A model generated the notes under the pieces. The model did no database searches and was not told the DNA's origin. It saw nothing but the letters and a program-made list of their open reading frames with translations. Shown here piece after piece: positions 1-55,473 of a DNA stretch of 55,473 nt (its first letter is position 1; every line of letters begins with the position of its first letter). The stretch covers positions 1 through 55,473 of the forward strand of contig JAJZRB010000007.1 in assembly GCA_021806615.1 (NCBI GenBank), written 5' to 3'. Both the position numbers and the translations under genes were made by a program. The stretch comes from a bacterium (GTDB taxonomy: Bacteria > Patescibacteriota > Patescibacteriia > Patescibacteriales > UBA12465).

Positions 1-2
1 TC

Positions 3-731
3 CCCGTACTTATCCATCAGCAAGATGTCCGTCCGGGCTTAGCTAATAAGCTGATGGCGCCTGGCGCCAGGGTAATCACCGTAACTTTTGAAAAGTCTCT
101 ATCTGATTATGGATCCCGCGCCGTTCTGATAGGGAATCCTATCCGAGAAGCCGCCATTAACGGCAGTCAGTCGGCGCCTGAAGAAATCAGGCGTCGCTAC
201 CTGTTGAATTCGGATAAACCTTTAGTCTTGGTGGCTGGCGGCGGAACCGGCTCCACGGCGATCAACAAGCTTATTTTAAAAATCATCCCGAGCTTAAGCG
301 ATTTTTGCGAAGTTCTTCATCTGACCGGACCAGGCAAGCTGGAAGAGGGGATAATGAATAACGCTGACTATCAGGCGCGGGAATTCGTCGCGCCGGATGA
401 GCTCCTGAATCTGATAGCCGCCTCTGACCTGGTCGTTTCCAGAGCGGGACTGGCGACCCTGACCGAATTATCCTTTTTAAGTAAGCCGGCGATTTTGATC
501 CCTATTCCGGATTCGCATCAAGAGGATAATGCCGCGGTTTTCAGCGCCGCTCAAGCGGCCATCGTCTTCGAGCAGAGAGAATTGACGCCGGACAGATTAG
601 CGGCGGAAATAAAGCGGGTTTTAATGGACCAGGTCCTGCGCGACAAGCTCAGCCGGAATATCGCTAAAGTCATCAGGCGGGGTGCCGCGGGGAAAATGGC
701 CGGCCTTATTGAGGAAATCCTGGGGAAATAA
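3..731 (+). CDS. murG: MurG glycosyltransferase, 5'-truncated by window edge
   Basis: Frame open from base 3 (PVLIHQQDVRPGLANK, HEQN-like motif); GNPIR, GGGTGS, SRAG and HQEDNA motifs; near murC. Confidence 0.93.
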   Translation, partial: PVLIHQQDVRPGLANKLMAPGARVITVTFEKSLSDYGSRAVLIGNPIREAAINGSQSAPEEIRRRYLLNSDKPLVLVAGGGTGSTAINKLILKIIPSLSDFCEVLHLTGPGKLEEGIMNNADYQAREFVAPDELLNLIAASDLVVSRAGLATLTELSFLSKPAILIPIPDSHQEDNAAVFSAAQAAIVFEQRELTPDRLAAEIKRVLMDQVLRDKLSRNIAKVIRRGAAGKMAGLIEEILGK

Positions 732-732
732 A

Positions 733-760
733 AAATCCTACCGATGCGGGCAGGATTTGG
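733..760. terminator. Possible bidirectional terminator between convergent genes
   Basis: AAATCCT...AGGATTT imperfect hairpin preceded by an A-run. Confidence 0.4.
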
Positions 761-771
761 GGTCGCGATTT

Positions 772-1227
772 TTAAGGAGGGAACTTTTTAAGCCTGATCG
801 GAATGATGGTTATGAGTATCAAGCTGGATATAATCAGGGCATAGAAGATAATTATGTCTGGCATGGATCTCGCCAGAGCCCTGGGATCCGCCACTGCTTC
901 GCTGAATACCCCGATTTTTACCAGGAGATTCAGATAAGCCAGGGCGAACATGGAGCCGAAAATGATGATGAAGATATTTAGCGCTTTTCTTATCTTTTTA
1001 GTCCGGTCGGCAGACGCCCTCTTATTTCCGTTGTCTCCATCCTGTTTATGGCCATAATATATCGCGGCATAGAAAAAGGATAGAGAGAGATAAAGCGAAA
1101 CGATCTTTACTACGTGTCCAGATTCTCCGGAAAAAGAGGCTAGAAAAGCGAATATGTCGGTTTTTAACAATCCGTTTATGAAGAAAAAAACCGAAAGTGA
1201 AGCGAAAATGATGATTTTTAATTTCAT
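772..1227 (-). CDS. Hypothetical membrane protein (~4 TM)
   Basis: 151-aa ORF with four hydrophobic stretches, fills the murG-murC gap. Confidence 0.7.
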   Translation of the reverse strand: MKLKIIIFASLSVFFFINGLLKTDIFAFLASFSGESGHVVKIVSLYLSLSFFYAAIYYGHKQDGDNGNKRASADRTKKIRKALNIFIIIFGSMFALAYLNLLVKIGVFSEAVADPRALARSMPDIIIFYALIISSLILITIIPIRLKKFPP

Positions 1228-1325
1228 TTTTCCTCCAGAAAAATTTTTAATGATACAATGTTGAGACGTGTATTAATTGGTGGTCTTTGATTTTAAATTA
1301 CTATACTAATAAATATTTGTCAATT

Positions 1326-2756
1326 ATGCCCATAAAATCAGCTAAGAATAAAAATATATACTTTATCGGCATCAAAGGTGTCGGCATGACTATGTTGGCG
1401 CAGTTTTTGGCCGGTGAGGGCGATAAGATAAGCGGCTCGGATATCGCCGACTCATTTTTGACCGATAAAGTCCTGAGGGCTTCAAAAATAAAGGTTTTTT
1501 CGCCGTTCAGCGCGGAGAATGTCCCGGTTGGTTCCGACTTGATCGTCTATTCTTCCGCCTACAATGAGAATAATAATCCGGAACTGGCCTTTATCAAGGA
1601 TCACCCTAACCTTTTTAAAAAAACGAAAATCTTGCCCTATGCCGCCGCGCTTGGCACTATTTTTAACCGCCATTACGGCGTAGCTGTCTGTGGCAGTCAC
1701 GGAAAAACCACGACATCTGCCTGGCTCGGATACGTCTTATGGCGTTCCGGACTAAAGCCGAAAGTCCTGGTCGGCTCCCGCGTGCCGCAATTCAAAGGGA
1801 GCAGCTTGAATGGCGCGTCGCAGTATTTTATCGCGGAAACGGACGAATATCAGAACAAATTGCGATATTTCCAGCCGCGCGGCGTAATTTTAAATAATAT
1901 CGACTATGATCATCCGGATTTTTACAAGACTAAAACATCCTACGCTAAAGCTTTCTCTGATTTCGTCAAGAAAATTCCCGCCGCCGGATTTTTGATCGTC
2001 AATAACCGCGACAGAGAAAGCCGAAGAATAAAGAAATATTGTCGCGGGCAAGTGATTAGCTATGATCTGGTGACGGGCTCTTACGGATCAGGCGCGGATT
2101 ATTTAGCTTATGACCTGCGCCTGGAAAAAGGTTGGCAGATCTTCAAATTAAGCTATAAGGATCAAGACTTAGGTGAATTCAAGATCAGCCTTTGGGGTGA
2201 ACACAATGTTTTAAACGCACTGGCTGTTATCGTCGCCGCCCGCCAGCAAGCGGTGCCGCTCATCGCTTTAAAAAAACATTTAGCCGGCTTTAAAGGGACG
2301 GAGCGGCGCGCTCAAGTCTTAGGCCGCTATGCCGGCGCTTTGATCATTGACGACTATGCGCATCATCCGACGGAAATAAAAGCCACTGTCTACGGCTTGC
2401 GCCAGCGCTATCCCGCTAATAGGATCATCACGGTTTTCCATCCGCATACGTTTACCCGGACTAAAGCTCTTTTCCAGGACTTCGTCCGCAGTTTCGCGGA
2501 TACTGACGAACTTATCATCCTGGATATATATGGTTCGGCCCGGGAGAAGAAGGGCGGAGTTTCCAGCCGGGGATTAGCGGCTGCGATAGATAAAGCCAAC
2601 CGCCAGCGCGGCGTCAAGCAATCTGTCCGGCATATCCCGACGATAGCGGCCGCCAGCGCTTATTTGCGCCGCCGCTTGGCGCCTGCCGACATCCTCTTGC
2701 TTATGGGGGCTGGCGATGTCTTCCGGATAGGCGCCGAGCTTTTGAGAAAAAAATAA
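1326..2756 (+). CDS. murC: UDP-N-acetylmuramate--L-alanine ligase
   Basis: GIKGVGM, GSHGKTTT, ETDEY, DDYAHHPTEI; ATG 1326 preferred over TTG 1287. Confidence 0.95.
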   Translation: MPIKSAKNKNIYFIGIKGVGMTMLAQFLAGEGDKISGSDIADSFLTDKVLRASKIKVFSPFSAENVPVGSDLIVYSSAYNENNNPELAFIKDHPNLFKKTKILPYAAALGTIFNRHYGVAVCGSHGKTTTSAWLGYVLWRSGLKPKVLVGSRVPQFKGSSLNGASQYFIAETDEYQNKLRYFQPRGVILNNIDYDHPDFYKTKTSYAKAFSDFVKKIPAAGFLIVNNRDRESRRIKKYCRGQVISYDLVTGSYGSGADYLAYDLRLEKGWQIFKLSYKDQDLGEFKISLWGEHNVLNALAVIVAARQQAVPLIALKKHLAGFKGTERRAQVLGRYAGALIIDDYAHHPTEIKATVYGLRQRYPANRIITVFHPHTFTRTKALFQDFVRSFADTDELIILDIYGSAREKKGGVSSRGLAAAIDKANRQRGVKQSVRHIPTIAAASAYLRRRLAPADILLLMGAGDVFRIGAELLRKK

Positions 2757-2777
2757 TTTTTTATCGTCCGACCGCTT

Positions 2778-4568
2778 ATGACTGATAATAAGGCTAAAAA
2801 AATAGATATAGAAAGCATACCTTGGAAATTATTCTGGGCGGAATTATGGCGCTTTATGGAGCCTTTTCGGAAATTCTTTGCCGTCATCCTGACCTTTATT
2901 ATCATATCCGCGGCTTTGGATATCGCCTCGCCCTATATCTTGAAATTGGTCATTGACGGCTTGAACGGCTTCAACCTGAACGATCTTCCCTTATTGCTAC
3001 GGTTTATCGCCTTGTATTTCATATCGGAAGAGGTCAGCGTCGTCATCGGTTATTTCGGCGATCGGAAGATACTCCGCCTATTAGTGGATGTCGAATACTA
3101 TCTGGGCCTCAAGGCGCAGGAAAAATTAGTCGCTCTTAGCTTAGGCTATCACGAAAGAGAAAATACCGGCAGCAAGATAGTGCGCATCGAACGCGGCGTG
3201 GATAAGATCTCCGAATTCATAAACAATATCTGCTGGGAAGTGGCGCCGACCGTCATCCGCCTATTATTCACCCTCGCGGCTTTATTCTGGGCAGATTGGC
3301 GTATCGGCTTATCGTTCATTATCGTGGCGCCGCTTTGTATCACGGTCACCTATCTGGCCAATAAGCGGATGTACCCCATACGCAAGGAGATATATCGAGA
3401 CTATGAAACGGCGAGCGGCAAGATGGGGCAGGCGATAATAAATATCAACGCCGTCCAATCTTTCGTCCAGGAACGGCGCGAGCTATCGGAGTTTGATAAG
3501 ATCAAGGCTCATGTCCGCGATAATGAGGATAAGCAATGGGGCTGGATGATGAAGGTCGGCCTAGGCCGGAATTCCTTAGCTACGCTCGGACGAATAGCCG
3601 TCTTATTCCTCGGAGTTTATCTGGCCTATAAAGGCAGTATTACTATTGGCACCCTTATTTTCGCTTTTACTCTCAGCGAAAAATCTTACAGCTCTTTATT
3701 GCGCCTGTCTCGTTTCTATGACCGCGTAGAAGAGGGCCGGGAAGGAGTAAGCCGGCTCCTGGCCTTGTTCAAAGCGGAAAGCGAAATCGTTAATAAGCCC
3801 AGGGCGTATAAGCCGAAGAACATCGTTGGAGAAATAAGATTCGAGGACGTCGCTTTTTATTACGGCAGCAATGAGCGCCCGGCCGTCAGCAATTTGAATT
3901 TTAAGATAGATTCCGGCTGCATTACGGCTCTCGTCGGACCGTCGGGGGGCGGAAAGACGACAGTCGCCCGCCTCATTTATCGCCACTATGATCCGCAAGG
4001 CGGCCGGGTTCTTTTAGACGGCCGGGATTTGCGCGATTATGATCTGCATGCTTTTCGGAAATTCTTAGCCATCGTGCCGCAAGAAGTGGAAATATTCGAT
4101 CTGAGCGTGGCCGAAAATATCGCCTACGCCAAGCCGAACGCCAGCCAAAAGGAGATTGAAGCCGCCGCGCGCACCGCTAACGCCGCTGAGTTCATTGAAA
4201 AATTAGAAGAAGGCTATAAGACCATGGTCGGCGAACGGGGCATAAAACTGTCCGGCGGGCAAAGGCAGCGCCTCGGCATCGCCCGCGCCGTATTGGCCAA
4301 TCCTCGGATTTTGATTTTTGACGAAGCGACTTCTAATCTAGACAGCCAGAGCGAAGCTTTGATCCAGGACGCTATGGATAAGATAAGCCGCGATCGCTCG
4401 CTCATCATTATCGCGCACCGTTTAAGCACGATTAAGCGAGCCGACAAGATAATCGTGCTGGAAAACGGCCATGTCGCCGAGGTCGGCAGCCATCTGGAAT
4501 TAGCCCGGGTGACGGGCGGGCTATATGCTAAGCTCTTGAAATTGCAGGCTATGGGCGACGTGGACTGA
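2778..4568 (+). CDS. ABC exporter, fused TMD-NBD (MsbA/MdlB-like)
   Basis: N-terminal TM helices, GPSGGGKT, LSGGQRQR, IFDEATS, AHRL. Confidence 0.93.
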   Translation: MTDNKAKKIDIESIPWKLFWAELWRFMEPFRKFFAVILTFIIISAALDIASPYILKLVIDGLNGFNLNDLPLLLRFIALYFISEEVSVVIGYFGDRKILRLLVDVEYYLGLKAQEKLVALSLGYHERENTGSKIVRIERGVDKISEFINNICWEVAPTVIRLLFTLAALFWADWRIGLSFIIVAPLCITVTYLANKRMYPIRKEIYRDYETASGKMGQAIININAVQSFVQERRELSEFDKIKAHVRDNEDKQWGWMMKVGLGRNSLATLGRIAVLFLGVYLAYKGSITIGTLIFAFTLSEKSYSSLLRLSRFYDRVEEGREGVSRLLALFKAESEIVNKPRAYKPKNIVGEIRFEDVAFYYGSNERPAVSNLNFKIDSGCITALVGPSGGGKTTVARLIYRHYDPQGGRVLLDGRDLRDYDLHAFRKFLAIVPQEVEIFDLSVAENIAYAKPNASQKEIEAAARTANAAEFIEKLEEGYKTMVGERGIKLSGGQRQRLGIARAVLANPRILIFDEATSNLDSQSEALIQDAMDKISRDRSLIIIAHRLSTIKRADKIIVLENGHVAEVGSHLELARVTGGLYAKLLKLQAMGDVD

Positions 4569-4596
4569 TGACTTTTTCCTTGTTTTTCTTTATAAT
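4568..4596 (+). promoter_or_regulatory. Sigma70 promoter for murB-alaS, probably leaderless
   Basis: ATGACT(4568)-17 bp-TATAAT(4591-4596); ATG at 4603. Confidence 0.55.
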
Positions 4597-4602
4597 GAAC
4601 CC

Positions 4603-5622
4603 ATGTTAAAAATAGAAAGAAATAAAGAATTAGCTCCTTTCACGACTCTGCGCATCGGCGCGGCCGCCGAATTTTTCGCGGTCTTGAAAAGCCGGTCGGA
4701 TTTAGAGGCGGCGATTATCTGGGCCAAGGAACATAGGAAAAAGATCTGGATCTTGGGCGGCGGTTCCAACGTGCTCATTTCCCAGGAGGTGCGAGGATTG
4801 GTCCTGAAGAATGAGATTAAAGGTTCTGAAATCGTGGAGCGTAATGATGACTACGCTCTCGTGGAAGCTAAATCAGGCGAAATCTGGACTAAATTCGTCA
4901 ATTTTACGGTACAGCACGGCCTCTACGGACTAGAGAATCTATTCTTGATCTATGGGACGGTCGGCGCCGCGCCTGTCCAGAACATCGGCGCTTATGGCGT
5001 GGAACTGAAAGATGTCTTTTATCATTTGAAGGCGATTGATTTGAAAACCGGCCACGAAAAGATATTCTCCGCGCGCGATTGCCGGTTCGCCTATCGCGAC
5101 AGCATCTTCAAGCATCAGCTGCGGGGCCGCTACTTTATCTATTCGGTAACCGTCAAATTGAAGCGCCAGCCAGACTTCAAGTTAGATTACGGGTCTATCC
5201 GGGAAGAGCTCTTGAAACGGAATATCAAAGAGCCTCGTCTGCGCGATATAGTCAAGGTGATCGAAGAAATACGCAATGCGAAGCTGCCTAATCCGGCGTT
5301 AAGCCCCAATGCCGGTTCTTTTTTCAAGAATGTTGAAATTTCCCGGGCTAAATCCGAGGCGCTTTTAAAAAGATATCCTGACTTGCCGCATTTTTCGGCC
5401 TCAGGAGGCAAAGTGAAGATTCCGGCCGGCTGGCTGATTGAAAAGGCCGGATTCAGAGGGAAGAGGATCGGTCCGGTCGGCATGCATGATAAACAGGCCC
5501 TGGTTCTGGTGAACTATGACGGCGCTAGCGCTAAGCAAGTCCTGGCTTTCATCAAAAAAGTGAAGGCGGCGGTTAAGAAAAAGTTCGCTCTTGATTTGGA
5601 AGAAGAAGTTAATATATTATAA
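4603..5622 (+). CDS. murB: UDP-N-acetylenolpyruvoylglucosamine reductase
   Basis: GGGSN, GAAPVQNIGAYG, NAGSFFKN, LEEEV. Confidence 0.95.
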   Translation: MLKIERNKELAPFTTLRIGAAAEFFAVLKSRSDLEAAIIWAKEHRKKIWILGGGSNVLISQEVRGLVLKNEIKGSEIVERNDDYALVEAKSGEIWTKFVNFTVQHGLYGLENLFLIYGTVGAAPVQNIGAYGVELKDVFYHLKAIDLKTGHEKIFSARDCRFAYRDSIFKHQLRGRYFIYSVTVKLKRQPDFKLDYGSIREELLKRNIKEPRLRDIVKVIEEIRNAKLPNPALSPNAGSFFKNVEISRAKSEALLKRYPDLPHFSASGGKVKIPAGWLIEKAGFRGKRIGPVGMHDKQALVLVNYDGASAKQVLAFIKKVKAAVKKKFALDLEEEVNIL

Positions 5623-5627
5623 ATAAT

Positions 5628-7442
5628 ATGAATTCCAGAGAATTGCGCCAAAAATATTTAGATTTTTTCCTGGCTCGCGATCATGCCGTGATTTCCAGCG
5701 CGTCTTTGATTCCGGAAAACGATCCGACAGTCTTATTCACGACGGCCGGCATGCATCCTTTAGTCCCGTATTTATTGGGAGAAAAGCATCCGGCGGGAAC
5801 GCGTCTGACTGACGCGCAGAAGTGCATTAGGACCGGCGATATTGACGAGGTCGGCGATGCGACGCACCATACTTTTTTTGAAATGATGGGTAATTGGTCG
5901 CTGGGCGATTATTTCAAGAAAGAATCTATCGCCTATAGCTGGGAATTTCTAACGTCGCCGCAGTGGTTGAACCTTGATAAGAATCGCCTGGCGGTTTCGG
6001 TTTTCGCCGGCGACGGCGACGCCCCCTTCGATCAGGAAGCTTACGATATCTGGGCCGGAATTTTCCGTAATAATGATTTACCGTTAGATCGGATAGCTAA
6101 ATTGCCGAAAAAGAATAATTGGTGGGGGCCGGCCGGAACGACCGGGCCTTGCGGGCCGGACACGGAAATTTTTTACTGGGCGGGAGATCCTAGCAAAGTG
6201 CCGGCCGGGTTCAACGACGACAACGATTTATGGATAGAGATCTGGAATAACGTCTTCATGCAGTATAATAAGAATGCCGCCGGGCGATTTGAGCCGCTTG
6301 TCCAGAAGAACGTCGATACGGGCTTAGGATTAGAAAGAGTCCTCGCCGTCATGAACGGCTTAGCCGATAATTATCAGACCGACTTGTTCCGTAACATCAT
6401 CAGCAAAATAGAGGAGCTGAGCGGACGCCGATATGATGAGTCCCCGGAGATAACCAGGGCGATGCGCATCATTGCCGATCATCTGAAAGCGGCGACTTTC
6501 ATCATCAGCGATGATAAGGGGATAAGTCCTTCCAATACCGATCAAGGCTACGTCGTCCGTCGCCTTATCAGGCGCGCCATCCGCTATGGCAAACAGCTAG
6601 GCATTAAGATTCCTCTCTGGACCAAAGAGATCGCCTCGGTAGTCATTAGCGATTATCACGATATATATGGCGAATTGGGCAAGAACCGCCAATTGACTTT
6701 GGCCAGCCTTGATAAAGAAGAGGAAAAATTCAACCGTACCTTGGAAAAAGGCTTGGCCGAATTCTATAAATTATCGGGAGACATCAATGGCGTGACCGCC
6801 TTTACCCTGTATCAGAGCTATGGCTTTCCTTTAGAAATGACAGAGGAGCTAGCCGCTGAAAAAGGGATTAAGGTCGATCGCGACGGTTTTATGTCCGAAT
6901 TGAAGAAGCACCAGGACCTGTCGCGTACGGCTGCCGCAGGCAAATTCAAGGGCGGTTTAGCGGATGCCGGCGAAGAAACGACCAAGCTGCATACCGCCGC
7001 CCATCTGATGCTGGCCGCTTTGCGGCGGGTATTGGGCGATCATGTCGTCCAGAAGGGAAGCAATATCACCCCGGAAAGATTGCGTTTAGATTTTTCTCAT
7101 CCGGAAAAAATGACGCCGGAGAGTATCAAAGCGGTAGAAGATTTGGTCAACGGCGCCATCTCCAGCCATTATCCGGTTACTTGCGAAGAACTATCGTTGG
7201 CTGAGGCTAAGAATCGCGGCGCGATGGGCGTTTTTGATTCTAAATATGGTGAGCGCGTCAAGATTTATACTATCGCTCCTCTCCAGCCAGACGGACATCC
7301 TGATTTCAAACAGGCCTTTTCCCAAGAAATATGCGGCGGACCGCACGTGGAAAATACCGGCGTTCTCGGTCATTTTAAGATCCAGAAGGAAGAAGCTTCT
7401 AGTTCCGGCGTTCGCCGGATAAAGGCAATTTTAGAAAAATAA
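5628..7442 (+). CDS. alaS: Alanine--tRNA ligase, short form without C-Ala domain
   Basis: LFTTAGM, HHTFFEMMGNWS, GPCGPDTE, HTAAH...CGGPH editing site; ends at GVRRIKA. Confidence 0.95.
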   Translation: MNSRELRQKYLDFFLARDHAVISSASLIPENDPTVLFTTAGMHPLVPYLLGEKHPAGTRLTDAQKCIRTGDIDEVGDATHHTFFEMMGNWSLGDYFKKESIAYSWEFLTSPQWLNLDKNRLAVSVFAGDGDAPFDQEAYDIWAGIFRNNDLPLDRIAKLPKKNNWWGPAGTTGPCGPDTEIFYWAGDPSKVPAGFNDDNDLWIEIWNNVFMQYNKNAAGRFEPLVQKNVDTGLGLERVLAVMNGLADNYQTDLFRNIISKIEELSGRRYDESPEITRAMRIIADHLKAATFIISDDKGISPSNTDQGYVVRRLIRRAIRYGKQLGIKIPLWTKEIASVVISDYHDIYGELGKNRQLTLASLDKEEEKFNRTLEKGLAEFYKLSGDINGVTAFTLYQSYGFPLEMTEELAAEKGIKVDRDGFMSELKKHQDLSRTAAAGKFKGGLADAGEETTKLHTAAHLMLAALRRVLGDHVVQKGSNITPERLRLDFSHPEKMTPESIKAVEDLVNGAISSHYPVTCEELSLAEAKNRGAMGVFDSKYGERVKIYTIAPLQPDGHPDFKQAFSQEICGGPHVENTGVLGHFKIQKEEASSSGVRRIKAILEK

Positions 7443-7488
7443 GCTTAGGTTAGCTATTTTTTAATTGTTTTTTTTGGTCTTCAGACTA

Positions 7489-7517
7489 TTGACAACTTCC
7501 CGCCTTATCTCTATAAT
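7489..7517 (+). promoter_or_regulatory. Consensus sigma70 promoter of infA/alpha operon
   Basis: TTGACA(7489-7494)-17 bp-TATAAT(7512-7517). Confidence 0.8.
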
Positions 7518-7612
7518 AGATTTATATTAAGATTATTATAAAAAATAGGATAAATAATTTTTAAAGAATTTTGATAAAGTAATGATTATCTTTATCAAAT
7601 TTTTTTGTGTTA

Positions 7613-7870
7613 ATGTCAAAAGACAGAGAAAATAACCAAGACAGTTCAGCCACTCTGAATGCGAAAGATTTCATTGAAGTGCAAGGGGAAGTATTGGAGC
7701 TGATGCCGGCGGCGACTTTTAAAGTTGCTCTTGAAAACGGGCATGAGATCCTAGCCCATTTGTCCGGCAAGATGCGGATGAATAAAATAAGGCTTTTGCC
7801 TGGCGACAAGGTCAAATTGCAAATCAGCCCCTACGATCTGACCAAGGGCCGGATAACTTACCGCCTCTAA
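7613..7870 (+). CDS. infA: Translation initiation factor IF-1
   Basis: AHLSGKMR...[13 protein letters not shown]. Confidence 0.95.
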
Positions 7871-7904
7871 AGGCTATAATTTATTTTTTTTAATCAACTA
7901 AGAT

Positions 7905-8018
7905 ATGAAAGTAAGAGCTAGCGCTAAGAAAATTTGCAAGGATTGCAAGGTCGTCCGTCGCGGCGGCCGCGTCCGCGTTATCTGCAAGAATCCCAAGCAT
8001 AAGCAGAGACAGGGTTAA
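7905..8018 (+). CDS. rpmJ: 50S protein L36 (not in ORF track)
   Basis: Hand translation [37 protein letters not shown]. Confidence 0.96.
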
Positions 8019-8048
8019 TTTATTATAAATATTTATTAATATTAAGAT

Positions 8049-8444
8049 ATGGCAGTAAGAATCGCGGGAGTCAATATCCCCAACGACAAGAGAATAGAAA
8101 TCGCCTTGACTTATATCCATGGCATCGGCCGGACCTCAGCCAATAAGATTCTGGTAGCGGCTAAGGTCGATAAAGACGTCCGGGTCAAGGACTTGAAAGA
8201 AGCTGAAGCTAACATTCTCCGGGAAATTGTAGAAAAAAAATATCTAGTAGAAGGAGATTTGCGCCGGGAAGTGGCCAGCAATATCAAGCGTCTCAGAGAA
8301 ATCGGCTGCTATCGCGGTTTGCGCCACTCTAAACATCTGCCGGTCCGCGGCCAGCGCACCAAGACCAATAGCCGGACAGTACGCGGCAATAAGCGCGTTA
8401 CGATGGGAAGCGGCAAGAGCAAGGCCGGCCTACAGAAAACCTAA
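8049..8444 (+). CDS. rpsM: 30S protein S13
   Basis: [23 protein letters not shown]. Confidence 0.97.
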
Positions 8445-8458
8445 TTTAAACATATCAT

Positions 8459-9064
8459 ATGCCTGAAGAAGCAAAAAAAGAATTAGAGCCCGTTACGACG
8501 GGAGAAGCTATATCCAGCCCGGCCGGAGCCGTTAAGAATGGAGCCGTTAAAATGGAAGACGGCGAAGCGAAAGACGAAAAGGATGGAGTTGATTTTTCGT
8601 TTGATTCCGCTAGCGAGGAATTGCCGGAGGAAATCAAGCAGAAATTAGAAAAGAATAAAGCGGCGCGCGCTAAGAAGAAGCTAGTCAAGAAGAAAAAGAA
8701 AAAAACCGCTCGGATAGTCAAGATCGGACGCGCCTATATCCAAGCGACCTATAATAATACGATGATCACTCTGACCGATCCGGCTGGGGATGTCATTTCT
8801 TGGGCAAGCGCCGGTTTAGCCGGCTTTAAGGGAGCCAAGAAAGCGACTCCTTATGCCGCCCAGATAATCACTAAGATCGCTACCCAGAAAGCCCGTGAAG
8901 AATATGGCTTGGAAGAAGTAAGCGTTTTCGTCTCTGGCGTCGGTACCGGCCGCGAAGCGGCTATCCGCGCTTTGAATGCCAACGGTTTGAATGTCGTGGC
9001 TATTAAAGATACGACTTCGGTCCCGCATAATGGCTGCCGGCCGAAAAAACCGCGCCGAGTTTAA
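8459..9064 (+). CDS. rpsK: 30S protein S11 with long N-terminal extension
   Basis: [22 protein letters not shown]. Confidence 0.96.
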
Positions 9065-9081
9065 ATAATTATTAAATACTT

Positions 9082-9711
9082 ATGGGCAGAAATATTGAAA
9101 ATAAATGCGAGCAGTGCCGCCGTAGCGGTGAAAAGCTTTTTTTGAAAGGTGAACGTTGCTATACGCCGAAATGCGCGATTATCAAGCGCAACTACGCGCC
9201 GGGTTTCCATGGCCCGAAAGGCCGCAAGCGTTTGAGCGATTATGGCTCTCAGCTCGCGGAAAAACAGAAAGCGAAGAAATTCTACGGCTTATTTGAAAAA
9301 CAATTCCGGCTGACTTTTGAAAAAGCCGCTAAGAAATCGGGCGATGCTGGCAAGAATTTTTTGCGCGCCTTAGAGATGCGGCTGGATAATGTCGTTTATC
9401 GCTTAGGCTGGGCGACTTCCCGCGCCGCCGCTCGTCAGCTCGTCAACCATGGCCATTTTACCGTTAACGGACGTAAGACTGATATTGCTTCATTCGCGGT
9501 TAAACCCGGTCAGTTGATCAAGCCGAAAAAAAGTAGCGAGACCAGCCCCTATTTTAAGAATATCATGGAAAATTTGAAGAAGGCGGATCGCCCGAGCTGG
9601 TTGAATTTAGACCAATCTAATTTAAGCGCTAAAGTCTTGCATGAACCGGTAGACAGCGACTTGCCGCAGAATTTAAACGTCCAGGTTATAATTGAATACT
9701 ACTCAAAATAA
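9082..9711 (+). CDS. rpsD: 30S protein S4 (Zn-binding form)
   Basis: CEQCRR...CYTPKC, LEMRLDN, ARQLVNHGH. Confidence 0.97.
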   Translation: MGRNIENKCEQCRRSGEKLFLKGERCYTPKCAIIKRNYAPGFHGPKGRKRLSDYGSQLAEKQKAKKFYGLFEKQFRLTFEKAAKKSGDAGKNFLRALEMRLDNVVYRLGWATSRAAARQLVNHGHFTVNGRKTDIASFAVKPGQLIKPKKSSETSPYFKNIMENLKKADRPSWLNLDQSNLSAKVLHEPVDSDLPQNLNVQVIIEYYSK

Positions 9712-9760
9712 TAAAACATCAGGCCTGCGCGATTCTAATCCGCGGGCCGGATAAACTTTT

Positions 9761-10591
9761 ATGCAAAACATAGCTTTGCCAAAAAAAATCGAATTCAAAA
9801 CCGGCAGCGATCCTAAAGAGGGGGTAATCACGGTTGAACCATTATTTCCCGGTTATGGAATGACCCTGGGCAATTCCTTGCGCCGCGTACTTTTATCATC
9901 CTTGCCGGGAGCCGCAGTTATCGGCGTCAAGATAAAAGGAGCCAGTCATGAGTTCATGGCTCTGCCGCAGATCAAAGAAGATGTCCTGGAAATCATCCTG
10001 AATTTAAAACAGCTGCGCCTGCAGATCTTTACCGAAGAAGAAGTCCGTTTAGAATTGAAAGTCAAAGGCAAGAAGACGGTGACGGCGGGCGATATTGTCA
10101 AGAATTCTTTGGTGGCTATCAAGAACCCGGAGTTAGTTCTAGCGCATATCACCGATGAGGGCGGTAGCCTGGAGGTGGAGATCACCGTGAAGGAGGGGCG
10201 AGGCTATAAATTAGCGGAAGGCTCAAAGAAGGATAACCGCGAGATCGGTTATATTGAGATAGATTCGGTTTTTTCTCCGGTGACCCTGGTTAGCATCAAT
10301 GTGGAAAATACCCGTGTCGGTAAGATGACTAATTGGGATAAGCTCAGTTTGAATGTCAAGACGGATGGCACGATTACGCCGGAAGAAGCCTTTAATGAAG
10401 CGGTAAAGATCTTGGTGAATCAATATACCTCTTTCTTGCCGCAGAGCCGGACGGCTGAAAATAAGGTTTCCGATGAAGCCGCGGAATCAGAAATATCCTC
10501 TGAAGAGGAGGCGCCGAGCGAAGAAGCCGCTAAATCCGATAAGAAAGAAAAGAAAGAAAAAAAAGAAACTAAGAAGAAAACGAAAAAATAA
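9761..10591 (+). CDS. rpoA: RNA polymerase alpha subunit lacking alpha-CTD
   Basis: EPLFPGYGMTLGNSLRRVLLSS, VENTRVG, KTDGTITP; ends in E/K-rich tail. Confidence 0.95.
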   Translation: MQNIALPKKIEFKTGSDPKEGVITVEPLFPGYGMTLGNSLRRVLLSSLPGAAVIGVKIKGASHEFMALPQIKEDVLEIILNLKQLRLQIFTEEEVRLELKVKGKKTVTAGDIVKNSLVAIKNPELVLAHITDEGGSLEVEITVKEGRGYKLAEGSKKDNREIGYIEIDSVFSPVTLVSINVENTRVGKMTNWDKLSLNVKTDGTITPEEAFNEAVKILVNQYTSFLPQSRTAENKVSDEAAESEISSEEEAPSEEAAKSDKKEKKEKKETKKKTKK

Positions 10592-10607
10592 TTTGTAAAT
10601 AAAAGTT

Positions 10608-10958
10608 ATGCGTCACAGAAATAAAAATAAGATCCTGGATCGGAAAAAGGCGCCGCGAGAACTGATGTTGCGCAATCTGGCTTCCAGTATCTTATTATAC
10701 GAAAAAGTGAAGACGACTAAGGCTAAGGCCGCCGCCGTCCGCCCGTTAGTTGAACGGTCGATTACGGCCGCTAAGATCGGTAATTTAACGGCTCGCCGCG
10801 GCTTGCTCAAAGTACTACTTCAGAAGAACGCGGTCAAAAAATCCCTGGAAGTGTTGGGCGTCCGTTATCAGAATCGTCCGGGCGGTTATACCCGGATCAT
10901 TAAATTAGGGACGAGAGCCGGAGACGGGGCAGAGATGGTCCAGATTGAATTAGTATAA
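10608..10958 (+). CDS. rplQ: 50S protein L17
   Basis: MRHR, RPGGYTRIIK, RAGDGA. Confidence 0.96.
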   Translation: MRHRNKNKILDRKKAPRELMLRNLASSILLYEKVKTTKAKAAAVRPLVERSITAAKIGNLTARRGLLKVLLQKNAVKKSLEVLGVRYQNRPGGYTRIIKLGTRAGDGAEMVQIELV

Positions 10959-10963
10959 ATAAT

Positions 10964-11320
10964 ATGAAAAATATTGAAAGAAAACTACATCAGATTGACG
11001 CGGCCGATCAGACCGTCGGACGTTTGGCGACCAAAATCGCCAATTTACTGCGCGGCAAGCATAAGCCGGAATTCGTGCCGCATTTGGATTTGGGGGACAT
11101 CGTCTCCGTCAAGAATATTTCCCAGCTGAAGTTTACCGGCAAGAAATTAGACCAGAAGCAGTATCATCATTTTTCCGGTTACTTGGGCGGTTTGAAGAGC
11201 AAAAAAATGTCGGATATATTCGCCAAGAATCCGGGAGATATCCTGTACCGCGCGGTGCGTGAGATGCTGCCGCCGACTAAATTGCGAGTCGCCCAGCTCA
11301 AAAGACTAATCATTAAATAA
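10964..11320 (+). CDS. rplM: 50S protein L13 (short)
   Basis: IDA...GRLA..IA.LLRGKHKP. Confidence 0.95.
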   Translation: MKNIERKLHQIDAADQTVGRLATKIANLLRGKHKPEFVPHLDLGDIVSVKNISQLKFTGKKLDQKQYHHFSGYLGGLKSKKMSDIFAKNPGDILYRAVREMLPPTKLRVAQLKRLIIK

Positions 11321-11321
11321 T

Positions 11322-11852
11322 ATGGCAGAAAAAAAAGTAAAAGCAGTCAAATCTAAAAAACCGGTCGCTAAGGATATCCTGATCACCGAGGTGCCGGCTG
11401 AAGCGCCAGAGGAAATGATAGAGGAAGAAAAAGATTGGGCCAAGAATGAAACGGCGGAATTTTCCGGTAAATATATCAAGGCTGTCGGACGCCGCAAGCA
11501 GGCCGCGGCTAAAGTACGTTTATACGAAGGCGGCAAGGGCGTTATCATGGTTAATGGCCAGCGGGCCAGCGAATATTTTCCTGGTGAAGGCTATAATCTT
11601 ATCGCCCAGCCTTTGAAAGTGACCGGCCATAATCGTGATTTTAATTTTTCCGTCCTGGTATCCGGCGGCGGCAAACAGGGACAGATCGGAGCCGTCCGCT
11701 TAGGCATCAGCCGCGCTTTATTAGCTTATGATCCAGAGACTAAAGAAGCTTTGAAAGTCAATGGTTTCTTGACCCGCGATCCGCGCCAAGTGGAAAGGAA
11801 GAAACCGGGTTTGAGAAAGGCGCGCAAAGCCCCGCAATGGAGCAAGCGCTAA
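11322..11852 (+). CDS. rpsI: 30S protein S9 with N-terminal extension
   Basis: GRRK, GGGKQGQ, LTRDPRQVERKKPG, PQWSKR. Confidence 0.96.
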   Translation: MAEKKVKAVKSKKPVAKDILITEVPAEAPEEMIEEEKDWAKNETAEFSGKYIKAVGRRKQAAAKVRLYEGGKGVIMVNGQRASEYFPGEGYNLIAQPLKVTGHNRDFNFSVLVSGGGKQGQIGAVRLGISRALLAYDPETKEALKVNGFLTRDPRQVERKKPGLRKARKAPQWSKR

Positions 11853-11885
11853 GCGTTTTACGCCGTTATTACGTTTTTATATATT

Positions 11886-11915
11886 CAAAAAGCACTTTTC
11901 CAGAAGTGCTTTTTG
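11886..11915 (+). terminator. Intrinsic terminator after rpsI
   Basis: CAAAAAGCACTT...AAGTGCTTTTTG inverted repeat with T-rich tail. Confidence 0.75.
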
Positions 11916-11933
11916 TTATTTTCGGGAGCTTTC

Positions 11934-11942
11934 TGATATAAT
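11934..11942 (+). promoter_or_regulatory. Extended -10 promoter for prfB, probably leaderless
   Basis: TG-A-TATAAT; ATG at 11949. Confidence 0.55.
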
Positions 11943-11948
11943 TTAAGC

Positions 11949-13043
11949 ATGGAAGCTATTATTAAAAAATTAGAAGATCTGCGGGAACGCTTTTTACGGA
12001 CGAAAGCGCTTCTAGATATTGATCGGAAGAAAGAAGAAGAGCATGAATTGCGGCTCCAGATGTCGGAGCCGGATTTTTGGCATGACCGGACAGCGGCTGT
12101 CCGGCACGGGCAAAAGGCGGAAGAATTAGCCACGGAAGTAAGAGAGTGGCTGGAATTAGGAGATGAGATCAGGGAAGCGGAGGAAATAAGCGCTCTTGCC
12201 CAGAACGAAGATAACAATGATCTGACCGAAGAATTGCATAAAAAATATGAAGAATTGGAAAAAAAATTTTTTCATTTGGAATTTTTTTCTTTATTCTCCG
12301 GCCGCTACGACCGCGATAATGCCTTAGTCGCCATCCATGCCGGGACTGGCGGGGTAGACGCCCAGGATTGGGCGCAGATTCTGGAAAGGATGTATTTGCG
12401 TTTTAGCGAGCGTCAAAATTGGCGCACCGAGACATTAGACCGGAATTATGGCAACGAAGCGGGCATCAAGAGCGTGTTTTTCCGGGTGACCGGCGCTTGG
12501 GCTTATGGCTATCTCAAAAGCGAGAACGGCGTGCATCGTCTTTTGCGTAATTCGCCGTTCGATGCCGACGGCGCCAGGCATACTTCATTCGCGCTGGTTG
12601 AAGTCATCCCGGAGATAAAAGACGACGGAACGATCATTATTAGGGATGAAGATTTGCGCATCGACGTTTTCCGTTCCAGCGGTCCGGGCGGCCAGAGCGT
12701 TAATACTACCGATTCGGCAGTACGTATCGTCCATTTGCCGACCGGCCTGACGGTTTCTTGCCAGAGCGAGAGATCGCAGCACCAGAATAAGGAAAACGCT
12801 TTGAAGATTCTACGGACTAAATTATACCAATTAGCTCTGGCCGAAAAAGAAGCCGAAGAACGGAAATTGAAAGGCGATATACAGAAGGCAGAATGGGGAC
12901 GGCAGATTAGATCCTATTTCTTATATGGCAATCGCCTGATAAAAGACCATCGCACCGATTTTGAAACTTCTGATATTGACGGCGTCTTGGACGGCGCTTT
13001 AGAGCCGTTCATGGAAGCTTATTTGAAATGGCTGAAGGAGTAG
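11949..13043 (+). CDS. prfB: Peptide chain release factor 2, no frameshift
   Basis: SPF specificity tripeptide, GPGGQ, RSQHQNK; single open frame. Confidence 0.95.
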   Translation: MEAIIKKLEDLRERFLRTKALLDIDRKKEEEHELRLQMSEPDFWHDRTAAVRHGQKAEELATEVREWLELGDEIREAEEISALAQNEDNNDLTEELHKKYEELEKKFFHLEFFSLFSGRYDRDNALVAIHAGTGGVDAQDWAQILERMYLRFSERQNWRTETLDRNYGNEAGIKSVFFRVTGAWAYGYLKSENGVHRLLRNSPFDADGARHTSFALVEVIPEIKDDGTIIIRDEDLRIDVFRSSGPGGQSVNTTDSAVRIVHLPTGLTVSCQSERSQHQNKENALKILRTKLYQLALAEKEAEERKLKGDIQKAEWGRQIRSYFLYGNRLIKDHRTDFETSDIDGVLDGALEPFMEAYLKWLKE

Positions 13044-13109
13044 AGACCCTTTATCTTTTCTTAATATCTTATTTTATAAAATACCATTATTTATCATGAT
13101 GGTATTTTT

Positions 13110-14504
13110 ATGTTGAAAGCCCGGGTTTTTAAGGCTGGATATCGCCTGACTCCGGCCAAGATTTTATTTTTCTTCAATATATCATTGATCTTTTTTATTT
13201 TCCTTCTCGGCTTAGATTCGAAGGCTTTCCGTCCGGCCGTAACTCCGCGGGATTTAGCCTATTATAACGGCCAGTTCTTGAGTCTCTCCGGCCGTGTCTG
13301 CGAAGAAGCCGATCTTGACTATAAGAGCCGGCGGCTGACGGTCTGCGTAGACGGCGAGACATCCGGCCAGGTTCTCGTGACGACCAATCTATATCCGGTT
13401 TATGATTACGGCGATTTTTTGAAAGTCAGCGGGGAATTGCGGCCGCCGCCGGCCATTAGCGGCTTTGACTATGCCGCTTATTTGGCACGCTATGATATTT
13501 ATTCCGTGATGTATTATCCGAAAATAGAAAGAGAGCTCGGACGCTTGGCTTATCCGCAGTATGTTTATCGCGGCCTCTTGAATTTCAAGCAGTATATCAA
13601 AGGCCTGGTCGATTCCAGTTTGCCCGAACCGGAGGCCGGTTTGGCAGACGCGCTTCTGCTCGGCTATCGCCGGACCGTCATGAGGGAAGACTTGGATATT
13701 TTCGCGCGGGTCGGTCTAAGCCATATGATCGCTATTTCCGGCTCGCATATCACGATCCTGAGCGCTATGATCGTCAATTTTGTCCTGATGCTCGGCTTCA
13801 GCCGGAAGCGCTCGCTCCGCTTGGTCTTTATTTTTTTGGTGATTTACCCGCTGATTACCGGTTTGGCCGCTTCCGCCGTCCGGTCGGCCCTGATGGGCGG
13901 ACTAGCTTTTTTAGCGTTCTATCACGGACGCTCTAGCTCTCTTATCAAAGCTCTAGCCTTTTCGGGCGCTCTGATGCTCGCCTTGAATCCCCGGCTTCTG
14001 CGCGACGATATCGGTTTCCAATTATCATTTCTCGCTATCCTGGGCATTATTTATCTTTATCCGATAGGCGAAAGGTTTACGCGGCGAATTTTGGATAAGC
14101 TGGGCTGGAAGCGGCGACTGAAACAGGCGATCAAGATCTTCTTGGACACGGTCAATCTGACCCTAGTCTCTCAGATCGTTATCCTGCCGGTGGCTCTGAT
14201 CAATTTCAAGCAGCTATCCCTGATCGCGCCGCTAGCCAATGTCTTGGTACTCTGGACCTTCCCCCTGCTTCTAGCCTCGCTCATTATCAGCGTTGGCCTG
14301 AGCGCCTTTCTTCCCACCGCCAGTATTCTATGGTTTTTGCTAGCCCACCTATTGTTGAGGTATATTTTTGTCGTATCGGATTTTCTTGCGCGCCCTGGTT
14401 GGGCAGCGGTGGAGATATCAAATTTTACTTGGTTAGGCGGGGCGGTATATTATTTGATCTTGGCGTTGGCCGTAATAGTGTTTAGGAAGATATCAAAGAT
14501 TTGA
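13110..14504 (+). CDS. comEC: ComEC/Rec2 competence protein (OB-like + competence domain, no beta-lactamase domain)
   Basis: GLSHMIAISGSH, SAVRSALM, GFQLSFLA. Confidence 0.9.
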   Translation: MLKARVFKAGYRLTPAKILFFFNISLIFFIFLLGLDSKAFRPAVTPRDLAYYNGQFLSLSGRVCEEADLDYKSRRLTVCVDGETSGQVLVTTNLYPVYDYGDFLKVSGELRPPPAISGFDYAAYLARYDIYSVMYYPKIERELGRLAYPQYVYRGLLNFKQYIKGLVDSSLPEPEAGLADALLLGYRRTVMREDLDIFARVGLSHMIAISGSHITILSAMIVNFVLMLGFSRKRSLRLVFIFLVIYPLITGLAASAVRSALMGGLAFLAFYHGRSSSLIKALAFSGALMLALNPRLLRDDIGFQLSFLAILGIIYLYPIGERFTRRILDKLGWKRRLKQAIKIFLDTVNLTLVSQIVILPVALINFKQLSLIAPLANVLVLWTFPLLLASLIISVGLSAFLPTASILWFLLAHLLLRYIFVVSDFLARPGWAAVEISNFTWLGGAVYYLILALAVIVFRKISKI

Positions 14505-14529
14505 CTATAATTTAAAATCGTGTTAATAT
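14501..14529 (+). promoter_or_regulatory. Sigma70 promoter for the orphan gene
   Basis: TTGACT(14501)-17 bp-TAATAT(14524) with TG extension. Confidence 0.55.
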
Positions 14530-14628
14530 ATGTAGCTTATCGTTCTTTAATATTTTTCGTGCCAGCCTCGATATCGGCGCGGCTTAATTAGAAATCAAAG
14601 AATACTAAAATAAATAAAGAGGTGAATC

Positions 14629-15810
14629 ATGTTCAAGATACCAAGACTGGAACAAGCTCTGCTTCTGGTAGAAGAGACTGCTCAGGATTTCCGGGCAATC
14701 TGGCAAATACAATTCAATGAGGGCAAGGTTACTCCTGGCCCCAATGGATTAGCTGTTAATCAACGGAAGTTCCGGAATTATCTGCTGAGTCTTAAGGATG
14801 AGGCCAACTCGCCTGATTTTCAGATTAGCGAAGATTTTTTATTCCCTGATATGGCGGACGAATATTTCGGTGCTATAACCGGGATAAATATCGATCTCGC
14901 AAATTGGATGGCGAAGTCGCGCCGGGTCTATAGCTTATCCGCTACAATGGCGGCGCAGCTCGCCCTGACTCCGGTTGATAATGTAACCTGGGCTGATGTC
15001 AGACTGCCGTTTGATGCGTTCGCTATAAGCTTGGAAGAGCCGATAACGACCAGATCGGGTAAGATTTTCGACTTCGTGATAGTTGCCAAGATCAAGGTTG
15101 ATGGCCAGGAATATTTGGTTTTTGATCTGCTATCTCCGGAGTTAAGGCACTTCCGCCGGCAAAGCGCGTATGAACGCAAGCTGATCGAACGCTTGATCAA
15201 GCGGAAAGAATATTATCGAGCCCTGCAGAAGATCGATTCGCATCGACAATCGATCCTACGAAGCTTGGATAATACTGAAATTAATAGCCGTTTCCTGATT
15301 GCGACCGACATGCTCGGCAACCAGCCTATCCACGCTTCTCTGGCACTACTGTTTAATATTTCCAAAGCATCCATGTCGGAGGTGCGCTCAATACCGCGCC
15401 GATCCGCTGATCCAGAGGAGTTTACGGAGTGGGATGAAGCCGCCAATATAGTCTGCGGCCTCTGCCTGTACTTAGCGCAGAATTCTCGCTATATTCCGTA
15501 TCCCGATCAGAAACCGTCTGCAGATTACCAGCCATTCCGTAGTGGGCGGCCTGACTACTCAGCCGTCAGTTCTGTCGAAGATATCTGCAGCGTTGCCAAT
15601 GAGACTGTCCTTACCGTCAGCGAGATGAATATCATAAGGATGGCACAGGGGAGGACTTTTGAGATGTCTCCGCATTTCCGTAGAGGGCACTGGCGTACAA
15701 CCTTAGTCGATGGCGAAAAAAAGATCACCTGGATCCATCCGACGCTGGTGCGGGCGGATCGCCTGCTTCCGGGCACCTTGCCGGGCGGATTAGTCCAAAA
15801 ATTGGAATAA
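14629..15810 (+). CDS. Hypothetical protein with C-terminal HxRRGHWR motif (phage-like)
   Basis: 393-aa ORF, SD-like GAGGTG upstream, own promoter and terminator. Confidence 0.75.
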   Translation: MFKIPRLEQALLLVEETAQDFRAIWQIQFNEGKVTPGPNGLAVNQRKFRNYLLSLKDEANSPDFQISEDFLFPDMADEYFGAITGINIDLANWMAKSRRVYSLSATMAAQLALTPVDNVTWADVRLPFDAFAISLEEPITTRSGKIFDFVIVAKIKVDGQEYLVFDLLSPELRHFRRQSAYERKLIERLIKRKEYYRALQKIDSHRQSILRSLDNTEINSRFLIATDMLGNQPIHASLALLFNISKASMSEVRSIPRRSADPEEFTEWDEAANIVCGLCLYLAQNSRYIPYPDQKPSADYQPFRSGRPDYSAVSSVEDICSVANETVLTVSEMNIIRMAQGRTFEMSPHFRRGHWRTTLVDGEKKITWIHPTLVRADRLLPGTLPGGLVQKLE

Positions 15811-15815
15811 AACAA

Positions 15816-15846
15816 AAAACCGTTTCTACTCGATAGAAACGGTTTT
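15816..15846. terminator. Bidirectional terminator (orphan / rpmB)
   Basis: AAAACCGTTTCTA-ctcga-TAGAAACGGTTTT perfect 13-bp stem. Confidence 0.8.
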
Positions 15847-15875
15847 AAAATTGCTGAAACTAGATATAAAAATCC

Positions 15876-16100
15876 TTAAGCTTTCGTGGCATTGGTTTTG
15901 AGCGCCGGCTTCCTCTTAGCCTTCACTCTTTTAGGCTTATCTATAGTCCTCAGGCAAGAAGTGCAGAGCTTGACCTTGCTTCCTTCAATAGTCCTGGCTT
16001 GCAAATTGATATTTTGCCTTTTCAGGGTTTTGATCTTAGAGTGGGATCGGCTCGCCCCTTTAGTCGCGCTACGTCCGCACAAATCACATTTTTTTGCCAT
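15876..16100 (-). CDS. rpmB: 50S protein L28 (Zn form)
   Basis: MAKKCDLCG...SHSKIKTLKRQNINLQ...CTSCLR. Confidence 0.93.
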   Translation of the reverse strand: MAKKCDLCGRSATKGASRSHSKIKTLKRQNINLQARTIEGSKVKLCTSCLRTIDKPKRVKAKRKPALKTNATKA

Positions 16101-16244
16101 ATTATCAGTATTTAAAATTAGATTCCCGCCATCGGCGGGAATAGTAGTCAAATTAACGGTTTTATCTTAACAGTATTTTTAAAATTAATCAAGCTGTGTT
16201 ATAATTCTATTAGTTAAATGTAAATTTTCGCGTATTATCTAAAT

Positions 16245-16856
16245 ATGTCACAAGAATTAAGTATAACTTTCGAGATCATCATCCTTATTTTTTCCGCGAT
16301 CGCCCATGAATATATGCATGGTTGGGCCGCTTTCCATTTAGGCGATCCGACCGCTAAGAACGCCGGCCGCCTGACTCTTAATCCTTTAGCTCACCTGGAA
16401 TGGTTCGGTTCTTTCTTCCTGCCCCTGGTCATGGTGATAAGCCAGATGCCATTTGTCTTCGGTTGGGCTAAGCCGGTGCCTTATAACCCCTTCAACTTAA
16501 AAGATCAAAAATATGGCGATGCCAAGGTGGCTGCGGCCGGACCTTTGACTAATCTTATTATCGCGATATTCTTCGGCTTATTTTTACGATTTTTTCCATT
16601 TTTTAATCTTAATTTTTCTAGCCTTATCGCGGTTATCGTTTATATTAACTTAATATTAGCCGTTTTTAATTTAGTGCCGATTCCGCCTTTAGACGGTTCT
16701 AAGATCTTGGCCACCTTTTTAGCGCCTGGCTTGCGGGCGCGGTATCTCAGCCTAGAGAGAGCCGGTTTTGTCCTTATTATCTTATTCGTGATGCTGGCTG
16801 GCAGCCTGATCATACCGGTAGTAGATTTCTTGTTCCGAGTCATCGTCGGAGCTTGA
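16245..16856 (+). CDS. Site-2 protease, peptidase M50 family
   Basis: HEYMH, GRLTLNP, AAAGP, FNLVPIPPLDG. Confidence 0.92.
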   Translation: MSQELSITFEIIILIFSAIAHEYMHGWAAFHLGDPTAKNAGRLTLNPLAHLEWFGSFFLPLVMVISQMPFVFGWAKPVPYNPFNLKDQKYGDAKVAAAGPLTNLIIAIFFGLFLRFFPFFNLNFSSLIAVIVYINLILAVFNLVPIPPLDGSKILATFLAPGLRARYLSLERAGFVLIILFVMLAGSLIIPVVDFLFRVIVGA

Positions 16857-16922
16857 TTTCCTTTAGCTTATTTTAGCCACGGAAACTCAGGGAAGCCGAG
16901 AAAATATTGGCTGAAAAGCATC

Positions 16923-16951
16923 TTGACTTATATTTTATATTTTGTTAAATT
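16923..16951 (+). promoter_or_regulatory. str operon promoter
   Basis: TTGACT(16923)-17 bp-TAAATT(16946) with TG extension. Confidence 0.6.
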
Positions 16952-17015
16952 GAATCCAGTATAAAAGCAGTATTCTAAAGACATCCTGAATATTCAGGAT
17001 TTTTATAATATTATT

Positions 17016-17435
17016 ATGCCAACAATAAATCAATTAATTAAAAATGGGCGTAAATCTATCGGTAAAAGACGTAACGCTCTAGCTCTCCATACCAGCCTTG
17101 ATTCTTTGCACCGCAAGAAAAAAGATACGGCTAAAGGAGCTCCTTTTAAGCAGGGCGTTTGTCTGAAAGTGACGACCACCACTCCGAAGAAACCGAATTC
17201 CGCTTTGCGCAAGATCGCCCGCGTCCGCTTGTCTAACGGCATGGAGGTGACCGCTTATATTCCCGGCATGGGACATAACCTGCAGGAGCACTCCATCGTC
17301 TTAGTCAAGGGAGGAAAGACTAAAGATCTGCCGGGCGTCCGCTATAAAGTCGTCCGCGGCGTTTTCGATGCGGCCGGAGTAGACGCTCGTCGCCAAGGGC
17401 GCAGCCGCTATGGCGCTAAGAAGCCGAAAAAATAA
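17016..17435 (+). CDS. rpsL: 30S protein S12
   Basis: [25 protein letters not shown]. Confidence 0.97.
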
Positions 17436-17452
17436 TTTAAGTATTAAATATT

Positions 17453-17932
17453 ATGAGAGGTAAACCAGCTCCTAAGAGGAACATCGAAGGTGACGCGAAG
17501 TATAACGATCAGAATATCGCGAAATTTATAAATTACGTCATGGAACGCGGCAAGAAGAGCGCGGCCGAGAAAATCGTCTATGGCGCTTTTGAGATCTTGA
17601 AAGATAAGACCAAGCAGGATCCGCGCCATATCTTTAATAAAGCCATAAGGAAAGTGTCTCCGCTGGTAGAAGTGAGAGGCAAGCGCGTCGGCGGCGCTAA
17701 CTATCAGGTACCTTTCCAGGTCCGGGGAGAAAGACGTTATTTTTTAGCCTGTAACTGGATAATCGATGCCGCTCAAAGCCGCAAAGGCCGGTCAACGGCG
17801 GAAAAAATGGCGGCGGAAATTCTGGACGCTTCTAATGGCGAGGGTAATGCCGCCAAGAAGAGAGAGGCGGTCCATAAGATGGCTGAAGCTAATAAAGCTT
17901 TCGCTCATTTTTCTAGATCAAGATCGAAATAA
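17453..17932 (+). CDS. rpsG: 30S protein S7
   Basis: [27 protein letters not shown]. Confidence 0.97.
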
Positions 17933-17949
17933 TTTTCACAATAACAATT

Positions 17950-20028
17950 ATGGCTAGAGAATATACTTTGGATAATATCAGGAACATCGGGATCATGGCG
18001 CACATTGACGCCGGTAAGACGACTTTTACCGAGCGCGTTTTGTTTTACACCGGCAAGAAGCATAAGATCGGCGAAGTGCATGAAGGCGCCGCTGAAATGG
18101 ATTGGATGGAGCAGGAAAAGGAAAGAGGCATAACTATCACTTCCGCAGCGACGACTTGTTTTTGGAAAAATAAGAAGATAAATATCATCGATACTCCCGG
18201 CCACGTTGATTTTACGGTAGAAGTAGAGAGATCATTGCGCGTTTTGGACGGGGCGATAGCCGTTTTTGACGGCCAGGCCGGCGTAGAGCCGCAATCGGAA
18301 ACAGTCTGGCGCCAGGCGGATAAATACCATGTTCCGCGACTTTGCTTCATCAATAAGATGGATAAGATGGGCGCTGATTTTTATATGAGCCTTAATTCCA
18401 TCCGCACCCGCTTGAATCCAAAAGCGGTCGCTATGCAGCTCCCTATCGGCGCGGAAAATAATCTCAAAGGCGTCATCGATCTTCTGACCAAAAAAGCTTA
18501 TCAGTTCACGGGCAGCAACGGCATGAACGTTGAAGAAATCCCTATTCCGGACGATATGCAAGCCAAAGTTACCGAATATTATAATGAATTATTGGAAAAA
18601 GCCGTAGAATGCGATGAGCATACTATGGAAAAATATTTGAACGGACAGGAAGTCGGTTTGGACGAGCTTAAAGCCGCTATCCGCCAAGGAGTTATCGCGA
18701 ATGCCATATATCCGGTCTTTTGCGGTACGGCGCTGCAGAATATCGGCGTACAGCTGGTTTTAGACGCCGTGAATGATTATCTGCCTTCGCCTTTGGATGT
18801 GCCTGATGTCGAAGCGACTGACGTCCGCGATCCGGAAAAGAAAATCATCATCAAAGCGGACGACGGCAAGCCTTTTGTCGGCCTAGCCTTCAAGATAGCC
18901 ACGGATCCTTTCGTCGGCAAGCTTTGTTTCGTCCGTGTTTACCAGGGCGTCTTAGCCGCCGGCTCCTATATCACTAATTCTTCCAAGGATAATAAGGAGA
19001 GAATAGGCCGCTTAGTCCGGATGCACGCGAATCATCGTGAAGAGATAAAAGAAATTTACGCCGGCGATATCGCGGCTGTTATCGGCCTGAAGAATACGAC
19101 GACCGGTAATACTTTATGCGATGAGAACAACCAGGTCTTATTAGAATCCATTACTTTCCCGGAACCGGTCATCAAGATTGCGGTAGAACCGAAAACGAAA
19201 GCCGACCAGGAAAAGATGGGCGTAGCCTTGCAGCGTCTAGCTGAAGAGGATCCGACTTTCCGCGTAGAAAGCGATGAAGAAACCGGCCAGGTTCTTATTT
19301 CCGGCATGGGCGAATTGCATTTAGAAATAATCGTTGACCGCATGAAGAGGGAATTCGGAGTTGAAGCCAATGTCGGCAACCCCCAAGTATCTTATAGAGA
19401 AACGATCACGAAAGTCGCGGAAGCGGAACATAAATACGTCAAACAGTCCGGCGGCCGCGGCCAATACGGGCATTGTTCCTTGCGCGTGGAGCCGTTAGAA
19501 CAAGGCAAGGGATATGAATTCGTAGACGAAATAAAGGGCGGTATCATCCCGCGTGAGTATATTCCGGCGATTGAAAAAGGCGTGAAAGAAGCGATGCTTT
19601 CCGGCGTAGTGGCCGGCTATCCGATGGTCGATACTAGGGCGGCAGTATTCTATGGTTCTTATCATGAAGTCGATTCTTCGGAAATTGCCTTTAAAATGGC
19701 GGCTATATTCGCTTTTAAAGACGCCTGCCAGAAAGCGGGTCCGGTTCTCTTGGAACCGATCATGAAAGTGGAAGTGACGACTCCTGAAGAATACATGGGT
19801 AATATCATCGGCGACTTGAGCAGTAAGCGCGGGCAGATAGAAGAGATGTCCGATCGGGCGAACGTCAAAGTCGTCCGTTCTAAAGTGCCGCTTGCGGAAA
19901 TGTTCGGTTATTCCACCAGCCTGCGCTCCATGAGCCAAGGCCGGGCCAATTATGTCATGGAATTTTCCCACTATGCGGAAGTACCGAAAAATATTTTAGA
20001 GAGCATTAAGGAAAAACAGGGTAAATAA
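17950..20028 (+). CDS. fusA: Elongation factor G
   Basis: [26 protein letters not shown]. Confidence 0.98.
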
Positions 20029-20032
20029 CCAT

Positions 20033-20656
20033 ATGTTTCACGAGACGCCCAATCTGATCAAATCTCACGATAAATTAAATGATCGGGCGGCCTTGATCGG
20101 GGAGCTAAGCCATTTAGGCGATATGAGCGGCAATCATCTGAAGTTCAGGCTTGATGAAGAAGGTGATTTCTCGGATAGCGCTATGAATGGCAGGGAATCG
20201 AAAGAGCCTATGAGCCAGAAAGCCCCGGCCGGCTTGGATGATAATGAGCGGGAAATATTCTTAGAAGCTTTTACCGGTTTGCATGATTTTTTAGGATCCC
20301 CGACCTTTACTGATGATTTTCACGTTGACAATGGGCGCCGGCGGATCTGGGAGCAGGAAAATTTAGAGAAGGTCAGCCCGGAAGCCAAGAAATATTATAA
20401 TTCCAACCGGCTGGCGACGAATGTCTATTCGGCGGTGATAGTCTATTTGGATTCTCTGCAAGACCTGCCTATTAGCGAGGAGGCGAAGAAAGCTCTGCAG
20501 GGCTTGAATCTAGAAGTCCCGGAGGAGCTATTGAAGGTTGATGAAGATGGCATTTTATTGTATCATAAACTATCTGACGAAGATAAGATAAAGGCCGTTG
20601 GAGGATTGGTCCGGGTGGTTAGAAAAACCATGGAAATATTAGAAAAATTGAATTAA
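20033..20656 (+). CDS. Hypothetical acidic protein inserted in str operon
   Basis: 207-aa ORF starting 4 nt after fusA stop; no recognised motif. Confidence 0.7.
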   Translation: MFHETPNLIKSHDKLNDRAALIGELSHLGDMSGNHLKFRLDEEGDFSDSAMNGRESKEPMSQKAPAGLDDNEREIFLEAFTGLHDFLGSPTFTDDFHVDNGRRRIWEQENLEKVSPEAKKYYNSNRLATNVYSAVIVYLDSLQDLPISEEAKKALQGLNLEVPEELLKVDEDGILLYHKLSDEDKIKAVGGLVRVVRKTMEILEKLN

Positions 20657-20665
20657 AAATTTATT

Positions 20666-21049
20666 ATGTTTCCGGAGCAGTTAAAAAAGATTTTAAAATT
20701 AGTCAAAAGAACCGGCGATAAAGTCGTTATTTTTGATGGTAATAATCCAGATGATTCCTATGTCATTATGGATTTTGATAAATATGCCGATCAGGCGGAA
20801 GTGGCGCCGTCAAGCGTTTCTGGCGAGGGGAATAATTTGGCTAATAATCAAGTTTCTAAATCCGAATCGCCATTAAATCTTAAAAAGAACGATAATTTGA
20901 CAGAAGAAGATTTAACTGATAAAATAAATCGCGAGATCTCGATGTGGAAAAATCGGGATGTTTCGTCTTTTCTGGGGGATGAAAATAAGCCGAAAAATGG
21001 CTGGCAGATTCCACCCAAAGTGAAAGATAAAGCGCAGGAAGTAGAATAA
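20666..21049 (+). CDS. Hypothetical protein, N-terminus resembles Phd/YefM fold
   Basis: 127-aa ORF; LVKRTGDKVVIF...YVIMDFDKY. Confidence 0.75.
   Translation: MFPEQLKKILKLVKRTGDKVVIFDGNNPDDSYVIMDFDKYADQAEVAPSSVSGEGNNLANNQVSKSESPLNLKKNDNLTEEDLTDKINREISMWKNRDVSSFLGDENKPKNGWQIPPKVKDKAQEVE
20897..20925 (+). promoter_or_regulatory. Internal promoter probably driving tuf
   Basis: TTGACA(20897)-17 bp-TAAAAT(20920) with TG extension, inside CDS 20666..21049. Confidence 0.6.
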
Positions 21050-21147
21050 AGTTTTAAATATTTTATAAATAATAATTAATTAAGTTCGGCTGGTTTCCTG
21101 ATATACAGGAAAGAAACCCCGTTTAACGGGGGCCTTACAACAAAAAC

Positions 21148-22338
21148 ATGGCAGCAGAAAAATTTGAACGCAGCAAGCCCCATGTTAACGTCGGTACTAT
21201 CGGCCACGTTGACCACGGGAAAACCACGTTAACCGCCGCGATGTTAGCCGTTTTCGCCGCGAAAGGCATGAAAGCGTCTCACAAGGGCGTTAACGAAATA
21301 GACGCCGCTCCGGAAGAAAAAGCGAGAGGCATTACCATCGCGACCGCGCACGTTGAATATGAATCAGACAAGCGCCACTATGCGCACGTTGATTGTCCGG
21401 GCCACGCCGATTATGTCAAGAACATGATTACCGGCGCCGCTCAGATGGACGGCGCGATCTTAGTCGTCGCCGCGACTGACGGCCCTATGCCGCAAACCAG
21501 AGAACACATCTTATTAGCTCGCCAGGTCGGCGTGCCGTATATCGTCGTTTTCTTGAACAAATGCGATATGGTCGAAGATAAGGAACTTATTGACTTGGTT
21601 GAAGAAGAGATCCGCGATTTGCTGAAGAAATATGAATTTCCTGGCGACACGACTCCGATCATCCGCGGGTCTGCTTTGAAGGCTTTGGAGAATCCGAACG
21701 GCCCCGACGCTGAACCGATCATGAAATTGATGGAGACTTTGGATACTTATATTCCAGAACCGGTCAGAGACGTTGATAAGCCTTACCTGATGCCGATAGA
21801 GGATATCTTCTCTATCGAAGGACGCGGCACCGTTGTTACCGGCCGTATTGAAAGAGGCGTAGTCAAGGTCGGCGATGAAGTAGAAATCGTCGGTTTGATG
21901 GATACGAAAAAGACGACTGTTACCGGCATTGAAATGTTCAATAAATCTTTGGATCAAGGACAAGCCGGAGATAACGCCGGCATCCTGCTCCGCGGCACTA
22001 AGAAAAATGAAGTAGAGCGCGGCCAGGTCCTTTGCAAGCCGGGTTCCGTCACTCCGCACACCGAATTCTCCGCTGAAGTTTATGTCCTGTCTAAGGACGA
22101 AGGCGGACGCCATAAGCCTTTCTTCAACGGCTATAAGCCGCAGTTTTATTTCAAGACGACCGATGTGACCGGCGATATTACTCTGCCGGCCGGTACGGAA
22201 ATGGTTATGCCAGGAGATACCGTCAATTTGAACATCAAATTGATCGCCCCGATTGCGCTTGAAGATAAGCAGAAATTTACTATCCGTGAAGGCGGCCGCA
22301 CTGTCGGCGCCGGCGCGGTGACTAAGATTATCAAGTAA
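21148..22338 (+). CDS. tuf: Elongation factor Tu
   Basis: [29 protein letters not shown]. Confidence 0.98.
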
Positions 22339-22347
22339 TTGCTACTT

Positions 22348-22378
22348 AGACCCGCTCTCTCAATATAGGGCGGGTTTA
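22348..22378 (+). terminator. Hairpin / weak terminator after tuf
   Basis: AGACCCGCTCT...AGGGCGGGTTT. Confidence 0.55.
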
Positions 22379-22417
22379 TAGTGATAATTAAAATAATAAT
22401 TCGTTAATTAGTTCATT

Positions 22418-22753
22418 ATGTCCGAGACCAAAAAAGAAGAAAAAGAATTTAAGCAAAGGATCAGAATAAAGATCAGAGCTTTTGATCATAAGATTATTGA
22501 TCAGTCTACCAAGACTATCATCGAGACCATCGAAAGAAGCGATGCCCAATTTTTCGGGCCGATCCCGCTTCCGACTGAGAAACGGAAATATACGGTAAAC
22601 CGTTCCACCTTCGTGCATAAAGATGCTCGCGATCAGTATGAAATGAGGACGCATAAGCGGATGATAGACATTATTGATCCGACCGCTAAAACCATTGAAG
22701 ATTTGACGAATTTGGTGTTGCCGGCCGGGGTTGACGTAGAAATAAAAATGTAG
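22418..22753 (+). CDS. rpsJ: 30S protein S10
   Basis: [27 protein letters not shown]. Confidence 0.97.
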
Positions 22754-22775
22754 TAATATAAAAAGATAATATAAA

Positions 22776-22945
22776 TTGGCTAATAGCCGCCTAAATAACT
22801 CTTAAGTTTAAGAAAGTGTTTAAGCAAAAATTAGCTAAAATTTTGGAGGTAAACCAGCACGACAAGAAATCATAAAAATAGGGGATAGAATTATTTTCTT
22901 ATTAACGATTTTTTAGAGCTGGTTTCAAGAGCCAGTTTTTGTTTT
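22776..22945 (+). promoter_or_regulatory. Candidate structured r-protein leader / attenuator upstream of rplC
   Basis: Two long hairpins plus terminator 22915-22945 whose 5' arm can instead pair with AAACCAGC 22851-22858. Confidence 0.5.
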
Positions 22946-22961
22946 ATAAAGGAAAATATTT

Positions 22962-23723
22962 ATGAAATTTATCAGCGGAAAAAAATTAAGCATGACTCAG
23001 ATTTGGTCTGGCGACAAGGTAGTCGCCGTGACCCCGGTTGCCGCCGGACCATGCACCATAACGCAAGTTAAGAATAAAGCGAGAGACGGCTATGAGTCCT
23101 TGCAGCTCGCTTACGGCGAACGCAAGGTCAAAAATATCAAGAAGCCGCAACAGGGGCACTATCAGAAATCCGGCCTTAAGGCCGCGGCTCATGTCCGTGA
23201 ATTCAGGGTAGCTGATACGGCCGGTTTTAAAGCGGGCGATGTGGTGACGGTGGATACCTTCAAAGTCGGAGATTCTATCGATGTTACCGGCACTTCCAAG
23301 GGCAAGGGTTTTCAGGGCGTAGTCAAACGCCATCATTTCCATGGTTTTCGGGCGACGCACGGCAATAAAGATCAGGAAAGAATGCCCGGCTCTATCGGCC
23401 CGAAAGGCCCGGCCCACGTTTTTAAAGGTACGCGCATGGGCGGCCGTATGGGCGGCGTCAGAGTAACGACGACTAATTTGAAAATCGCGGCTATTGATGC
23501 CGAAAAAAATATTCTTTTCATCGCTGGCGCCATTCCGGGAGCGGTTAACGGCTTCGTGATGATCAAAGGCGAGGGCGATCTAGTGGTTAATACTCAAGCG
23601 GCTCCTGCCGCTCTAGCGGCAACTGAAGCGTCTCCCGCCGCGGACGCGGCCGAAGTTAAGGCTGAGCCCGTAGCGGTGGAAGCGGTTTCTTCCGCCCCGG
23701 CTACAGAAGAAGTAAAAAATTAA
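22962..23723 (+). CDS. rplC: 50S protein L3 with Ala/Glu-rich tail
   Basis: GTSKGKGFQGVVKRH, PGSIG. Confidence 0.97.
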   Translation: MKFISGKKLSMTQIWSGDKVVAVTPVAAGPCTITQVKNKARDGYESLQLAYGERKVKNIKKPQQGHYQKSGLKAAAHVREFRVADTAGFKAGDVVTVDTFKVGDSIDVTGTSKGKGFQGVVKRHHFHGFRATHGNKDQERMPGSIGPKGPAHVFKGTRMGGRMGGVRVTTTNLKIAAIDAEKNILFIAGAIPGAVNGFVMIKGEGDLVVNTQAAPAALAATEASPAADAAEVKAEPVAVEAVSSAPATEEVKN

Positions 23724-23751
23724 ATTGCGTATTAAGCCGTTTTCCAAATAT

Positions 23752-24396
23752 ATGAAAATCAAAGTTTATAATCAAAGCGCTGAGGCCGTTAAAGAACTGG
23801 AATTATCCGATAAGATTTTCGGCGTCAAAGCGAATAATGAATTATTGCATCAAGCGGTCGTAGCTAGCCAAGCCAATAATCGCCAGGTCCTGGCCCATAC
23901 TAAGGATAGGAGCGAAGTAAGAGGCGGCGGCAAGAAGCCGTGGAAGCAGAAGGGAACCGGGCGTGCCCGCGTCGGCTCTAGCCGTTCTCCGCTTTGGATC
24001 GGCGGCGGCGTGACTTTCGGTCCGACCAAAGACCGTAATTTCAAGCAAAAAATAAATCAGAAAATGAAACAGAAAGCCATGTTCATGGCTCTCTCCGATA
24101 AATTGTCTTCTAATTCTCTCATTATCCTTGATAAGCTGGCCTTCGCGGAATATAAGACTAAATTATTTAATGCTCTTCTGGATTCGTTGGAAAAAAAGGT
24201 TTTGCAGAATGACCGCCGCAATATCTTGATTATCAACGACGGGAAAAATGAACAGGTGAGTTATTCCGGACGGAACCTGAAGGGAGTAAAAATAATCAAT
24301 TTGGAAAATATTAATTTATTAGATCTGTTAAGCCACAAGAATTTATTATTGACTGAGGCGGGCGTTAAAATTCTGACGGATCGTTATCAGAAATAA
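23752..24396 (+). CDS. rplD: 50S protein L4
   Basis: RSEVRGGGKKPWKQKGTGRAR. Confidence 0.97.
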   Translation: MKIKVYNQSAEAVKELELSDKIFGVKANNELLHQAVVASQANNRQVLAHTKDRSEVRGGGKKPWKQKGTGRARVGSSRSPLWIGGGVTFGPTKDRNFKQKINQKMKQKAMFMALSDKLSSNSLIILDKLAFAEYKTKLFNALLDSLEKKVLQNDRRNILIINDGKNEQVSYSGRNLKGVKIINLENINLLDLLSHKNLLLTEAGVKILTDRYQK

Positions 24397-24413
24397 ATAT
24401 AAAATAAAGATAT

Positions 24414-24893
24414 ATGGCTTTATTCGGCAAAAAACAATCAGCGAAAGAAGAAAAACCGGCGGCTAAGACAGCTGCTCCGGCCGCTCCAGCCGGGAAGACC
24501 TCCTCTAAACCTTCCAGCATGCAGGATTTATATAATGGCACTGTCTCAGAAAGCAAGAACGCCGGCCCTAAATCCAGCTCGGCCAAGGCGGCGGTAGGAG
24601 CCAGCCCAGCTTGGTTGCAGGCAGTTCTGTTAAAACCGGTTATCACTGAAAAAGCGACTAATCTGGTATCCGCTAATAAATATGCTTTCGTTGTCTCTAA
24701 AGAGGCGAATAAGATTTCCGTCGCTAAGGCGGTGCGCGCCCTATATGGCGTTAAGCCTTTAGGCGTCAATATACTGAATCGCCGCGGCAAGAAAGTGGCA
24801 CGCGGGAAAGTCCGGGGGGAGAGAAGCGACGTCAAGATAGCTTTAGTCACTTTGCCCCAAGGCACTAATCTGAAAGTTTACGAAGGCGTTTAA
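24414..24893 (+). CDS. rplW: 50S protein L23 with N-terminal extension
   Basis: PVITEKA, ANKISV, KIALVTL; position between rplD and rplB. Confidence 0.92.
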   Translation: MALFGKKQSAKEEKPAAKTAAPAAPAGKTSSKPSSMQDLYNGTVSESKNAGPKSSSAKAAVGASPAWLQAVLLKPVITEKATNLVSANKYAFVVSKEANKISVAKAVRALYGVKPLGVNILNRRGKKVARGKVRGERSDVKIALVTLPQGTNLKVYEGV

Positions 24894-24917
24894 TTTATAT
24901 ATTTTTAGTTTGCTCAT

Positions 24918-25754
24918 ATGGCTATTAAAAAAGTAAAAGCAAATACTCCCGGTCGGCGCGAAGCGACTTTTGACACTTTCAGCGATCTGACTAAATTTGC
25001 TCCGGAGAAACGGCTGGTCGTGATTAAGAAAAAGCGCGGCGGAAGGAACGCGAGCGGCAAGATCACTGTCCGCCATCGTGGCGGCGGCGCTAAGCGCTAT
25101 GTCCGCTTGGTTGATTTTAAGCGTGATAAATACAATGTCCCGGCGATAGTCGCGGCTATAGAATACGATCCGAATCGCGGCGCGCGCCTAGCCTTGTTGA
25201 ATTATACGGACGGCGCGAAAAGATATATCATCGCTCCGACTGATTTGCAGGTCGGCGAGCAAGTGATGAGCTCTAAGGAGCTTATTGAGATCAAAAACGG
25301 CAACGCCCTGCCTTTACAGTTCATCCCGGCCGGCATGCCGGTCAGTTGCGTGGAATTAGAACCGGGCCAAGGAGCCAAGATAGCTCGTGGCGCCGGCAAC
25401 GTCGTCTATGTCATGGGCGTGGAAGGAAAATATGCTCAATTGAAAATGCCATCCGGCGAAATCCGCCAGGTCAAGAAAGAATGCTTATGCACTATAGGCC
25501 GGGCGAGCAATCCTGATCGTCGCCATATTTCCTTAGGCAAAGCCGGACGCAGCCGACATTTAGGCATTCGTCCGACAGTTCGCGGTACGGCCATGAATCC
25601 GGTCGATCACCCACACGGCGGCGGCGAAGGCAACCAGCCGATCGGTCTACGTCATCCGAAAACGATGTGGGGCAAACCGGCGCTCGGCGTTAAGACTAGA
25701 CGCAAGCGTTCCAGCGATCGTTTAATAATTAATCGTCGCGCTAAGCGGAAATAA
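24918..25754 (+). CDS. rplB: 50S protein L2
   Basis: [25 protein letters not shown]. Confidence 0.98.
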
Positions 25755-25762
25755 ATAAATAT

Positions 25763-26050
25763 ATGTCCAGAAGTTTAAAAAAGGGGCCTTACGTCGACTT
25801 ACGCCTCCTGAATAAAATAAAAAATTTGAAACCGGGCGATAAAACGGTAATCAAGGTCTGGAATCGCGCTTGCACGATCACCCCGGAAATGGTCGGCTTC
25901 ACTCTCGGCGTCCATAATGGCAAGGCTCATTTGCCGATTTATATCGTAGAAAATATGGTCGGCCATCGCTTAGGCGAATTCGCTCCGACCCGCAAATTCC
26001 TCGGTCACGGAGGCAAGATGGCTAAGTCGCAGGCCGCGGATAAGAAATAA
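25763..26050 (+). CDS. rpsS: 30S protein S19
   Basis: [23 protein letters not shown]. Confidence 0.97.
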
Positions 26051-26070
26051 TTTTTAATCTTTAAGATTAT

Positions 26071-26577
26071 ATGGAAGTTAAAGCCAGTTTAAAACATTTG
26101 AGAATGTCGCCGCGGAAAGTCCGTCTGGTGATTGATGTTATCCGTAAAATGCCGGTAGAGGCGGCTTTGGACCAGTTGCGATTTATTAATAAATTAGCAG
26201 CCACCCCGGTAGCTAAATTGATCAAATCAGCTATCGCTAATGCCGAAAATACCTATAGCTTAGAGCGGAGCAATCTATATATTAAGGAAATCCGTTCGCA
26301 TGAAGGCGTGATGCTCAAACGCTGGATGCCGCGCGCTCATGGCCGGGCGACATCTATCCGCAAACGCGGTTGCCATCTTGATCTTATTCTGGCCGAAATC
26401 AAAGAGAGCGGCAAGAAAGAAAAGAAGGTCGTTAAGGCGGCCGATCCGGTGAAATTAGAGAAATTAGCTAAGGATAGCGAACAAGCTGCTAGCAAGGTCG
26501 TGCCGAAAGTCGCTAAAGAAAAAGGCAAGAAGGCGGCCGGAGAGAAAACTAAGATGTTCAGACGTAAAGCCGGTTAA
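26071..26577 (+). CDS. rplV: 50S protein L22 with C-terminal extension
   Basis: SPRKVRLV, SAIANA, PRAHGRA. Confidence 0.96.
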   Translation: MEVKASLKHLRMSPRKVRLVIDVIRKMPVEAALDQLRFINKLAATPVAKLIKSAIANAENTYSLERSNLYIKEIRSHEGVMLKRWMPRAHGRATSIRKRGCHLDLILAEIKESGKKEKKVVKAADPVKLEKLAKDSEQAASKVVPKVAKEKGKKAAGEKTKMFRRKAG

Positions 26578-26602
26578 TTAATATTCGTTAATTTTGAATA
26601 CT

Positions 26603-27283
26603 ATGGGTAAAAAAGTTAATCCAAAAATTTTCCGCATGGGTATCACCAAGACTTGGCCGTCCCTCTGGTTTGAAAAGGGAGATAAATATGTCAAGAATAT
26701 CCGCCAAGACATCGGCGTCCGTCGTTATTTATTGAAAGAATTCAGGGAAGCCGGCGTGGATAAAGTGGAAATAGTGCGTAGCATCAGCAAAGTGGAAATC
26801 AATATTACTACGGCGAAACCCGGTATTATTATCGGTCGTGGCGGCAATGGCGCGGAAGAATTGAAGAAGAAGCTGCATGATAAATTCTTGAAGAATCTGC
26901 GTCCGGGAGAAATCAACCTGAATATCAAAGAATGCGGTCGTCCGAATCTAAGTTCCCAGATAACCGTTCAGAGCATGATTTTAGAAATAGAGAAGAGAAT
27001 GCCTTTTCGAAAAGTAATGAAGCAGACGCTGGGCCGTATTGAACGGGCCGGCGCTTTAGGAGCGAAAATCGTTATTTCCGGCCGTTTGAACGGAGCCGAG
27101 ATTGCGCGGACGGAAAAATTGGTTTGGGGCAAAGTGCCGCTGCAGACCTTGCGAGCCGATATTGATTACGCTCGCGGCGCCGCGCATACTACCTATGGCG
27201 CCATTGGCATCAAAGTCTGGATTTATAAAGGAGAAGTATTCGCCAAGGAAAAGGCGGCTAAGGGCGAAGTAATCGCCGACTAA
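26603..27283 (+). CDS. rpsC: 30S protein S3
   Basis: KPGIIIG, SGRLNGAEIARTE, PLQTLRADIDY. Confidence 0.97.
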   Translation: MGKKVNPKIFRMGITKTWPSLWFEKGDKYVKNIRQDIGVRRYLLKEFREAGVDKVEIVRSISKVEINITTAKPGIIIGRGGNGAEELKKKLHDKFLKNLRPGEINLNIKECGRPNLSSQITVQSMILEIEKRMPFRKVMKQTLGRIERAGALGAKIVISGRLNGAEIARTEKLVWGKVPLQTLRADIDYARGAAHTTYGAIGIKVWIYKGEVFAKEKAAKGEVIAD

Positions 27284-27303
27284 AATAAACATTGCGAAAT
27301 CAT

Positions 27304-27711
27304 ATGTTAATGCCAAAGAAAACTAAATGGAGAAAAGATCAGAAGCGCCGTCGGGGCGGGAAAGCGAGCCGTAATCTGAATATCAGCTTCGGCAGCTATG
27401 GCCTGAAGAGCACGACCGCTTGCTGGGTAACTTCGCGTCAGATTGAAGCCGCTCGCCGGGTGATGACCCAATATGTCAAGAAAGGCGGCCAGATCTGGAT
27501 CAGGATCTTTCCGGATAAGCCGGTTACTATCCATGGCGGAGAAATTCCTATGGGTAAAGGCAAGGGCGCGGTTGACCACTATGTCGCCGTTATCAAGCCA
27601 GGCACCGTCATGTTCGAGATGGAAGGAATAAACAAAGAGACAGCTAAGAAGGCGATGGAACTGGCTGGGCATAAATTGCCGGTCAAATGCCAATTTATCA
27701 GCAAAGAATAA
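27304..27711 (+). CDS. rplP: 50S protein L16
   Basis: RQIEAAR, WIRIFPDKP, MGKGKG. Confidence 0.97.
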   Translation: MLMPKKTKWRKDQKRRRGGKASRNLNISFGSYGLKSTTACWVTSRQIEAARRVMTQYVKKGGQIWIRIFPDKPVTIHGGEIPMGKGKGAVDHYVAVIKPGTVMFEMEGINKETAKKAMELAGHKLPVKCQFISKE

Positions 27712-27719
27712 ATAATCAT

Positions 27720-27905
27720 ATGGATAAAAAAGAATTAAGCGCTAAAAACTCGGCTGAACTCCAGACCTTATTGGCGGCCACTCGGGAAAAATTACGCGAA
27801 TTGCGTTTTAAGGATTCTAATAAGCAATTAAAAAATATCCGGGAGATAAGAGCCACTAAAGAGTTGGTGGCCCAGATTTTAACCTTGTTAAATAAGAAAA
27901 AATAA
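27720..27905 (+). CDS. rpmC: 50S protein L29
   Basis: EL...LRELRF...QLKN...VAQILT; gene order. Confidence 0.9.
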   Translation: MDKKELSAKNSAELQTLLAATREKLRELRFKDSNKQLKNIREIRATKELVAQILTLLNKKK

Positions 27906-27906
27906 T

Positions 27907-28188
27907 ATGGCGAGCTCTAAAGTTATCAAAGACAGCAAAGTATCACCGGCTGCGCCGGCTCTCATCAGCCGCCGTTTTCAGGGGGTTGTCGTGAGCGACC
28001 AGAATGATAAGACGGTCGTTGTCAAGGTGGAAAGCGTTAAGAAACATCCTAAATATCAGAAGCGCTATACGGTCAGCCGCAAGTATAAAGTCCACGATGA
28101 AACTAATCAGTATCATGTCGGCGATAAGGTTACTTTTATAGAATGCCGCCCTTTGAGCCGCGATAAACGCTGGCGAGTAGTCAAATAA
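27907..28188 (+). CDS. rpsQ: 30S protein S17
   Basis: GVVVSD, HPKYQK, VHDE, ECRPLS. Confidence 0.96.
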
Positions 28189-28210
28189 GACCCATAAATA
28201 CAATAAATAT

Positions 28211-28585
28211 ATGGTGCAAGTACAAACATATTTAAAAATCGCTGATAATTCCGGCGCCAAAGAGGTGCAATGTATCCGTGTTTTAGGCGGCTACAAGCGT
28301 CGCTATGGACGCGTCGGAGATATTATCGTGGCTGCGGTCAAATCGGCCGTGCCGCATGCGGCTGTCAAGAAAGGCGATGTCGTTAAAGCGGTTATCGTCC
28401 GCACTAAGAAAGAAATCCGCCGCGCCGACGGTTCCTATCTCCGTTTTGATGACAATGCTTGCGTCATTATTGTCGATTTAGAAAAGAAAGATCCGAAAGG
28501 AACCCGTATTTTCGGCCCGGTCGCGCGCGAAGTGCGCCGCGCCGGTTTCGTGAAGATTGCCTCTTTGGCGCCTGAAGTTTTATAA
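28211..28585 (+). CDS. rplN: 50S protein L14
   Basis: [31 protein letters not shown]. Confidence 0.98.
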
Positions 28586-28595
28586 ATCCATCAAT

Positions 28596-28919
28596 ATGCA
28601 TATCAAAAAGAATGACATTGTCAAAATTTTAGCCGGTAAGGATAAAGGCAAGACCGGTAAGGTCCTGCAGATCCTGCCGACGGAAAAAAGGGCCAGCGTT
28701 GAAGGCTTGAATCTGCTTATCAAGCATTTACGCCCGCGCAAAGAAGGCGAACAGGGACAGCGCATAGAATTTCCAGCTTTCGTATCCATATCCAATTTGG
28801 CTCTGGTTTGCCCGAAGTGCGGCAAAGCGACGAGAATCGGAGCAAAGATAGTCAAGACTGAAGGGAAGGCGGACAAGAAATTCAGGGTTTGTAAAAAATG
28901 CCGTGAAATAATTGAGTAA
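28596..28919 (+). CDS. rplX: 50S protein L24
   Basis: KOW motif AGKDKGKTGKV, VEGLN. Confidence 0.95.
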   Translation: MHIKKNDIVKILAGKDKGKTGKVLQILPTEKRASVEGLNLLIKHLRPRKEGEQGQRIEFPAFVSISNLALVCPKCGKATRIGAKIVKTEGKADKKFRVCKKCREIIE

Positions 28920-28934
28920 AGTCATTATATCTAT

Positions 28935-29480
28935 ATGAGATTAAAAGAAAAATATAAAAAGCAAATCGTGCCGAAGATGGAAGAGAAATTCGGTTTTAAG
29001 AATGATATGCTCGTGCCGCAGATCGTCAAGGTAGTCTTGAACGTCGGTTTCGGCAACCATCCGAAGGAAAAGGAATTCATGGCGAGCGTGGAAAAGGGAT
29101 TGACTAAGATTACCGGCCAGAAGCCAGTATTCACTAAGGCCAAGAAATCAATTTCCGCTTTCAAGATCAGGGAAGGGCTGGTTATCGGCGCTAAAGTCAC
29201 TTTGCGAGGCCAGAGAATGTATGACTTTATTGAGAAATTAGTCGACGCGACTTTTCCGCGTGTCCGCGATTTCCGCGGTATCAGCGACAAGGCGGTCGAT
29301 GGCCAGGGCAATCTGACTGTCGGTTTTAAAGATTACGCGGCTTTTCCAGAAGTCCGTTTGGAGGAAGTGGATAATAATTTCGGTTTGGAAATCTCCTTAT
29401 CCACTAATGCCAAAACCCGCGAGGAGGGTTTAGAATTATTCCGCCTCCTCGGGTTTCCATTTAAAAAAGACAGCAAATAA
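28935..29480 (+). CDS. rplE: 50S protein L5
   Basis: [20 protein letters not shown]. Confidence 0.97.
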
Positions 29481-29491
29481 TTTTAATATAT

Positions 29492-29677
29492 ATGGCAAGA
29501 ACTGCATTACTAGTCAAAGCATCAAGAAAACCGAAATTTTCAACGCGGACCATCCGCCGTTGCTGGCGTTGCGGCCGTAACCACGGCTATATGCGCGATT
29601 TCAAATTATGCCGTATCTGTTTCCGGGAACTCGCCGATAATGGAGATTTGCCGGGTATCCGCAAGTCTAGCTGGTAA
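29492..29677 (+). CDS. rpsN: 30S protein S14 type Z
   Basis: RCWRCGR...[14 protein letters not shown]. Confidence 0.96.
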
Positions 29678-29704
29678 ACATATAAATTAAGAAACAAGAA
29701 AAAT

Positions 29705-30115
29705 ATGATGGATCCCATCGCAGACATGTTCACAAGAATTAGAAACGCTTCCGCGGTCAGGAAGACGGAGATCGTTTTGCCGCTCAGCAAATTGAAATAC
29801 GAAATCGCCAAGATTTTGGAAACGGAAGGCTGGGTGAAAAAAGTCTCTATCAATCCAGGCGGCCTGAAGGGCCGGCACAGCAGCTTTGACGAACTGAATA
29901 TCCAGCTGAAATACCGCAAGAACGGCAAGCCGCAGATAGCGAGCATAAAAAGGATCAGCCGTCCCGGCTTGAAGATTTATGTTGGACATGATGAAATGCC
30001 GACGGTTCTGAATAATTTCGGCATCGCCATAATTTCCACTTCTCGCGGACTGATGACTAATAAGCAGGCGAAGAAGGAAAAGATCGGCGGCGAAGTCCTG
30101 GGAGAGATATTCTAA
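29705..30115 (+). CDS. rpsH: 30S protein S8
   Basis: DPIADMFTRIRNA, ISRPGL, STSRG. Confidence 0.97.
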   Translation: MMDPIADMFTRIRNASAVRKTEIVLPLSKLKYEIAKILETEGWVKKVSINPGGLKGRHSSFDELNIQLKYRKNGKPQIASIKRISRPGLKIYVGHDEMPTVLNNFGIAIISTSRGLMTNKQAKKEKIGGEVLGEIF

Positions 30116-30138
30116 ATTATCTTTAAGCATTACACTAT

Positions 30139-30684
30139 ATGTCACGTTTAGGAAAACTGCCAATTAAATTCAATCCTCCGGTCCAGGTTACTCTGAGCGC
30201 CAAGGAACTAGTTTGCAAAGGTCCGAAAGGAGAACTGCGCTTAGCGCTCAGCCCTCTTGTGGAGATCAAAGTAGAGAACAATGAGATCCAGGTATCGCTC
30301 CGGGACAAATCAGCCAAGAACGCCAGCGCGGTTTGGGGTTTGATGTGGAGCCTGATCCGCAATATGGTGGAAGGAGTGACGAGCGGCTTTATTCGTAAAT
30401 TGGAAATAAACGGCGTCGGATATCGCGCCGCGGTCGCTGGCGATAAATTGAATATGAGCTTGGGCTTTTCTCATCCGATCGTCTTTCCGTTACCTAAAGG
30501 CGTCTCGGCCAGCGTGGCCGCTAATGTCATCAGTCTAGAGAGTGCCGACAAAGCTCTTTTGGGGGAAACGGCCGCCCAGATACGAAAATTGCGCAAGCCG
30601 GAGCCTTATAAAGGAAAAGGCGTCAAATATGCCGAAGAAGTTATCAGGCGGAAAGCGGGTAAAGCGGCCGCCAAGAGCAAATAA
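30139..30684 (+). CDS. rplF: 50S protein L6
   Basis: MSRLGKLP, GVGYRA, PEPYKGKG. Confidence 0.97.
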   Translation: MSRLGKLPIKFNPPVQVTLSAKELVCKGPKGELRLALSPLVEIKVENNEIQVSLRDKSAKNASAVWGLMWSLIRNMVEGVTSGFIRKLEINGVGYRAAVAGDKLNMSLGFSHPIVFPLPKGVSASVAANVISLESADKALLGETAAQIRKLRKPEPYKGKGVKYAEEVIRRKAGKAAAKSK

Positions 30685-30711
30685 TTCTTGACTTACAAGT
30701 ATTTAAATAAT

Positions 30712-31062
30712 ATGGATAAAATAAAAGCAAAAAATCTAAGACAGGGGCGCCGCCATGCCCGCGTGCGCGCTAAAGTCTCCGGACAGGCAGAACGTCCCCG
30801 TCTCAGCGTTTTCCGTTCTAATAGAGGTATGTTCTTACAGCTGATCGATGATGTAAGCGGCCAGACTTTGGCCAGCGCCAGCTTGAAGGAGATTAAGGCG
30901 GCGAATAAGACGGAATCTGGAAAAGAATTAGGAAAACTCATTGCCCAGAAAGCCAAAGCGAAAAAGATAAGCCAAGCTGTTTTTGACCGCGGTTTTTATA
31001 AATATCACGGTCGCGTAAAAGCGGCCGCTGAAGGAGCCCGCGAAGGCGGTCTGAAATTTTAA
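30712..31062 (+). CDS. rplR: 50S protein L18
   Basis: [22 protein letters not shown]. Confidence 0.96.
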
Positions 31063-31092
31063 ATTAATTTTTTTGGCATTAGCAATTATTAT

Positions 31093-31773
31093 ATGGAAGA
31101 CAAAAAATTAACCAACGAAGATAAACCGAAAGAAACTGCGACTGGAGCCGGCGAGACGGTAGCCCGCGATGTTTACGGCAATCAGGCCGGTAAGCGAGGC
31201 GGAGCGCGCGATGGCGGCCGAGGCCGCAAAGGTTTCAGCCGCGATAATCGTCCGAAGGATGAAATGGAGCAGCGTATTTTGGAGGTCGCCAGGGTTACCC
31301 GTGTCATGGCCGGCGGCAAAAGGATGAATTTTCGCGCTTGCGTGGTTATCGGAGATAAGAAGGGAAATGTCGGCGTCGGCCTGGGCAAGGGTGCGGACGT
31401 GACGATGGCTGTCAATAAGGCGGTTAATCGTGCCAAAAAAGCCATGATCAACGTGCCGATGGTCAAAGAAACTATCCCGCACGCCGTTACCCATAAAATG
31501 GGCGCGGCGCGGATCATCTTAAAACCGGCTAAGCAAGGACGCGGCGTCATCGCTGGCGGCGTGACCAGGGCTATTCTGGAAATGGCCGGTGTCAAGAATG
31601 TGACCAGCAAGACTTTGGGTTCCAAGAATAAGATAAATAATGCCCGCTGTACCATAGAAGCCTTAGATAGCCTGCATCGGAATGAGAATTCGGAGCTTCC
31701 CCAGGCGGCTAAGGGTAAGAAAGCGGAAACTAAATCCGAGCCTAAAGCGGAAACGACCGAAGGCAAAAAATAA
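31093..31773 (+). CDS. rpsE: 30S protein S5 with N- and C-terminal extensions
   Basis: RVTRVMAGGKR, GVIAGG, KTLGS. Confidence 0.96.
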   Translation: MEDKKLTNEDKPKETATGAGETVARDVYGNQAGKRGGARDGGRGRKGFSRDNRPKDEMEQRILEVARVTRVMAGGKRMNFRACVVIGDKKGNVGVGLGKGADVTMAVNKAVNRAKKAMINVPMVKETIPHAVTHKMGAARIILKPAKQGRGVIAGGVTRAILEMAGVKNVTSKTLGSKNKINNARCTIEALDSLHRNENSELPQAAKGKKAETKSEPKAETTEGKK

Positions 31774-31795
31774 ATAATAAGGAAAAATCAATCAT

Positions 31796-32209
31796 ATGCT
31801 ATCACTTCATACCATAGCTTCGGCTAAAGGCCGGGCCAAGAAGAATAAACGAGTTGGTCGCGGCAATGCCTCCGGACACGGTACTTATAGCACGCGCGGC
31901 TTGAAAGGACAGAAATCACGTTCGGGCGTTTCCGGCTTGAAGCGTTTAGGCTTGAAGAAACAGCTGCTGCAGATCCCGAAAGCGCGCGGTTTTAAATCGC
32001 TCAAGCCGAAAAACCAGGTCGTGAGTGTCAAAGCGCTAAATAATAATTTCCAAGATAATGATATCGTGAATCCGGCCTCTTTGATGGCTAAGAAGCTGAT
32101 CGCCTCCCTGTCTCAGCCCGTAAAGATCTTAGGTAAGGAAAAATTGACGGTCAAGGTAAAATTTGAGAATATTAAGATGAGCGCCGGCGTGGAGAAACAG
32201 TTAAATTAA
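31796..32209 (+). CDS. rplO: 50S protein L15 (short)
   Basis: RVGRGNASGHG...GQKSRSG, VKILG. Confidence 0.93.
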   Translation: MLSLHTIASAKGRAKKNKRVGRGNASGHGTYSTRGLKGQKSRSGVSGLKRLGLKKQLLQIPKARGFKSLKPKNQVVSVKALNNNFQDNDIVNPASLMAKKLIASLSQPVKILGKEKLTVKVKFENIKMSAGVEKQLN

Positions 32210-32213
32210 TTTT

Positions 32214-33485
32214 ATGCTGGATAAATTAGAACAAATTTGGAAGGCTAAAGATTTACGGAACAATATCCTATTCGTCCTGGCGATGCTGGTTATTTTCCGT
32301 TTAGTCGCTCACATTCCGGTGCCGGGAGTGAATACCGTCGCTTTAAAGAATTTATTCGCTTCTAACCAGATCCTCGGCCTTTTGAATCTCTTCTCAGGCG
32401 GCGGCATGCAGAATTTTTCTTTAGTCATGATGGGCGTCGCCCCTTACATCACTTCCTCTATTATTTTCCAGCTTTTAGGCATGATTGTCCCGAGCATCGA
32501 AGAGATGCAGAAAGAAGAATCCGGACGTCAGAAAATAAATATGTGGACTCGCTGGCTGACCGTGCCTTTGGCCGCTTTTCAGGCTTATGGCATGATTACT
32601 CTCTTGCGCCGCGGTTCCGCCGGCATCTTAGGCGATATTACGCCCTTTAATTTTTTTGTCATGATCGTGACGATTACGGCCGGCTCTATTTTCTTGATGT
32701 GGATAGGCGAGCTTATCACTGAAAAGAATGTCGGCAATGGCATCTCTCTCCTCATCTTCGCCGGTATCGTCGCCGTCCTGCCTACGGCTATACAGCGTAT
32801 TTTCATTACTTTTGATCAGACCCAGCTGTTCATGCTGATCGGCTTTGTCGTCATCGGTCTCATTACGGTCGTCGGCGTCGTCATCATCAACGAGGGGCAG
32901 CGCAATATCCCGGTGCAATATGCCCGGCAAGTCCGCGGGAACCGCACTTTCGGCGGGACCAGCACCCACTTGCCCCTGAGAGTCAATATGGCGGGAGTCA
33001 TTCCTATTATTTTCGCTATTTCTGTCGTCTTATTCCCGTCAATGATCGCCCAGTTCTTGATCCACGCTAAAACGGCCTGGGTGGCGCAGGCGGCGCAAGA
33101 GACGATCAACCTCTTTAATGACCAGCTGTTTTACGGCATAGTCTACTTTATCCTAGTGTTCGCTTTCACTTATTTTTATACCGAAGTTATTTTCCATCCG
33201 GCGCAGGTCGCGGAGAATCTGCAGAAGCAAGGCGGCTTTATCCCCGGCATCCGGCCGGGCAAGAATACGAGCGACTATCTGTCGGCCACGACCCATAAGA
33301 TCATCCTGGTCGGCGCTTTATTCTTAGGCTTGATCGCTGTTTTGCCTTTGGTTATGCGCTACTTTACCGGCATCCAATCTTTATCGGTTGGCGGAACGAG
33401 CCTCCTCATCGTCGTTTCTGTCGTTATTGAAACGGTGAAGCAGATAGAATCCCAGCTTACCATGCGCGAATACGACGGGCTTTAA
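32214..33485 (+). CDS. secY: Preprotein translocase SecY
   Basis: PYITSSII, GNGISLLIF, FIPGIRPG, GGTSLLIVV. Confidence 0.97.
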   Translation: MLDKLEQIWKAKDLRNNILFVLAMLVIFRLVAHIPVPGVNTVALKNLFASNQILGLLNLFSGGGMQNFSLVMMGVAPYITSSIIFQLLGMIVPSIEEMQKEESGRQKINMWTRWLTVPLAAFQAYGMITLLRRGSAGILGDITPFNFFVMIVTITAGSIFLMWIGELITEKNVGNGISLLIFAGIVAVLPTAIQRIFITFDQTQLFMLIGFVVIGLITVVGVVIINEGQRNIPVQYARQVRGNRTFGGTSTHLPLRVNMAGVIPIIFAISVVLFPSMIAQFLIHAKTAWVAQAAQETINLFNDQLFYGIVYFILVFAFTYFYTEVIFHPAQVAENLQKQGGFIPGIRPGKNTSDYLSATTHKIILVGALFLGLIAVLPLVMRYFTGIQSLSVGGTSLLIVVSVVIETVKQIESQLTMREYDGL

Positions 33486-33509
33486 TCAATCATTTCCAGA
33501 TAAAATTAC

Positions 33510-33537
33510 GAGGCCGGTTTTAAAACCGGCCTTTTTT
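33510..33537 (+). terminator. Terminator after secY
   Basis: AGGCCGGTTT-ta-AAACCGGCCT followed by T-run. Confidence 0.8.
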
Positions 33538-33588
33538 GTGGTATAATGTAAGAAAGAATCAAAAATATTATTTTTTATCCCTAAATAT

Positions 33589-33891
33589 ATGGATTTAAAA
33601 GACGTGACCAAGAATATGACTAGCCAGGATAATTATCGCTTGAGCCAGCGGATGGAAGAGATGATGCGGACTAACCCCGGCTATAAGAATTTAAGCGAGT
33701 CTAACCGGGAACTTATCTTTAAGATAATCAAGAAATATCAGGAAAAGATCCGCCACGGCCTGAAACCGTCCTATTCTACCATCAAAGAGGATAAATATCA
33801 TTTATATCAAAACCGCTTCCAGCTCGGCTTGTCTCCGACCGACTTAGAGCAGATTAATGGCTTATTAGACAGTTTTAAAGATTATTCATAA
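33589..33891 (+). CDS. Hypothetical protein
   Basis: 100-aa ORF downstream of TG-G-TATAAT (33539-33547). Confidence 0.7.
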   Translation: MDLKDVTKNMTSQDNYRLSQRMEEMMRTNPGYKNLSESNRELIFKIIKKYQEKIRHGLKPSYSTIKEDKYHLYQNRFQLGLSPTDLEQINGLLDSFKDYS

Positions 33892-33899
33892 AATTATAT

Positions 33900-34523
33900 A
33901 TGGGTTTAAATATCTTGCCGAAAGCGGGTATTGGCTTCAAAGCTAAATCCGGTATCGGGAATTTCAAGACTAAATTGGATAAGCTGACCCGCTATCAAGG
34001 CGGCGAATTCGGCATGCTGCGCAATAATCGGCAGGCGATAGACGCGGCAATAGCTAAACGGGCGGAAACTATCAGGATAAAAGGAGGCCTAGATCGGATG
34101 CAGCGTAAGAGCGCTCTTCTGGAAATAATGAAGAATGATAAGAGTTTGACTAAGGCCGATAAGTATAAGGTCAAAGAATTATTGCAGTATTATTCTCGGG
34201 ATAAGAAAGCGCCGGCTCCGGCCAAAAAACCGGTCATAGATATTGAACGCGATGAGGCGGAAATAATGCCTAATCGTCCAGATTTTTCTCATGAAAGTAA
34301 TCCGAATTTCTTCCGGGAGCAGAACCCCTTGCGCCGCGGCGAAGCCGTCAGAGATTCCCTTAACTATCAGCATATGTCCAGATTAGGCCCGGGAGAAACG
34401 GCTAGTAAATTGCAGAAAGCGAGCTTCGCTAAATTGCAGAAGAGCTCTAATAATCTCGGACGGCCAGCCGGTTTAAGGCCGCCGGGCGCGAGCGGATCGG
34501 ATCTGTTCAGATCCCTTAAATAA
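33900..34523 (+). CDS. Hypothetical basic protein
   Basis: 207-aa K/R-rich ORF with tight operonic spacing. Confidence 0.7.
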   Translation: MGLNILPKAGIGFKAKSGIGNFKTKLDKLTRYQGGEFGMLRNNRQAIDAAIAKRAETIRIKGGLDRMQRKSALLEIMKNDKSLTKADKYKVKELLQYYSRDKKAPAPAKKPVIDIERDEAEIMPNRPDFSHESNPNFFREQNPLRRGEAVRDSLNYQHMSRLGPGETASKLQKASFAKLQKSSNNLGRPAGLRPPGASGSDLFRSLK

Positions 34524-34541
34524 TCCCATTTATATATCCCT

Positions 34542-35465
34542 ATGTTTTGGAACCTATTAGTCGTCATTTTGGGGCTTTCTCTCTTTGAGATAATAAGCAG
34601 CGTAGATAATGCGGTCGTCAACGCCCATGTCCTGAAGACTTTACCGGAAAAATACCGGAAGATTTTTTTATTTTGGGGCCTGTTATTCGCGGTTTTCGTC
34701 GTCCGCGGCGCTTTGCCGTTCTTAATCGTCTGGATAGCTAATCCGGATTTATCCGTCATCCAGGTCATTACCTCTACTTTTTCCGGCAGTCCGGAAATCA
34801 CCAAATATATCGAGCAGTCCAAGCCGCTTTTATTATTAGGCGGCGGCATTTATCTATTTTTCGTATTCTTGTCCTGGCTGTTCTTAGAAGAGAAGAAATA
34901 TGCTTTCTTGGTGGAAGGATTCATCCACCGCCAAGGCGTCTGGTTCTATGCTATCGCTTCGCTTCTGACGACGGTTATCGTTTATTTTTCTCTGGCGCGT
35001 AATCCGATCTTGGCTCTCGCGGCGACGATCGGCGTCTCCGCTTTCTTTATTACCGATGGCTTCAAGAAGAATTCAGAAGAAAAAGAAAAACAGCTTTTAA
35101 GCTCTAATATGAGCGCTTGGAGCAAGATCCTGTATCTGGAAATCCTGGACGCCTCCTTTTCCATAGATGGCGTCATCGGCGCTTTCGCCTTCACTATCAG
35201 CGTTCCGCTTATTATCCTCGGTAACGGTTTGGGCGCTTTCGTCGTCAGAGAGCTGACCATCAGGGGGATCGATTTGATAAGCCGTTTCGCTTATTTGAAG
35301 AATGGGGCCATGTATGCTATCGGTTTTCTCGGATTCTTGATGATTTTAGAAAGCTTCGGCCAAGAATTTCCGTTTTGGCTGGCGCCGCTTAATACCTTCC
35401 TGCTCCTCGGCATCTTTTTATTCTTATCGTTCAAAGAATCTCGGGAACTTAAAGCTTCGGCTTGA
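34542..35465 (+). CDS. DUF475 / TerC-like membrane protein
   Basis: EIISSVDNAVVNA and YLEILDASFSIDGVIGAFA repeats; multiple TM. Confidence 0.85.
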   Translation: MFWNLLVVILGLSLFEIISSVDNAVVNAHVLKTLPEKYRKIFLFWGLLFAVFVVRGALPFLIVWIANPDLSVIQVITSTFSGSPEITKYIEQSKPLLLLGGGIYLFFVFLSWLFLEEKKYAFLVEGFIHRQGVWFYAIASLLTTVIVYFSLARNPILALAATIGVSAFFITDGFKKNSEEKEKQLLSSNMSAWSKILYLEILDASFSIDGVIGAFAFTISVPLIILGNGLGAFVVRELTIRGIDLISRFAYLKNGAMYAIGFLGFLMILESFGQEFPFWLAPLNTFLLLGIFLFLSFKESRELKASA

Positions 35466-35470
35466 ATATT

Positions 35471-36301
35471 ATGGTGTATTTAAAGACAGCGGAAGAAATC
35501 AGGGTGATCAGGGAGGGCGGCCGGCGTCTGGCCGCTATTTTAGCGCGTCTTTTAAGAGAGGTCAAACCCGGAGTCAGTACGGCTTATCTGGAGGATTTAG
35601 CTAACGATCTGATCAAGGAAGCCGGCGGATATTCCGCTTTCAAGGATTATCCGATGGGCGGCGATATTTTTTTCCCGTCTACTCTCTGCGTATCCATTAA
35701 CGATGAAGTGGTGCATGGCGCGGCTCTTCCGCCACGCCTGATAGCCGAAGGAGATATCGTTGATTTAGACATCGGTATGGAGTGGCCGGTCAGGCCGGAA
35801 TGGCGCGCTAAATTCGCTGCGCCTATCAATCCTTTTTCTAAACGTGGCGGGTTTTTTACCGATATGTGCGCGACTGTCGGCGCGGGAAAAATCAGCGCGG
35901 AGGCCAGGAAATTATTGCAGGTCACGCGCGAATGCCTTGATTTAGGCATAAAAGCGGCCCGCCCCGGAGCGACGCTGAACGATATCGCCCGGGCGATAGA
36001 GGGCCATGCCCAGAAGAACCATTATGGAGTCGTGCGCGATCTGGTCGGCCATGGGGTCGGTTATTATGCCCATGAAAAGCCTGATGTTTTTAATTTTACT
36101 ATTTCTGACAAATCGCCGGAAAATATAGTCTTGCGTCCCGGTATGGTCCTGGCTATCGAGCCGATGATAAATATCGGCGATTGGCGGGTAGATGTGGCCG
36201 ACAATGATTTTACTATTTTGACGGCCGACGGCAGCCTGAGCGCCCATTTTGAACATACGGTCGTGATTACTGAGCGCGGCAGTGAGATCTTAACTATATA
36301 A
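35471..36301 (+). CDS. map: Methionine aminopeptidase type I
   Basis: SINDEVVHG, DLDIG, GHGVG..AHE, AIEPM, SAHFEHT. Confidence 0.95.
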   Translation: MVYLKTAEEIRVIREGGRRLAAILARLLREVKPGVSTAYLEDLANDLIKEAGGYSAFKDYPMGGDIFFPSTLCVSINDEVVHGAALPPRLIAEGDIVDLDIGMEWPVRPEWRAKFAAPINPFSKRGGFFTDMCATVGAGKISAEARKLLQVTRECLDLGIKAARPGATLNDIARAIEGHAQKNHYGVVRDLVGHGVGYYAHEKPDVFNFTISDKSPENIVLRPGMVLAIEPMINIGDWRVDVADNDFTILTADGSLSAHFEHTVVITERGSEILTI

Positions 36302-36690
36302 TGATTATGGGCAATGTAAAAAAATATTTAGGAATCGATTGGGGCGAAAAACGCATCGGCCTGGCTACTGCTGACAGCGAAGTCGGCTTAGCCCTGCCTT
36401 TAGCGACAGTCGCCAGCCTGGCGGAGGTCCTGACGGCTATTAACGCTGAAGAAGCGGACATAGTGGTCTTAGGATCACCGCGTAAGATGAACGGGGAAGA
36501 GGCTGATAATCCGCTCTGGCTCAGTTTTTTAGAACAGCTTCGGCGCCATAGCAATCGCCCGGTCGTCCTCATTGACGAACGCCTGACTAGCCAGGCGGCC
36601 GATTCCTTGGAAGGCAGCGCGGCTGAAAAAGCCCAGCGCGACGAAATAGCGGCGACGCTTATTCTCCAGGATTATCTTGATCGTAACTGA
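36301..36690 (+). CDS. ruvX: YqgF/RuvX nuclease
   Basis: LGIDWGEKRIGLA, DERLTS, AATLILQDYL. Confidence 0.92.
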   Translation: MIMGNVKKYLGIDWGEKRIGLATADSEVGLALPLATVASLAEVLTAINAEEADIVVLGSPRKMNGEEADNPLWLSFLEQLRRHSNRPVVLIDERLTSQAADSLEGSAAEKAQRDEIAATLILQDYLDRN

Positions 36691-36691
36691 T

Positions 36692-37435
36692 ATGGACGGA
36701 AGCAAAAATACCACCGCCCTGATCCTGAAACGCGAGCCATACCGCGAAGATGACTCTTTGGTTACGGTCTATACCCTTGATTTCGGCAAATTGAGCTTGA
36801 TCGCTCGCGGAACGCGTAAATTGCGCTCTAAGCTCGCCGGTCATCTTGAGCCTTTAACGCTGTCGGAGATCATGATTATCAGCGGTAAAGGACTTGACTA
36901 TATTGGAAGCGCTCTCGGCCGAGAAGTTTATCAGCCGATCCGCCAAGATTTGAATAAGCTTCATTATGCCGGACGGGCAATAAGTATTTTCAGCCGTCTG
37001 GTAAAAGATAGCGAACCAGACCGGCGCTTATTTTTTTTAATTGTCGATTGGCTGGCGGCTTTGAACAGCTTTGAAGATTTAAGCTCGGAGTCCGGCGATC
37101 TGCTGTTGGCTTTTTTTGCTCTGCGGCTTTTAGGCGAACTAGGCTATAAGCCGGAAATGTATAAATGCCTTGATTGTGGAAAATCAGTCAAGCCGGGCCG
37201 TAATTATTTCAACTTGTTAAATGGCGGTGTCGTTTGCGAGGCTTGTTTTCTAAAGGAAAGCGGTCGGATCGGATTTCAGGTTACTAATATTTTGACAATT
37301 TCTGATAATTGTGTTAAGATTGTTAGATTTATCTTAGAAAATGAGGAGGGCCGGATCTTGAGAATGAAAATAGATAAGAAATACTTAAAAGAATTATCAT
37401 TTTTAGTGGAGAGTTTGCTTAATTTTTATTTTTAG
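36692..37435 (+). CDS. recO: DNA repair protein RecO
   Basis: PYREDD, GKLSLIARG, CLDC...CEAC Zn finger. Confidence 0.92.
   Translation: MDGSKNTTALILKREPYREDDSLVTVYTLDFGKLSLIARGTRKLRSKLAGHLEPLTLSEIMIISGKGLDYIGSALGREVYQPIRQDLNKLHYAGRAISIFSRLVKDSEPDRRLFFLIVDWLAALNSFEDLSSESGDLLLAFFALRLLGELGYKPEMYKCLDCGKSVKPGRNYFNLLNGGVVCEACFLKESGRIGFQVTNILTISDNCVKIVRFILENEEGRILRMKIDKKYLKELSFLVESLLNFYF
37292..37320 (+). promoter_or_regulatory. Promoter inside recO 3' end
   Basis: TTGACA(37292)-17 bp-TAAGAT(37315) with TG extension. Confidence 0.55.
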
Positions 37436-37517
37436 TTATCAGCTTGATGTGTTATGATATATAAAGCATAATTAAATAAGGCCGCGCTCCTCAGGCGCCG
37501 GCCTTAGCATTACTCAT

Positions 37518-37823
37518 ATGACTAATAATTTTTCCCCGGCTTTAGAGCAATTCGTCAATCGTTTGCTCGCTGAAAAAAAATTATCTGATTTAGAGCCAGG
37601 CGTCCGCGATCAGGCCAAGGCCGATTTATTAGAGAAGGCGGAAGAGCGCGTTAAGGCCGCTATTTTCGCCAATATGCCAGCCGATAAATTAGCGGAATTT
37701 ACTGGGTTGATGGACAGCGGTGATGAAGCTAAATTACAAACCTTTATCCAAGAGGCTATTCCCAACTTGGAGCAGATCATCGCTCAGAGCTTGCTGGATT
37801 TTCGCGATACCTATCTCGGCTGA
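37518..37823 (+). CDS. Small helical acidic protein (DUF5663-like)
   Basis: 101-aa helical ORF; LQTFIQEAIPNLEQII resembles DUF5663 proteins as recalled, not searched. Confidence 0.65.
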   Translation: MTNNFSPALEQFVNRLLAEKKLSDLEPGVRDQAKADLLEKAEERVKAAIFANMPADKLAEFTGLMDSGDEAKLQTFIQEAIPNLEQIIAQSLLDFRDTYLG

Positions 37824-37829
37824 ACGGCT

Positions 37830-38009
37830 ATGTCATTATCCAACCAGGCCAAAATAAATCGTATCAACGACATTTATCAAGAATTTTTGCATAAAGTCAG
37901 AGAGATTGAAAGCGCGCGCGATCGCAAGATAGCCGCCCTCTTAGCCAGCGATGACGAGGCAAAGATCGCACGGATAAGGCAAGATTTAAAATCAAGATTT
38001 AAAGGATAA
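37830..38009 (+). CDS. 59-aa coiled-coil protein (not in ORF track)
   Basis: MSLSNQAKINRINDIYQEFLHKVREIESARDRKIAALLASDDEAKIARIRQDLKSRFKG*, 6 nt after upstream stop. Confidence 0.7.
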   Translation: MSLSNQAKINRINDIYQEFLHKVREIESARDRKIAALLASDDEAKIARIRQDLKSRFKG

Positions 38010-38048
38010 TCCGGTCTTCAGCACGGCCGGATTTTATATTTTAACTAT

Positions 38049-41000
38049 ATGCCAAACTTTTACGGAGGCTTGAAAAAATTTTTCAGTCTTAAGGAGGACA
38101 GCCGGAAGAAAGACGAGGCGGAAAAAAATAAGCTAGAAGAAGGACCTAGCCCGGAAGACGTAGCCCGGGAATTGGCGCTAGCCGAAGAAAAGATAAGAAA
38201 TCAAGAGCTTTCTCCCGATGCGAGCGGCGAACTGCCGGATGAGAAAAAACCGGCCGGCCAAAAAGTAGTCCAAGAGGCGGGTTCGGATCTGGCGGCCGCT
38301 AAAAAAGATTCTTTGCATAGTTTGGACCAGGCGGCTAAATTGACTTTCACCGCCGGCCTTGTTGACACTTCAGACATCATGCGCAGCCAAGCGCATCGCG
38401 CCGCTTCGGAGAAGATGACGGCAGACAAGAAGGAGTTGAGCGGTTTTAAAGGGATAGTCGCCAGGATCTGGAAATATAATTATGCCGAACAGTATTTGCA
38501 CGAGCAAGAACGCGTCAAGGCTAAGAAAAGGATATTAGCGGAAGGAAATGTCTATAGCAATGAAGGGCTGAGCGCGACTGAGAAAGCAGAAGCGAATAAA
38601 GCCTTCCAAGACGCGACCTTGACCAGGTTCACTTCGGAAATCAAGGGCTTAGTGGAAGAGAATCTGGGCGAGAAGCGCGAACAGCTGGCTGATACCGCGG
38701 CGGCTAAGGCGATCAAGTCCGACCTGAAGAAGATAATCAACGAATATGCCGATGGCCGGATAGACGAAGCGGGATTCGAGGGAGCAAAACGCGCCGTCTT
38801 TGAAAAAATACAGCAAAGCGGCGATCAGACGACGATCAAGCAGAGCGAAATGTTCGTCGATAATTTTCTGGCTATCGCCGATCAAGTCAAAGGGATCAAA
38901 GATAATATCCGCCAAGCCGCCGACCATCAGGAAAAATTAGCCGCCTTTGATTTCGATCTTAATCTCATCTTAGGCAAAGCGAAGGAAGGAATAAAGACGG
39001 AAACGCATTATAATCTAGCGGAAAAGACCGTAGAGAGATTGCGGCGCAGCAAATTAGGCAGCCTCATTAACGAGACGACTCTGGCGGCTTCGGTCGGCCT
39101 GGCTTACTCGGCCGGTTCCTTCTTATCCCAGCGCGTTTTACGTTCTAAAGCGATGGCAGTCGGAACTTTGGGCCTGGCCGTCGGCGTTTCCGGCGCTTAT
39201 TCTGGCATCAAGGAAAGCCAGATGCAGAAGAGGGAACGCCAAACCTTAGAAGCGCGCGCCGCTACAGGGGCCGTCGATCTCCAGGCAGAACAGCAGAAAT
39301 TAGGCCAGGAAATTACGGCCTTGAAAGAAGCCGAAAAGATGACGAGCGATAAGAAAGAATTAAGAAATATCAGCAATAGGCTAAAGAGCTTAGAGGGGGA
39401 ACGGAAGAAAATGGCTGAGCAGGAAAGCTTCCTATACCAGAAGAAGACCGCGCGGGAGCTCAGCGCTAATTTACAGCAGGCGCTTTATGAAGTCGATCCT
39501 AGCGGCCAAGCGAACGTTAAGAAATTTGATTCCGCCGCTGAGCTGGACGGCGTCCTGGACCAATTGGCGCAAATCGAGGCCCGTCTGGAGCTTTCTAATG
39601 AGAAAAAGATAGATCTGATAAGCTATTCCAGCTTAGCCAAAGTAGAAAGCGAACGCTTGGATTTGTTGCAAGCTAAATGGCAGGCTAAAGACAGGCTGCA
39701 ATCTTTGCCGGCTGATGTCAGCCGGGATTGGGAGAAACGCCTGAAGGATCTGACGAACCTCCATCGCCAAGTATTGCTGAAAAATGATGATGGCGGCATT
39801 GAAAGAAAAGATCAGCTTTTCAATAAATATAAAAACAAGGAGGTCCTCCGGAAAGTCGCGCAGAGCGCCGTCAGCGGCCTGACTATCGGCTTAGCGGCCC
39901 AGGAAGTTTTTGCCGCTTTCTCGGACAAACAGGAAGGCCTGGTAGAAAATATATTCAAAGGAGACAAGCGCATCCTAGGCGGGCGCGATACGGCGCTGGA
40001 AGCTTTACGCGGCTGGCTGACCGGCCATCACGCTGTCGGCGAGATGCATGAGGCGGCCATCGCTAACGGCTTAGTCAAACTGCCGGGAGATTGCAGCTGG
40101 CTGCATAATCCGGATGGCTCTTTCAATCTGGTGCGCGGCTCAGAAGTTTTGGCCGAACATTTGAAAGTAAATCCGGACGGCTCTTTGACCTCAGAGGCTA
40201 GGGATTTATTAGCGGCCGAGCATATCAATGTCGCCGCCAGCCAATATTTGATCGAACCGGGTCAAAATACCACGACCTTAACCCACCTCAGCCCTAATGA
40301 TTATATTGATAAGCATAGCGGAGATTTCAAGCAAGTCAGCCGCAGCTTATGGTATGCGAACGACACCCCGATGTATAAAGGGCCGGACGGCAAGCTGCAC
40401 GGAGCTGATTTGAATGAACTCAAGGAACAATGGGGCGGCGACCATGGCTCAGGCATCAATACTAAGACTAATTGCTATGAGATGACCGCTTTCAGGATGC
40501 GCCCGGACGGATCGTTTGAAACCGTAAACGGCACTAAACTGAATGAAAATGCCGCTGAATTGATCAAGGAAGGAAAAATGAGATTCCAGTTTTCTCTATC
40601 TGATGAAACCCAGAATCAGGTTATTGACCTGCCTGTCGATCCGGTCACCGGGAAAATAAGCGTTGAAAGGGGAAGCGAGCTCGGTAAGCTTTTATTCGGC
40701 GAGAAGAATAGCCACGGCGCCTTGCAGGCCGTCTTGAAAGCGAGATTCGCTGAAGTCGTGACTTCGGCCGGAGTCGGCCAGAATGGCGTGGAAAAAGTCC
40801 ATGTGTTTGCGACCGCTGTCGGCGAAGGGTTGAAAGACGCGACTGCCTCGGAAATAATCAATACGCCGCCGCAATTAGGGACGTCCACTATCCTCGATGT
40901 TCCGCGGGAATGGGATATCCCGCCAGTCATTCCAGTCGGTTGGCGGAAACCCCTGGGCAAGATACCGGGGGCCGGTTTTGAGTATAGCCTCTATCAGCCC

Positions 41001-43316
41001 GGTCCAGTGGATGAGAACCGCCTGAAAAAGATGGCGGAAAGACGTTCGGATACTTTGAATAGAGACCCGCGCGCCAAGCTTGACCACTACGAAGAGATTG
41101 AAAAATATTTTGCCAAGATGGATAAGGATTATCGGGAAAAGATCAAGGGTTTGGCGGCCGAAGCCGGAGCGATGAGCCCCGAGAACAAGGTCTCTATCTG
41201 CATCCCGGTAGCTGGCCATCAGGAAGGAGGCAGGATTTATGAATCATTGAAGAATTATACTTACCAGAAAGCCGAGCCGGAAGATTTTGAGATCTGCTTG
41301 ATGGTCAATCATCCGGATCACGATCAGGACGGGAAGGAGATCAAGCCTGATAAGACGCTGGCGGAGATAGAGCGCTTTAAAAAAGATTACCCGCAGATGA
41401 ATGTCAAAGTGATGTATAAAGTCATCCCTTATGAAGAGGTCAATATCGGCCTGGTGCGTAAGATGTTGAATGATGCCGTCCTTTATCGCCAGCATGAGCG
41501 AGGGAAAAAAGCTCCGGATTTGATCATGGTCAGTAACGATGCGGACAATCTGGGCATTGATCCGCGTTATGTCCAGAATTTCATCAAGAGATTCGCCGAT
41601 AATCCTAAACTGGACGGCGTACTCGGACAGTTAGATTGGGATCCGGAAGCCTATACTAAATATCCGTTGATCCATATTGGCACCCGTTTATTCCAATACT
41701 ATTCCGGCCTGGGGCGCAAGAATCGTGGCGGAATCGTTTCTAGCGGTGCCAATTTCGCTTTTAAATCAAGCATCTACGCCGGTATCGGCGGCTATTTAGA
41801 CGATGTCCAAGGAGGGGAAGATGTCGCTATCGGCCAGGCGATCTCTTTAGCCCGCGGCGATACTTATGAAACCCAGCGCCACGGCGGATCAGCTTCGCGG
41901 CTCTTCACTTCCGCCCGCCGGGCCATAGATGTCTTGAATAAATTCAATCTATCCCCGGTAGAACAGTGGGATAAAGGTTTCAGCGCTTTTGACGATGAGA
42001 TACGCAAGATGGACCTAAATAGCTTGGCCGGCGAGAAGATCGATTATCGCGATCCCAAATTTTTAGCGAAATTCAAGATCGGCTTGGAGCATATCATCAA
42101 TCAGACCCTGAATGTCTATGAGCGCGGGGAGAAATTAGGCAAAGGCCATAGGACCTATCGCGAGGAGATTATCGGACGTTTAGGCATCAAATATAAGCTT
42201 GACGATAAAGGTAATGTGGTGATTACCGATATGTCCAAATTAGTGAAGGGCTTGGAGACTTATCAGAAAGAAGGGATCCTGCAGCGCGACGCCCGATCCG
42301 GCAAGCTTAAGCCGGCGGAAAGATTGAAGAAGATGCGCGCGGCGCGCCAGAGCGTAGAGGCAGGAGGAGAAAAGCCCGCTCCAGAGGAAAGCGCCTTAGC
42401 CAAAGAAAATGACGCCTCCCTGAAGAAATTCTATGAAGAGGGGAAGAGGATAATAGACGTCAGTTTGACCGCGCCCGCCATTAAGGAAATCAAGGCCGGA
42501 GAAAAACAAAGCGATCTGGACGGCGAATATGTCCGGCGCGATAATGAAATAATCTCCGAAGGCGAAACCGGACGGGTCGTAGCCGGTTATGACAAGGCGA
42601 CGCAAGAGCCGGTGGTCATCAAGGAAAGTCCGAAAAGCAAGAAGAAGAAATTGGATCCGGAAAAGTATTTATTAGATCGCGGCTTCAGTGATCCTGCCCT
42701 GGCCTTGCCTCGCAAGAGGCTGGAACGAGGCCAGGAAATAATCAAAGTCTATCAGGCGGCGGAAACTGACCTGGAACATTATTTAGAGAGTTACCATAAG
42801 CTAGAGCCGAAAGCGGCCCTAGAAATAATCATCCGTCTAAGCGATGCCGCTCGTCAGCTGCACCGCCTAGATGTTGTCCATGGCGATATCGCGCCGAGCA
42901 ATGTCCTGTTATTTCCCGACGGCGCCAAGCTCGGGGATTTAGATGATTCTTATGTCCATGATTTCATAAAGACCGGCAATAGCGGCAATCGCTTCATCAT
43001 GGCGCCAGAGATGTTCGCCGGAGAAGGACAGAATAAGTTCGATAAGACTGTAGATATTTATGCCTTATCAGCCGATCTATACTATATGCTCGTCGGACGC
43101 TGGCCGCACCAGATCGAGGAAAAGGGATTGACCCCGGAAGCCAAACAGGAGAAATATAAAGAATTGCATGAGACGGAAGAAATAAGCTACCCGGATGATA
43201 TCCCGCCGGTTTTACGTCCTATCTTAGCCAGAGGCTTGGCTGTCAGCCCATCCGGACGATATCAGAGCATAGACTACCTGTTGAAAGATCTCCTGTCGGC
43301 TTATAACAGTCTTTAG
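38049..43316 (+). CDS. 1755-aa protein: coiled-coil/hydrophobic N-terminus, GT-A glycosyltransferase, C-terminal Ser/Thr kinase
   Basis: GT: VSICIPVAGHQE, NDAD, SGANFAF, GGEDV; kinase: SEGETGRV, VVIKE, HGDIAPSNVLL, APE, DIYAL. Confidence 0.85.
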   Translation: MPNFYGGLKKFFSLKEDSRKKDEAEKNKLEEGPSPEDVARELALAEEKIRNQELSPDASGELPDEKKPAGQKVVQEAGSDLAAAKKDSLHSLDQAAKLTFTAGLVDTSDIMRSQAHRAASEKMTADKKELSGFKGIVARIWKYNYAEQYLHEQERVKAKKRILAEGNVYSNEGLSATEKAEANKAFQDATLTRFTSEIKGLVEENLGEKREQLADTAAAKAIKSDLKKIINEYADGRIDEAGFEGAKRAVFEKIQQSGDQTTIKQSEMFVDNFLAIADQVKGIKDNIRQAADHQEKLAAFDFDLNLILGKAKEGIKTETHYNLAEKTVERLRRSKLGSLINETTLAASVGLAYSAGSFLSQRVLRSKAMAVGTLGLAVGVSGAYSGIKESQMQKRERQTLEARAATGAVDLQAEQQKLGQEITALKEAEKMTSDKKELRNISNRLKSLEGERKKMAEQESFLYQKKTARELSANLQQALYEVDPSGQANVKKFDSAAELDGVLDQLAQIEARLELSNEKKIDLISYSSLAKVESERLDLLQAKWQAKDRLQSLPADVSRDWEKRLKDLTNLHRQVLLKNDDGGIERKDQLFNKYKNKEVLRKVAQSAVSGLTIGLAAQEVFAAFSDKQEGLVENIFKGDKRILGGRDTALEALRGWLTGHHAVGEMHEAAIANGLVKLPGDCSWLHNPDGSFNLVRGSEVLAEHLKVNPDGSLTSEARDLLAAEHINVAASQYLIEPGQNTTTLTHLSPNDYIDKHSGDFKQVSRSLWYANDTPMYKGPDGKLHGADLNELKEQWGGDHGSGINTKTNCYEMTAFRMRPDGSFETVNGTKLNENAAELIKEGKMRFQFSLSDETQNQVIDLPVDPVTGKISVERGSELGKLLFGEKNSHGALQAVLKARFAEVVTSAGVGQNGVEKVHVFATAVGEGLKDATASEIINTPPQLGTSTILDVPREWDIPPVIPVGWRKPLGKIPGAGFEYSLYQPGPVDENRLKKMAERRSDTLNRDPRAKLDHYEEIEKYFAKMDKDYREKIKGLAAEAGAMSPENKVSICIPVAGHQEGGRIYESLKNYTYQKAEPEDFEICLMVNHPDHDQDGKEIKPDKTLAEIERFKKDYPQMNVKVMYKVIPYEEVNIGLVRKMLNDAVLYRQHERGKKAPDLIMVSNDADNLGIDPRYVQNFIKRFADNPKLDGVLGQLDWDPEAYTKYPLIHIGTRLFQYYSGLGRKNRGGIVSSGANFAFKSSIYAGIGGYLDDVQGGEDVAIGQAISLARGDTYETQRHGGSASRLFTSARRAIDVLNKFNLSPVEQWDKGFSAFDDEIRKMDLNSLAGEKIDYRDPKFLAKFKIGLEHIINQTLNVYERGEKLGKGHRTYREEIIGRLGIKYKLDDKGNVVITDMSKLVKGLETYQKEGILQRDARSGKLKPAERLKKMRAARQSVEAGGEKPAPEESALAKENDASLKKFYEEGKRIIDVSLTAPAIKEIKAGEKQSDLDGEYVRRDNEIISEGETGRVVAGYDKATQEPVVIKESPKSKKKKLDPEKYLLDRGFSDPALALPRKRLERGQEIIKVYQAAETDLEHYLESYHKLEPKAALEIIIRLSDAARQLHRLDVVHGDIAPSNVLLFPDGAKLGDLDDSYVHDFIKTGNSGNRFIMAPEMFAGEGQNKFDKTVDIYALSADLYYMLVGRWPHQIEEKGLTPEAKQEKYKELHETEEISYPDDIPPVLRPILARGLAVSPSGRYQSIDYLLKDLLSAYNSL

Positions 43317-43334
43317 TATTTTACGCGGCATATT

Positions 43335-43362
43335 AAAATCGGCTTAATCAGCCGATTTTTTG
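43335..43362 (+). terminator. Terminator after the giant gene
   Basis: AAAATCGGCT-taatc-AGCCGATTTT plus T-run. Confidence 0.8.
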
Positions 43363-43457
43363 TTATTTTCTTGCTTAAATCTCTAAAATAAGTTAAAATC
43401 TAGTGGTAAAATATCTAAGAATTTTTTAAAAAAACGAGTCTGATCGTTTAGTTTTTT

Positions 43458-45251
43458 ATGTTAAGAACTCATACTTGTGGTGAATTAAATTTATCTAATA
43501 TCGGCCAAAAAGTCGTTATATCCGGTTGGGTTAACAGTATCCGTAACCATGGCGGCCTGATTTTCGTTGATTTGCGCGACCGCTACGGCTTGACCCAGGT
43601 AAAATTCAACCAGTCCGATAATAAAGAAGCAGCCGCGATCGCCGAGAAATTACATGATGAATGGGTCGTCAAAGTGAAAGGCGAAGTTGAGGCTCGTCCG
43701 GCTGATATGGTCAACGCGAAGACAGCGACCGGCACCATAGAAGTTATCGCTTCTGAAATAGAAATTTTAGGCCAAGCTAAAGTCTTGCCTTTTGAAATCA
43801 ACGAGGAAAAGAACGCGGAGGCTAACGAAGCCTTGCGTCTGAAGTACCGCTTCATTGACTTGCGCCGGCCTAAATTACAGGAGATGTTGAGAGTCAAAGA
43901 TAAATTCATCTCTTATATCCGAGATTATTTCCATCAGCGGGATTTCGTAGAAGTCCAGACTCCGATACTAGCTAATTCTTCGCCGGAAGGCGCGCGTGAT
44001 TTCTTGGTACCCTCCCGCCTTTATCCCGGAAAATTTTATGCTCTGCCGCAAGCGCCCCAGCAGTTCAAGCAATTGCTCATGGTCGGCGGCGTAGATAAAT
44101 ATTTCCAGATCGCGCCCTGCTTCCGCGATGAAGATCCGCGGATGGATCGCCATTATGGCGAGTTCTATCAATTAGATATGGAAATGAGCTTCGTGGAACA
44201 GGAAGATGTCTTCGCCGTCATGGATCCGCTCATGATTGAATTGACGGAAAAATTCAGCTCCAAGAAGATTATTAATTTGCAGCCGGACGGACGTTTTCCG
44301 CGCTTATCCTGGCGGGAAGCGATGGATAGATACGGCTCTGATAAGCCGGACCTCCGTTTTGATCTGAGCATCAAAGATGTCAGCGACGCTGTCCGTGATT
44401 GCGGTTTTTCCGTCTTTACCGATACGCTGGATAATAAAGGCGTGGTTCACGCCCTGAAAATAGATGGTGGGGCTAAGTTCACGCGGAAAGAGATTGACGA
44501 GTATACGGAATTAGCGAAGAAACGGGGCGCGAAAGGTTTGGCTTACCTGAGCCTCAAGGAGGGGAGCATAAATTCCCCTTTTGCCAAATTCATGGCCCCG
44601 GAGAAATTACAAGCGATCGCTACCGCCTGTGAGGCGCGGGAAGGCGATCTGGTTTTTTTCGCGGCTGACGCTTGGCGGACGGTCTGCAATGTGCTGGGAG
44701 CGGTCAGGAACGAAGCCGCGAGCCGCTTGGGCCTGAAAGATAATGCCAAGGCCGCTTGGCTCTGGATTGTTGATTTTCCCATGTATGATTATTCGGAAAT
44801 AGAAGAGGGGCGGATTGATTTTGGCCATAATCCTTTTTCCATGCCCCAAGGCGGCTTGAAGGCTCTAGAAGAACAGGATCCTTTGGATATACTAGCTTAC
44901 CAGTATGACTTGGTCATTAACGGTTTTGAAGCTTCTAGCGGCGCCATACGCAATCATGATCCGGAAATAATGTATAAAGCGTTCGCTATCGCCGGCTATA
45001 GCCGGGAAGAAGTTGACCATAAATTCGGCGCCATGATCAACGCTTTTTCTTACGGCGCTCCGCCGCACGGCGGAAACGCGCCAGGCATTGATAGGATCTT
45101 GATGGTCCTTAATGACTGGGATTCTATCCGCGACATTTATGCTTTCCCGAAGGACGGGCAAGGCAGGGATCTGATGACCGATTCGCCGAGCGAGGTCAAT
45201 CCTAAGCAGCTGGATGAATTATATCTGGCCGTCAATCATCGTAAGAAATAA
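43458..45251 (+). CDS. aspS: Aspartate--tRNA ligase
   Basis: RTHTCGEL, PEGARDFLVPSR, CFRDED, YGAPPHGG. Confidence 0.97.
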   Translation: MLRTHTCGELNLSNIGQKVVISGWVNSIRNHGGLIFVDLRDRYGLTQVKFNQSDNKEAAAIAEKLHDEWVVKVKGEVEARPADMVNAKTATGTIEVIASEIEILGQAKVLPFEINEEKNAEANEALRLKYRFIDLRRPKLQEMLRVKDKFISYIRDYFHQRDFVEVQTPILANSSPEGARDFLVPSRLYPGKFYALPQAPQQFKQLLMVGGVDKYFQIAPCFRDEDPRMDRHYGEFYQLDMEMSFVEQEDVFAVMDPLMIELTEKFSSKKIINLQPDGRFPRLSWREAMDRYGSDKPDLRFDLSIKDVSDAVRDCGFSVFTDTLDNKGVVHALKIDGGAKFTRKEIDEYTELAKKRGAKGLAYLSLKEGSINSPFAKFMAPEKLQAIATACEAREGDLVFFAADAWRTVCNVLGAVRNEAASRLGLKDNAKAAWLWIVDFPMYDYSEIEEGRIDFGHNPFSMPQGGLKALEEQDPLDILAYQYDLVINGFEASSGAIRNHDPEIMYKAFAIAGYSREEVDHKFGAMINAFSYGAPPHGGNAPGIDRILMVLNDWDSIRDIYAFPKDGQGRDLMTDSPSEVNPKQLDELYLAVNHRKK

Positions 45252-45302
45252 CCTAGCGGATGATGCCGGTTGAAGCATTCCCGGCTAATAACCAATCAAT
45301 TT

Positions 45303-46691
45303 ATGCCCATAACCTTAATAAAATCTTTATTCCGTTCTGCCGAATATTTGAATCAGGAAGTGATTGTCGCCGGTTGGGTGCGCACCGCGCGCAGTTCCAA
45401 GGATTTCGGCTTCATTGAAATAAATGACGGCTCTTTTTTCAAGGGTTTGCAAATAGTTTTCGCTAGCGATTTAGAAAATTTCAGCGAAGTGGAAAAGATC
45501 AGCGTCGGATCGTCTTTAAGAGTAGAAGGGAAATTAGTCGAGTCTCCGGCTAGCGGCCAGGCCTTTGAATTGAAAGCGCGGAAGATAAGCATCCTCAACT
45601 TGGCGCCGGCCGATTATCCGCTCCAGAAAAAGAAGCATAGTTTTGAGTTCTTGCGGACGATCGCCCATTTACGCGGCCGCAGCAATACTTTTTCCGCCGT
45701 CTTTCGCCTCCGTTCCGCTTTGAGCTTCGCGATACATAAATTTTTTAATGAAGAAGGGTTTAGTTATATCCATACGCCGATAATCTCAACGAGCGACTGC
45801 GAAGGAGCGGGCGAGATGTTCCAGGTGACTACCCTGGACCTGTCTCATCCCGCTAAGGACGATAAAGGGGGAATAGACTATAGCGAAGATTTTTTCGGCA
45901 AGAAGGCAGGATTGACCGTCAGCGGACAGCTCAATGCCGAGGCGCTGGTCATGGGCTTGAATAAGGTCTATACTTTCGGCCCGACTTTCCGGGCGGAGAA
46001 TTCTAATACGACGCGGCACGCTTCGGAATTCTGGATGATGGAGCCGGAGATGGCTTTTTCTAACCTGGATGACGATATGGCGCTCGCGGAAAAGATGCTT
46101 AAGTATCTGATCGCCTATATCCTCCAGGAATTGCCGGAAGAGATGGAATTTTTTAATAAATTCATCGATCCGGGGATCAAGGAGCGCCTGCATAACATCC
46201 TGGATTCCGAATTCGCGCGGATAACTTATACGGAAGCGGTGGAAATCCTGGAAAAATCTGGCGAGAAATTCGTCTATCCGGTGAAATGGGGCATTGATCT
46301 GCAGACCGAACATGAGAAATATCTGACCGATAAGGTCTATAAAAAGCCGGTTTTTGTCACTGACTATCCTAAGGATATCAAGGCCTTCTATATGCGCCTG
46401 AATGAAGACGGGAAAACGGTCGCGGCCATGGATCTCCTGGCTCCGGGCATCGGGGAGATCATCGGCGGCAGCCAGCGCGAAGAACGCTTGGAATATCTGG
46501 AAAGACGGATGTCGGAGATGGGCCTCAAGAAAGAAGATTACGCCTGGTATCTGGATTTGCGCAAATATGGCTCGGTGCCGCACGCCGGTTTCGGCCTAGG
46601 CTTTGAGCGGCTCATAATGTACCTGTCCGGTATGGCCAATATCCGCGATGTGATTCCGTTCCCGCGGACGCCGAAGAACGCGGAGTTTTAA
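45303..46691 (+). CDS. asnS: Asparagine--tRNA ligase
   Basis: [37 protein letters not shown]. Confidence 0.97.
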
Positions 46692-46724
46692 TAATCAAGA
46701 CCCGCCATGGCGGGCACTAAATAT

Positions 46725-47651
46725 ATGACTAACAAACAGAACGCCAAGTATGCTTTCTATTATCTATTGTCGCTAGTCGCCTTGATCTTCATGTCCTTAT
46801 CGGTCGGCATGATCGTTTTTGCCATCATTAACAAGACGGTTGCCGATGCTCTCAATAATTTTTTAGGGAATTATGACAGCCAGCTGAAATTCGCGATTTC
46901 CGCGCTTATTATCGCCACGCCGATCTATTACCTTATTTCGCGCTTGATAAGCCAAGGCTTGCGCCGCGGAGATTTAGAAAAAGATTCCGGCATACGCCGC
47001 TGGCTGACTTATTTTATCCTGCTTATTTCCTCCCTGATCGTCCTGGGAAGCTTCATCAGCGTCATTAATGTTTTCTTGTCGGGCGAACTCACGAGCCGCT
47101 TCATTCTTAAAGCATTGACGGTCTTCGTGATTGCGGCCGCGGTTTTTTCTTTCTATTTCTATGACATCAAGCGGGAAAATATAGATAAGAAGGATAAGGT
47201 CGTGACGATTTTCTGGATCGCCTCCTTAGTCCTAGTGGCGGCCGCTTTCATAGCTTCTTGGTTTTTCGTAGAGTCGCCTAAAGTCGCGCGTGCCAGGCTA
47301 TTGGACCAGGCCTTAGTTAACAATATCTATAGTTTAGAGAGCGCCGTCAATAATTATTATGACCGTTATAAGAAGTTGCCGGATAGCCTGGAGGCCGTGA
47401 CTTCAGATAAAGGCATTTATCTCCACAGCCAATCCTTGATTGATCCGGAAACCAAGGTCCCGATCGTCTACAATAAGCTCGGCGAGCAGTCGTTCGAATT
47501 GTGCGCCACTTTCCGTTCGGATAGCGCGGCTACTGATGCCAACGGCCCGTCGCCGGCGGTTTATCCCGGCGATAAGAACCATCGCGCCGGCTATCAGTGC
47601 CTGCGCGGCAGCCTTTATGCGATACCGGCCGTTCCGGCTTTGAAACAATAA
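46725..47651 (+). CDS. Membrane protein (DUF5671-like) with C-terminal FELCATF domain
   Basis: Five TM segments, SGIRRWLTY motif, extracellular C-terminus with Cys pair. Confidence 0.75.
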   Translation: MTNKQNAKYAFYYLLSLVALIFMSLSVGMIVFAIINKTVADALNNFLGNYDSQLKFAISALIIATPIYYLISRLISQGLRRGDLEKDSGIRRWLTYFILLISSLIVLGSFISVINVFLSGELTSRFILKALTVFVIAAAVFSFYFYDIKRENIDKKDKVVTIFWIASLVLVAAAFIASWFFVESPKVARARLLDQALVNNIYSLESAVNNYYDRYKKLPDSLEAVTSDKGIYLHSQSLIDPETKVPIVYNKLGEQSFELCATFRSDSAATDANGPSPAVYPGDKNHRAGYQCLRGSLYAIPAVPALKQ

Positions 47652-47653
47652 TT

Positions 47654-48379
47654 ATGTTAGAATTCACGACAGAAAAATTTTCCGGCCCTTTGGGGCTGCT
47701 GCTCAGCTTAATAGAGAGCGAAGAGCTGGATATCACCGAGGTTTCATTGGCGAAGATCGCCGATGAATACGTGGCTTATATCCGAGCGGCTCAAAATATC
47801 AATCCGGAAGAGCTAGCCGATTTCTTGCTCATCGCTGCCAAGCTTCTGTTCATCAAGTCCAAAGCTCTCTTGCCGTATCTTTATGCCGGGGAAGAGGAAG
47901 AAGAAATGAACGATTTAGAGCGTCAGCTGAAGATGTACCAGGAATTCGTGGCCGCCAGCCAAAAGGTTAAAGAAATCATCGGCCGCCAGCAATGGCTGTA
48001 CTTGCCGCCGATAATCAACGCCAAGAACCGGCGCAGCCAGTTCAAGCTGCCTGTTTTTTCGCCTCCGGCTAAATTGACAGCCGCTCTCTTGCATGAGAAA
48101 TTATTGCTTATCTTAGCTGGACTAGAAAGACAGCGGGAGGAGAAATTGCCGGAAGCGACCTTGGAGCCGAAGATAAATATTGAAGAAAAGATAGCGGCGA
48201 TAAAGACCATGCTCTTGAATAAGATCAAATTTAATTTTTCCCAGCTTTTGCGCCGCGCGGCGACGAGGACCGAAGTCATCGTCAACTTCCTGGCCGTCTT
48301 AGAGCTGGCCAAGCAGAACCAATTATCCTTTGAGCAGGAAGAGCTGTTCAGCGAGATCCATATCAGCCATTTAGATTAA
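47654..48379 (+). CDS. scpA: Segregation/condensation protein A
   Basis: FSGPLGLLLSLI, LLFIKSKALLP, FLAVLEL. Confidence 0.93.
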   Translation: MLEFTTEKFSGPLGLLLSLIESEELDITEVSLAKIADEYVAYIRAAQNINPEELADFLLIAAKLLFIKSKALLPYLYAGEEEEEMNDLERQLKMYQEFVAASQKVKEIIGRQQWLYLPPIINAKNRRSQFKLPVFSPPAKLTAALLHEKLLLILAGLERQREEKLPEATLEPKINIEEKIAAIKTMLLNKIKFNFSQLLRRAATRTEVIVNFLAVLELAKQNQLSFEQEELFSEIHISHLD

Positions 48380-48407
48380 AAATTCGCTTCTTATAAATAG
48401 TATCCAT

Positions 48408-48956
48408 ATGCCCTTAAAATCACAATTAGAATCTTTGCTTTTCGTTTCCTTAAAACCTTTAGCCCTTAAAGAGCTGGCTAATCTGACACAAGCGAAAACC
48501 GCGGCCGTAGAAGAAGCTTTGGCCGAATTGGCGCGCGACTATGAAACTGGCGAGCGCGGGCTAGCTTTGATAAAGAATAACAGCCAGTATCAGATTACGA
48601 CCGCCGGCGATAATGCCGAGCTTATCAAAGGGTTTTTACAGGACGAAGCGAGCGGCGAATTATCGCAACCGAGCTTGGAGGCCCTGACGATAATCGCTTA
48701 TCGCGGTCCTTTGAGCAAGATTGACCTGGATAGGATCCGCGGCGTTAATTGCAGCTTGATTATCAGGAATCTGCTGCTGCGTGGCCTGATAGAGGAAAAA
48801 TTCGATAAGACGAAGAATGAAAATTATTATACGGTGACCCACGATTTCATACGTTTCCTGGGCTTGAGCTCAGTGGACGAGTTGCCGGATTACGGGAAGC
48901 TCCATCAGGCGGAGACGATTGACGCCGTCTTAGCGTCCGGCGAAGCGAACGTCTAA
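48408..48956 (+). CDS. scpB: Segregation/condensation protein B
   Basis: ESLLFVS, LEALTIIAY, IRGVN, FLGLSSVDELP. Confidence 0.94.
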   Translation: MPLKSQLESLLFVSLKPLALKELANLTQAKTAAVEEALAELARDYETGERGLALIKNNSQYQITTAGDNAELIKGFLQDEASGELSQPSLEALTIIAYRGPLSKIDLDRIRGVNCSLIIRNLLLRGLIEEKFDKTKNENYYTVTHDFIRFLGLSSVDELPDYGKLHQAETIDAVLASGEANV

Positions 48957-48968
48957 TTTTTTACCCTC

Positions 48969-49841
48969 ATGCTTTGGAGCGGATTTATCAATTTGATCTT
49001 GATTTTATTCCTGGGCTTTAACGGGCTGGCGGCTAAAGTTAACCTGAGCGGCCCGCTCATAACTTTGAAGCCGGAAGCCGCGCCCTTGAAGATAGCCGCG
49101 CCTCGCCTCGCCGTTCTCGCCGCTAATGATCATTTTTTCTTATGGACGCAAGGCGCCGATGAAATCCAGCCTATCGCGAGCATTACCAAACTCATGACCG
49201 CTTTGGTTTTTCTAGATAATAATCCGGGCTGGGGCAAGATCTATAAGATCTCTCCCGATGACGAAGTAGAGGGCGGCCGCTGGCACCTTTTCTTAGGAGA
49301 AGAATTAAGCTTGAAAGATCTTTTTTATACCAGTTTAGTGGCCTCTGATAACGGGGCGACTATAGCCCTGGTCCACGCGACCGGTCTTAGCGAAGCGGAT
49401 TTCGTCAAGAAAATGAACGCTAAAGCGCGAGAGCTCGGCTTGTCTTCTACCAGCTTTGCGGATCCCATCGGGCTCAGCGATTACAATGTTTCCACGGCGC
49501 GCGAGGTGGCTTTATTAGCCCAGGCCGCTTTGAAACGTCCGGAAATAAAAGAGGCGACGACGCAGAGCGAATACCGTTTCACGACTTTGGACGGCCGGGA
49601 AAAGGTCATTGAATCCACCGATTATTTATTGTCCGATTCCGCCTCCAGCTCTCTTCAGGTAATAGGCGGCAAGACCGGATATACGGACAAGGCCGGCTAT
49701 TGTTTCGTCGGCCGCCTGAAGGACGATCGGGGGCGGGAAGTAATTTCTGTAATATTAAATAGCGGCGGCAAGAACGACCGTTTCATTGAAAGCCGCAACC
49801 TGGCTAATTGGGTATTTAATAGCTATAATTGGAATAAATAA
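48969..49841 (+). CDS. D-Ala-D-Ala peptidase, family S11
   Basis: SITK (SxxK), SDN (SxN), KTG; N-terminal signal/TM. Confidence 0.9.
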   Translation: MLWSGFINLILILFLGFNGLAAKVNLSGPLITLKPEAAPLKIAAPRLAVLAANDHFFLWTQGADEIQPIASITKLMTALVFLDNNPGWGKIYKISPDDEVEGGRWHLFLGEELSLKDLFYTSLVASDNGATIALVHATGLSEADFVKKMNAKARELGLSSTSFADPIGLSDYNVSTAREVALLAQAALKRPEIKEATTQSEYRFTTLDGREKVIESTDYLLSDSASSSLQVIGGKTGYTDKAGYCFVGRLKDDRGREVISVILNSGGKNDRFIESRNLANWVFNSYNWNK

Positions 49842-49855
49842 TCTTATCTTCGCCT

Positions 49856-50347
49856 ATGTCTTTCTTCGTTTTCTCCATACGTAATGCTTATCATCGTTTC
49901 CGGGATAATCTGGCTGTCCGTTTTCCAAAACTTTATAGCTCATTGTATAAGTATAAATCCATCATTAAATTTTTTATCGCCGGTTTTTTTTCCGGAACGA
50001 CTGATCTCATCCTGCTTTTCGTCTTCCATGGCTGGATGGCAATGGACATCGTCGTTTCTACCAGTTTAGCCTTCATCTTATCTTTCGTCGTCAGCTTCAT
50101 CCTGCAGAAATTCTGGACTTTCCGCAATTATAACCAAGACCGATTCGTCCATCAGCTGTTCTTATATATCTTGAATGCTCTTATCGGCTTGTATCTGAAC
50201 GGCGTCTTTATGCACTTTTTAGTCAATAAATATCATATTTGGTATATCTTGGCTCAGATATTGGTGAATTTCGTCTTGGCCGCTATGAATTTCATGGTTT
50301 ATAAATTTATTATTTTTAAGATCGGCGGAAATGAAGATAAGCGCTAA
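49856..50347 (+). CDS. GtrA family membrane protein
   Basis: IKFFIAG, SFILQKFWTF, NFMVYKFIIFK; 4 TM. Confidence 0.85.
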   Translation: MSFFVFSIRNAYHRFRDNLAVRFPKLYSSLYKYKSIIKFFIAGFFSGTTDLILLFVFHGWMAMDIVVSTSLAFILSFVVSFILQKFWTFRNYNQDRFVHQLFLYILNALIGLYLNGVFMHFLVNKYHIWYILAQILVNFVLAAMNFMVYKFIIFKIGGNEDKR

Positions 50348-50660
50348 TAAAAAACAATTAGGCGCCAGTCCGGCCATATGGCTGAGACAGGCCGGTTACA
50401 GCTTATTGCCGGAGAGGGAGGCGGGGCAAGCCAGCTTCGCCCGCCGTCTGTCCCGGGACTTTTATCCGCGCTTCCATGTTTATTTTGTCGAGCAGAAAGA
50501 TGCGCGCGGCGAAGAGTCGGTAGTTTTTAATCTGCATTTAGACCAGAAGCGCCCTGGTTATGCGGGCTATAGCCGGCATAACGCCGAGTATGACGGCGAA
50601 GTGGTGGAGACAGAGGCCGCAAGGCTTAAAAAGCTATTGCTGCCGGATATATTTATTTAA
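50331..50660 (+). CDS. Hypothetical protein
   Basis: 109-aa ORF (YPRFHVY, NLHLDQ, HNAEYDG) between gtrA and dnaG with tight spacing. Confidence 0.75.
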   Translation: MKISANKKQLGASPAIWLRQAGYSLLPEREAGQASFARRLSRDFYPRFHVYFVEQKDARGEESVVFNLHLDQKRPGYAGYSRHNAEYDGEVVETEAARLKKLLLPDIFI

Positions 50661-50661
50661 T

Positions 50662-52464
50662 ATGGGCCAAGCCGAAGATATAAAATCTAAACTGGATATC
50701 GTGGAGGTTATCCGCGAATATGTTCCGGTGAAAGCGATAGGCGCTAATTTCCAGGCGCTCTGTCCTTTTCATAACGAAAAGACGCCGTCTTTCGTCATCT
50801 CTCCTGATAAGCAGATCTGGCATTGTTTCGGCTGCGGCCGGGGCGGGGATGTTTTTTCTTTCGTGATGGAAAAAGAGGGTCTGGGCTTCATGGAAGTCTT
50901 GCGCCTGCTCGCGCCCAAGGCCGGAGTCGTCTTGAAGTATGAGAAACTTGAAGACTATTCGCAACGTAACCGCCTGTTAGATATCTTAGAATTAGCCGGT
51001 AAATATTATGCCCATATCTTGAGCCTGCCGGCCGGGCAAGCGGCGCGCGATTATCTACTTGGCCGCGGCTTGAGCGCGGAGATAATAAATGAATGGCAAT
51101 TAGGCTATAGTCCCGATACCTGGGACAGCTTAGCCGTTTTTTTGAAAGCCCGGCCTTTGAGCGGCAAAAAATATACGGATAATGAGATATTCCTAGCGGG
51201 CCTTATTACCAAGAAAGAGGGCGGCCGCTCTTATTACGACCGCTTCCGCGACCGCATAATGTTTCCGATCTGGGATATCAATAACAATCTTATCGCTTTT
51301 ACGGCCCGTGTGAATCCGGCTAAAGAAAAGACAGAAAAGACGGGCAAATATATCAATAGCCCGCAGACCAAAGTCTATGATAAGAGCCGGGTCCTTTTCG
51401 CCCTGAATAAGGCGAAGACAGCGATACGCCAGGAAGATCTGGCAATAGTCGTAGAGGGGCAGATGGATGTCATATCCTGCCACCAATACGGCTTTAAGAA
51501 TGTCGTCGCTTCCTCCGGGACCGCTTTGACCGCGGAACAGGTGTCTCTCATCAAACGTTTCACGAATAATATCGCTCTTCTTTTTGATATGGATGAAGCG
51601 GGGCAATTAGCCGCCGATCGGGGGATAAAAGAAGCCTTGTCCCAGGAAATGAATCTGAAAATAATAGTCCTGCCTTTCGGGAAGGATCCGGACGAGTGCT
51701 TGCGCCATAATCCGGATGATTTCAAGAAAGCGATAGAAGACGCCAAGCCGATGTTGGATTATTATTTCACGAAGATCAGCACGGGTTTAGATCTGGCCGT
51801 CTTAGACAATAAGCGCCGGATACGCGATAAGATGTTCATGATGATAGATCTAGTCAGTAATAAGACGGAACAGGGGTATTGGCTCAAGAAGATAAGCGAG
51901 GAACTCGGTTTCTTTGAAAATGACAGCCGGGAGGAATTCTTGAAGTGGCAGGAGAAGAATAGCGTAGTAAAGAAGAGAGAACTGCCGCCCCAGCCCGGGT
52001 TGGCGGCGGCATCTTCTCCGGAAAGCAGCCGGGAAGAGAAACTGTCCGAACGGCTCTTGGCTCTTCTGGTAAAGTTTCCAGAATTTATAAATTATAGCGT
52101 CAGTAATCTAGAGCCGGAATACCTCAGCGGTGATTTTTCCCGGTTTTACAAGGACTTTATAATCTACTATAATAAGACTGCTTCTTTAGATTATGATAAT
52201 TTCCGGCTTTATCTGGAGAGCCAGGAAGAGGGAGACGAAAAATTATTAGATAAGCTGATCCTTTTAGGAGAAAAGGATTTTTATGATTTTGAGCTTGCCC
52301 AAGCCAAAGCCGAAGTCGCGAACATTATCGGCGAATTGAAAAAATACGGCCGTAAACTACGTATCCAGAAATTGCAGCAAGCTATGGCCCGGGCGGAAAA
52401 AGAGGGGCGGGCCGAAGAGATTGCCGCCCTGATGAATGAATTAAAAGATTTAATGACTTTATAA
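50662..52464 (+). CDS. dnaG: DNA primase
   Basis: [11 protein letters not shown]...HCFGC, KYINSP, VEGQMD, FDMDEAG, KDPD. Confidence 0.97.
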
Positions 52465-52471
52465 GATATCT

Positions 52472-53767
52472 ATGGCTAAAAAAGCTTTGAAAAAAACGAA
52501 GAAGAATTCTGGCGGGGCAAGAACCAAGACCCCTGTTTCTAGCCGCCATAATAAGAATAATAGTAAAAAAGTAGCTAATATTAAACAAAAAAATAAGAAG
52601 AAAAATAGCCATAAGATTTTTCATCGCGTTAGGCCATCCCGGACGGAAAAAGCCGAGCGTCAGCCGGTCAAGCCGACGCCGGAACAGCTCCAGAAATTAA
52701 TTGATAAAGGGCGCTTGCGCGGCTTTGTCACCGAGACCGAATTATTATATCTTTTCCCGGAAGTAGAGGAATATGTCTATGACTATGACGTCTTCCTGGG
52801 CGATCTTCAGAAAAGCGGCGTGAGGATAATGGAAGACTCCGGGCGGATCTTGGATATCGCCGAAAAGAAAGCCGCTGAGCCGCCTCTGACCGGGAAAGCC
52901 CTGGCTCATCAGAACGCGCTTAATATAGATTTATCAAAATTGAGCGCTGACTCCATACAGATGTATTTGAAAGAAATCGGTAAAGTGCCGCTTTTAAACG
53001 GCGAGGAAGAAGTAGAGCTCGCGAAACGGAAAGAAAAAGGCGATAAGGAGGCGGAAAAGAGGATAATTGAAGCTAACCTGCGCCTTGTCGTCTCTATAGC
53101 CAAGAAATTCGCCGGCGCGAAAGGCATGAGCCTCTTGGATCTTATCCAGGAAGGCAATATCGGCCTCTTCCGCGCCGTAGAAAAATTCGAATATCGCAAA
53201 GGCTATAAGTTTTCTACTTATGCGACTTGGTGGATCCGCCAGGCGATCACCCGCGCTCTAGCCGATCAATCCCGCACGATACGTATTCCAGTCCATATGG
53301 TGGAAAATATAAATAAATTCCAGCAAGTCCAGCGCAATCTCATCCAGGAATTGGGCCGCGAGCCCTTAGCCGAAGAGATCGCTTCGGAAATGGGAGAGCC
53401 GCTGGAAAAAGTCCGCTATATCATGAAGATTTCCCAAGACACCATCTCCCTGGAAACGACTATCGGAGATGACGGCGAAGACTCTACTCTGGAAGATTTC
53501 ATAGAGGACGTTAAGAACGTGACGCCGGATCGGGCGGCCGCCTTACAGCTTTTAAGGGATTATGTAAAGAATATAGTCGCCCAGCTTTCGCCGCGCGAAC
53601 AGAAAATATTGGAAATGCGCTTCGGGCTGGTAGACGGCGTAGCTCATACTCTGGAAGAAGTCGGCCAGGAGTTTGAAGTCACGCGCGAACGTATCCGGCA
53701 GATAGAGTCGAAAGCTCTGGAGAAGATCAGGAAGTTCAAGGGCTTGGAGAAACTGAGGGATTATTAA
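52472..53767 (+). CDS. rpoD: Primary sigma factor with basic N-terminal extension
   Basis: [33 protein letters not shown]; follows dnaG. Confidence 0.96.
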
Positions 53768-53791
53768 AGGAATCCAGGAGCTGAAACAGGG

Positions 53792-53819
53792 TTGACATAC
53801 TCCCGAAATCTGTTATTAT
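53792..53819 (+). promoter_or_regulatory. Promoter for tRNA-Asn
   Basis: TTGACA(53792)-16 bp-TATTAT(53814) with TG extension. Confidence 0.6.
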
Positions 53820-53894
53820 ATTAGTAAATATTTCGTTGAAATATTTTGTTTTTTGAGAGAGGCACGTTAGCGCTTTTCAGTACCAACTAAATAT

Positions 53895-53969
53895 TCCCGG
53901 GTAGCGCAGCGGTAGCGCAGTTGGCTGTTAACCAATTGGTCGTCGGTTCGAATCCGACCCCGGGAGCCA
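53895..53969 (+). tRNA. tRNA-Asn (GTT)
   Basis: Acceptor TCCCGGG/CCCGGGA, anticodon arm TTGG-CTGTTAA-CCAA, GGTTCGAATCC T-arm, encoded CCA. Confidence 0.96.
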
Positions 53970-54044
53970 ATCTATTTTCCGTAGGAACGACCCAGGCGGG
54001 TCGAAAATGGTACTAGTCCCACCCGCATCCGAAAATAAATTGCA

Positions 54045-54078
54045 CAAAAAACACCTTTGAAGAGGTGTTTTTTGTTTT
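54045..54078 (+). terminator. Terminator after tRNA
   Basis: CAAAAAACACCT...AGGTGTTTTTTG plus T-run. Confidence 0.75.
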
Positions 54079-54105
54079 GACTTTTTGCTAATTTTATGGG
54101 ATTAT
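54077..54105 (+). promoter_or_regulatory. Possible promoter of the island
   Basis: TTGACT(54077)-17 bp-GATTAT(54100) with TG extension; weak -10. Confidence 0.35.
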
Positions 54106-54275
54106 TGAATAAAAGAGGATAACAAATAAATAAGCAATGCCCTATTTACGGAAAAAATTCTTAATATTTTGTAGCACCTCTCATTCAAGAAGTATTTATT
54201 GGATATTTATTAGAAGATTTTCCAAGTGTCGACGAATATATCAAACAATGGTCTTAGATGATGTTATCATAAAAT

Positions 54276-54995
54276 ATGAAGAAAGTTTTTTATTATTATA
54301 TAGATGAATCCGGCAGTTTAACTGATGTTAAGTCTGATATATTTTTAGTTGGCTGTGTTGTTTTTGACAGCTATGAAAGTAATAATAGAATTTTTAAAGA
54401 ATTAAAAGATGAAATATCTTCTAATATTTTATTTGATGATTTTGACTCAAAAAAAGGATTTCATGCTTCGGAAGACGATTTGAGCATATTTAACAAATAT
54501 ATTGAAAAAATAGGTTCATTCAATTTTAGGGCGTATATAGCTTTTATCGATAAAAGAAAGAGCAGGTTTAGTCAACAACCAGAAAAAGATTATTATAAGG
54601 AAGCTGTTTTTTATATAATGTACACGCTGTTGATGAAACGATTTAATGATAATAATTTACTTTATTTTGAAGGACGAACAGGAAAAAGGGAAAAAGAGAA
54701 AAAAGATTTAGAGAATTTATTAGAAAATGTTACTGGCAAATTATTGAAAAATAGGAAAATTAAATCAGAGGCAATCTTCAATGTGTCTGTTGTTGGAAAG
54801 AAATGTAAATATATATCAATAGTTGATTATATTATATATATTGTTTCGCATTATTTATTTCAGAAAAGAACTAAATTTTATAATAAACTATTTGATTTGA
54901 TAAAACCAAAAATTGCACTTATTATAGATATGTCAGATCAAAATAATAATTACATTTCATTTCGAAAAAATGGAAAAAATAGTGCTTTATTTTAA
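54276..54995 (+). CDS. DUF3800-family (RNase H-like) protein, putative retron effector
   Basis: N-terminal YIDESG, FHAS, C-terminal ISIVDYI (variant of IQxAD); AT-rich. Confidence 0.75.
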   Translation: MKKVFYYYIDESGSLTDVKSDIFLVGCVVFDSYESNNRIFKELKDEISSNILFDDFDSKKGFHASEDDLSIFNKYIEKIGSFNFRAYIAFIDKRKSRFSQQPEKDYYKEAVFYIMYTLLMKRFNDNNLLYFEGRTGKREKEKKDLENLLENVTGKLLKNRKIKSEAIFNVSVVGKKCKYISIVDYIIYIVSHYLFQKRTKFYNKLFDLIKPKIALIIDMSDQNNNYISFRKNGKNSALF

Positions 54996-55076
54996 ATCCC
55001 CGGTAATTTTTGGACATGATTTCGTGTCCGTGATGAAGTCAATTACTTATTCTCCTGCCGGGGATTTAAAATAGAG
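54985..55076 (+). ncRNA. Putative retron msr/msd-like ncRNA
   Basis: 16-bp perfect inverted repeat 54988-55003 / 55058-55073 enclosing hairpin 55012-55029, directly before the RT-like ORF. Confidence 0.55.
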
Positions 55077-55082
55077 TGGTAT

Positions 55083-55473
55083 ATGAAATTTGCTGATGTA
55101 AAAAATTTACCTAATTTAAGTAGTTTCTTAAGAACGGATTATAAAACAATGCGCATGTTTTTGGATAACCCAATCACAATATTAGATAGGAAATATAAAT
55201 ACTTAGAGCCAAAACATAAAAAAGACGTTTCATTCGAAGATGCTATTGTTCTCAGCGATCCTGGCGATAATTTTTACATCGAAGAAATGATGATACCAAA
55301 GAGAAATAATTGTCTCAAATTCAGAAAAGTATACAGAATACTAAATCATAATCTTTTATTTATAAATAAAGTTATATCTTTCCATCTTAATATAGAGTAT
55401 TCTCCAATGGTGTGTGTGTCTGGATTTATTGCAAACAAAAATATTACTTATAATGCTGAAAAACATTTAAATA
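55083..55473 (+). CDS. Retron-type reverse transcriptase, 3'-truncated by window edge (not in ORF track)
   Basis: 130 open codons: ...YIEEMMIPKRNNCLKFRKVY...SGFIANKNITYNAEKHLN, matching the RT N-terminal pattern IPK..R.....GF....I..NA..H. Confidence 0.75.
   Translation, partial: MKFADVKNLPNLSSFLRTDYKTMRMFLDNPITILDRKYKYLEPKHKKDVSFEDAIVLSDPGDNFYIEEMMIPKRNNCLKFRKVYRILNHNLLFINKVISFHLNIEYSPMVCVSGFIANKNITYNAEKHLN

Follow-up and report, generated by a model that had tools for sequence, protein, structure and literature searches.

A giant glycosyltransferase-kinase fusion protein encoded by an accessory cassette in Patescibacteria

Gene content and genomic context of the cassette

Within the window (the whole stretch of 55,473 nucleotides that was analysed, from an ultra-small bacterium), recO and aspS are separated by an inserted segment containing a DUF5663 gene, a 59-aa ORF and a giant gene (Table 1). 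The five genomes of the same genus that were examined all have aspS, or an aspS-like gene, within ~100-150 bp downstream of recO, and the genes beyond it match those downstream in the window. Here aspS, encoding aspartyl-tRNA synthetase, starts 141 bp 3' of the giant gene, and a search for direct or inverted repeats flanking the insertion yielded only short matches at chance level. The giant gene is present in 18 of the 301 genomes of the phylum, while the cassette was found in none of 30 close relatives; this distribution and its location within an insertion show that it is not a housekeeping gene, as the original prediction had presupposed. The cassette in this genome is a recent, lineage-specific insertion.

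Table 1. Positions of the cassette elements and of the regions of the giant protein in the window.
Feature	Position	Strand	Basis
Inserted segment between recO and aspS	37436..43457	+	synteny with same-genus genomes
DUF5663 small helical partner gene, 101 aa	37518..37823	+	Pfam PF18908
Candidate ORF between DUF5663 and giant gene, 59 aa	37830..38009	+	sequence reading
Terminator-like hairpin just 5' of giant gene	38008..38033	+	9-bp stem, T-rich tail (consensus scan)
Giant gene, 1755 aa	38049..43316	+	open frame; sole long ORF there
Conserved helical N-module, aa 95-660	38331..40028	+	AlphaFold2 model, mostly pLDDT 80-95
Weakly hydrophobic Gly/Ala-rich helix pair H1/H2 with short basic loop between, aa 344-387	39078..39209	+	
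Weakly hydrophobic helix H3, aa 605-625	39861..39923	+	
Beta-rich central domain, aa ~666-950	40044..40898	+	secondary structure of model
GT-A (GT2-like) core, aa 1043-1311	41175..41981	+	fold match and alignment
Conserved alpha/beta extension of GT domain, aa ~1312-1439	41982..42365	+	model pLDDT ~90
Charged linker, aa ~1440-1498	42366..42542	+	pLDDT <50 from aa 1441
Hanks-type protein kinase, non-RD (HGD), aa 1499-1739	42543..43265	+	
Terminator-like hairpin 3' of giant gene	43335..43359	+	10-bp stem, then T run

The giant gene occurs as a single copy in the genome, and its predicted 1755-aa reading frame proved to be open, with no other long ORF at the site. The possibility that the fusion arose as an assembly artefact is contradicted by independent contigs crossing the GT-kinase junction without indels or joints, namely those from runs X2 (38699-42712), X4 (40902-43500) and, from another study, X5 (40937-42757); the X2 contig additionally covers the part from the N-module to the GT domain, likewise without indels or joints. 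Furthermore, five homologues with 51-55% identity cover 97-99% of the query, the kinase included. The fusion of a glycosyltransferase and a kinase on a large scaffold in one protein is thus real. The stretch occurs in groundwater and at mine-drainage sites.

The DUF5663 protein matches PF18908 with an E-value of 3.9e-10 and 40.6 bits (cut-off 23.7; 40.2 bits in the genome search); no second copy was found in the genome. Of the 40 informative related loci, 37 have a homologue upstream in the same orientation, which makes the gene a conserved upstream neighbour of the giant gene. Prediction of a complex between the DUF5663 protein and residues 95-984 of the giant protein scored 0.12 against a mark of 0.32. 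The 59-aa ORF may or may not be a real gene. An ORF of 68 aa occupies the corresponding place in a genome of the same class and resembles it weakly (29% over 51 aa; phmmer E 0.0016; blastp E 1.6e-6 in a search against two sequences), and NCBIfam, PADLOC and PHROGs gave no family match. Terminator-like sites are no more numerous in the region than expected from shuffled sequence.

A large family with a conserved three-part core

The giant protein belongs to a large, so far undescribed family of giant glycosyltransferases centred on Patescibacteria: a profile search with the N-module retrieved 1407 clusters (50% identity) at E<=1e-3, and the open-access papers searched contained no description of this family or of DUF5663. 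The family core consists of a helical N-module (~560 aa), a beta-rich domain (~300 aa) and a GT2-like GT-A domain. Pfam scans, run on the full-length protein at E<=1 and on four fragments at E<=10, leave about 1400 of the 1755 residues without a family. PDB sequence and profile searches with the core returned nothing below E 0.04, PHROGs contained no match to the giant protein, and NCBIfam gave only sub-threshold kinase matches, far under the equivalog cut-offs (49 versus 450 bits).

Within the N-terminus, proposed to be a long charged coiled coil, residues 1-95 are charged and not conserved, the alignment of most homologues beginning only at residue ~100. Sequence and hydropathy peaks reveal no hydrophobic stretch at the N-terminus, in agreement with the predicted lack of a signal peptide. 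The part that follows had been described as a translocation-like stalk, but in the AlphaFold model residues 95-640 instead form a multi-helix domain, for which the fold search gave no significant structural match; ESM Atlas searches with residues 95-640 and 641-1000 provided no usable match either. The N-module is also found in long variants of the family. Across the family, its median identity to the query is 31%. For the beta-rich central domain, which had been called unrecognised, neither Pfam nor fold searches (the latter with the domain as part of a larger model) gave a match.

The N-module contains the Gly/Ala-rich hydrophobic helices of the original prediction, although they are only weakly hydrophobic: the Kyte-Doolittle means in a 19-residue window are 0.87 for H1 (aa 344-362), 1.39 for H2 (aa 369-387) and 1.32 for H3. 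These values lie below the usual transmembrane range, so that even the membrane association is something we infer. The position and character of all three helices are kept in each of the 37 aligned family members; the model has pLDDT <50 over residues 336-375, in the H1/H2 area. The loop between H1 and H2 has a mean length of 5.8 residues and a mean charge of +1.4, with no acidic residues, a short basic loop that would not be expected on the external side of a transmembrane hairpin and therefore favours a cytoplasmic location. H3 carries a nearly invariant Gln-Glu and is flanked by a strongly basic segment on its N-terminal side (+4.3) and an acidic one on its C-terminal side (-1.4), as in a signal anchor oriented N-in/C-out; the glycosyltransferase and the kinase would then lie outside the cell.

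The GT-A domain

The proposed GT-A domain with its two acidic motifs is borne out by the model, which predicts a single Rossmann-like alpha/beta/alpha GT-A fold. The DAD motif (aa 1164-1166), an intact DxD of the kind that binds metal and nucleotide sugar, is located between strands 170-173 and 178-181 of the GT-domain model and has both aspartates, D1164 and D1166, invariant in the 31 sequences of the family alignment. The other motif, GGED (aa 1255-1258), ends with the equally invariant D1258 (31/31) and fits inverting GT2 chemistry, in which the acidic base lies in an (E/T)ED-type motif, with D1258 as the putative base. Among Pfam GT families, the query has no match at E<=10 and does not reach the gathering score of the Glycos_transf_2 clan, while the homologous region of one family member (P0090) scores 28.8 bits against PF13641 (Glyco_tranf_2_3, cut-off 27).

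Within the family core, conservation peaks in the GT core, with a median identity to the query of 61% versus 31% for the N-module; this suggests a conserved substrate and speaks against a swappable warhead. The alpha/beta extension is also conserved in the family alignment, with a median identity of 47%. The fold neighbours (50 VIA-align matches and the listed Foldseek matches) are GT2 enzymes of envelope and polysaccharide synthesis; none of those listed is a toxin-type glycosyltransferase.

The kinase and other C-terminal modules

The Hanks-type kinase was correctly anticipated: residues 1499-1739 match PF00069 with an E-value of 1.4e-17 and 64.4 bits (cut-off 31.7). Lys1525, Glu1538, Asp1613, Asn1618 and Asp1630, as well as the Pro-Glu of the APE motif (positions 1653-1654 of the query's MAPE, aa 1651-1654), Asp1669 and Arg1736, are at least 95% conserved in 29 kinase-bearing members, and judged by these residues the kinase appears catalytically intact. 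Its Gly-rich loop, GETGRV, is degenerate and not conserved, and the catalytic loop reads HGD, which makes it a non-RD kinase; GxGxxG and the HRD arginine, both missing here, are typical of Hanks kinases, not obligatory. The closest PDB matches of the family kinase profile are 4eqm and 9ymt (E ~3e-20), followed by StkP and PknB (1e-13 to 1e-16). In the 95% complete genome, this domain is the sole Pkinase match, and neither PP2C_2 nor FHA gave a match; it therefore hardly resembles a component of a usual internal network for Ser/Thr signalling.

The alignment of most homologues ends at residue ~1410-1445. The pattern suggested as a check for an effector-like protein is present, in that the N-terminal part is retained among homologues and the C-terminal end differs: it carries a kinase, a kinase with PP2C, a DnaJ domain, a calpain-like domain or a second GT-A domain, and in four close relatives a GT9 domain replaces both GT-A and kinase. 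The kinase, absent from 91 of the 119 homologues examined, is one of several optional C-terminal add-ons. The replacement of GT-A and kinase by GT9 makes glycosyl transfer look like the common function. The GT9 variant P0011 has no PDB match. PP2C and calpain-like add-ons exist alongside the kinase and DnaJ ones.

Comparison with known systems

The closest systems to the glycosyltransferase include the GT2 GT-A enzymes TarS and TarP (Staphylococcus aureus wall teichoic acid GlcNAc transferases) and SpsA of Bacillus subtilis, together with the processive membrane GT2 synthases of chitin (8k52), hyaluronan (8smm) and cellulose (BcsA, 4p00). The query differs from TarS, TarP and SpsA in sharing just 12-16% identity with them, in lacking a Pfam GT2 match, and in that its domain follows a ~1000-aa unrelated N-terminal part and bears its own alpha/beta extension (aa 1312-1439). 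The kinase resembles PknB, Stk1 and StkP, scoring above the Pkinase cut-off with the catalytic Lys, Glu, Asp, Asn and Asp conserved; theirs, however, is N-terminal, before a transmembrane helix and PASTA repeats, while that of the giant protein is C-terminal, non-RD and has a degenerate Gly-rich loop.

Large clostridial toxins and Legionella Lgt/SetA likewise have a GT-A fold with DxD within a multidomain protein of very large size that lacks a signal peptide. They are retaining enzymes, whereas the GGED motif of the query fits inverting chemistry, and none of them is among the matches listed for the query, which are GT2-type; nor does Pfam reveal a toxin pore, cysteine-protease autoprocessing or receptor-binding repeats in it. 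In the type VII secretion of LXG toxins, Lap proteins are small helical partners. The cassette resembles these and polymorphic toxins by analogy only: the gene for a large protein whose N-terminus is helical and whose C-terminal enzymatic domains are exchangeable is directly preceded by genes for one or two small proteins, also helical. Pfam revealed no LXG, Rhs or other known trafficking domain in the query, no immunity gene lies downstream in the window, and the conserved core of the giant protein itself holds an enzyme (GT-A).

Possible functions

Much of bacterial diversity falls to the Patescibacteria, which live attached to other microbes, and the proteins at this interface are, to our knowledge, scarcely characterised. 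The family is large, mostly without Pfam assignment, has a conserved DUF5663 partner and behaves as a mobile accessory cassette. We tentatively favour the view that the giant protein is a membrane-associated, accessory platform for envelope glycosylation. It would reside at the cytoplasmic face of its own membrane, anchored via the basic-flanked hydrophobic helices, and probably cooperate with the DUF5663 protein. Its GT domain would use a nucleotide sugar as donor and an envelope polymer, a lipid-linked precursor or an envelope protein as acceptor; as in inverting GT2 enzymes, DAD would bind a divalent metal and Asp1258 would serve as the base. The kinase would phosphorylate the giant protein or these local substrates. 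Being accessory and exchangeable, the cassette would diversify the cell surface, where these bacteria meet hosts and phages, and remodelling of the own surface, if true, would provide a handle on host and phage recognition. ATP, nucleotide sugars and DnaK, on which the kinase, both types of glycosyltransferase and DnaJ respectively depend, are found in the cytoplasm, and this reliance, together with the lack of an N-terminal signal peptide, points to a cytoplasmic location. Several features argue against envelope glycosylation: the flank charges of H3 fit an N-in/C-out signal anchor, the Pkinase match is the only one in a genome without PP2C_2 or FHA matches, the hydropathy of all three helices is low for transmembrane segments, and a scaffold of 1000 aa with interchangeable terminal enzymes and a small, acidic partner of helical structure is a layout unusual in surface-glycan enzymes and common in delivered effectors.

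The original prediction of a host-directed effector is supported as to the enzymatic domains, their fusion, the variable C-termini and the accessory nature of the gene; no support came for a translocation-like stalk or for features of secretion, translocation or immunity, nor, among the fold matches listed, for a toxin-type glycosyltransferase. The alternative offered with it, surface glycosylation or an internal role, is at least as likely. In such an effector, which we consider possible but doubtful, the N-module would enter a membrane, and the glycosyltransferase and kinase would glycosylate and phosphorylate proteins in the cytoplasm of a host or competitor. The membrane could be the own one, with H3 as the signal anchor, or that of the target, into which H1/H2 might insert in the manner of a hydrophobic hairpin from a pore-forming or translocation domain, with DUF5663 and here also the 59-aa protein as chaperone or adaptor. 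An effector would account for a patchy, inserted cassette with variable C-terminal enzymatic modules and a small acidic helical partner gene conserved directly upstream, as well as for the only Hanks kinase found in a genome without FHA or PP2C_2 matches; with H3 oriented N-in/C-out, the ATP and nucleotide sugars for both enzymes would have to come from a foreign cytoplasm. It is also favoured by the episymbiotic life of cultivated Patescibacteria as stated in a preprint (bioRxiv 10.1101/2024.11.25.624915). In two same-class genomes, DUF5663 and a 68-69-aa ORF precede unrelated giant ORFs (1903 and 1779 aa), and in two of 16 other loci, DUF5663 homologues adjoin VirB4-like and VirD4-like ATPase genes. 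VirB4-like ATPases as a co-varying secretion marker were uninformative, since 290 of the 301 genomes of the phylum (a tally that includes the unpublished genome G154) carry them, and they do not co-vary with the giant gene. Against an effector speak the weak hydropathy of the helices, the strong conservation of the glycosyltransferase over distant lineages with presumably different hosts, and its listed fold neighbours, which are GT2 biosynthetic enzymes. Moreover, Pfam found no recognised secretion signal, toxin translocation, autoprotease or receptor-binding domain in the protein, and the next gene 3' in the window is aspS instead of an immunity-like gene. A broader version, which we regard as rather unlikely, is that DUF5663, sometimes with a ~60-aa helical protein, marks Patescibacteria-specific mobile cassettes for giant modular proteins, whose N-module, serving in membrane insertion or delivery, would bring the glycosyltransferase and a second enzyme (kinase, phosphatase, protease or J-domain) into the host cytoplasm, with H3 as the signal anchor and the Gly/Ala hairpin inserting. 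If delivery is true, the protein would be a first candidate effector, and the family the first effector-delivery family to be described for the phylum. Since the glycosyltransferase (aa 990-1450) and the kinase (aa 1499-1755) are confidently predicted or have intact catalytic residues, both could be assayed without cultivating the organism.

Two other explanations seem improbable. In a conflict or defence module, the giant protein would be a sensor-effector: infection would activate its kinase (in relatives, the protease, phosphatase or J-domain instead), and the GT module would modify a cellular or viral target. The patchy, inserted and species-specific cassette would suit such a role, the set of kinase, PP2C, calpain-like protease and DnaJ is reminiscent of effector sets from prokaryotic conflict systems, and the best-scoring PADLOC models for the kinase domain are those of defence-system kinases, PD-T4-6 (7.5e-22), mad6 (1.4e-19) and Stk2 (3.3e-8). 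These matches, however, are limited to the generic kinase domain, the rest of the protein and the two small neighbours matching nothing in PADLOC; the cassette lacks an NTPase, nuclease or other typical defence partner, and the 91 kinase-less homologues further weaken this explanation. Alternatively, by analogy with WaaP, which works alongside glycosyltransferases in building the LPS core, the kinase-like domain might act not on proteins but on the sugar product of the glycosyltransferase, as a glycan or small-molecule kinase. GT9, the heptosyltransferase family linked to the LPS-core pathway, is swapped in by relatives, the catalytic loop HGDIAPSN misses the Lys of HRDxKxxN, and the isolated domain shows a weak Kdo/WaaP similarity (PF06293, E 1.5e-4), also matched by several homologues, precomputed or scanned. 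Nevertheless, Pkinase scores 68.9 bits against 21.7 bits for Kdo, the best PDB relatives (E ~3e-20) are protein kinases of the PknB/Stk1/StkP type, and conservation extends to hallmarks of protein kinases, namely the APE Pro-Glu and an Asp and an Arg in the C-lobe.

Insertion between recO and aspS

The source genome is small (847 kb, 14 contigs, completeness 95%), and the window holds ribosomal and other housekeeping genes besides the gene for a giant protein. The stretch 37436..43457, containing the DUF5663 gene, a 59-aa ORF and the giant gene (the cassette), is a lineage-specific insertion, since recO and aspS are contiguous, and the cassette was not found, in five same-genus genomes. Searches with this query did not find the giant gene in any of 18 same-genus and 12 same-order genomes, and the DUF5663 subfamily profile matched none of five same-genus genomes; in these five, aspS or an aspS-like gene starts within ~100-150 bp of recO, with the window's downstream genes behind it. 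Neither flanking repeats at the insertion nor a recombinase was found. The cassette is accessory and mobile. DUF5663 and the downstream DUF5671 are Patescibacteria families.

Cassette, neighbouring genes and sequencing-run contigs matching the giant gene
Feature	Position	Strand	Remarks
Upstream neighbours			secY, TerC/DUF475 protein, map, ruvX, recO (Pfam scan)
DUF5663 gene	37518..37823	+	101 aa; Pfam; sole copy found in genome
59-aa ORF	37830..38009	+	between DUF5663 and giant gene
Giant ORF	38049..43316	+	1755 open codons; one copy in genome
Adjacent class II (tRNA-synt_2) synthetase pair	43458-46691		597 aa + 473 aa
Downstream neighbours			aspS, second class II synthetase, DUF5671, scpA/B, dacA-like, gtrA-like, dnaG, rpoD
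Run X1 (may be source sample)	37717-43500		single contig
Run X2	38699-42712		single contig
Run X4	40902-43500		single contig
Run X5 (second study)	40937-42757		single contig

Glycosyltransferase and kinase domains

The conserved catalytic heart of the giant protein is a GT2-like, metal-dependent glycosyltransferase (GT), probably inverting. The GT region of the query has no Pfam match, even when isolated at E<=10, and sequence and profile searches against the PDB gave none; lying outside every GT family by the Pfam test, it is therefore classed by fold only. A single homologue, P0090, meets the Pfam Glyco_tranf_2_3 cut-off over the corresponding region. The AlphaFold2 model of aa 990-1450, built from a 31-sequence alignment (pLDDT 89.1, pTM 0.88), predicts a clear GT-A fold. 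Foldseek returned 191 PDB matches at E<=1e-3, headed by PcManGT, a Leptospira GT, chondroitin polymerase, hyaluronan synthases and TarS/TarP. VIA-align, run on 48,161 chains, gave (its two values in brackets) chitin synthase 8k52 (16.3, 263), hyaluronan synthase 8smm (16.2, 243), WrtF 9omh (16.2, 187), TarS 5tz8 and TarP 6h1j (16.0; 195 and 200) and SpsA 1h7l (15.8, 193). No toxin-type glycosyltransferase is among the fold matches listed by either method. The DAD and GED motifs of the original prediction are present as D1164-A-D1166 and G-G-E-D1258, and the three numbered aspartates are invariant in 31/31 aligned sequences.

The proposed fusion of GT and kinase proved genuine: contigs from four runs in two studies cover the region without indels or joints, and five homologues (51-55% identity) share the complete architecture. 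Pfam assigns aa 1499-1739 to a protein kinase domain (E 1.4e-17), and the family profile matches PknB/Stk1/StkP-type kinases in the PDB (E 3e-20 to 1e-13). The catalytic Lys (K1525), E1538, D1613, N1618, the Mg-binding D1630, the APE Pro-Glu and, in the C-lobe, an Asp and an Arg are kept in >=95% of 28 homologues and the query; the Gly loop is degenerate. The catalytic loop reads HGD, so the kinase is of the non-RD type. It is intact, yet optional in the family, occurring in 28 of the 119 homologues examined. It is also the sole Hanks kinase found in the genome (95% complete), in which PP2C_2 and FHA have no match.

Protein family and variable C-terminal end

A word-indexed search gave 126 proteins, 120 of which formed the homologue set; when the 119 non-identical ones were mapped by BLAST, the conserved core came out as query aa ~100-1430. 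The core is kept while the C-terminal end differs, with no extension, a kinase, kinase + PP2C (P0120), DnaJ (P0089, P0086), a calpain-like peptidase (P0058) or a second GT module in tandem (P0016, P0078, P0081, P0083; 31-35% identity to the query's GT). In four relatives (63-66% identity over aa 1-970), a GT9 domain stands in for GT-A and kinase. Compared with the query, the N-terminal module has a median identity of 31%, the central domain 33%, the GT core 61% and its C-terminal extension 47%. A profile of the N-terminal module (aa 95-660, 32 sequences), searched among 1.84 billion representatives, matched 1407 clusters at E<=1e-3, of which 1039 reach E<=1e-30; a profile search also detects the module in longer members that BLAST aligns only from aa ~750-950 on.

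Two loci with record titles of Planctomycetales, the labels of binned genomes, are spanned entirely by open frames of >=3940 aa (L055:2-11821) and >=5825 aa (L063:2-17476), each containing a GT module copy (38% and 34% identity). Two further GT loci, L040 and L043, belong to bins labelled as archaea (Methanosarcinales, Woesearchaeota), which could reflect mis-binning or real spread beyond Patescibacteria.

N-terminal region and topology

In the AlphaFold2 model of aa 95-1000 (pLDDT 78.7, pTM 0.58), aa 95-640 form a multi-helix domain, many of whose helices reach pLDDT 85-95, and aa ~666-950 a beta-rich one; modelled together, the two had no significant structural relative in fold searches. Three Gly/Ala/Ser/Thr-rich, weakly hydrophobic helices keep their position in 37/37 aligned members. 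The short, basic loop between the first two (H1/H2, aa 344-387) would fit poorly as an external loop. The third (H3, aa 605-625), which contains a near-invariant Gln-Glu, is preceded by a strongly basic flank (+4.3) and followed by an acidic one (-1.4), a pattern characteristic of an N-in/C-out signal anchor. The flanking charges point in two directions, and topology is the crux for deciding the protein's function.

DUF5663 partner and third ORF

A small, conserved gene accompanies the giant gene as its partner. Among 51 GT-module loci from many Patescibacteria lineages, 11 are uninformative, the giant frame being cut at the 5' edge. In 33 of the 40 informative loci a DUF5663-like ORF (E 1e-24 to 1e-41 against the subfamily profile) lies on the same strand <=200 bp upstream of the giant frame; in four others the upstream distance is 0.5-2.5 kb (in one, L030, the intervening ORF is the N-terminal module), in one it lies downstream, and in two it was not found. 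In a phylum sample of 301 genomes, the giant gene occurs in 18 and DUF5663 in 57; 14 of the 18 have both, mostly adjacent. The 59-aa ORF, weakly similar to one 68-69-aa ORF at the matching place in a same-class genome, is possibly a third cassette gene.

Sixteen further DUF5663 loci were inspected. In two same-class loci, giant ORFs of 1903 aa (L077:3516-9224, +) and 1779 aa (L078:3331-8667, -) directly follow DUF5663 and a 68-69-aa ORF. They share 26-27% identity, have no Pfam match or profile similarity to the window's giant family, and also contain Gly/Ala-rich weakly hydrophobic segments. A subgroup sits downstream of infB (IF-2; Pfam-confirmed in L068 and L073, a similar-sized ORF in L067, L069-L072 and L074), and DUF5663 is therefore a wider family that occurs in several genomic settings. 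Elsewhere (L075:984-2945, L081:6016-8556), its homologues adjoin a VirB4/TraG-type P-loop ATPase and a VirD4/TrwB-type coupling protein. The window's genome has VirB4/VirD4-type ATPases on other contigs; nearly every genome of the phylum sample (290/301) has VirB4-like genes.

Possible function

The giant protein is tentatively interpreted as a platform at the inner, cytoplasmic side of the bacterium's own membrane, serving envelope glycosylation and carrying a local kinase. The GT would act on an envelope polymer, a lipid-linked precursor or an envelope protein, and the kinase locally at the membrane platform. Envelope glycosylation is suggested by the closest folds, which are wall or surface-polymer enzymes, by the strong constraint on the GT across distant lineages and by its replaceability by another GT type. 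It is also suggested by the lack of an N-terminal signal peptide in the giant protein and by the dependence of two add-on domains (kinase, DnaJ) and of either GT type on cofactors or partners that are cytoplasmic. The kinase domain might be a glycan kinase, which would be compatible with envelope glycosylation and has a small chance of being right.

The effector role of the original prediction seems somewhat less likely than envelope glycosylation. It draws on the cassette being an insertion, on a chaperone-like partner that giant proteins of other kinds have too, on enzymatic ends that can be exchanged, on the charges around H3 and on the solitary kinase. A defence role of the cassette is improbable. 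Both enzymatic domains belong to known types (GT-A/GT2-like, Hanks kinase). For the scaffold, the DUF5663 partner and the cassette behaviour, no description was found in the open-access literature searched.

Synthetase genes beside the cassette

In the synthetase pair, the GAD domain (AspRS type) is present in the first protein and absent from the second. At the site of the 597-aa aspS, two of the five same-genus genomes carry an AspRS-like gene of 438-441 aa (L091:917-2239, L092:935-2248; 32% identity to the window's aspS), and the remaining three a 600-614-aa orthologue (75-77% identity). This is a replacement of synthetase type inside one genus.
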